DNA of 56,255 nucleotides, counting the filler, from Sphacelaria rigidula (lineage: Eukaryota), in NCBI GenBank assembly GCA_964200075.2. It is 5 parts of 5 records of this genome, joined end to end, with 100 filler letters (N's around TTAATTAATTAA, not from the genome) between each part and the next. Parts side by side here need not be neighbours in the genome. Positions count along the whole stretch, not along the records: positions 33,818 to 44,986 come from CAXNAA020005288.1; 4 more parts are not named here. The stretch is one strand, 5' to 3'. The notes under the pieces are model-generated. The model was given only the letters and a program-made list of their open reading frames with translations. It ran no database searches and was not told the DNA's origin. A program made the position numbers and the translations under genes. Position 1 is the stretch's first letter. Each line of letters opens with the position of its first letter. This document shows positions 1 through 56,255 of the stretch, one piece after another.

Positions 1-68
1 GGGGTTTGGTGGGGCGGGGGGGGGGGGGGGGGGGAGGTGGGGGGGAGGGGGGGGGGGGGGGGGGGGGG
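1..68. repeat. G-rich homopolymer run at contig start
   Basis: Nearly pure poly-G; likely the cause of the assembly break. Confidence 0.9.
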
Positions 69-927
69 TAGAATACTGTCCCTCCGTAGAGAAACGACGC
101 CGGCAAATATTCCCCCGAAACGCGCGGGACTGTTGGCTGACAAATCGTTAGAACATATGTCATACGCGCAGATGAGGAACTAGTCCTTGATTTTTTTCTT
201 AACGATAAGCATGGCTCAAGAAACAGGATTCTGTCAAAGGCTCCATCCTTGGCCCAGTGTGATGAGTCTTGGTCGCGGGCCGCGTCTGCTGTGGGTCTGG
301 CTGTAACGGCTGCGCTATAGCCAGAGCGCTAGGTTCGAAACTGTCACAAGTAACTCGACAGATGAAGAGGGTGGCCAAGCCTCCAGATGATCCACACACG
401 AACTCCTTCGCGGGGTATATATTGGGTGAGATTACCTCCCTCCTTCAAATGAAACAAGGAAGAAAAAACGGCGGTGAGGATGAAAGATCAGGACGGGACA
501 GTTCAACTGGTCAACAAACGATAGAGACGTTGCAGCACCATGAAACACTCGTCTCTCGCAGGGCACAGAAATACTGGTAACCTACACCGGCAACCACCAA
601 TTTTGAAGGGTGCTCATGGCCGACAAGAAAGATGTATACTCGACAGTCGGCTACCACTACTGTACCAGTCGGGCGTTCGCTCTATTTTAGCCCATTTTTT
701 ATGTCCCTAAAATCTAGATTCCAAGGGTGCTCAGGACAGGAGAATGATACTCCAGGTACCCTGTTTTTTCACAATATCTTCAATACTTACAACTCCCGAG
801 TCCCTCCACTATCTCCTGCCGAAAATACTGTCTATATCCCGGAGGACCTGTTGTACTGACTGCGAAACCAAGGGGTATTTGAGAGTTCCTGGAGTAGCGA
901 CAGGAGACAGTACTAGGTATTATTTTT

Positions 928-1136
928 GAGTACCTGTAGTATGGACTGCCGCAAATACTGAGTATTCCAGAGTACCCGGAGTATCGACTGCCGAAAACAC
1001 TGAGAAGTCTAGAGTACTTGAAGTATCACTTGCCAAAAATGCTGAGTGTTCCGTAGTACCTGAAGTACTGACCACCCCAAATAGTGAGAGTTCAGAGTAC
1101 GTGGAGTATCGAGTGCCGAAAACACTGGGTATCTTT
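928..1136. repeat. Degenerate ~42-bp tandem repeat (5 units)
   Basis: Units start at 928, 970, 1012, 1054 and 1095, consensus approx. GAGTACCTGGAGTATCGACTGCCGAAAAYACTGAGTATTCYA. Confidence 0.8.
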
Positions 1137-1446
1137 TGGCGCGATCGTCGTTGCCCCTGTCTTTCTGCAGTGCAACAGCGGCACGCTGCTGGTGTAACTT
1201 CTGCATCAAACGCCAAGTATGACGATGCACCGTGTGTCGGAACGCTCTTTCTGCATGTAGATATTGCTTTTCCACCCGAAATAGGTACTCCAAATCGCCC
1301 TAAAACCTGTCCGTTGTCATTTCTCCCGGTGGTGCAGGCTTCAGGAGGATCACCTTTTCTCAGTATGTCTTGAAATGTATCTTGATGACCGCGCGCGGGA
1401 TTTCCCACGACTCTCGGGCATTTCGTTTTGTTGCTCCTCTTGAAAG

Positions 1447-4400
1447 GTGGACGATCGGTGGCGTCGAGGACGAGGCCGGTATCGAAGGTTATGCGCATGG
1501 CCAGCTCCGTGCGCCTCGCGGACCCCGTCGGCCAGATGTTGGACAAGGTTCGAAAATGTTGAAATGTTCAGTTGTCGGCAAGAGAAACTGGAATATACTT
1601 CACTAGACATGGGTTACTAGGCTCTTGACGAGATGCAGAAATACTAGATACGGGGACGAAAAAAGTGACCTCCTACGGTATGTACCCAAGTATGGTGCTG
1701 TATTGTATCCCATTCGGGATATTTGCGCTGCCCGAGTGGGCGAGCGCGATGTATTCAATTAGGGCAAAAACACCCGTCGAGCCGTGGGTACAGTACGAAT
1801 GAATCGTCGCCAAATCGGTCTCATCGCCAAGACGCTGGATCCTGTGCCAACGGCCAGGACAAAAAAAAACGTGGCGAGACTTTTACACAGGGACAGAGTG
1901 AAATACCCCCGACCGCCCGGTACTGATAGACCAACTGTCGGGTTCGATCTTTCCTACTGGCGCCCGCACGAAAAATAACGCGTCCTGTCGGTGTTCAATG
2001 CACTAGACGATATCGTTTTTCGAGATGGTATTATTTACGGCATGTTTGGCTTTAAGATCACCAGCAGGCAGTCGCGATGTGGCGACTGACTATTGCCCTT
2101 GTTCGGTTTCTTGCTTCTTCCCTGGAATTTCCCGGCCAACGCGAGCTGTTGCGAGAGCACAACAGCCGACATGTGTCCGTTGTCGAAATGCTTTATACGT
2201 TCGCCGCCCTGCTGGGGTGTTCGAGGCCCTTGAACCGCCTACTACTGTAAAGCAGTGGCTAGCAGAGATACCCCGGTCGATCATGTTTAATGTGCGTGGT
2301 GTCCCCCCTAGGTAGTTCTGGACTTTACTGGTGACCGTTGTTTTTGTCCTTGTCGAACACCGACAGTGGATTCCGTTGATTGGGTATCGCGACTTGTTAC
2401 ATCCGATGATGCTTGCTGTTAATCTTTTGGCAGACGGACGTTTTCATCTTTGATTGCGACGGCGTGATCTGGAAAGGAGACAGCTTGATCGACGGTATTC
2501 CCGATGTGCTTGACAAGCTCCGAGCGGCCGGGAAGCGGTGAGACTTTCGTCGTACCGTCACGCCCCGGCATAATTATTGAACAGCCTGGAGCAGACGCCA
2601 GCTTACTCCGGGGCGTATGATGGCGTAAGAAGAGGCGGTTAGCTGCCTTGTCATCATTTCAACCTTTGACCGAGAGATTCTTAGGATAGTTACTGCGAGG
2701 AAGCACTGGGGTATTAAAATCAACTTCAAAACGTTGGCCACGATACACACGGACTCACTTGAAAATGACCGCTACTGCTGCTGCTACTACTATTGCTACG
2801 CAGTATAAGGGTGTGCAGCTTCACCTTCCCCTTTCTTACGCTAGTCCGTGTGGTCGTTTTTCTTCCCTGAGCCCGAGAAGCGACTATGCCGTCTAATGTC
2901 GACCTACGAGTAGTGCATGGCCCGTTCCGCCGTGGTGTTGGCAGCCTGCCTGCCCGCCGTCGTACTTGGTGCACTCGCTACGTTTTTGCCCGACGCTGTG
3001 TGTACCCACGGCATTTTGTAAACGTGGAGACCTGAAGTACACTTTGATGCACGTTCGGGCGTCGTATCAATATGAAGATATTTAGATATATTCATACTGG
3101 CGTATATTAGAAGGTGAAAGTGAAGTACGACATCACGCGAAATACATTTTATTCCCTGCCATTATCTCGCGATCGGGTACACGAGGTGTACAATACCCCT
3201 CATATCTCCTTGGCGCGTGCGTGGCTTGCACACCCAAACGAACTGGCAGGATATTCTTCGTGACAAACAACTCTACCAAGAGCCGCAAGGGATACAAGAA
3301 GAAGTTCGACTCCCTCGGCCTGGTACGTTACGCCACTGCCATATCTTCGGCGCTTGATTGAGTTTTGAACGCCCTGCCCTGCTGGCTCATTTCGTGTCGG
3401 ACACGGCGTTGCAGTGCTTCGATGAGATAGCATAGCCCCCAGAGAGGGAGGCCGTCACTGTGCTAGGCGCTGTGCGCGTGCGTCTGTTGTTGATATTTGT
3501 GAAGAAGTTCATGATTCTACGTGTCCTCTGTTTGTCACACAACAGTCTCACCGGTTACCTTCCCTAATTGTCCGGGGCAGTGCGTTTTTTTTTGTCATGT
3601 TTTGGGGACATTCCTCGCGAGCAAGTCTCAAACCTGCACTGTACGATGGTGTCACGAGTGGTTCTGCGAGATGCAAGCTTCGTACCGCCTGTGCCACCGT
3701 CGCCGTTCGTGGTCGACCGCCTTACCTTTCACTTGCCCGTCGCAAAGTGTGTGCCTATTTTTTTGTCAATACTCCGATTTACATCCAGGTATGCATGCAC
3801 ATTGCCCATTGTTGCCTGATGAAAATGTTTGACCCTCCTTATCGCTCTCTCTCTCTTTGGTTCCTGTTTCAGTCCTGTCGAGTGTAACGCTTTGCGCCCT
3901 GGACAATGTCACACGTCACACGTCACACATCGCACCTGCCGCTGGTCATCGTTTTCTCCATGTGTGACCCCTCCCACGCACAGGACGTTGCACCTGAGGA
4001 GATATTTTCATCCAGCTTCGCTGCCGCCGCATACCTCGAGCAGACGAAATTTAAGGACACCGGCAAGAAGGTACGAAGATCGCACGGATATTTATTGCCC
4101 TCGCCGTCGCTGGTTTGAGGGCTTAACCCTGGTACTGCTCACATTTCAGTCCACCGGCATGCCGAGACGTTAGCCCCTTCGCGTGCCAGGCTTCTTGTCG
4201 AAACAAGATCACCGAGTGGCCTTCAGCACCGGCGAACATCAACGCTATACCTAAGCAGCTCTTTTTCTCTGTTATCGAGCTTGCGTCATCCCGAATAACA
4301 ACGTTCTGCTGCTTCTGTGGTCTCCTATCCGTACCTGATAAATTTTGTTTTAGCTTCGAGTTGGTCTTCCATAGTATCCAATAGCCCACTCGCGGGGTCA

Positions 4401-7400
4401 ATCTGATGGAGTTTGACGCTCAAATGGTGACTGGTGGGGAAATATGACGATGAAACGTCCGATATTTTTTCATGAAGAATCAGATATGGTAGGTGTTTCT
4501 TGATCGCTGACCGCGCTAACGCGAAACAGGAAGAGGCTTTGGTTGTGTACATATGTACGTATATATATCACACTCTAAACCAGTAGAGTTAACCGGCGTT
4601 GGGCTACAAATGTTCATGGTTGGCACATCACTTGATTTGAGTGTGTACAACGAGAATCGGATCTTTAGTAGGGCTGACAGTCCCGTGTGCTCCTCGCGTG
4701 CGCAGAACGCGTTTTCGTTGAAATCGGCGCCTGTGGCGCCGATTTGGGGTCTACCAAGTCCGCACTTTGCGTAGTGAATGCTTCGTACCGCCCTTGCCCG
4801 ATGGTTCTCGGTATGCGTTGGGTTGGGGTTAGAGTCAGGGGTAGCGATACTTGTAAAATGTGTCAACGATGGACATTTGCAGCCCAACGCCGGTTAACTA
4901 GCCTCCTCTAAACTCTCCCCTTCCTCGGGATGAGTCCATGGTCTCGAGGAATCGACCCATCTCTCCCCGGTACACGCGTTGCATTTGGGTCTCGCTATGT
5001 GTCTGACAATAACTGCGATTTAGGCACGGGATCGTGTGGTATGTCCTGACACGGATTATTGACAGTATGTCATTGGAGTACAGCATACAGAGGACGATTT
5101 TATTTTTTGCGTCTGTCCAGCACCTTGCGTGGGAGGGTGGAAGTATTTACGAAGAATGCGGCACATCATGTTTTTTTGGTGGACGCAGCGAACATCACTC
5201 CGGTGTTATAAATATAGATATGGCAATCGTGATCAATGCGATGTTGTGATGCTGGAGCTGTCGACTCTTCCCTGTGAAGGCAATTCGTACCTGCGTATTG
5301 CTCATCTTGTGCACGTGGGTGTGGGCGAATGCGTCGTATTCTCCGTCCCTTTTACGTAAACAAAGTAGAAAGTTAGTGACATTTCAAACCTCGACTTTCG
5401 TTGGGCGTCTGTGGAGTCATCCACCAGGTACGTTGACCGAAAATCGCTCCCCAGTTTACGTTCGGTGTGCGGGATGGAGATCGCATTTGGTCAGTTTCTC
5501 TTACCACGACCCGTAGTTCTCCTGTCCTTGGGGTGAATGTTTTAATGTTTTCGGGCGTTAAAAATGAAATGCGAACCAAAGTTTTTTTTTTCTTCACTGT
5601 GGGGCAAGGAGAATACGACTATGACGTTTATGGTGCTAGTCAGAACTGGTCCTATTCGTTTGTTTTCGGTGTGTAACGAGGGAGGCAATAAGCATGCCGC
5701 CCTGCCGTAAAAGGCAGTGTTGTTGATATTTTCTTACCGTATTGATGTAAGAAACGTAAATGTCGCTGATTATTTTTCATTTCGGTACAGGTTGCCCATT
5801 TTACGGTCGGGGATCACACGAGATTCATGGGAAGAGTCCGCCTGAAAGGAATATGCTGCTACTAAGGCTAATGTAGGGGAAAAGAACGGATTAGCCTGAA
5901 TGATTCATATCTCGTTTGGTCTCACCAGCGGATGCCTGTTCTTGCGGCACTGTCCCCGTATAGTGACTTCGAACCGTATTTATCAGAGAATGAGTACCTC
6001 TATGTTGTGTGATGTACCCAAGTGCATGTGTACTGACTGCCTTCGTCGCAAGGATCATCCCCACTTGTGTTGAGCGTTGTTGCAAGGGTTGATGGGTAGG
6101 GTAGTTCCTACGTGGGTATTTCGAACATTGTAAGTACCCGAAACGTGGGTAGAGAATTGCACGATTAGAACGAATCATCCTGACTAAGAATCATCAAATC
6201 CACGATTTATTCGGCCTGATTGCCCACAAGAGGGAAAAAAGTTGACCGCTGGTCCAAGGGGTATCCACGCAACTTTTGCGCCATTCCACGTGNNNNNNNN
6301 NNCCTAGGGATTGATTCGTACGAGTCGAATCAGTAATACAAAAAACAAGTAATTTCCAGACGAATCATTATTCGTCCGACCCTTGGAGTGTTGAGATCGT
6401 ACTCAGCAACGCCCAGATATTGGGTAGAGTAATGCGATCTTACCCAATTTCACGTAATATTTAGATGGAGGTTGGAGATCAGACCATCTCTACACAAAAT
6501 TCGGGAGGGTAAATACCAGGGTATGTACTCTACCCGAGACACCCTGGAAGGGTTGTTGGTCCTGTGCAGCAGTGTTTTTGTTCAGCTGAAAAGATCCATT
6601 GGTTTACATAATTTGTAGCATAAGTGAGAACATGGAAGCAATGACACCCAATATTTTGGTTTAGCTGTCTACAAACTGTTCAACTTCCGTTTTTCCTGGG
6701 GTGAAGCGGATATGTATGGAAATGCATACGAAACCACCTGATTGCTCTATTATCTAGCCTTCCCTTGTTATTCCGCCATCTATTTTCTGTTGGAAGGAGG
6801 GATATATGGATAGGCATGAAGAACCCACAGGCATGTTTCTCTCCTCTTCCAGTCTTTTTGTACTTTTTTTGTTTTATTTTTTTTCAGTTTGCTACATTAG
6901 CTCTTTCGGCTTTTGTTTTTGCATGGTTCTGCTTTCCCGGGTTTCCTTTCGCTTCGGGTGTTTCCACATACTCATCTCGGATACATCCATCTCATGACCG
7001 CCGCTGGATTCCTTGCAGACCAGCTAATGTTAACGTGCGACGAATCACCCAATCAAACCCCTCTCGTGGCGCTTGCGTTTGGTTGAACGGACCCCAAAAC
7101 TCGTGACAAATGACCGTGACTCAGGTGTACGTGGTGGGAGATGTTGGTATCGAAGAGGAGCTGGACCTCATCGGAGTGCCGCACTTCGGAGGACCGAAGG
7201 TATTTATGTTGAGATGCCCTTGTCAGCGCTGGCTTGCTCTTTCGTTGCTCCTGTCGCAGACAGAATGATTCGCGGGGTGCAGTGATGGTGTTGGCTGCCT
7301 CTTGTACGGCAAGAAGCGCGGGGTTGTGTATCCTACTTTTTTCGTTTTTTGCTCAAAATCTCCGCGTTCTGTTGCCCCCAGAGGAATAGAACTTGTCGCT

Positions 7401-9484
7401 GTCGGAATAGGTTTCAGGCCGTCGGTGGATAATGGTGTTTTCCAGGAATACAATAATAATATGCTGAAATTTGCATGCACCTAGGTTTGACAGCCGCCTC
7501 CTGTCGAACGCCCTCGAACAGTGAATTATGGAAATATTAACAAGTCACTTTCCAAGTACTGTTGCTTTGCTGTCGGTTGGATGCTTGCGTGGCTTTATCG
7601 TCGTACTTTATGACGACCCAGGATAACACAAAGCAGCAGGACTCCCGCTCTCTTCCTCCTCTCTCCCCTTTCTCCATTTTTCCCTACGGGACTGTCGCCT
7701 CGAAAAAAGCTGCCTCATGGGTGTGCATCTCTTACTGCAGCATGTTCCCGTCTGACCTGTTTTCGCATACGTTCGGGGCCCGAGTCTTCAGCAACTGTCC
7801 AGTCCGCGGACCCAAGCACCGAACTCTTGTCCCCTCTCCCCGCGCTGCATTTTAGGCCCTTTATTGTAGTCACTCGAGATATTTTCAGCGGTGAAGCAGT
7901 ACTACTGTATCAAAAGATTGTTCGGTTGGTATTTTTACAAGGATTTTTTCGGACCTTTGCTGTGCGCGCGGATGTGTGCGCGTGTGTGTCAACTACTCAG
8001 GACGGGGAAAAAGTTGTGGAGCTTAAGCCGGGGTACGCCTTGCCCCACGACCACGACGTTGGAGGTACGTGACTTGTTGCTCCTAGTTGAGTACAGCAGG
8101 GCAACAAGATCGTCCCAAGAGACGCGTGTATTTCCGGCATCGCTGCTCTTGTCGAGGTGCACGAAGGCGCGCGTGCAGCTGTTACATCGTTGCGCGTACT
8201 TGCATCGCTCACATGTGTCGAGATTGGACTCTGAGTGTTGAATATCTATATACGTGACAAAGTCTGGGCCTCGGGAACGATGAGTAACAGCCACCACGAA
8301 CGACGCGAGCTACGTTCCGTGGTATCAGGCGGTAGCCAAAGGGTGTTTCGCCTTGTCTTGTAATGTAGCATACACGACATGTCCACGGACTGCTGGGCAT
8401 CGAGGAAATCACACAGTAGCCGCCCGAAACACGAGGAGATTTTTTTTTAATAACCTCTAGATTCGCCTCGAAATAAAAACCGTCTTACAGAGGGCGGACG
8501 ATGTACCATTTTCAAGTGTATCTTGAACGAGTTACGACCAAAAAATATCATTCGGCTACGATCTTCACGGGCTTTTAGAGAATTTTCAGTCGCAGTATAT
8601 TTTATTCATCACACGGATGGCTTATGATATTTTGACGAGTGTTTCGGCACCAGCTCCTGAGGGTGCTAGTAGGATGTACGAATTGATTTGGGTGTCGAAT
8701 CCGTCCCGAGGATGAAATTTTTCGTCGGATACGTGCGGCAGTCCAATACACGAAAATATGCTAATGTCAAGCTATCCGCCGATTTGCTCCTCCCCCGCCC
8801 ATTTTTTTAGTTTTGGCCTGAGCTTTTACGCGCATGGTGCCCTCCATGATACGAGCAACCCCGAGGTTGCACACAATTTCGTTTTTTTCTCTTGTGGCGC
8901 AAAGCTAAGCAAATCGTCCAGTAAAATGGAAAATGACAAACCTCGCCTACATCGCCCTCAGATGACAAAGTGATGAATGTGTCGGAACGCCGTTGCTCGC
9001 TTGCAATGTGTGCGTTTGTGATTGTTCACCATAGGATACTTACTTCACATTTGCTGATATCTGAATATTCGTATGTTCGGAGAAAACGTTCGTCCTCTCG
9101 TCTGTTCCCCCGTGCCTATTTTTGTTATAGTCACTGTCCAGAGGTCGAATTTTGTTTCCTGGGCATACCGCAATGCTCACTTAAAGCCGCTGTTCGCAGT
9201 CTTTCGTTCGTTTCCTCCACCTGCCGCCCGCCCTTTGATCTGATCTGATCTGATCTGATCTGACCCGCCTAGCTGTGCCCCTGCCTGTTCTACTCACGAT
9301 TCCATCCTACTTGCTTCTACCCGCCCCATTGTCGGCTATGTGTCATCCAGCCGTGGTTGTCGGATTCGACAGGACCATTAACTACTACAAGATCCAGTAC
9401 GCGCAACTGTGCATCAACGAGAACCCAGATTGCGAGTTCATTGCCACAAACCTCGACGCCGTGACCCACCTCACCGACGCCCAG
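1447..9484 (+). CDS. PGP: Phosphoglycolate phosphatase / 4-nitrophenylphosphatase (HAD class IIA), partial, multi-exon; 3' exons lie beyond the contig
   Basis: Phase-compatible GT-AG exons: 1447-1547 (..MRMASSVRLADPVGQMLDK, less certain), 2434-2537 (TDVFIFDCDGVIWKGDSLIDG, HAD motif I DxD), 3250-3322 (IFFVTNNSTKSRKGY, motif II), 3984-4070 (EEIFSSSFAAAAYL), 7125-7199 (VYVVGDVGIEEELDL), 8001-8064, 9351-9484 (AVVVGFDRTINYYKIQYAQLCINENPDCEFIATNLDAVTHLTDAQ). Motifs III/IV (GKP, GDR) not seen in this contig. Confidence 0.93.
6328..6385 (-). repeat. Dispersed repeat (probable MITE end), inverted copy of 11116-11173
   Basis: CAGTAATAC..CAAGTAATTTCCAGACGAATCA..GTCCGACCCTTG is the reverse complement of the last ~58 nt of contig 1. 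Confidence 0.75.
9236..9263. repeat. (TGATC)n microsatellite
   Basis: About 5.5 tandem pentamers. Confidence 0.9.
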
Positions 9485-9860
9485 GTAAACATTCACAGCA
9501 TGGTGTGCATTCGGGCTGGCCTCACTATGACACAGAATAAGCCTCGTGACAGAGTTGCAAAATAATTATGAATAGTATCATTCGTAGTTACACATGTTTT
9601 TTTAAATTTTTGTTCACATAGTTGACGTCATAGTACCTCATTTTGGACGAAAACCCTCCGCCTCGGAACTCTGAACTGAAGATGTATGACATGGTCGAGA
9701 AGCGTGCATCTACGATAATCGAAGGGGGAAAAAAAAGGTCACATTTACACCGATTCCTGATGATCGGGCGACGGATGTCGGGGGAAGAAACCACATTCTA
9801 ATAAGCGAGTACGTTCTCTGGAAATTCTGCCTCAACTATCCGACATGCGGGATTTCACAA

Positions 9861-10180
9861 GAGAGAGAGAGAGTGTGTGTGTGTGTTCCTCACACTTTGA
9901 ACCCCTCCCCTTCCTCGGGATGAGTCCGTGGTCTCAAGGGATCAACCCATCTCTCCCCCGGTACGTGCCTTTCATTTTGGTGTGGCGGATTGGGTCAGCA
10001 CTCCCGCACCTCGTCGACTCACGTCACGCAAACTTCGTCGACTACTTCGTTTGCTCACGTTCTCACGCTTTCCACGGTGGAAATCACAGATGACGAAGAA
10101 AAAACCCAACGCATCGGGGATCGAACCCCCGTTCTGTCCACCCTAATAGGGATAGTCGGACTATTACACCACCGGGGCGG
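9861..10180 (-). mobile_element. tRNA-derived SINE, apparently full length
   Basis: Minus strand: A-box-like TGGTGTAATAG (10171-10161), B-box GGTTCGATCCC (10127-10117), body, then (AC)n(TC)n tail (9886-9861). Related 3' fragments at ~4906-4975, ~54075-54160 and ~54170-54290. Confidence 0.7.
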
Positions 10181-11173
10181 GGCGGCAGAATAGACCCATG
10201 TATTATCGGGTCCCTTGAGCATTGTGGGCTACCTAGATTTACGTAACGTGGATTCAACGCAGTCGGGGTTGGTATACTGGCCGGTCTCACTACTTGACCT
10301 CCCAAAAAGTGTCTCCGGAGAAAATAGGACGAACAGCAGCAAATGATCTCACAAGTACTGTAGGCTCGTTCCAACCGTATAGACAATATGGAGTGAACGA
10401 TACTCGTTCATCACACCTCTCATCACTGCACCCTGTTCTAAGACACACCAAAGACGGCGTGGCGACGGTAGCCGTTGTCGGTCTGGTACAATAATCAAGA
10501 CACTCAAATTATTGTTCGATTGCGCTGGGAAAATGGTGGACATGTAACTAACATCAAGTTGAGAACAACGATACCTATTTTCGCTCCTAACTCGTCGCCG
10601 TTTGGAAGTTACCGCCAACACAATATTGGGAAAGGATGTATCTACACTCATGTATGGGATCTCCGCCCCCTCGAATATTCAACTATCGTGATTGTTCACC
10701 GAAGGTTTGAGAGTTGGAACCTAACTTTTCGAGGAGAGGAGCACATTGACCATTCAGAAGCCATGCGTAGAGGTGTCTTCTATTCATTTTTTGTAATTGG
10801 GTCGGCTTGAGGACAATTCCCGAGGAAATATCAGCTTCATCTCTGGGGAAAAATCTACGAATGACACCACTTACCATGGTCTCCGAATGTGCGATGCGCT
10901 CACTTTCAAACCTCGGGTGAAAAATCGCCGGCGTCTCTCCTTTGGCTGTTGTCGTGGGGCTAGTCTTTAGCATCCTCGCGTGTCCAGGGTTGCGGAGTCG
11001 TTGCTTCGAGCCTAAGTTCGTGCTTGCGCTGACATGCCTTTCCGTTCACACGAAGCATTCTTTAGCGACCTTATTTTCTTGCTTTCATGGCGCTACGCAG
11101 ACACTCCATGTTTTTCAAGGGTCGGACAGATACTGATTCGTCTGGAAATTACTTGGTTTTAGTATTACTGACT

Positions 11174-11273
11174 NNNNNNNNNNNNNNNNNNNNNNNNNNN
11201 NNNNNNNNNNNNNNNNNTTAATTAATTAANNNNNNNNNNNNNNNNNNNNNNNNNNNNNNNNNNNNNNNNNNNN
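11174..11273. other. Artificial contig-join spacer
   Basis: N44 + TTAATTAATTAA (stops in all six frames) + N44. Confidence 0.98.
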
Positions 11274-12008
11274 TCCTACCATAACAACAAAGTCTTATCA
11301 ACCAATCCAGTCAAGAAGCCGATGCCTCGCGAATCCTACACCTCTCGGAATGATAACAACTTTTTCACTTAGATGTCGAGTTTCGGAACCCACCTCAAAT
11401 TTTGTGGTCTCAACCATCATTCATCCGCATACCCCTCTGCGGAAAACCGACATCACCCTCTAGTCTAGTCAGACAGCAGTGCCCCACGTGCCTGTACTCA
11501 TCAAGGCGCCGAACAAGGTTCCACCTCAACCGATCGAGTAAGGGTGTGGTGCCCCACAGTCCTGCGCTCATCGGGGTGGCAACAATGTTACACATAAGCG
11601 TTGAGTTTCGGCATCCATGTCGAAACATGTTCTCAACACTCTTCACGCACTTCACTCTATGCAATTTTACCGACACCGTTCCACAGTCAAGTCAAGTCGC
11701 GGTGCCCCGCTCTCCTCACACTTACAAAAACAGTAGACGATTTTCTATTCATCAATCGAGTCAAACAAATGCGCAAAGTAAGTCTGCACTCATCGAGACA
11801 GAACTTCGTCAAACATCAACACTGAGTTTCGGTGTCCATATCAAAAATATGATCTCAGCATTGCCCAGAGATATCCAACATCTCGATCCACCTGGGCAAC
11901 AACCTTTCCTTGGGTATATGAGTCGTTATCTGCATGACGGTCACGAACACTCAAAACATGAAAACAAAGGGGTATTTAAGTCATGCATAGGTCTCATGCC
12001 ATCATTTT

Positions 12009-13330
12009 TCAAAAGGCTTCTGCGTCCGCTTCCGAACATACTGAAGAATCGGTACTACCCGACGACCCTACTGCCATTGCTGTATCTTCGTTTTCTCCTG
12101 TATTACAATCCTGATAGGAGTGTCCCTTTTTCCGCATCTCATACAATGTCGTTCCGGACAGTCACGCGCGAAGTGTGTTGTTTGCTTCCTGCAAATCCAA
12201 CATCGCCTCTCCTTCGCAGAACCATTTTTACGCCCGTCTAGTTTTGAACCCCCCGTACTTCCCGAGGTCCATTGTAGTTTTCTCTTCCGACTACCCTTGC
12301 CACTGTTCGTCCCAACTGACATCAAAGCTTGGCTATCCTTTCCCTTGTTATCTCTGATCATCCCGAACCTAGTTCTCAACGTCGCCAATGAATCTTCCAC
12401 ATCCAAGCCTTTCTGTGAGAGGAGGTGCTGTTTCTGGTGATCACAATCAGCTGTGAGTCCGTCCAGAAAATGCGCGAATACTATTTTTTTTTGTATCAGT
12501 TGTTCGAGAGCCGTTTCCAGTGACACAAAAACGTTTTGATATTGTTGCCAGTATTTGCAGGGGTCCTGGCCAGTTTCCTGTGTCATATGGAAAAACTTCC
12601 CAACCAACGAGATCTGTCCACCACCAGTCAACGGCGCATAATACTCTTCCAATGCTCGCCACGCCACAGACGGTCCCTTACAGGAGTAGACGGTTTGCTT
12701 CACATGCTTATCCTTTATGGAACTCACCAATCCCACCCACAAGAGTCTGTACATCTGGATTTCCTGTGGTGCTAATCCCTGACTAACCAAATCCTCGTTA
12801 CTTGCACCGTGAACCTGAATGTTTCGTGTGTCTCGTAGGGCGCTCATAAAACCTACTGCACTGACTTGTGTCAGGAAATCATCACGGAACAACGGCCAAT
12901 TTCCCTCCTGACCATGAAACTTTTCATCAACACGAAAATAATTCTTCACGCCTATATGGGGGTAGTGAGCCGGGGACTCCTCGTTCGTACTTATATGGGC
13001 GGATCCATCGCCCGTGGATCCTCGAAGAGGGCCTGATACAGTCCCTACACCGAGTGGTGACCGGACCCTCCCTGTTCCGGCACCGGCGACGGTGTGCCTT
13101 CCGTCGCCTGCCTCCCCCTCCTCGTCCGCTGCTGCTCCGGGGCCAGTGGACGATGTCCCGCGCACTAACTGGGACACCATTATCGTCTTCAGCTCCGCCA
13201 GCTGCTCGGTGATATACGCCATCGAGTCTTGCAAGCTGGCGACATTCTCTTTCACCTCCAGCACCTCTGTTGGAGACGATGTGTCTCCCACGACGGCCGA
13301 GTGTCTTTCCGCAGTGCTCCAGTCCGCCAT
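12009..13330 (-). pseudogene. gag: Copia-type (UBN2/Retrotran_gag_2-like) Gag with CCHC knuckles; 1-nt frameshift in second knuckle
   Basis: MADWSTAERH... FHGQEGNWPLFRDDF... SVAWRALEEYYAP... FLDGL... CWICRKQTTHFARDC. The T-run near 12127 is one base shorter than in the other copy, shifting the C-terminus. Confidence 0.85.
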
Positions 13331-13572
13331 CGGTCCCTTGGCCACGAAGCTCCCAAGTTGGGTAGGGTCTCTAGAGTGTTTGTAGCTTCGTGACCCCGTG
13401 AGAGGATGGGGTGCAGACTCGACTCTGATAGTCGATCAATGGACACGACTGCGATAGTCGATCAATAGACACGGCTGACTGCCGATCAAGATGAGGTAGA
13501 AATGTATATAAAGCTTTGTTGATGAAGAGGGAAGGAAGGGGAGTGGGCCCAGTAGGCGCCAAAGTCTCAAGA

Positions 13573-13729
13573 TGTGACAAGCACCACTCACGAATGTCTA
13601 GTCGCCAACATCACAATGTAAAGTAATCCTGCATAGTACCCGGAACTCGAAACAGCTATATCACTAGACTGTTGTACCTTACCCTGACTAGGTGTATCTT
13701 ATTGACCACCCCAGGCCATCCTACGGACA
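13573..13729 (-). repeat. LTR (middle, shared between units)
   Basis: 157 bp, TGT..ACA, ~90% identical to 17235-17390 by manual count (about 15 substitutions, 1 indel). The PBS-side boundary is tentative. Confidence 0.7.
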
Positions 13730-15962
13730 CCCCCCCATTGACTGCGGGTGTCAAAAGTAAGGTTCATGGACCATACTTAGTGAACAAAACTACCCGCCGG
13801 AAAAAGAACTCTTCCGCTCACGGCGCATTCAACAGGTGTATCCTCTCGAGAAATGAATTTCATCAGCAACCGTAAAACAACCGCAAATCCCGAAACTCGT
13901 CACTTCTTTCAACGACTATGGGACCAGCCAAGAATCAAATACATCGGTACATTTTTTTTCACACCAAGACAAAAAAACAAGGATGGATCAGCTGTGTGTT
14001 TCATCACACTGTAGCTCCTGATGGTCAATCCAAGTAAAACGCAAGTCAAATTCTTCAACTGTACTGGCCCATGCCCCTTACAATAGCGTGGGTGGTCGAA
14101 CTTAGCATTCGAGTAACTTGCACTACGCACGCGAGACCAAGCTCCTAGGCAACATATATGAACCCACACAACACAGTGTAGTTGACAACTTTCGAAACTC
14201 GAATCACATGTTGCAAAATCCACTTCACAGTCAGTCAGCTGTCTACGGTACAAGACTCATATTTCCAAATTCAAATTCAGCAATCCATACTACAGTAGTG
14301 CCTGCGTCATCAAGCCAAAGTAGACACTCACTACATCTACTTAACCCGTTATTCCCCCTCGGTGACCGGCGGAGCAAAGCAGCTCAACGCCTCCAGACAA
14401 AACACACGATCAGTATCAGCCCCCCCCCAGTTCTTGGTAATCAAAGTATTTCCCCCCCCTGCTTCTAGGCCACGGGGAAGGAGTGCTGCATTCATCATCC
14501 TTCCCCCGTAGCGGGGAGATTTGCAGCGAGGGGTTGATCTTAATCCTGTTCGGTCACCACCCTCCAAAACCAACCGTCACGTCATGCTCGTCTCAGCGTT
14601 ACAGACAGCACCTATGTTGGACAAAAAGGGTTTTTGGAGGCTCAGCGTCTCACATATCGTGCAGACCCGAGGGGAATGGGCAGTGGGGCAACAGAAAGGA
14701 AAGTATTAATATCCATGTTACGCAGGCGCGTCAATCACCAATCGATGAACATACTTTTACCACGTACCGTACTTTGGTGTCGCGTTACGTTAGTAGCGAA
14801 CGCACACCCACATATTATACCCGGATTCAGCACTATTATTTCAACTCTTCACTCCTCGTTCGCATACCACATATGGATCAATCGGCAGTTCGGCCGCTAC
14901 CACCCTGGTTTCATGAAACAGTAAACTTTGCCTTTTACATGTCGTGTCAACATGTGTAAACCTGTATGGAATTCGCCTGGCCAGCCAACCGAGCAACGAC
15001 CAGCTCCCATATGGGTGATACAATGCACTCTTCTTTTATCATGCTGTGCACATGAACCGCATCTCGCTCATAACGTCAGCTCTATCTATTAGCCATCAAA
15101 TATGGGTCACATGCGTTTTGCTGACCTGTAGCACAGGAATTTCTTTGTGCCCACAGTCACTCTTCCGATATTATCATGATCAGGCCAAGCTACTAGTATT
15201 GCGCTATACTCAGTCCTTGCTCCTACCATAACAACGAAGTCTTATCAACCAATCCAGTCAAGAAGCCGATGCCTCGCGAATCCTACACCTCTCGGAATGA
15301 TAACAACTTTTTCACTTAGATGTCGAGTTTCGGAACCCACCTCAAATTTTGTGGTCTCAACCATCATTCATCCGCATACCCCTCTGCGGAACATTTTACC
15401 GACATCACCCTCTAGTCTAGTCAGACAATGGTGCCCCACGTGCCTGTACTCACCAAGGCGACGAACAATGTTCCACCTCAACCGATCGAGTGAGGGTGTG
15501 GTGCCCCACAGTCCTGCGCTCATCGGGGTGGCAACAATGTTACACATAAGCGTTGAGTTTCGGCATCCATGTCAAAACATGTTCTCAACGCACTTCACGC
15601 ACTTCACTCTGTGCAATTTTACCGACACCGTTCCACAGTCAAGTCAAGTCGCGGTGCCCCGCTCTCCTCACACTTACAAAAACGGCAGACGATGTTCTAC
15701 TCATCAATCGAGTCAAAACAAGCGCGCAAAGCAACTCTGCACTCATCGAGACAGAAATTCGTCAAACATCAACACTGAGTTTCGGTGTCCATATCAAAAG
15801 TATGATCTCAGCATTGTCCAGAGATATCCAACATCTCGATCCATCTAGGCATCAACCTTCCCTTGGGAACATGAATCATTATCTGCATGATGGCCACGAA
15901 CACTCAAAACATAAAAAACAAAGGGGTATTTGAATCATGCATAGGTCTGACGCCATCATTTT

Positions 15963-16994
15963 TCAAAAGGCTTCTGCGTCCGCTTCCGAACATACTGAAG
16001 AATCGCTACTACCCGACGACCGTACTGTCATCGCTGTATCTTCGTTTTCTCCTATATTACAATCCTGATAAGAGTGTCCCTTTTTTCCGCATCTCGTACA
16101 ATGTCGTTCCGGACAGTCACGCGCGAAGTGTGTTGTTTGCTTCCGGAAAATCCAACATCGCCTCTCCTTCGCAGAACCATTTTCACGCCCGTCTCGTTTT
16201 GAATCCCCCGTACTTCCCGAGGTCCCTTGTAATTTTCTCTTCCGACTACCCTTGCCACTGTTCTGCCCAACCAACGAGATCTGTTCACCACCAGTCAACG
16301 GCGCATAATACTCTTCCAATGCTCGCCACGCCACAGACGATCCCTTACAGGAGTAGACGGTTTGCTTCACATGCTTATCCTTTATGGAACTCACCAATCC
16401 CGCCCACAAGAGTCTGTACATCTGGATTTCCTGTGGTGCTAATCCCTGACTAACCAAATCCTCGTTACCCGCACCGTGAACCTGAATGTTTCGTGTGTCT
16501 CGTAGGGCGCTCATAAAACCTACTGCACTGACTTGTGTCAGGAAATCATCACGGAATAACGGCCAATTTCCCTCCTGACCATCAAACTTTTCATCGACAC
16601 GGAAACAATTCTTCACGCCTATATGGGGGTAGTAAGCCGGGGATTCCTCGTTCGTGCTTACATGGGCGGATCCATCGCCCGTGGATCCTTGGAGAGGGCC
16701 TGATACAATCCCTCCGCGTGGTGACCGGACCCTCCCTGTTCCGGCACCGGCGACGTTGTGCCTTCCGTCGCCTGCCTCCCCCTCCTCGTCCGCTGCCGCT
16801 CCGGGGCCAGTGGACGTTGTCCCGCGCACTAACTGGGACACCATCATCGTCTTCAGCTCCGCCAACTGCTCGGTGATATCCGCCATCGAGTCTTGCAAGC
16901 TGGCGACATTCTCTTTCACCTCCAGCATCTCCGTTGGAGACGATGTGTCTCCTACGACAGCCGAGTGTCTTTCCGCAGTGCTCCAGTCCGCCAT
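15963..16994 (-). CDS. gag: Gag, second copy, with in-frame 288-bp internal deletion
   Basis: Open from ATG 16994 to stop 15963. Joins QISLVG directly to QNSGKG. Second knuckle CTRCGKKGHSYQDC intact; first knuckle has C->F. Confidence 0.8.
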   Translation of the reverse strand: MADWSTAERHSAVVGDTSSPTEMLEVKENVASLQDSMADITEQLAELKTMMVSQLVRGTTSTGPGAAADEEGEAGDGRHNVAGAGTGRVRSPRGGIVSGPLQGSTGDGSAHVSTNEESPAYYPHIGVKNCFRVDEKFDGQEGNWPLFRDDFLTQVSAVGFMSALRDTRNIQVHGAGNEDLVSQGLAPQEIQMYRLLWAGLVSSIKDKHVKQTVYSCKGSSVAWRALEEYYAPLTGGEQISLVGQNSGKGSRKRKLQGTSGSTGDSKRDGRENGSAKERRCWIFRKQTTHFARDCPERHCTRCGKKGHSYQDCNIGENEDTAMTVRSSGSSDSSVCSEADAEAF

Positions 16995-17234
16995 CGGTCC
17001 CTTGGCCACAGAGCTCCCAAGTTGGATAGGGTTTGGCTCTAGAGTGTTTGTAGCTTCGTGACCCCGTGAGAGGATGGGGTACAGACTCGACTCAGGCAGT
17101 CGATCAATGGACACGACGGCAATAGTCGATCAATGGACACCGCTGACTGCCGATCAAGATGAGGTAGAAATGTATATGAAGCTTTGTTGATGAAGAGGGA
17201 AGGAAGGGGAGTGGGCCCAGTAGGCGCCACAGGA

Positions 17235-17390
17235 TGTGACAAGCACCACTCACGTATGTCCAGTCACTAACATCACAATATAAAGTCATTCCGCGTAGTA
17301 CCTGGAACTCAAACAGGTATATCACTAGACTGTTGTACCTTACCCTGACTAGGTGTATCTTACTGAACACCGCAGGCCATCCTACGAACA
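17235..17390 (-). repeat. 5' LTR of Gag-only element
   Basis: 156 bp. Similarity to the other copy ends exactly at ..GAACA 17390. Confidence 0.7.
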
Positions 17391-17899
17391 GAACCCTGCG
17401 ACGATGAGTTGGCAGAAGTGTGGCCGCTGACAGGAAGAGGAATTCCCCACGTGCGGCTACCGGCCCAGGGGGTGGAGGACAGTCAACAACCAGCAGAGGC
17501 GGCGGAATATCCACTACCGCTGGATGCTTCATCAGCATCAGCATCATCATCCAGAGGCGAGTCGTCATCAACACCGCCCTCCTCATCTCTCGACGACCGA
17601 TCAGCATCTGCGTCACCAACATCTCGCAGCAGCACATCATCAGCACCTGCATCGTCCTCCAGTAACAGCAGCGACGCCATTCCTGATGGAGAAGGTGTGC
17701 CAGCGCAAACACGCAACGCGCTGAGACAGCTCGAGGTGTACAACGTGAGTCCACATGACGATGAAGAATGCAGGGAGGGCAGGACGCGAGCACCAAGCGC
17801 GGGCGCTGAATCAGCAGCAAGGGATCGGTTTGCTAACTTCGCTGGGGCCCATCAACGGGGACCAAACCTTGCGTGCGCTGATTGCTAAGCAGAGAACAT

Positions 17900-19450
17900 T
17901 GAAGAAGAAGCCGAACGAGATACCTGCCGAACATGCCAAAGAGCCAGAGCCCACAACGATTGCCGAAGCCCGCGCCTCTGCACATGCTAACCTTTGGGAG
18001 GGGGCTATGAATTTAGAGTTCGAGGGGTTGCTTGCAGCAGGGACTTTTACCTTATTAGGATCAGTTCCGGAAGGGAGTAACATAGTGAACGCTAGATGGA
18101 TTTTCAAGTGGAAAACTGATGTCAACGGCGAAATCTTGAAGGCAAAGGCTAGGCTTGGAGCAAAAGGTTTTAGCCAACGGTACGAGATTGTACAATTTGT
18201 CTCCTCGTAGCGTTTGCAAACGCGTATGGATGGGGTCTTAGTCATTTCGACATCGAGCAGGCGTTCATTCAGTCGGATTTGGACTATGAGATATATACGA
18301 GGCTGCCCCCACGTTGCGGATCAATGTCAGGAAAAATTGTCCGCCTTAACAGATCCATTTATGGATTTAAAAATAGAGTGCCAGAAAATTCTACAAACTG
18401 TTAGTGTCGAGACTTGTGAAAATTGGTTTCGAACAGTACCTGTCGGATCCATGCATATTGCGATTGCTAGTGGATGGTAAGTTGGTTGGAGCAGTCGTTT
18501 TGCATGTAGATGATATCATTTTTGGCGGGGCAAGTAGTGTGCGTAAGATAGTGGTGGAAGCACTAAATGACACACTGCCAACTAAGCATTTGGGCGATCT
18601 CATATGGTACATGGGAGTGGAGTACAAGCGTGACAAGGAAAACAGGGTGATCGAATTGTCGCAGACAAGTTACATTAGAAGCGTACTTGCACGTTTTGAT
18701 ATTTGCCGCTCCAGCTCTATTCCCGCCTCTACTTCTATGAATCTCAGGTCCGTGAATGAAGACAAAGGTGTCAAGGATGTGCCGTTTCGCGAAATGGTGG
18801 GTTGTTTGATGTGGATTGCCAATCAAACCAGACCTGACATCTCGAACGCAGTGAGGGCCGTGGCGCGACACTCGCACGATCCGAAGGAAACCACGCTGGA
18901 AGGCAGTACGATTGATTTTCGAGTACTTGCATTCAACGGCGGACCTAGGGCTGACATATCGTGTAGGACCTGGTGTAGACATAAGAACAACAGTGTATGT
19001 GGATGCGGTCTACGGGAAGGATAACGAGGCGAGGAAATCGGTATCGGGTGGTGCAGTGTTGTGCGGTAGATTACCAGTAGCATGGTACTCCAGGACGCAG
19101 AAGAGCGTTACACTTTCGACCACGGAAGCAGAGTATGTGGCTATGGGGGATGGTGTCAAAGAAGCTTTGTTTGTAGACGGCATTGTGAATTTTCTATTAG
19201 TTGACAGGAAAGCAAGGACCATCAGGGTGTTGGAGGATAACGAGGGTGCGGTTGCTTTAGCTGAAAATCCAATAATCTCGTCGAACAGCAAGCATATAGA
19301 TATTCGTCATCATTTTCCGAGGGAGTTAGTGGACAATAAGAGGATAACGTTGGAACACGTACGGAGTAACGAGCAACACGCTGATATTCTGACCAAAGCG
19401 TTACCTCGCGGAGCTTTCGTCCACCATTGAAATGTTTTGTCGGGTATTGA
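17900..19450 (+). pseudogene. pol: Copia pol (RVT_2 reverse transcriptase + RNase H), frameshifted
   Basis: Pieces in ORFs 17755-18210, 18404-19024 and 18912-19430, plus an intervening frame. Confidence 0.9.
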
Positions 19451-19533
19451 GTGAAGCAATATCTATTTGTTGAGAGTTCTGAGAGTTGATCAAAGAAAAC
19501 TACTTGTTGATGTAGCAAATGCCCAAGGGAGGG

Positions 19534-19840
19534 TGTTGGTATATTGGTCAATTCTGCATCCGCAGATATCTTTCGGGGTAGTGTAAGATATGTTTCTTCG
19601 GAAGTCTCCGTAGAAAGGAATGTTATCCACAACAAGAGTGAGAATGTTCCACGGGACATTTATATGGCCCGCGGGAGATGCTGTAGACTGAGAATATCCC
19701 GCGGGACATTTGTATGGCCCACGGGAAATTGACTTGATGTGTGGTTCTCGGCATTGTAGGTGGGAGATATTGATCCCCTCGAGGGTCACTGTCTTTTGTT
19801 TCCCGATAATAAGCTATTTCTTCTTCATTCATTGTGAACA
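19534..19840 (+). repeat. Copia 3' LTR (~307 bp)
   Basis: Starts TGTT right after the PPT; likely ends AACA at 19840. Contains a ~37-bp motif repeated at 50-bp spacing (about 19640 and 19690). Confidence 0.65.
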
Positions 19841-20616
19841 AGCTGCCGGGGCAGGCAGCGATCTATGGACAGATCCAAGACAGAGAAAAGGATCTTCAAG
19901 TGAAAAAGGGTTCGAAATGAAATCTACCTCATCCCATGGATCGTTTCGTAGTCTCGGTTGTGTGTACATCCGAAAATGCAACCAGAGAACACACGATGGG
20001 GTGATCACGGGATGCATCTCGCCCTATTGGACACCGTATAAGGGTGTGTCTACATAAACGGGTTTTCGTTCGATCGAAAGAAAGCGGCGGAATCGGTCCG
20101 CTAGGTTGGCAGGGCTTTGCCCCGAGCTAAATCGCCAAGGCAGATTTGAAACTATGCGCTGGGAAGCATGACGCGGCGAAAATTTAGCCATGAATAAATC
20201 ATCTATCTGACTTTCGGCCGGTTTGGTTCCGTGAAAGTGTCCTGTTTTTATTCTTTGCTGTAGTCGTGCCGGGAGCTGCGAGGTGAGTGTTGCGGCTGTG
20301 GATGAGCTAGAATTGCGCGGTTCCTTTTGCATAATGACGTACGAGGAGGTGATCTAATAATGCTGTTGTGATCTGAGGGAGCATTGCGTTGTAGTTACCA
20401 TTCGTGCTTCATGCCGTACTTCTTCTATCGACAAATGTATCATTTTCCTCGTCGACCTTTCCGGCCGTACACGAATGGCCATGAGAAGTAGCTGGAGTCA
20501 TCTAGGGAAAAAACGGTGAACCTAACAGATCAACATTGCAAATTTCCGCAACATTTCCGCCACTCTAATTCGATCGACAACAAACTTTTATATGCATACC
20601 CCAGGGGAAGAGAAGA

Positions 20617-21156
20617 CTTCCTCTGTCCCATAAGTAGAGGTACCTAAATTTGCACGGGCCCTTAACGATATCCGTTTTCTTTTTTTTAATAAACTCTACA
20701 GTGTTTTTTGGGTTAAGAAAATGTGCTTAAAATTTGCCGCTTGTGCTTGAACCATGCCGCCGAACGGCTGCAGAAAAAGTAGTCGCCCCCAAAATGGCAG
20801 TTTTTTCGCCCCTTTCCGAGGGGGAAAAAAGTGGCGATTTTTTTTTTTTAATTTTTTTTATTCGCCCCCGCCTTCACTGGGGCTTGCTGCCAGGAAGTCC
20901 CACGCGATTGAAAAAGATCAAAGAAAAAAGATCGACACGTTTTTTCCCCTCGGAAAGCGGCAAAAAACGGCCATGTTGGGGGCGACTACGTTTTTTGCAG
21001 CCGTTCGGCGGCATGGTTCAAGCACGAGCTGAAAGTTTTAAACGCATTTTGTTAACCCAAAAAACACCGTAGTGTTTATTATAATAAAAAAAAACGATCG
21101 GACATTATCAAGGGTCCGTACAAATTTAGGCACCTTTGCGTATGGGACAGAGGAAG
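20617..21156. mobile_element. Foldback MITE with Stowaway/Tc1-mariner-like termini
   Basis: Arms of ~250 bp are imperfect reverse complements (CTTCCTCTGTCCCATA..TATGGGACAGAGGAAG). TA flanks the right end, GA the left. Confidence 0.8.
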
Positions 21157-22334
21157 TATACCCTTTTTGTAAACAATGGGCTGGTGTGATGAGCCAGCCT
21201 ATGAACTCCAGAACAAATGAAATATCGAATGTGTCGATATTTTGCATCGAATAGGAGCCATATACCCGAGTTATATCTGAATACCACAAATGATCAGACC
21301 CTGCATGAGCGTTACACTTCATTGAAACACCACATATATGACGATATTTCGCACACCAAAGGACTTACAGGCTGGTTCACGCTTATCACCCAAAATCGTG
21401 TCGTCAGCAAATGCCTTTCGCAACACCTACCCAGTAGCCGCATACATGATATTATACTGACCGCCAGCTGAAGAGCATGAAATAGCCGGATTTGTATGTA
21501 AGGCCATAGTGAGTGATAGCGCTCATAAGGGCAAAATAGTATATCGATCAATCAGCGCCCGCCAACTTGTTCCGAGATCGGAATGACGAATTCCAACCCC
21601 AATTTTCACCCAATCTCTACACGCTTCAAATCGTAGTAACCGTCATCGACTCGGGAATCTAACGAAAAAACATATTTTAAAATGGATACTACGGGGGTCG
21701 AATTATACTTTTGCAAGCGTGATGTTTTGGTGATGTCGGGGTTGACAATATTTTACTGTTTTTCCGTTCTCGATCGGCTTCAAGGGGTCCTAGTATGAAG
21801 ACCCCCGGAAGGCAGTACAGGATGCCCTAAGAGATGCGTAATAAAATGATGCCTCCCGGGAAGGTCCAAAGAAGACATGTACAAAAATTGGTGGAGAAAT
21901 TCGAAAACCTCATACAGTTTTTCTTGCCTTGACGTAAAATTCACCCCCAAAACGTTTGCATACAAAAACCAAGTAGTCAGGAGTTGCACGTTTCACGTCC
22001 ACGTCCTCCACAAACGCGCAAACCTTCACGCCGTTATTACGAGTTAGACCCTGACTCTGCACGGACATGTAATGTGTCACTACGCAACTTTTTACGGACG
22101 GTGTTTTTATACTCCTCGATTTTTTCACCGATTTTCGGGGGTCCGACGGGATCCAAGTCGTTTTTCGAAGTACAGTAGTCTCCACTGTGGGACCCCGGAA
22201 AACTGGCACCACGCTATTTTTTTTCAGTTCTACGCAAACAATTCGTTGCCGCATAACCCAAGGAAGGGCCCCACGAAATTTCAGGGCTCTTTACGTTACA
22301 CGCCACAAACGTACGTCACAAGGGTGTGACGTAG

Positions 22335-22445
22335 ACACTTTCTACGATAGCCCCCCCCCAAAACCAGCTAAAAGTGTGACGAAAAAAATGGCCATACAGC
22401 GCCTGATGTTCGGGTTCAGTGTGCACAAAGCGCCTTATATTGGCG
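22335..22445. repeat. Partial MITE at contig end, same family as 25592-25832
   Basis: CTTTCTACGATAGC..CAAAACCAGCTAAAAGTGTGACGAAAAAAATGGCCATACAGCGCCTG aligns with 25592-25700. Confidence 0.7.
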
Positions 22446-22545
22446 NNNNNNNNNNNNNNNNNNNNNNNNNNNNNNNNNNNNNNNNNNNNTTAATTAATTA
22501 ANNNNNNNNNNNNNNNNNNNNNNNNNNNNNNNNNNNNNNNNNNNN
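22446..22545. other. Artificial contig-join spacer
   Basis: N44-TTAATTAATTAA-N44. Confidence 0.98.
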
Positions 22546-23721
22546 CTAAAGCTCCAAAAAGACATTTTTCTGGGTTTTAATTTTTGTCTATTATAGGAAG
22601 CGGCCTTATGGAAAAAACGAGTTTGGCCAAAAACGAAACCGTGACCTGCGGGAAACGCAAAGGTGCTCTGGGACCGTCTCAGCGAGTAGAGCAAGTCATA
22701 CCAAAGTGTTAACAGCCACCTAGTTCCCTTTCCGGGGAAAAACGACGGAGAAGCACCAAAAATGCACTTTTCAACAAGTTTTATTTTTCGATACAGAAGA
22801 AGTAGCCTAAGGATGTATCTTCGCACATTTCTTTTTAATCGAAAAAAGGGGGCGGTGGAGTTGATTTGAGCGGAATTCGTTCATTTTTCTCGAGCTGAGT
22901 CGAAGCGAATTTTCAAGCTTTCGATCGAAAAAAAACCGTGAAATTCGCGAATCGGGTCTATGGTCGCTTGTGTACACTAGTAGAGTCTGTACTACCTGCA
23001 CTGTTTGCATGTAGTGTGTCCTGCATGTGTGTGTGTGGGGGGGGGGTTCGTACAGTAGGATGTGGAAGAGAAGAAGGCAACGGCACTACAGACAGCGCAA
23101 GAATATATGTTGTCTCTGCTTACGATGCGACGTGTACGCAAGTCGGTTGCCCACTCTACCACGCAGTTCCGTCGCTGATCCCTACCATGGAAGATGCGCA
23201 AGTTTTCGCCAAGAAGAAATAAGTAAAGCACACACAATAACTGCTGCAGTGTATCTATCCCCTGTGCTTATCTCGCGCCCTGTGCTGCAGGATTGTTGTG
23301 GTAGCTGAGAATGAGTTGTGTGGAGTTTGCATGGTTCTGTGAACAGGTGGTATCTGGCGTGGTGGTGTGTAAGATAGTCAAGTGCGCCCCTTCGTGACTT
23401 TCGATCGCATGTTTTCGATCGAAAAAGCTACATGGCTTCATTATTCTTCACTTCTTTTCCGCGTGCCACTGATCGTGAAAAATATTTGAAGCCAACTAGG
23501 AATGGAAATGCGGTGGAGCTATCAGATCGCAATTTTTCTTTTCCACCGCACCTTTTCGATCGAGAAAAAATGTGCCGAAGACACGCGTTAATCATGTCTC
23601 TATTAAGCTTGATTCTTACGAAGACGTTTCTCATGAGCGGGCCGGCTCTGTACAACTAGGGCGAAAGATTTCCGGCCAGACCGACGTCGGTCGCTTTCGC
23701 CCACATTTCTACGCGTGAGCA

Positions 23722-23968
23722 ATGCTATGGTAGGGGTGCACTTTTTTCGCGAAATTATGTCTAGCTCAGGGGCTCCTAACGGTTCTAGATGCACAAAAAT
23801 ATGGGTCAGGGCACCCCTATTTTCAAATTCATCCGAGATATCCCCAGCACATTGGAATAGTAATCCTGGCGTACTTTCACATATTTCAATAGGTCGTGTT
23901 TTGCATGAGAGAAAGGGCTCCTAACAATTCTAACCTCAGAAAATATTTGTGCACCCCTACCGTAGCAT
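23722..23968. mobile_element. Small TIR element (MITE-like)
   Basis: ATGCTATGGTAGGGGTGCAC (23722-23741) is inverted at 23949-23968 with 1 mismatch; no clear TSD. Confidence 0.5.
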
Positions 23969-24571
23969 CACTCGCGTGTTTGCCTCCTGCTCGTTGAATA
24001 CAGCACTACAGTGTTGAGCCGTACGCCAACACACCGAGTCTTGTTTGCACGTCATGTGCTTTTTCCAAGTACGGGGAGCGATGCGAAAAAACTTGCGTGA
24101 TGGGTGTAACAGTGTTGTCGTGAGAATGAGAGTAGAGCGCTGATTGAGAGTGGCTTTGATCATTCGCTTCAACTTGGCTGTACTTTTCTCTACTTCCATC
24201 ATTTTCGTGTACTTACAGCTATTGTACACATCGATATCCTATAGTCAGGGATATCAAGGGCCTCAGCGGCCAGCTACTACAGAAAGCATATTGGGCCTCG
24301 TGGAGGGGCATTTCGGAACTGAAATGATTTATTCACCAAGTGAGCACTCCTCACTCTCAGTCATATCCTCTACCGGCTGATGCGCCCCATATACCGAAAG
24401 GTGTAGACCGGCGTCCAGAATAGATGAGACGACAACACACACACTCTCAATCTCACGAAAACACCCTTGTGTGCAGTTCAACTCGTCGTGTAATGCCGAA
24501 GTATAGTCAGCGGATGCGACACATGCAAACATGTGGCCGAAACTTTCAAACATATCAAAATCTTCACTCAC

Positions 24572-25040
24572 CGACTCCACCGTGCAATACCCAGCATCCG
24601 ACAAACGCTGGACGTCGTTTCGATTAATGCCGTGTGCCTCCAATTCCGTGATGTGGTGAAAGGCAGCTACGACCTGAGGAATTTGAAACAATTTTTACAC
24701 CGAGAAGGAGAACAGCACGACAGCAAGCCGGGATTCCAAAAACATGAGGAGCATGACCTACCAGCGTTGCGCTACCTCAGAAGCAGCAAAGTCTGTGCGT
24801 TGTCAGAACGCAGCAACTGGCCGGTCTGCAACCACCATCCCACGCGAGTAGTGACTCTTCATCTCCTACACAGACAGTACAGCACAGATAGTCGGTGCGG
24901 TACACTTAGCTCACAGTACGCTTACGCCACTTCGAAGTAAATGCCAACTCTCCCCTAGATCCAGACAGTTCGCGCACCTCCTCAGTTGTTTCACCAGTTT
25001 GAATTTCTCCACTTTGTTCCATCTCCTGCTGGGCCGACAT
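24572..25040 (-). CDS. RAD51: DNA repair recombinase RAD51, exons 1-2 (remaining exons not found in this contig)
   Basis: Exon 1 25040-24978 (MSAQQEMEQSGEIQTGETTEE|GTGCGC); exon 2 24673-24572 (VVAAFHHITELEAHGINRNDVQRLSDAGYCTVES|GTGAGT). Matches the RAD51/DMC1 N-terminal domain start; DMC1 cannot be fully excluded. Confidence 0.8.
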
Positions 25041-25591
25041 GATGAAGGAGCTCTGTAAGATTTAGCGGCAACCGTCGGTTCGATGAAAAGGCGGGTACTG
25101 CTACGACACGGCACTATTCCTATGTCTGTGTTCTGTAACGCACTCGAAACGCCAGCAGTGGCGTATGGCGAGCTGCTTAGGTGGCGCGGTAGGCGATTTT
25201 GAATTTGCAAATTTGCATCGAAGAGAGTGCTACGCTTTGCGGAGGTCATACTTCATTCATCGTAACTGTCAGGGCAATGTGACATGATGAAGACCACCGA
25301 GAACTATCCGAAGAGGGCGTTGGCTCTAATACATGAAGCTTCCACTGGAAGGTGTCCATGTGTTTCTTGCTTTGATCGGTGGTGGCGTGCTTCTTCGATC
25401 ACTCCATTAGACGCGATCAATCATGGTGATCGGCCCGCAATCAAGGGCAGCGATCCTGGCTAATGAGCGCTATCGAAAGTTCCCCAAAGAAGGTAAGCGC
25501 GGGCTATGCGCGGGTGACAGTAGCGCACCGTGATAAGCTCGCATCTGCACCCCATACGATGAGGGTCGTCGAGAGACGGAGGCCTTGGAGT

Positions 25592-25832
25592 CTTTCTGCG
25601 ATAGCTCCCCTTCAAAACCAGCCCAAAACTGTCACGAAGAAAATGGTCATACACCGCCTGGTGCATAGTTTCAGGCTGCATGAAACGCCTCATATAAGCG
25701 ACTTTGGCGAAAACGAAACCATGCGTGGGGATTCCCAGCTGCTCGTTCTGTTCGGCTTTTTTCATCTCAATTTAGGTGAAGATTTCGTCTCCCCAAACCA
25801 GCCACCTTTTGGGGGGACGCTATCGTAGAAAG
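25592..25832. mobile_element. MITE (~240 bp)
   Basis: TIRs CTTTCTGCGATAGC / GCTATCGTAGAAAG; related copy at 22335-22445. Confidence 0.65.
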
Positions 25833-28800
25833 TGTCCTTGTCGACTCCAGGCTTCCACAATCATCGATGCTTGAAGTACTCTCTTCAGTGACATCCAATT
25901 GCCTTTTTAAATATGGTCGTTCATCTACAGTAAGTACTGTAACATGTGCGTACTCTGTGTAAATGGCCGATGGAATCTCCCCATGCTGATACCGCTGTCA
26001 TTCGAAAACCTTTTTTTTTTCAATCGTTGCCTTCGTGGGATTGATGGTATTTGCGTGCAGGTCGCACGGAAGTCCTTCGCCCCTTCCTAACAAAAATGGG
26101 CTTATTTCCTCCTCGCCGGAACCCCGAGACCGCTCCAATACGCATGGAAGAGTTGCGTGCTCTGGTACGAAAGTGGAATCTTCACCACAAAAGAAATTTC
26201 TGGAGAGAAAACCCAACCAAGGTATGCGTAAGAGATGATGAACCGTTTTGCAACATGCTCAAGTCGCGGGCTGCAGTACGACGTATCTATTATCAGTGTT
26301 GCGCTCCGCTCCACCTCTAGTATGGACCCCCCTGTGACTGAGGGCTCATGCTCTGCATTTCGCGGATCGGGGCTAGGGTTGGGCTGGGTCGGATCAGGTC
26401 GGGTCGGGTTGGGCGGTGTGAACAGTACAGCACAGCGGAATAACACTTCAGTCCCCGAAAAAGGGTGGACACGAACGGGTACATCAAATTATTCTGCCTA
26501 GATTCTCTACTTGCTAGCAAAAAGAGGATCGAAAATGAAACATTGGTATCTTTGCAGCGAAAACGTCGGGCAAAAAGTTCATACAGTATCCCACTCAGGA
26601 AGAGGATCAACGGCCGTCATGTACCACCGTCGGAAACATGTGCTCGACCTTTATTTCGCATATCCCGGCACCTACATGTACTCACACCCGACGCTTGACA
26701 TCTTCAGGGTAGCTACAATGCACCGCATTACAAGGTATTCGTTTGCAGTGGTATTGGTGCAATATTGCGGCAAAGCCGCAGTCATCTGCATAACTGTCGC
26801 ACGTTCTTTCCAAGAACAGTCAGTTTGAACCAGAATGTCGAGATCGCCAGTTTGTATGTGCAGAGAGATTTCTCCCCTGATGTGTGTAAACTAGACAACG
26901 GCCGTCGCAGGTGCAGTTCTCACTGTAAACTGCCTGAGAGGTGCGAAACTCTCATATCTGTACAGCCGACTCTGGGACCCTGGGCAACAGGAGATCTTGC
27001 CGGTGAACTACCATCAAGCCTCCTGGGAATCACTTGAACTCGACATCTGCCCCTAACTGGTGCCTAGTGATCCAACACAGCCTAAACACTCGACTATAAT
27101 TACCTCCTTGCCCACATAACACGAGGAAAATCATCGGTCACCCTTCGACGGTTGCTACCGTCCACCGGAAGTCTCACGACCTCCACAGAGTCATTTATTA
27201 TAAAGTAAACAGTGCTGCTTCAGTTCGCAGCCGACTGACACAGAAAAGGATATAATCAATGCGCTGATTGACAAGCAAGGCTGGTCTCTCGGGCATTGTA
27301 TGGGGCGCAGAGTGACTGTCATGTGAACAACGTTGGGGTGGGATGTGCTGTCTGCCGTTGGTTGGGAACACCCGCCGCACTTTTTAAGTTTCAAGCTGCG
27401 AGATCCCTCAGATCCGAACGGTAAAAAGCGAGAGAAATCCACAGAAACAATAGCATCGCTTTTCTCGCGGGCGACTTTCTTTGCAGGACAGACCCTGACG
27501 AGACGCTCGACAGTATTGCAAGGGCATCGCTGCACCTTGAGCAATCTGACAGTATCTGATGTGGGTACCACCAGCTGAGAGTCGGTGAAACTAGTACTAA
27601 GTCCAAGTCAAACACAGTCATCACACTTTTTGACGGAGTTCAAGTGCATCGTTTCATTGCCCCCTCGATAAAATGGCACCAAATCATTTGTAACATGTAC
27701 CTCATTATCCCCCGAAGACGTGGGCCCTTTGACAGTCGGGGAGACTCATTTTCGTTGGAGATCATAGCCCTCAAAGATCGTTACGTCTGTACCGCGATCA
27801 CATACTCTAAACGGAAGTGAATACGCGACAAGAGCAAGATTTCCCACAGAGTTTTTAGCTTTGGTCGTGTTTCAATAGACACACGAATGCACTGGCGTAA
27901 ACCCCCCTGTATAAAGCTCTTGTAATCAGCAGAGTCCCTTGCTATTCGTTGTGAAAGATTGACGGTTTGGGAGCCAATGCGCGTTGCTGCAGTCTGTAAA
28001 GCCATCACCTACTCTAGAATCAAGGGAAATGCCGCGACGACTACATCTCCCGAAGATTGTGAGCTTCGATAACCTCGTTTCACTGAACACCCACCTAGAT
28101 GAGTTGGCGAGGAACTTCCTCCGATAGAGCCTTCATGACTAGTAGAGTACTTACCGTCCTGCAGTTTTGCACAGACCTTCGTTGGGAAGTCGAAACAGCT
28201 GCTACAGACGGTCTGTATCATCAGTCAACTCTGAAACAAGTGGCAATGTGGTTAGGGATGAGTTCCCTCAACGGTCTTCAGCTTCAACAATGCCATCCCA
28301 TTGGCCAACTTCAAGATATGGCGTGGAATCACTCGCTGAAGGTACCTTATCAATCCAAAATACGTGAAGCTCTCTGGAGTTGTCGAGACTTCTACTCTGC
28401 CACCGCAGTGGGAGCTCTCAACACTGCTAGGCGAGTTTGCTACGGTGGAGGGTATACCCCGCTGAGGCGACAACCCCCTTCCTTATTCGTCGGTAACGAA
28501 CAGTTTTCGCCCCAAATCTTGGTTAGCTATGGGATTCCACTTCATCTACATTTCGGCAACAGATGCCCATATTTTCACAGTCATGTGTACTCACTGGTTG
28601 ATGAAAATGGATTCGCTTAAACATTGGTCGACTGCAAAGAGGCGAACTCGGCGCGCAAAAAATATAAGGCAGCCAGGTGCTACACTTGCATCAAAGGTAC
28701 AATTACGACTGTGGAGAGGTTGATCATTTATCAGCACATATTCATATACGTATCGATATATCGGAACCTCAGTGATCATGTCAACGAGATATTCACAGGC

Positions 28801-29260
28801 CGACGTATCAGGGTGGAAATATAGATTTCGTCGATGTTTTAGGCCAGTGTGGGTCGATATGTCCACTTATGCAATCGATGCAGGTGGTGTAGACTCATAT
28901 AGAAGCGACCACTGGCGATGAAGGATGGAAAAGCATTACACTCGACCACCTCAAGCATGATGCCACTTCGTACATCATGGTACTGGCCGAGTGCCCGTCC
29001 CGCCACGAACGACAACACATATAGTTGCCAACTTCAGTTGACATCGGGAGAGGCAAATACCACGGGTTAATGGTGGTATTTGTAAGGCCGATACCTGAGG
29101 AAGGAGAGAGGAGACGACGAGGATACATTCCGGAAAATACAATGGGGGATCAAGAACGGACCGCGATTACCATGCTAGGGGTCGAAGGGACGAGAAGTGT
29201 TGTTCGCAGTAAAATACAATTTTCTGATTCGAGGTCTATAGTGCATGGAGATTATACGGC

Positions 29261-29475
29261 ACGATAGTTCTTCATATGGCTGAGATGAATGCTGACCTCT
29301 GGTCGTTCGCCATTTTGTCTGGCACGATGGACGACATATGAGAGCCGACTGCGGACAATGTATGGACCGAGCCATGCGTCAATATGCTTAGGGGTTCATA
29401 CCGTCCCTTTTCGTGTAGGGGTGATAAATCAATACCTGATCACCAGTCACGAACTTGGCTAGAAACAGTTTATCC
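29261..29475 (-). pseudogene. Ty3/Gypsy integrase C-terminal (GPY/F) remnant
   Basis: KFVTGDQVLIYHPY..GMNP (frameshift) ..AWLGPYIVRSRLSYVVHR..EVSIHLSHMKNY. A possible decayed zinc knuckle (PCKGKLGHAE) lies upstream near 31150. Confidence 0.65.
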
Positions 29476-32400
29476 TTTGCAACCGCTTGCTGGTCAGGGG
29501 CTTGAACCTTTCCGTGAAGTTTCGACTACCAATTCTTGTGTCAGCCGGAATTGGTCGACGGTTACAGTGTTGGGGCGGGTACGGCACTAGCGTGGTGGTA
29601 CTCCAAGGATGACATCGGTGGGCTGTACGGCGAGAAGCTTGAGCTCGAAAACATGGGGCCTTTCTGAAGTGACTACAATAAGCAGTTTTATGTTTTCTCC
29701 TTTACGTTTGCGTGTTACCGTCTTCTCGAGTTCCTTTCAGCGACTGTTTCCGTCCATTTACCTTACGTACGCCTACCCTGTGACCCCGGCTGTACCCGAA
29801 GCGGATCTGTTCCTGTCCGACCATAAACCCACACACCAGTCGTCACAACCTCGCCCATTATACCAAGGATTTTGAAACTGCATTTAGCTCTAGTTGTTCG
29901 TCACCAACGAACAAGCAGAGTTTGTATTTTCAATAACCAGTGAGTTGTGCGGGGGGGGGGCACTTTTTACAACGTGAAATGGGCTTTGTGTATTGCTTAC
30001 GAGCAACTACAATCGACCCAGATACTCAGGAACAGTCTGGACGTGATATTTCCCCGCAAGTGACGAGGCGTGGTTCGACAGTGACTCTGCACCCTTACAT
30101 TGCTTTCAGGTCTACAAAGGCCTTCAACGACTGTCTCGTACCGTCGTTTCAGGGTGAAGCATTCACACGCCGCGACCGAATGATCAGACGTAAAGAAAGA
30201 CAGAATGTTCGATTGGCCCAATCGGGAATCGCACTAAACTTGGGGCACGCGGTGTTCATCAAAAACATACCACCAGGGCCAGGACAAGGCACTAGCATTG
30301 CTTCGATGAAACAAGTTGCTAAACTTAAGGCTGGAAATTGTGAATCGTAGTATTTTGTACCAGTGAATCGTTGGCTGGACGTTGATCAACAGAAATCGGT
30401 GGAGCGGGAGACAAGATCCGCGCTACTATTAATAGGATGTTTTGAATGTTGAGATTTAAGTGGCGGTTCAAAACTTACGACAGGGATCATAGGCCAATGT
30501 GTTGAATAGGCAGTGATAATAAGGTGCTCGTGTGAGCTAGCGACGAGGCAGTCACCATCGATGTTGTTCATCGTGCGATGTGCTGTCGTTCGAGTGGAAG
30601 AGACGTAAACTCGCGTAAGGTGTTCCTGGATTGAGAAGAATAAACACGTTTTCAAGACTGCTGCTGTAAAACACAAAGAACGGGCGATGGGGAATCTAAT
30701 CACGTGACGGTGCGTAATTTGCATTGGGCGCTCTCGAAGCAGACTGGGACTCATTTGTTGGGAAATTATATCCACCTGCCATTGCTAGATTGATTGAAGG
30801 CATATGTGTGATGGTACGCGTACTACACGAAGTAGCTGACAGGACACTCCGGTTTATACCGCGAAACGACCGGCTACTTGCTACTGACGTGGAAATATTT
30901 TCAGTTATTTTGACGTCCCTGCTGGATACCGGTTAATGAGCTGATGACTTCCCGTGGCAGGCGTGGACGACGAGCTCATGGGGTACTATCAGTCATCACA
31001 ACCGAGGACGTTTTGTTCGAGATCTTGAGCTTGGAGTTTTTAGTTTTTGCCGTGTCTTGTGCCACCTCAACCACCGCCGCTAGTGCCGTCCCCGCCAGAA
31101 TTTCGGCGACGAGCTCTGACGAAGTATTTTGCCTCTGCATGCCCCAGCTTACCCTTGCAGGGCTTGTAGGTTCACCACGGCCGCTGGGCGGCGGCTGCTT
31201 CTTCTACTGATGTAGGGATTGCAGGCGAGGGCGACGAGGCGGTCGCCGACCGTGCTGAGGACGTTTGTTGCGACTTGATGAAACATCACCTCGGGACGTA
31301 CCTGCGCCAGTCCACGGGATCGCAGGCGCACTTGCAACTGCGATACCGCGCGACGAGTTGAAGATTTGCGTAAACGCCAAATAATGGACGGTAACGGTTG
31401 CAAGCAATGCCGCGTCATGATGGTGATGGTGATGACGATGGCGTTCTCGGTGTACGGCGACTACGACGACCTTAAATGAATGTTGCTGCTGGCTTCTTGG
31501 AGGGTTGCATGCATTGCATCACCGGTTTCAGATCGTGCCGTTACCGTGATAAAGACTGCTGGCCAAGGATCGCGGTCGAAGGTTCGGCGAGCGCGAGAGA
31601 TGGAAGCTTAAAATCCGGCATTGCACGCCGGCAGTTTCGGATTCATCCTATTGGAGTGTTCTCAAGCGAGGCACACGTTCTTCAAGGGAAGTAGCTGGCG
31701 TGAAAAGAGCCGGCACGACTTTTCTGAGTTCCTTCCAATCAACGCGGGAACTGATGAAACGTTTCGCACGAGGATCATGTAACGAGACGTTTTGGATGTC
31801 CGTCTTTCATCAGACAACTTTTCTCGAACATGAAGTGAAGCGGACCGTCACAACTGAAGAAAATCAAACCCTGCTTGATCAGCGTAATTATCATCATTGG
31901 GACGAGCAACGACGGGGAGACAGAAATATTGACCCATGATCTCAGGTATGTCGGCATCGACGGAGGCGTTTAAGGTGGGAATCATACAGGCGTCAACAGC
32001 GGCGATATGATAGTCTTTCGGCTTATTCAACACATGTGCAAACGTGTGGTGGAGTTGAAAATTGCTCAACACTGACGGAGGCGGTTCCGGCACCGGTAGA
32101 CGGCGGCGATGTGTTAGACACGGTGTACCGCTCTGGCGTACCAAGAACTGCACCATCTCCCGAGCGTCCTTTAGCACGTCGGAGATTTTCCGCTAGCTGG
32201 CTGCACTTGTGCTGCGTTGATGGTGGTTTATGCATTGATAAGACACGTGTAAGCTGTTTGGGACAAGAAGGTTGTGCAGCACGGCTAGAAGGCACGGCCG
32301 CGGGGACCAGTGGGTCGCCGCAGGGATATGCCAGGATGATCGAATGTGTGGATTGGGGGGAACAAGTGTATCCCTTCCGGATGAAATGCCAAATTTCGAA

Positions 32401-33649
32401 TTTCGATTCTCCCCTGCGTTTCACCGAATGTCAACGCCTGAGCCGCAGCCGAAGCAGTAAGTACCTCTTGGGACAGGTACCTCGGCGGGGATGGTTGTGA
32501 AGAGATACCAACGGTACCGACAGCGTCAGCCTCGGGAAACCTGCGATGCTTGGAGATGTATCGATGACGGTGAACCTCTTGTTACTCATGATCTGAATCA
32601 CGACCATCCACCACGTAGTTGTCCTTTCGGTTTACAACGAAGTTGTGTTGGGCGAGTACATATTCACTTGTGGTACGTCGCCGCACGCAAAACCAACTCA
32701 GCCTACTGCTGTCCATTTTAGGTTTTGAACTTTGCCGACGTCGCCAGCTGAAGCTGACATCCACAAATGTGAGGGCGATTTCCTCGGGGATCATAGATGT
32801 CAGCTACTGGGACACGACGATGCATTCGATCTCACGCGTGGATTTTGAAATGGACACGGGTGATAGCGAGGAGAGGTACGGCTCTGGTCAGCCGCCCCTC
32901 TCCCTGGAATATGACAATACTCGGTAGGCGGAATAGACAATAGCCTGGGGGAACAGAACGTCTGTTAGGGGCGTTCCCGGATGCACACGGAGGAATCAAT
33001 ATTCCCGACGCATGCGTGTGGACATTTTTGGACATGAATGTGTATTCCTCGTCAATAATAGATTGTTTTGTTTATCTTAGTCACCAAGGAATCACCGATT
33101 ATTTGGTACTCGATCGTACTCCAATGATACGTGAATGGTGCTCAAATTTCATGCCCAGGGTATTTGTTTCAGCACTCACGCCATGTTGTGATATGATGTA
33201 CCATACAAAGCATGTCAGAGGTTCACTTCCTCCCTGTCTTGTGGTAAAGTTGGTCCGGTTCTCTGCCTGAGGTATGCCGTGACTGTGGTCGGTCCAGAGT
33301 ACATGTCGGGAGCAGGTCATGTTTGTCGTGATGTCGACTGATACGGTTGTCAACAACACTGGGTCACCACACTCGAACAGTTTCTAAGAACCGATGTATC
33401 TCTTCACATGTGGGGCACCGCGTGGTAATGAAATCTGCGCGTGATTAACTTGACCGAGCAGGAATATGTACATTTCAACCGACGGAAATCAGGCTAAGCA
33501 GAAGTCCAAGCTCTTGCAATGACAGTCTGCACCCCACCAGTCTATGTAGGCTTGAGTATGGTGTCTCGGATCAAAATATTCAGTGCGCCGGCTTGTGTGG
33601 TGAGCATCATGAGTGTCGTCCGTGGGGGTTCGCCGTTGTCACGATATGG

Positions 33650-33717
33650 AACAGCCGATCATCTATGTTGAGGATGGTGCTTTTGATTGAGGATGAGAAC
33701 CCGGAGGATTAAAATCT
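33650..33717. repeat. Terminus of the palindromic element family seen at 43915-44466
   Basis: AACAGCCGATCATCT..TTGAGGATGG..ATTGAGGATGAGAACCCG matches 43915-43980. Confidence 0.75.
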
Positions 33718-33817
33718 NNNNNNNNNNNNNNNNNNNNNNNNNNNNNNNNNNNNNNNNNNNNTTAATTAATTAANNNNNNNNNNNNNNNNNNNNNNNNNNN
33801 NNNNNNNNNNNNNNNNN
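33718..33817. other. Artificial contig-join spacer
   Basis: N44-TTAATTAATTAA-N44. Confidence 0.98.
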
Positions 33818-35175
33818 CTTGCACTCTGTGACCACGGGTTCGAGAGATCGAGCTAATGTGATTGATATAATAATAATAATAATAATGCGACAGAGGACTG
33901 GATAATCTATGTGGTTTACTATGCACACAAAAATTAAGCCGATAGTCTAATTTCCATGTTAGCAGGAAAGCAGAAATATGGCTGCTTGAGAGCTTGCCCT
34001 AGCAGGAGCCAGTGCTAGCAGTCTCCGTTGAGCATTCGTGGGAGTTGGGTCAATCAGAATATATTATACCATACTTCAGTATGCTCCATGGATTGGTTTC
34101 AACGATTTGCAGTAGCATCGTTGACTACTACAAAAGTATTAGAGGTGCAGCAGTAGTATCTCAAACTCGAGATTTCCGGTACATTTAACCCTTAGACCGC
34201 GAGGTTAGTCTTCTGTTGAATCGGTATCAATTTCAAGTGAAAAAAAGTATGGATGATCCAGAAAGACTAATCTCGTGGTCTATGGGTTAAAGTCGTAAAC
34301 CGCGAGGGTAGCCCATTTGGATCATGCATACTTCGTTCAGGTGAAATTGATGCCGATTCAACAGACGACCTACACTCGCACAGGGCTAGGCCGTGTCTGA
34401 CCGATCGCGAGACAAAAAAAACAAGCACGAAGAGGAGCGAGGGTCCAAAAGCAGCATGCTGATAAGTCGCCACAGCCGTAGACCCGCCCGACGATCCATC
34501 AAGAACTACTTCCTGCTGTGGACGTTTGTTCATTTTCGTGCGTGTTCTTTTTGTCTCGATAAGATACGGCTTTAACAGTCATTTGCCGTCAAACCTACCG
34601 GGAATCTTGAGTTTGAGATCCCTTTCTTCACGTTCGAGTTTTAACCGTTTGGCCGCAAGGGTAGGACATATATAAACTTTTCTCTCATTTTGCAAGTGAA
34701 ACATCATGCTAATTCAACAGATGTCCCACTCCTGCGGTCAAATTAAGAGTTGAACGCTCAAGACCTGAAGAGAAGTGAGAATCCTCTCCACCGAGGACAA
34801 CCATCATGATAACATGCCGAAATAATTCGTTTGGAATGCCTCATCTGGTATCTGATATGCACGTACCGTATCCTACAACGGAGATCCAAACAAACATGTT
34901 CGGAGTCGAATTTTTGCGACCACCAGGAGATAATTATGCTCAACCTTTTATCACGAAACATACATTTTCGGGCCATTCTCACTATTATATTATTATGTTC
35001 TGGCTGTTATGCAAAGATCCAAGACAACTGCTTCGCACCCTTGCCCACGGCTCTTCACGCTGCTGGTGCTTCTGTAGTGAGCCACTATACCACGTGCCGC
35101 CACCCTCACAGACTCCAACTGGCTCGACAAGTTACCGAAGACCCGAAGCTCCTGTAACCATTCGTTCGCGGTTTG

Positions 35176-38100
35176 ATGTCGTCATCATCGACAGCACAAA
35201 CGCAATCCCGTGCGGTTCCACCCACGAGCGAGGTGCCTTTTTTTTCGAGCTTGCATGGAAGGGAGCGCCGTAATTTAAGGGGAATCGAGCGCAGGGATCT
35301 GCAGGCAGCCGTCAAGCACGGAAAGAGGGAACCAGGTTGGCCTGACCCTTCCACCGGAGAGCCAAGGTGAATGAGTAGATGAACGATGGCAACAGGGTGG
35401 GTCGAATGGCGTCTCGGTACGAGGTGAAGTATGTTCTTGTTGTCGCGTTTGAAACGAGGAGAGGAGTGGATCTACTGTGTGCTCAAAACGTACTTCCCAT
35501 TTCAGCCGGCAACAGTATGATCGGCCGACATGCATAATACGCCGGTATGCGTGATGAAATGATACAAGATCAGGAGGTGTCAACGGAGAGTCAGGATCTC
35601 CAGCTTCTCCTGTCGAGGTCGTTGTCCTTGTCCTGATGCCGAAGGTACTTCCAGCGTGGGGTACCTTACGTGCTTCCGTGTCATTCAGACAAGAAAGTGG
35701 TCAGGCAGCGAGTCGTGCCTTCATGCGCACTCGGGCTTGTAATAATGTCGTATGGGTGACGCACGGAATGTCTAGGGTAACACAACTCGGCGCTGGTGGG
35801 TGATCAGACCCTTTCAGGTTCGTTCGCCCCATACCCCGTACAACTACGATAAGAATTTCGCCGTGACAAAACGCAGGTCAGAGGCGTATGTCTCTATCTT
35901 TTGACAGACACGCATTAACGTGGTTCCCACGTACACTTTCGTGGAATTTCCACCGACAGGTCGCTGGAACCCACGACTACGAAAATGCTCTGCTTGGTGC
36001 AAGAGTGAACTTGCTGCAAGGAGAGTGGATTCGCAGAAAGATAAAATATGCACACACCCTCTTCAGCTACCCCAGTACTGTGAGGATAGATGCGCGTTAC
36101 CACCGGCACACAAGACTTTTGAACTTGGAAAATCAAGCCGGACCCTCATGATTCTTCGCAAAGTCTGATCTCATCGCAAGAATTTTTGCCAAATACCGGC
36201 GACAGGCCTACTCTAGTACGTGCACGTAGTATACATGGTCGTGCGACTTTCTGTAGAGCAACACTCGCATGCATGTCACTCTACATATTTCTCCATTCGT
36301 TTGATAAATTCATATATTTCAGGTGGAAGTACACCTGGGCCGGCATCGTCTACATCACGGACGCATCCTCAACGGTTGAAGTAACGTCATACGCTGAGTC
36401 CATCGAGATTCCTACTGCCGAGCTGACGTCCGATGATGTAGCCGAGCACGAGGCCTCCAAGGAAAGGATTCGGCGAGATCCTTCCCTTTGCACATCGCAC
36501 ACGGTGATCGTCGTGGACCAGTCGGGCTCTATGCGTACGTCCGATGTATTCGACTTCAAGAATAGATCGCAGGCCGTTTTCGGTATGCTCGCGCTGGATT
36601 TCGTCGCCAAGCAACGCTTATCCGGGGAAGCCAGCGCTACAGATGTGGTGTCGCTTGTGCTCATGCATGATGAAGCTGAAGTGGCCTTCGAGCGGGAGCC
36701 GATGGGCCTCATTCTGTATAACAAGTTCGTCGACCTTCACAACAATGGGGTTCCGAGGTCGCACGGCAACTTCTTGCCGGCACTTGAGCTGGCCCAGTCG
36801 TTGCTGGAGGAAGAGTGCCATGGCAGCTGTGCGATGTCGTTACTGTTTCTATCCGACGGGAAGCCCAGTGACCCGACGGAAAAGTTGTATCCATCAGGAC
36901 CTCCCCGGGAAGAACTCATTGCCAGTGAAGTAGCCTCTCTAGCGGAATCGTTCGGGCAGCAGCTGTCTGTGTCTACCCTCGGCTTTGCCAACCGCGACCA
37001 AGATTTCTCGGTATTGGAGAAAATGGCCAAGGCTGCGCAAGATGCAGGGGCCAGTGGCGAGTTTCATCGCCCCGAGCTGTCGTCCGCTGGCCTGGGCACC
37101 GCCATCGCCCGCACCGTATCCTCACTTACGGCCACGAGAACCAGGTTAACACTATTGGCCGAGCAGAGTGGGCCGCGGCGGCCTGTGCGGCAAGTAGCAA
37201 GGGAAAGGGCAGGTGGCTTCTGGGATTGCGTGCCGACCCGTGGTGACACCGACAATGAGCTAGCAAACGGCGAGGGTGTTTCGTCCGGATGGGTGATTCG
37301 CAACAAGAAAGTCGAGCGCTGGAAGTATGTACATCGACGGAGGGACGATCGTAGGGACCCATGGATGCCACGGAAATTTCACTCTGACCAAGCCGACTGC
37401 GTCGCGATCCGACGCAAAACTCTGGGGGAGGGAGCGGAGCGCATCGTCTTTGGGTTGCGGGTGTGCGCGTACTCGCAAGCAGTTTGGAGCGATATAGGAG
37501 AGCTCCAACAACATGATCTCTCTGTATATAATGCATGTAGCTCCGGTGGTAGGGTCACGATGTTTCGAGGTAGCGACTCCTGCCCAAGAGCACAAAAAGT
37601 TTTTTGCTCCATCTGTTTGTGCCCATACATACTTATGGGCGTACCGTATGCATTAAACCACCTACCAAGTATTGTGTTATGTGAACAAACGTGTTACCAG
37701 CCATAGGCATGGGACAACTTAATATTCTCACCCATGGTTTCACTGGCCATCCACCACTATTCACGGAACTGTCCGCGCTTGCTCCTTCCTCAGGAATTTG
37801 ACTCCCGTACCTGGGCGTTTGTTGGGCCACGAATGGTAGCGAAGGAGAGCGTACACGTGTCCACGGACGAAAATGACCGAATCGGTTTTCACAAGAAGTT
37901 CATCCAGACCCAGCAGACTGCCAGGCGCTTTACCAACAAGTTTAATAAGGTGGTGAGGGAGCGCCTGGCCGTTCAAAGGTTTAAGCGCCCTCACGTGTGG
38001 GAGGTGACGTTTGTGGACTGCAGCGTGTACTCATACCACCGTCAGAAACCGGACGACGATCCTTCAGAGAGAACCCAGCAAGGTGTTCTCGTCGAGAAGT

Positions 38101-41100
38101 TTCTGGAAGGACACTACACCAAGTGGAACGGCAACAATGGATACGTAGCTGGTGCTTCCACCGAACCGGATGACGAACGGCAGGCCCGTGCAAAGGAGAT
38201 GATGAAGGTGAGTGTGCACATTTCGTAGCTACGAGCAACTTGGAACGTACGCCCGGAATAGCACCGCTATTGATCAAGAGTATCACAAAGTATGCCCTGC
38301 TCGTAGGCCGTTTCTTTGTTCTTGGTATATGTTAACCCTTTTGGACCCTATTGACGATTTTTGTTGTTGTGGATCGGCATCATTTTGACTTGGAAATGAC
38401 TGAAAATGATGCCGATTCACAACAACAAAAATCGTCACTGGGGTCCCAAAGGGTTGAAAAAATGGAGCAAAACATGCGCGGCACACGAAGCATATTACTG
38501 CACTATGTATATATGCGGCACCCGTGGATGACGACTACGGCCTACCTCACCCAGGACGGATGGCGAAAAAGGAACAGTGTCTCACTCGGTGTGTGGGGTA
38601 TGAAGCGTGTGGGCACGCGATGTGGACTAGGAGTTGGTAGCTCTTGCTCAGAGACTGGGCCAAAGTTTACGCTTGGACAAAATAGACACGGTCCATGACG
38701 GAGCCGTGCCCAGAGTGGGAAGCATGAAGCTAGGTCGGACTGGAAATGGTAGGAGTTGGTACCTCGCACTGAACCGTACCGACTCCGGTTTCAGAACCGT
38801 TCCTGGTGGTAATTCACTCTACGACAGAGGGTGGGGGGGGGTTCGGGCCATTGTATGGGCGAAAATGCCACTTCTAATCGTCGTTGAATGCAGCAACTTT
38901 TGTTCGGATGCACTTGGTACCGATAATATGCACTCGCTCATACTCCTTGACACCGTTTTCACCCCCGTAGAAGCGCATCGCGAGTGTGTCAGGTCGTCTG
39001 ACACGCCCATGCGCCCCTGTTTTTCGTGCAATCAACCCGCCCCCCCCTCGCCATGTCGTGGGATCACGCCGATGCCTTGTACCGAACCGTCCTGGCTCCT
39101 ACCAGGCTGGTTGGTTGTACGCTCGAGAATCTACGCATGATAACTATATTCTACACATATTCTGCACAAGATTCACCTGAGCATTCAACCCTTGACTAAA
39201 CAGTCAACTTCAAAGCTCGAACCTTCACGTACAGGTTTACGTTGAAAGTCAGAGGTTCAGCATAAAGTTACATCGGTTGCTTGCCCACTGTACACTTTTG
39301 GGGTGAATGGCTTGACCGCAGTGCAAAGCTTAGCCGACAAAATACAAACTTCGCGTTACGCCTTCTGGAAAGCAGATTACTCTGCATCGAAGCATACAGC
39401 AAAACACAGTGAGAGGAACAGGCATGCCAGCTTGAGGAAGGGTCAGGCAGGCATAATCGAGAACCGATTAATACAGCAACGGCTTGATCATGTAGTATGC
39501 TGGGATGTCACAGCATCCGCTGAGCTATCAGCCAGCGCTGATCAATAGAGCCAAATGGGTATTATGATATCTCAATAGAACACAGTGTATCGATTAAAAC
39601 GATACATGAATGCAGACATCTTAACCAAGTTTTCAGGGTAACGCCGACTGATAGCCCAGTGGTTTACTTAATGAAGCGTTGTGTGTTGACATCTTCACTA
39701 AGAGCTTTGGGACAGTAAATCGATTGATGGATGGATTCATTGGTTGTCGCACTTTATTGATCCCCCAGGGATCTAGCCGTGGTCACATTATAGAGGGTAC
39801 CCGAGGCAAAACAGAACTAAAACACTGGCTGAAGAAAGACGAAGAAACAGACAAGGTAGAGCAGAACAGCAGAGTAGACTAGGACAGAAGAACAAAATAC
39901 GTGAATAACAAGAGAAGAGAAATAAATAAAAAATGGCCGGCCTCTGCCACATTGCTTCGGTGGAAAAGGTCTTGTGCAGAGCCGCACTCATGCCCAGTGG
40001 TGGCAGGAAACAAAAGACCGTGGGAGAAGAAACGAAAAGCTCGCGAGTAACAGTTTGTTGCTGCTGGGTAGGTAGACCTGTACGTGTTGTTGAAGAATAG
40101 CGTGAGGTAAACCTACAAACTCACGTAACATTGGATGATTCGTTGAATGGTTCTACAGAGAAACACACCGAGGTGCAAACACTTTAGGCAACAATAAGCA
40201 CGGTGAAGCTACGTAATAGCAGTATTGATTATGGAGTTGACAGCCCTGGGGTGAAGCTAGGGTTCAACCTATAGACCAAGGGAAATACTAAAAGACAGAC
40301 TGAACAGCTTGAACGGACCCCGGAATTAACTGTCGTTGATATATCACAATAACCGCCAGGGTGTCGGCCAGCCGCTGATTGGTAGCTCAGTGGTTTTTGT
40401 GATATCTCAACATACATGGTACAGTCCCCCACTCCGAGCAGCGGGCGGTGGCGGCATACAAAAAGGGCGACGGGGTGGCCATCTCTTTTTGTAGCGGTTG
40501 CCAGTAAGTACCCTTGGCGCGCACGATAATTGGTTTCTGCCGCCACCTGACCCTATTCTGGATGTGAAAAGGCGAACAAGCGGCGACTCCGTGAGGGAGA
40601 TAAATGTCCGACGATGAAATGAATGCGGCCTGGGTGGTCAGCACACCACAGCAGTAACGATGGGGAATGTGATCGCAGATGATTACAGTAACCCCAGTGT
40701 CATATGTCGCTGCTGCACAAGCATCATGCCGGTACCCGAATCTAGCTTTGAGGTAGTGGTGCGCAAACACTGTATTATTCGAAGATTGTCCTGCTGGCGG
40801 CAGGTGGCGAAACTATGAGGTACCACCACTAGTTTTCTGCACTACAGGGCTATTATACTTGTATTGCAATCCGCATATGCATACATGCTGAGTATCAGGT
40901 AAAAAATCTCGCTTGCCGATGATTTCCGGCGATTTTTGCTGTGTAGCAGTGAACAGCCACCTACAACGGGCTCTTTTGTTGTTGATAGGGCTCGGTTGCA
41001 AAAGGGTTACTCTGACCGTTCAGATGAAGGTTTAGCTTGAAGGTCGACTTTTATGGTGAAAGTCCAACTCAACGTCGACTTTTACCCTGACGGTGCAACC

Positions 41101-42093
41101 CAAGCTCTTTATTCAAGGTAAAATTTTAACTTATAGGTTCGTCGTTGAACTCAACCCTCCACCCCGGTCACAATGACGCCGATTCAACACACGTCACGCG
41201 GCCTGGCGACGTCAACATTTAACTTGAAGGGTTCAATTTTCGATTCAAATGTTCACCTGAATGTTGAAACGCTGAGTTGGAGGTCAAAAATTAGACCTCT
41301 GATTCTCGACTTCTTCGCTCGAGATGAAATCGTGAAAATACTAAAGATTCAACAGGTAGACTCAACGTTGGGTCTTTAATTTTCACCGGGCGCTCAAACC
41401 TTGAGTTGACGTTCGAAAGTTAATCCTTTGACTTTTCAAGTTCATCATTGAAGGTGGAGCCGTGATCACTGCGGGCTGTGTCCACCTCGTACCTAGATGT
41501 AAGGACCGCCATTTCCTCCTGTTTCTTCTTGATGTATAGATACATTATTGCTCTCTGCGTTTCAGGCTATTCCAGAGGGCGAAGACGAAGAATACGACAG
41601 CGATGATAATGATGGCGCCAGCAATGCAACAAGCGATGACGACGAGACAGGCTTGGTCGCCTTGGTTGGTTCCTCCTATCAGGGTCGACAGATTGTGAGT
41701 CAGCGTGGTGGCGATAGCGGCGGTCGCCGGGCGAACGGCGGCGACTCCCGCAAATATCCAGTCCCAGTGATGGAACGGTTTGATCCGACCGCCGAGTGCT
41801 ACTTGCAGGCATTCTCGCATTTCTCTTATAGGTACTCGAAGCGCTCGATGCTGATATGCGACTTACAGGGAGTTCTATCGGCTGATGTCGAGGGCAGGGA
41901 AAAAGATGAATGCGAGGGAGTATTCGAGCTAACAGATCCGGTGATACACTACAAGTCTAGATCTGGCCGTCGGCAGGTGTACGGCAAAACGGACTTTGGT
42001 AAAAAGGGCATGCACAAGTTCTTCGAGACGCACTTGTGCAATGATGTTTGTGTGTTACTTGGGCTGGCTAGCCGAGTACGCACTGGGAACTAG
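35176..42093 (+). CDS. vWA-domain alpha-kinase (eEF2K/MHCK family) with N-terminal DUF4258-like domain, ~756 aa, 4 exons
   Basis: Exons 35176-35366, 36323-37460, 37794-38207 and 41566-42093 splice in frame (2271 nt, all GT-AG). vWA: HTVIVVDQSGSM (MIDAS DxSxS), LLFLSDGKP. Alpha-kinase: LGEGAERIVF, VAKES, LVEKFLEGHYTKWNGNNG, QAFSHFSY, ICDLQGV, LTDPVIH, GKTDFGKKGMHKFFETHLCNDVC. Confidence 0.9.
38336..38453. mobile_element. 118-bp hairpin MITE, piggyBac-like ends
   Basis: TTAA|CCCTTT..AAAGGG|TTGA, ~50-bp arms nearly complementary; intronic. Confidence 0.7.
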
Positions 42094-43914
42094 TATGGGG
42101 GCTTTAGAGTCGGAGACACCATATTGCAGCGGGCCTGCACAAGCGGTACCCGATAGGGCGGCATTACTGGTGAGCCCGGCGTTTCTTTCTGCCACCGCAA
42201 GGTTTTTCAGTAGCATGGATGATTCGCTGTCACCGGAGAAAGTATCCGCACTGAGGCAGGATGGCAGAAATGGCGGAGCTCACTTCTACTATATTTTGGT
42301 ATATCTATAGTGGGGTGACACACGCCCCTTCGATCGGCATCAACTTCGAACGGAAGCTCTTGTAAACAAAAGCGTTGGATGACGTGACACCAGTTGCTCG
42401 ACAACCGAATCGTCAACGGGAGGTTGTTGCTGAATGCTAAAAGCATGCATCTACAAGCTACCTCGTCGGTTTATCCCAACGGCAAGAGTGTTTGTATGTA
42501 CGACCTGACTGTTTTTGAGTGACATATTCGTGATTTTTATGCCTTGGCGGACTCCCTGAAACAGAATTACGTGATCTCCTACCGCGAGTGATAAGCTTCC
42601 CCTACGACGATCCTGTCGAACCCATGTATTACACCCTTCGCTGATTACGGAGGAACCGTAAATATAAATATGTAGATATTTGCTAGTGCGTTGGGGTTTG
42701 TTTGACACATCGGTCGTTCGGATCATCCACGTACGTACCCTGATCATGTCTCGCCTGATTCTAAGGCGACTCTGGGTCTGATTTCGCCCTTTTATCTCAT
42801 TTATTGTGTGGTGTGGGAGGTTATTGAAGCGCGTGCCTTCGCAGCTCCTCAAGTGCTGCAAACACGCATGTCAGAGTGGGCTATTGTTATGGTACTTCGG
42901 AGGCGGGTACTGACGAACGGAAAATGCCAAAGTGTAACATTAGAACAAGTAGTGCTTGTGGTAGTGGGCAGGGTCTCGTATATAGCACAGACAACATATG
43001 CGGTGTGCCGCTTGTGGATGAATCGAGTACATCTTTGTGTCTGCTGGTCCAGTGGGTCTGATTAAAACATTTTGATGTGAATATCGATCTGTGCAGGTCA
43101 ACAGGAGTTTTTGGAAAATGCTTCGTGGCTAACGCTTGACTCCGAGGCTATCACGCAAGATTGTTTATGTTGAGCACATCGGGCCGAGAGTACATACATG
43201 CGTGAGGGTCAGTTCTCAAAGAAGCGCAACTCGGTCTATAGCCTCTGCTTGAGCGGATCCGGAACATCTTTGTTTGATGGGATTAGAGGGGGGTTCCTCA
43301 CAGGTAAATACCTCTGAGCCCCACAAGACTTGGCAAGGTATGATACGGGAGACGGATTCTCATGCGCGATAACATAATATTTAGAAAATGGCATTCAAAC
43401 CCGAAATAGCGCTTCCTCCCTCAACCTATTGCAAATCATGATGGATGGCTATTTTTGACCGACCCCAAGCCCGCGATCGCGTGAATACTTTTCCAGAAGC
43501 TCCTACTAACTCTGTACGCCTACAGCGCTGGGCGATAACGACTTTCGTGGTTGTTTTCATTAACACAACACCAAAAGTCGAGGCAAAGATGCTCTTCCCC
43601 TCTGTGCCGTGGGCGTCAATAGTTTATGAAAGCCAACACAGAAGTATATTATCGACGCGTTCGTCAGTCAATGATCATTGGCCACAGCAGGTCTTCTTGG
43701 AATACGGATCATGCGCTGTCTCGGTTGCACCTAACTGCTGGGCTTAGTAACCGCGTTGTCAAAGCACTCTGTTCACTGCTGAATGAGTCAGTGATGACAG
43801 TGGAAGATGAACAGAAGAAAGAAACCCCAATGAGTGAACAAAACAGCACGTAAAGGAGTAAGTCCGGGTAAACATAGTTATCCTTTACATTAATGAACTC
43901 ACTTTAAGGCCCAA

Positions 43915-44466
43915 AACAGACGATCATCGAAATTGAGGATGGAGCTTTTCATTGAGGATGAGAACCCGAAAAATTGAAATCTTCGTATCCATAGCAAATC
44001 TTCGAAATATGGTTCCATTCCTTCACCTACTGGTAGCTATTGACAATTGCTACACGCCCCACAAATCTGGATTCCGACAACCGAAATGTTAGGGTCCTAG
44101 ATGAAGCAATTTTGGGGAATTCAGGGGATCCGATCGGATCGCCGCAATTCCCTGAAATTGCTCTTTCACCTAGAACCCCAACATTTCGGTTATCGGAATC
44201 CAAACTGGTATCTCGTGTAGTATTTGTCAATGATTGCGGCGATCCGATCGGATCCCCTAAATTCCCCAAAATTGCTTCATCTAGGACCCTAACATTTCGG
44301 TTGTCGGAATCCAGATTGGTAGGGCGTGTAGCAGTTGTCAATAGCTACCAGTAGGTGAAGGAATGGAACCATATTTCGAAGATTTGCTATGGATACGAAG
44401 ATTTCAATTCCCCGGGTTCTTATCCTCAATGAAAAGCTCCATCCTCATTTTAGATGATCGGCCGTT
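43915..44466. mobile_element. 552-bp palindromic non-autonomous TIR element with nested subrepeats
   Basis: Arms 43915-44147 and 44233-44466 are close reverse complements; CCAA flanks both sides (candidate 4-bp TSD). Confidence 0.85.
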
Positions 44467-44986
44467 CCAAGTCACTACTTTCCGATGCATTGTTCACGCT
44501 GTCGGAGGTGCAGGCAAAATTACTGCGAGCAAAAACGAGCGGTTTTGAACGTGCATATTTGCTTTGGCCAGTGATATCTTGCTCCTCCTTGCTCAATAAA
44601 AAAGGGACGTCGATCGTCATCAGTACTTGACCTTCACGCCTTCCGCTGGCACGATATAAAAGTTTTGAGTACATACAGTTGCGGCCCGGAGATAAGAAAC
44701 GCCAATTTGGGGTTGAGGCTCAAAGTCTTATTTCGGGTGCAAACACCAGCATAGTTTGTGTTTTTTTCTTATATTGAGTTTTCTTATATTTCTGGTCGAT
44801 CGGATCCTGTTGATTTTCTTAAATTGTCGTTCTCTTATATCCTCGAGGTACTGCCTCCGCCACCTCCTCGCTGCACGCAAATTAGTCAACGAAAAACACC
44901 CCCGCAGGTCTACAGTGTCTAACTGGCGCTACCCGAAATCAAGAACGTATGCCGCTCCCACAAAAATTACAGTTTAGCAGGGGGGG

Positions 44987-45086
44987 NNNNNNNNNNNNNN
45001 NNNNNNNNNNNNNNNNNNNNNNNNNNNNNNTTAATTAATTAANNNNNNNNNNNNNNNNNNNNNNNNNNNNNNNNNNNNNNNNNNNN
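44987..45086. other. Artificial contig-join spacer
   Basis: N44-TTAATTAATTAA-N44. Confidence 0.98.
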
Positions 45087-45222
45087 TGTAGGGATGCGAG
45101 GTCAATGGTCTGATGACTATGTCATGCATGATCATGAGTACACCCTTCGACGTCGAGGTGACCTTGCTTTCAAAGAAGCGCGTCCGTCCACCCTCCGCCG
45201 AATGAATGTTCCTGAAGCGCAG

Positions 45223-48200
45223 GTTGTTGTGTCGATTCTAGACACGGCGAACTCGAGCTACTTGGCTCCCTTCAATATCTTGAGCCAAAGGATCAAGGAG
45301 GGCAGCGTGGAGGCCAACAACAACCTCAAGTTCCTCGAGAGCATCAAAGCGCCCTGCCAGAATGTACGCATGGAGCCATTTTCACATAATATGTTGATGC
45401 TTTGTCGGATAGGTGACACGGCGTTGCGGGGAGCTTCCCCTCTCGTGCATATAAACCACGCGACTACATCGTACCGCGTGGGTAGTCGGATCACCTACGA
45501 TGATAAATAACCCAGAAGCATCACTGAACACGCGCTCGCCGCCATTATTTCTTCCTCCGAAACTGTGCGTACAGAATTGCGGCTACGCAGTAAACTGCGA
45601 TATTCTTATGGCGTTCACAGCACCCTGGATTCCGTTTCTCCTGCGTCGCGCACTGACCTGAAGCATCGTGCCATCCGCTTCGAATTCGCTTGTGCTAAAA
45701 AACACAGCTCGCAATGGCCAAGCCCTCGGAAATACCGGCTCTTTTGCCGGGGCTGTTGAGCTGCATCCGAATGATCTGGAACCTAAGCAAATTTTACAAT
45801 ACCGAGGAACGGCTGACGGGATTGCTGAGGAAGATTTCTAACGAGGTGAATTGCGATGCGTCGAAGATAACTCTGCGCTTGAGACGTTGCTGCGTACATA
45901 ATTTTGAATCTTGCCGTTCTTACAGGAGAACTGATCATACCAGTTCCGTTAGACTTGAGCTAAATGACGTCCTTATTCAGTCACGATTAGCCGTTCGTCC
46001 GATGGGACTGCGAGTGACAACATCCCGTGAGATGAACTGCGACGCTGCGGAGATGTGTCTGTATTCGTGAAAACGCATTACGTTCATACGCGCTTCATCG
46101 CATTCAAGATCAGCGAGGTGTACTAGTTTCCCCCCCTCTTACCTTAGTGCGTGTATCGTGTGCCCACGCTGGGTTCATAGCGTACCAGTTATTGTGCAAA
46201 AATCAATCAATCATTCAACCAGCCTTCTGTTGAAGTCACAGCAGCTACCATATCGCGAGAACGTTAAGTAGGCTATTGTACACACGATTGTGTCTCTACA
46301 ATATGACCTAAAGAAATGCAGGTGTAGATATGTCCTTAAATGTTGTCTGCCGGGCGACAAATACCCTGGCTGGATTGGGAACTCCCCGTACCCTCGCTTG
46401 CTCCACAACACTCCTTACGCAAAATAGACACGTGATCTTGATGACCAAGGGGTTGTTTCAAGCGCACGAGGGGGTTCGCACTGTTTGTCTCGTAGCATTC
46501 GAGATTGGAAACGAAGAAGCTCTCAGAGGCAGCGATGTTAATACCTTTTCGTGTCTTAGCTCCTCCCTGATGGTGCATGATATCGCACGCACGAGCACAA
46601 CTACTTGTTCCCACCTCGTGCCTCATGTTTTTGCAGGCACTGTTTCCCAAAATCTTGACAAGGTATGTTCTTCACGTAGGTCAGCGGCAGAGCCCGACGT
46701 AACCTCCTCGTCCCCAATTGCATGATCTCAGTGATAGATGGATGGTCGCACATGAACCGGCGCCTAGTGAGGTTGTGTGCACCTCTCTGCGAAATGCAAA
46801 TTACGATGCCACCTCACTCATACTTGAGAGATAAAAATATCATTACTGCCAGCACACCCGGGAAGTTCTGTCACTGTATCATTTTATTTTCAGATTATCC
46901 ACCGCTGCTGTGCCGAGATCGATTTGGGGGCAGTCTTCGACGGGGACATCGAGGTCGCGATGACGGTCTTGAACGAAAGCCGAGCTTGCGGAGTGGAATG
47001 GAAGGTACCGTAACGCTACGAATGTAGACGAGGCGATGTTGTGATATCACAACCCTTGGCTGGTCTGTATCTGATGCCGTCATCCCTCCTATCGATGAAC
47101 AACTCTCAGGCGGTGTACCGGCGAACGGCACTCCTCGTGCGAAGGAACACACCTGACCCGTCACGACATTGGGATTTCGATGATGCGTCCATCTTCGCTC
47201 AGGCAAGGAAACCCATTCCCGTGGCCGGCTCAGCTTGCACCATTCTCCTGTGTTATCATATATGTGATTAGGCACTGAAGCTCCGAACGACACGATGCGT
47301 CTTCGAAAGGTGGTCTCCAACTGCTTGGCCGTTCCGTAGAATTACTGAGAATGCCTTCTACTAGCAACGGGTCCCTGGAGGCACCTTTACAGACTGTAAT
47401 GCGTAAGAGGACCGCGGGCTTAGAGGACCGCATCTGAATTTGAACATCACTACCGTTAGGGCTAGTGTTAGGATCAGTGTTAGGGTAAGTGTTGGGGTTA
47501 GGAACGGGGGCATGGTCCCTGCAGGGACTGGCCTAACTGCTTTTGAAAAACGTCGATCCTGAGGTGTTTTAAACGATGACACGGTCCTCTAAGCACGCGG
47601 TCCTTTCACGCATTACACAGACTTTGATTACTTCATGAGGGGTAGAGCTCTGAGACGCCTGATGCCGCATAACAAGACAAAGAAAATGGCATTGCTGTTA
47701 GGGTGGCGCCCGTCGTGAGACTTCTGAAATCTACGGATGTGCAGATTGCGCCAGCAAATCGCACGCTGGTGTGTTGCAAAGGCGGTAAGCTTATCGAGGA
47801 GGAGGGAGGTACCAAACTGAATGCCGCCCCTTGCACGCAATGGATGGGGGGTGCGATGCACGTGGCTGTTGGGACCGGAAAACTCCCGGAGGGAGTCAGC
47901 CTGAAGGGTGTATCGAAAGCACCCAAACGGATAGATGAGGCTCCATTCTGCGATATCGCGTAACAGGTCCTGCCGCGAGACTTTCTAGATCCGGATTCAA
48001 CGAGGCTCTGAGACAGGACACGCAACCCTTCGCGGCATCTGTGCCCTGACGCCTCCGAAACTCACGTGGGGCGCATGATTTCACTGTTAACATCAAGCTT
48101 GCGACCAACACCGGGCGGCCCACACAGCTACTGAAGTATGGGAGACAGCGTTGCTTCATCACTTGTTACTCAGCCTATTTGCGTGCCACCCCCGAAGTGA

Positions 48201-51200
48201 GCTTTTATTTCGTGGGACGAGCCGGAAGTCCCGGAAGTGAGCTACTGCGTGGCGTATCCAAAAAACACACACACTACCACCGTTTGGTTGCAGTCCCATG
48301 TAGTATTACCTCGAGTACAGTCACTGCGCGATAAATGTTCGGTGGTTCCTGTTCTCATATAATCAGGTAAATGGTGGCATTCTTGTCACGTTGAACATGA
48401 GTTGGCTGCGTCGAAAACTACGGGCATCATTTGTCCGCTTTTAACGGTACCGCCCTCCCACGGTATCGCTCAGATGTACGCATATGTACATCGACAGGAA
48501 AAAAAAGCAAGCACAGAATCGAGTTCACATGATTTTGGACTTGAACATGAAAACAGATTGGCGGAATCAAGCATCCCGCAGAGAGTCAGCGTCTGGCTCG
48601 CGTAGCGTGTTCAACAGTGTTTCAACTTTCCCTCTCTATAAGTTTTGTCGATCCTGTTCAAAAAGATTCTATTCCCCTCTGCGACATCGTCCCAGATCGA
48701 TGCGTTCGTACAGCGCTGCTCGGAGCTTCTAGAAGTGTGCGAGAGCCAGGTCCAGTTTGCTAGGAAATCTACCAGCGAAGGCGGCAAGTCCTGCCCCCTA
48801 CCGGAGTTTGGTGGAACACGAGGACAGGAGGCAAGCCAACGTGTGTGTAGAAAAACCGACGACCCTCCGTGCGAAAGGCGCTCTAAGCAACCTTTTAGTC
48901 GGTCAGGAGGGTACTCTTTTGGCCATGGCGGGTATTTCTTTAGGTATACGAGGGGGGTGATCACAGTCTTCTGAAACACGGGTGGGCCATTCCGCAGCGC
49001 CCGCCACCCCGCATGATGTTCTACATCTTTGGGATTTCACACCGCAAACAGCTCTATTCACAGTTATCTGTGCCATGTGAAGAAATGTACGACTCGCGCC
49101 TGACCACAGCTAATGAACAAATAAAACGAGAGGCGCACATATTCAGAAAATTTAAATGACGGGCCACGTGCAATCGTTCATAGTTGAATCGAATTGTTAC
49201 AGCATTTCGAAAGTGGGGCAATGAAGGAAAGTAACGATTCATCGACGACGACTGCCGTGCAGGTGACGAAGGCTCTGCTTGGAATCCAAGATTCATTCGA
49301 GGCGCAGATCGACAAGCTTCGGAACTTGGACTACACCGTCTTGGACGTGAAGACTTCCCGATGGCACGACGATTATAACTCTTTCAAAGATGTTGTGAAG
49401 GATCTCCAGGTACGAAAACTCATCGAATACTCGTCGAGGAAACGTGTTCAACACAAAGCTTTTAAATCAACTTTTTTGCCACGAGAGGTAGATACACATA
49501 GACTCTTTGACAGACTGATTATCTACGGGTCGATAATGGAAGTGCGAGGATATTTTACGGAGTGGGCTACGCACTCTTGTGTTGTCAAGAGAAGTAGAGT
49601 CACATAGACTGTTGAACAAATAGTCGATCCACGATCTGCGGACGAAGTAGAGGTGCGAGGATATTTGACGATGTGGTTCACAAATACCCTGACACAACAA
49701 CGAGACATCGCCCCGAAAAGAGCCTCCGACAGATCCGTTACTCGATTCATCTTTGAATAGGAGAGACGCATAAACGCACGTCTGATCTCATACCTTTGTG
49801 GCGTGCGAAGGTGCGGAGCTCAGGCGCGCCCGTGTACAGCTTCGCAATTGTGCTTGTTATCATTCATCGTGACCCTTTATCGTGACTATACAAGCAGAGC
49901 AGTCGACTGATAAGTTCTGCAAAAAAATGATGCCACATGAGGTGGACACGATCATAACCCCGGCCAACATGACGGGACGTTTACTCCTGTCCCCGTTGCG
50001 TGCAAGAGATGTACACGAACGTGATCAAACACGGTAAATGAAGCAGTGCGCCATAACGGGCATCACGAGCTGAAACATGCCACGGGAGGGTTTCGTGTTT
50101 CCTACCATTCTACCCGTAGGCGGTGGATGTACACGAAGATAAAAAAACACGGCATGTGGAGGCCTCACACGAATTGCGGATCGGGAATATCACAGGAATA
50201 TCTTGATTTTTCCTGGATTGTTTGCAGGTGATGTACACAAACGTGATTAACACGGCATTCGAAGGGATCACACGCATCACGGACGCGGTGGCCTTGCTGG
50301 AAATCTTTTACACCCTGGCGCGACGGGATGCCATCAAACAAACCTGTCTGAAGAAAACGGCGTATACGTACCACCTCTTTGTCAGGTATGTGCATGCACC
50401 AGGATCCAGATAGCACGATTGCAAAGATATGTATAGCACCCAGCTTGACCCGACAAAATCCACGTTTGGGAGATTGATACCTGATCAGGTCGGTCTAAAC
50501 GACTCATTGAATCACCAAAGATTGTCGTGTTTTGCGAAAGGTGCTCAAGTACGGTTACGTCCGAATTTCGATTACGCCCGATTTGCGGTTGTTTGATCTT
50601 AACTCTGGACGGCGGGAAACGCCTTCTAGGGCAGACGATATCCACCGGCACCGTAGTTATTTTTGTTTTCTCATTTCTCGCTAAGTCGTCGTGGTATAGT
50701 ATCCTAAGCGAATCAAGCGGAATTGTGGCTTTTCCTTCGACCGTTGTCTCACATCCCTCCCAAGGTCGCCTTTGTGGTCATTCAACGTGACCACACGGAA
50801 ATAAAGATACCCGCAAAATTTGACGAGAACAGGTAGAAAATAGGTCTCTTCTACGCACCAACAACTCTGGATGAAAGATGACGGGTCGTGTGCTACACTT
50901 TACCGTATAATCTACCCCCTTTCCATTCTCCCACAGTCTCTCTCCTATCTGCTTACTGTCCCTATCGCGACCGCGTGCGAATATACGTGGAAGTATTTCA
51001 TCGAGATTTTGGCCCGTATCGATCGAGTTTACAAACAAGAAAAATATAGAATCTACAAGAGATCACTCAGAGAACCCAGCGGCTATGGCTGTCGCCGTTC
51101 ATGTTTTGGTTACAATGCAAATAAACCCCCACAAGTTGGAACATTATCTGAAAGGCTATGGCGTCATACCCTCATACCCCGCTCCCCTCACCCCCCGCGC

Positions 51201-56255: not shown

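What the first reader, a model, noticed from the sequence alone, without database searches (positions are those of the whole stretch)
35176..42093. Toxin-like DUF4258/RelE-fold domain fused to vWA + alpha-kinase: candidate algal defence or translation-control protein
Seen: splicing exon 1 to exon 2 builds a compact ~70-aa domain, FFSSLHGRERRNLRGIERRDLQAAVKHGKREPGWPDPSTGEPRWKYTWAGIVYITDASSTVEVTSY. It is invisible in the ORF track because a 956-nt intron splits it. An intact-MIDAS vWA domain and a catalytically complete alpha-kinase follow. Knowledge: the pattern S/T-x-H-x-x-ER...RGI...D-L...V-x-x-G...beta strands...V-T-x-Y resembles DUF4258 (PF14076), a mainly prokaryotic family thought to have a RelE/BECR RNase-like fold. 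Alpha-kinases include eEF2 kinase, and vWA-alpha-kinases are known (Dictyostelium VwkA). Inference: one polypeptide may couple a vWA sensor to a kinase and an RNase-like effector, for example to shut down translation on infection. I know of no functional description of this architecture.
Basis: partly seen in the sequence, partly recalled or inferred. Interest (0 to 1): 0.75.

Follow-up and report, generated by a model that had tools for sequence, protein, structure and literature searches.

The report
Toxin-like RNase fused to algal kinase
This seaweed gene is real and spliced, and it joins a domain predicted to have the shape of bacterial RNA-cutting toxins (likely a tRNA cutter) to a binding domain and a protein kinase that would keep it switched off until stress or infection, a combination shared by many algae and a few other eukaryotes.

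Summary
Four exons give an open 756-aa frame, and one transcript-like contig skips all three GT-AG introns.

The N-terminal domain is conserved: His27, Arg31/32/35, Glu83 and Thr85 occur in 114-120 of 120 homologues. A homologue's model has the colicin-type BECR topology, and 26 of its 27 best structural matches are bacterial toxins. Its profile aligns with bacterial DUF4258 proteins (probability 94), though only 1 scanned member reaches Pfam's cut-off.

Corrections: DUF4258 is colicin-like rather than RelE-like; the MIDAS threonine is replaced by glycine; the family also occurs in oomycetes, green algae, a choanoflagellate, a chytrid and a hydrozoan.

Two additions. The kinase's disordered insert carries a PP2A-B56-type docking motif (43 of 65 versus 8 expected). 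Related bacterial DUF4258 genes head vWA-PP2C-kinase operons.

Best reading (about 45%): a latent, phosphorylation-gated tRNase that shuts down translation. RNase activity, target, trigger and gating are all untested. I found no description of the architecture in ten paper searches.

The parts
35176..35366 (+). Exon 1 (aa 1-64): start codon and first two thirds of the BECR-fold domain, with His27 (35254-35256) and Arg31/Arg32/Arg35 (35266-35280) on the predicted pre-alpha helix
   Evidence: covered by X6 contigs at 35105-35288 and 35317-35364
35367..36322 (+). Intron 1, 956 nt, GT..AG, phase 2; splits the BECR-fold domain
   Evidence: skipped by X6, read through by X3 and X5
36323..37460 (+). 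Exon 2 (aa 64-443): last strands of the BECR-fold domain (Glu83, Thr85, Tyr87 at 36378-36392), linker helix, vWA domain (about 36495-37166; DxSxS at 36516-36530, Gly212 at 36765-36767, Asp242 at 36855-36857) and start of the kinase N-lobe
   Evidence: model of homologue P0001
37461..37793 (+). Intron 2, 333 nt, GT..AG, phase 0
37794..38207 (+). Exon 3 (aa 444-581): alpha-kinase N-lobe (Lys460 at 37842-37844), hinge, and start of the disordered insert
38208..41565 (+). Intron 3, 3358 nt, GT..AG, phase 0; holds high-copy repeats
   Evidence: skipped in X6, X1 and X7
38202..41604 (+). Candidate PP2A-B56 docking motif (M-x-x-I-x-E, aa 580-585, then an acidic run), encoded across the exon 3/exon 4 junction (38202-38207 and 41566-41604), inside the kinase insert (aa 560-661)
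   Evidence: the insert has pLDDT 31-55 in the homologue's model
41566..42093 (+). Exon 4 (aa 582-756): rest of the insert, kinase C-lobe (Asp680 at 41860-41862, Asp705 at 41935-41937, Zn ligands His666, His737, Cys739, Cys743) and stop codon; the transcript contig runs on to 42377

Best explanation
The gene encodes a spliced BECR-fold + vWA + alpha-kinase protein with no signal peptide, whose first domain is predicted to be a colicin-type ribonuclease that likely cuts tRNA, and which would be held off by phosphatase recruitment and switched on by its own kinase to stop translation in a stressed or infected cell. Shown: the gene, its splicing, the three domains, the conserved residues, the family and the motif enrichment. 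Predicted from models and profiles: the fold, and an active site formed by His27 and the arginines on the pre-alpha helix together with Thr85 on the last strand. Inferred and untested: (1) the vWA domain binds a trigger protein or peptide at its modified metal site; (2) the alpha-kinase phosphorylates the protein itself or a translation factor; (3) PP2A-B56 docked on the kinase insert reverses this and sets a threshold; (4) above the threshold the RNase cuts tRNA, giving arrest or local cell death.
For: Fold: the model of homologue P0001's domain has pLDDT 88.6 and the order helix-helix-four strands, the topology given for colicin-like BECR proteins. 26 of the 27 chains with Z>=5 are titled toxin-antitoxin, colicin or CDI toxins. 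A phage DUF4258 protein matches at E 2.3e-4, TM 0.78, rmsd 1.7. Profile match to bacterial DUF4258-type proteins: probability 94.2 over 64 columns, pairing His, two Arg, Gly and the last-strand Thr-x-aromatic; score 42.6 against at most 14.7 in 60 column shuffles. Conservation: His27 117, Arg31 114, Arg32 116, Arg35 118, Glu83 117 and Thr85 120 of 120 homologues found with exon 2, which lacks the His and Arg positions. Reading the ends of the structural alignments without gaps puts Thr85 at colicin D Ser677 and CdiA-NC101 His248, both reported essential; this register is inferred. Characterised colicin-like members mostly cut tRNA. Fixed architecture: 120 of 120 homologues carry all three domains (one lacks the kinase C-lobe match), and 99 of 134 new domain hits continue into vWA, most of the rest being short. 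No signal-like hydrophobic stretch in 115 of 115 full-length members. B56-type motif: 39 of 63 non-redundant long inserts versus 6.7 expected, and 43 of 65 in a second set versus 8.3 (acid pattern kept in the shuffles). The genome has a B56 gene keeping the His-Arg pair that binds such motifs. Related bacterial DUF4258 genes precede vWA, PP2C, kinase and helicase genes in Polaromonas and in 4 of 6 loci found with it, with TerY and MkoA defence-profile hits in the Polaromonas operon.
Against: No activity, target, trigger, induction or knockout was tested. The best structural Z is 7.3, under the level the tool calls distinctive, and ParE/RelE, BrnT, CdiA and colicin E5 are tied within 1; PDB Foldseek gave no match at E<=0.001. 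Only the first half of the DUF4258 model aligns: 0 of 20 and 1 of 56 (that protein was picked for its precomputed hit) reach the cut-off. The gene appears once in this genome (lower bounds) and is slow-changing, unlike many immune families. 25 of 143 members have a short insert with no room for the motif and still keep the domain, and the Clytia and Aphanomyces stellatus members checked mostly lack the strict motif. The algal vWA is not specifically related to the vWA of the bacterial operon (probability 13) and the kinases are of different classes, so the operon is a parallel in parts and not a shown ancestor. All five operon cases are Burkholderiales. No PADLOC profile matches 6 of 6 family proteins scanned.
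Confidence: 0.45

Rival explanations
1. The RNase is active but serves ordinary stress, dormancy or developmental control, trimming a few host RNAs under kinase control, as IRE1 does (recalled), rather than killing infected cells.
For: Single copy here. Transcripts are present in three or four runs with no infection on record. The domain tracks the vWA/kinase core across the family (Mantel Spearman 0.41 against at most 0.13 in 300 permutations), with no sign of effector swapping among the hits seen.
Against: Colicin-like BECR domains are described as mostly conflict effectors. Paralogues have multiplied in Ectocarpus and Clytia. The nearest bacterial genes often lie among defence-type genes.
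Confidence: 0.22
2. The signal runs the other way: the BECR-fold domain binds RNA (for example cut tRNA or viral RNA) without cutting it and turns the kinase on, a sensor arrangement like that of PKR or GCN2 (recalled).
For: The invariant residues are mostly arginines, which suit phosphate binding. There is one His and no second catalytic His. The domain is N-terminal, and the kinase keeps its catalytic set. The bacterial operons follow an RtcR-like regulator in 4 of 4 scanned, a family recalled as sensing cut RNA ends.
Against: One His plus a last-strand Ser/Thr is a usual active set in this fold, and bacterial stand-alone DUF4258 proteins share the same invariant set.
Confidence: 0.2
3. The domain is a RelE-type ribosome-dependent mRNase.
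For: RelE, ParE and YoeB chains are as close as colicin-like ones by Z. Gerdes 2025 lists DUF4258 among RelE/ParE families (PMC11980606, passages).
Against: The later structure-guided classification moves DUF4258 to the colicin-like branch. The model ends after the fourth strand, without the C-terminal extension described for RelE-like proteins. The top Foldseek rows are CdiA-NC101.
Confidence: 0.08
4. The domain is a small protein-interaction module whose likeness to BECR toxins is only a common alpha/beta arrangement.
For: Z stays under 8. There is no PDB sequence hit apart from a designed protein. Atlas scores of 0.82-0.85 are leads only.
Against: Sequence profile, structure and conserved-residue positions point independently to DUF4258/BECR.
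Confidence: 0.05

Closest known systems
DUF4258 (PF14076) / Ntox49, colicin-like branch of BECR RNases (Zhang 2012, PMC3482391; bioRxiv 10.64898/2026.08.28.747851)
   Same: Same topology, the same His/Arg on the pre-alpha helix and Thr on the last strand. Zhang's table already lists Ntox49 in stramenopiles and viridiplantae.
   Different: Here it is N-terminal, unsecreted and fused to vWA and alpha-kinase, with no immunity gene seen, and it has an extra invariant Arg32 and Glu83. It mostly scores below Pfam's cut-off. No DUF4258 protein was experimentally described according to PMC11980606.
Colicin D, colicin E5 and CdiA-CT NC101 tRNases
   Same: Structural neighbours (Z 5.0-6.9); the inferred register puts Thr85 at their catalytic last-strand position.
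   Different: About 10% identity. The His falls at the colicin D Lys607 position and an Arg at His611 in the inferred register. These toxins are exported against other bacteria.
vWA-alpha-kinases: Dictyostelium VwkA, ciliate and oomycete forms (PMC2827801, PMC3019232)
   Same: vWA followed by a C-terminal alpha-kinase with Zn finger.
   Different: The passages read mention no RNase-fold domain. This family has Gly at the MIDAS Thr, no conserved alphaC acid, and a long acidic kinase insert with a B56-type motif.
Bacterial vWA-PP2C-kinase triads (TerY-P and YegL/K/I, recalled; triad mentioned in PMC7159879) and the Burkholderiales DUF4258-vWA-PP2C-kinase-helicase operon found here
   Same: Same parts list: DUF4258-type domain, vWA, kinase and a phosphatase (here a predicted docking site for one).
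   Different: Separate genes, a Hanks-type kinase, an encoded PP2C and a canonical GGT in the vWA; the vWA shows no special kinship to the algal one.
RNase L and IRE1 (recalled, not tested)
   Same: One polypeptide joins a sensor, a kinase fold and an RNase.
   Different: Every part is of another family: they use a KEN RNase and a Hanks-type kinase or pseudokinase.

Membership tests
DUF4258 (PF14076) | Score at or above the Pfam gathering cut-off (25 bits) | tested here: not met
   Window exon 1: 12.6 bits (the spliced domain was not scanned). Homologues: 0 of 20 and 1 of 56 at 25.1 bits; 22 of 56 match at E<=0.05, first half of the model only.
DUF4258 (PF14076) | Profile-level homology over the whole domain | tested here: met
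   hhalign probability 94.2 and 93.8 over 63-64 of 76 columns; shuffle maximum 14.7 against 42.6. The bacterial set was seeded from a family member, so it leans towards similar proteins; 4 of the 8 scanned reach the cut-off.
Colicin-like BECR RNases | Pre-alpha helix + alpha + four-strand meander | tested here: met
   Model of homologue P0001: H9-18, H22-31, E33-36, E48-52, E55-59, E65-71, pLDDT 88.6; definition read.
Colicin-like BECR RNases | Conserved His and Lys/Arg on the pre-alpha element and a polar residue on the last strand | tested here: met
   His 196, Arg31 192, Arg32 195, Arg35 197 and Thr85 197 of 199 non-redundant domains (part of this set was found with the domain profile); 114-120 of 120 in the set found with exon 2.
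Colicin-like BECR RNases | Structure closer to colicin-like than to RelE/ParE members | tested here: inconclusive
   Top Z values 7.3, 6.9, 6.9, 6.8 and 6.5 span both groups and are tied.
Colicin-like BECR RNases | Metal-independent RNA (tRNA) cleavage | not testable with these tools
   Needs an assay.
Alpha-kinases (PF02816) | Pfam cut-off, invariant Lys and two Asp, Zn finger | tested here: met
   48.8 and 86.2 bits against a cut-off of 21.3; Lys460 120, Asp680 117, Asp705 118, His737 115, Cys743 115 of 120; Z 22.1 to MHCK-A; features read.
Alpha-kinases (PF02816) | Acidic residue in helix alphaC pairing with the Lys (recalled) | tested here: inconclusive
   No conserved acid at aa 474-486; Glu461 next to the Lys is Glu or Asp in 108 of 120 and may substitute.
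vWA with canonical MIDAS | DxSxS plus a distal Asp | tested here: met
   120 of 120 and 119 of 120; definition read.
vWA with canonical MIDAS | Distal Thr ligand | tested here: not met
   Gly212 in 120 of 120 sits opposite Thr134 of the GGT motif of a bacterial vWA; His211 is kept in 77 of 120 and may stand in.
PP2A-B56 interactors | [LMFI]xx[ILV]xE with acidic residues after it, in a disordered region, conserved | tested here: met
   consensus read in PMC10970375. The window's copy has Met at position 1 and Ile at position 4.
PP2A-B56 interactors | Physical binding to B56 | not tested
   No job or assay was run on this pair.
TerY-P / vWA-PP2C-kinase triads | TerY-type vWA, PP2C and Hanks-type kinase encoded together | tested here: not met
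   Alpha-kinase, no PP2C in the gene, vWA probability 13 against the operon's vWA, no PADLOC hit.

The most novel reading that the evidence does not exclude
Algae and scattered other eukaryotes carry a one-gene abortive-infection switch: a colicin-type tRNase taken from bacterial conflict systems and gated by a vWA sensor, an alpha-kinase and docked PP2A-B56. It would be an RNase L analogue built from entirely different parts, mirroring a bacterial DUF4258-vWA-PP2C-kinase operon, and a candidate executor of the hypersensitive cell death of brown algae.
Probability: 0.3. Interest if true: 0.9.

Novelty: new variant of a known kind. Interest (0 to 1): 0.72.

Why it matters
Brown algae resist intracellular oomycetes by local cell death, and the abstract of PMC12396294 presents the molecular mechanisms as still to be worked out. 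This family offers a single-copy, knock-out-able candidate with named residues to change. It would also give the first function for a DUF4258-type domain in eukaryotes and a role for a class of vWA-alpha-kinases. If the gating is right, it shows bacteria and eukaryotes arriving at the same RNase + vWA + kinase + phosphatase wiring. The family is large (893 clusters at 50% identity) and carries no functional name in the records seen.

Tried and rejected
Complex prediction of the N-domain with the rest of homologue P0001 gave no answer (score 0.01, alignment not used). It says nothing for or against autoinhibition.

No run was on record as RNA; splicing was read from contig joints instead. Contig depth was not used as a measure of expression.

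Searches for close prokaryotic or viral relatives of the domain found none: viral contigs, genome contigs with one member, phages and plasmids with P0121, shorter proteins by word search (2 hits, both short family-like proteins). Only the best 150 of 893 profile hits were visible, so other architectures are not excluded.

The PDB sequence search with the domain profile gave one designed protein. PHROGs gave one unnamed family in 5 of 23 members. NCBIfam and PADLOC gave nothing useful. No Rfam family lies in 33818-44986.

Weak plasmid and phage matches of P0184 to an Rhs-annotated region and a jumbo phage were not supported and were dropped. Locus L027 is a TonB receptor, a false match, and is counted as a miss in '4 of 6'. 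Descent of the whole protein from the bacterial operon was rejected for lack of vWA kinship.

Gene transfer between eukaryotic groups is not claimed: the tree is FastTree only, unrooted, with no topology test, 86 of 121 rows were in neither tested group and most rows are unnamed. dN/dS was not computed. Earlier-findings look-ups for this architecture were empty.
Full report
Observation. The sequence holds four exons, 35176-35366, 36323-37460, 37794-38207 and 41566-42093, which join to 2271 nt and 756 aa without a stop. One 2414-nt contig of run X6 skips exactly 956, 333 and 3358 nt, each GT..AG, and runs X1 and X7 of another study also skip the third intron. X3 and X5 run unbroken through intron 1. 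Pfam finds vWA and alpha-kinase above their cut-offs and DUF4258 only weakly on exon 1 (E 0.17). The protein sits in a 14-member branch (support 99) in which every named member is a brown alga. It was found once in the 244-Mb genome by three searches, which are lower bounds.

The family. Exon 2 found 168 longer relatives, of which 120 were listed. All 120 carry the N-domain, vWA and kinase. A profile of 23 domains matched 893 clusters at 50% identity, of which 150 were shown. Of the 134 new ones, 99 continue into vWA, 34 are N-domain only and 71-233 aa long, and 1 joins the domain to a kinase without vWA. Named members include brown algae, diatoms, chrysophytes, Heterosigma, Chrysoparadoxa, Aphanomyces, Chlamydomonas, Pyramimonas, Cymbomonas, the choanoflagellate Didymoeca, the chytrid Obelidium and several Clytia paralogues. 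Most records are unnamed, and transcriptome entries can come from prey or contaminants. None of 115 full-length members has a signal-like N-terminus, so a cytosolic location is likely.

The N-terminal domain. His27, Arg31, Arg32, Arg35, Glu83 and Thr85 are kept in 117, 114, 116, 118, 117 and 120 of 120 homologues, and in 192-197 of 199 non-redundant domains. It has the highest mean identity of the regions compared (0.54). The models are of the Ectocarpus fasciculatus homologue P0001, not of the window's own spliced protein. The domain model (pLDDT 88.6) has two helices and four strands. That is the pre-alpha + alpha-beta1-4 topology that the 2026 classification gives for colicin-like BECR RNases, where it also places DUF4258 with Ntox49 (10.64898/2026.08.28.747851, sections 10 and 19 and passages). 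Of 27 chains with Z>=5, 26 are titled toxin-antitoxin, colicin or CDI toxins, but the best Z is 7.3 and both branches tie. Foldseek on the PDB gave no match at E<=0.001. Among viral models, a DUF4258 protein matched at E 2.3e-4 and TM 0.78.

Link to DUF4258. A small set of bacterial DUF4258-type proteins, seeded from a weak plasmid hit, has His, Arg, Arg, Gly and a last-strand Thr invariant. It aligns with the algal profile at probability 94 over 63-64 columns, against a shuffle maximum of 14.7 for a score of 42.6. Strict Pfam membership is not met: 0 of 20 and 1 of 56 reach the cut-off. Read without gaps from the ends of the structural alignments, Thr85 falls on colicin D Ser677 and CdiA-NC101 His248, both reported essential (PMC3482391 passages; PMC5737660 passages). 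That register is inferred, not checked residue by residue. I put the BECR fold at about 90% and an active RNase at about 65-70%.

vWA and kinase. DxSxS and the distal Asp are kept, but the MIDAS Thr position (definition in PMC6509490 passages) holds Gly in 120 of 120, opposite Thr134 of a bacterial vWA. The kinase keeps the Lys, both Asp and the Zn ligands named in PMC2827801 (passages; counts) and matches MHCK-A at Z 22.1. Helix alphaC has no conserved acid; the usual role of that acid is recalled. An active kinase is likely but not shown.

A docking motif. The kinase has a low-confidence insert. I noticed a recurring L/M-x-x-I-x-E plus acidic run by eye in the sequences and then tested it. 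It occurs in 39 of 63 non-redundant long inserts (4.5 expected; 6.7 with the acid pattern kept) and in 43 of 65 inserts of a later, not dereplicated set (8.3 expected, maximum 18 in 500 shuffles). It matches the PP2A-B56 consensus (PMC10970375 passages). The genome has B56 matches on two contigs. One keeps the His-Arg pair that contacts such peptides and the other is divergent (PMC7108865 passages). Against a universal role, 25 of 143 members have a 23-28-aa insert; the 21 of these in the tree form one branch. Binding was not tested, and an intramolecular role is possible.

A bacterial parallel. In Polaromonas plasmid pPNAP01 the DUF4258 gene leads vWA, PP2C, kinase and helicase genes, with TerY, MkoA and MkoB defence-profile hits. 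The same order holds in 4 of 6 loci found with it: Rhodoferax, Variovorax, Paraburkholderia and Caballeronia. One other lacks it and one is a false match. The five other plasmid regions viewed with several kb of flank or annotation show no annotated triad. An RtcR-like regulator precedes the operon in 4 of 4 scanned. The vWA domains show no special kinship (probability 13) and the kinases differ in class, so this is a matching parts list in one bacterial order, not a shown ancestry. TerY-P as a tested defence system and RtcR as a sensor of cut RNA are recalled.

Mechanism. The most likely reading (0.45) is a latent tRNase. A trigger bound at the vWA domain would shift the balance between the protein's own kinase and docked PP2A-B56, releasing RNA cleavage and translation arrest. 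Every step after the anatomy is inferred. Rivals are a housekeeping or stress RNase (0.22), a non-cutting RNA sensor for the kinase (0.20), a RelE-type mRNase (0.08) and a chance fold (0.05). Single copy number and slow change argue against a fast-evolving immune gene. The toxin ancestry, the paralogue expansions and the bacterial operon argue for conflict.

Prior knowledge. Ten searches (listings only unless stated) showed no paper on this architecture. Zhang 2012 lists Ntox49 in stramenopiles and viridiplantae (section 28), so the eukaryotic domain was probably seen, but the held text has no 'vWA' or 'alpha-kinase'. Its supplement was held only as a 1,214-character file, and the bioRxiv supplements were not seen; either may mention the fusion. 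PMC11980606 (passages) calls DUF4258 undescribed. PMC3019232 (passage) notes oomycete vWA-alpha-kinases without an RNase. The brown algal genomics preprint 10.1101/2024.02.19.579948 has none of six terms. PMC7159879 (passages) mentions kinase-PP2C-vWA neighbourhoods. PMC12396294 was seen as abstract and outline. Most subscription papers are not in the library.

Verdict. The gene is real and expressed, the domain is conserved and very probably a colicin-type BECR fold, and the architecture is a new variant of kinase-coupled RNases. Function is untested. Interest 0.72.

Noticed in passing
L019:8976-23160 (NC_008757.1 126975-141159); L022, L024, L025, L026: Burkholderiales operon of an RtcR-like sigma-54 regulator, DUF4258, vWA, PP2C, kinase and a MkoA-like helicase (MkoB-like and AAA genes follow in Polaromonas); looks like a candidate defence system worth its own study.
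   Followed up: partly
window 38334-38455 (intron 3): A 122-nt inverted repeat (84% self-match) with summed contig depth above 1000 in all four runs; probably a high-copy MITE-like element. Other repeats lie near 38970-39000 and 39760-39960.
   Followed up: no
window 41670: T>C in contigs of runs X6 and X1 against the window; third position of a Gly codon, so silent; probably an allele.
   Followed up: partly
window 12071-13435 (-) and 18377-19021 (+): Weak copia-type gag and reverse transcriptase matches on opposite strands, below Pfam cut-offs; retrotransposon remains.
   Followed up: no
window 49188-49604 (+) and 24494-24937 (+): An exon of a dynein heavy chain (DHC_N1, above cut-off) and a weak CFAP107 match; ordinary flagellar neighbours.
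   Followed up: no
fold match A0A481YYZ3: A 963-aa 'putative hemagglutinin' of Mimivirus LCMiAC01 holds a domain of the same shape (E 6.2e-4, TM 0.76), so giant viruses may carry related RNase folds.
   Followed up: no
proteins P0084, P0091, P0099, P0010, P0044, P0157, P0236: Family members with extra domains: ankyrin repeats, ubiquitin-like, UBA, weak EEP nuclease and WW matches; P0236 lacks the vWA.
   Followed up: no
   Followed up: partly
G000 C2185 (L007) and C23433 (L006): Two B56-type genes: one close to human B56 gamma in the peptide-binding helix, the other divergent there.
   Followed up: partly
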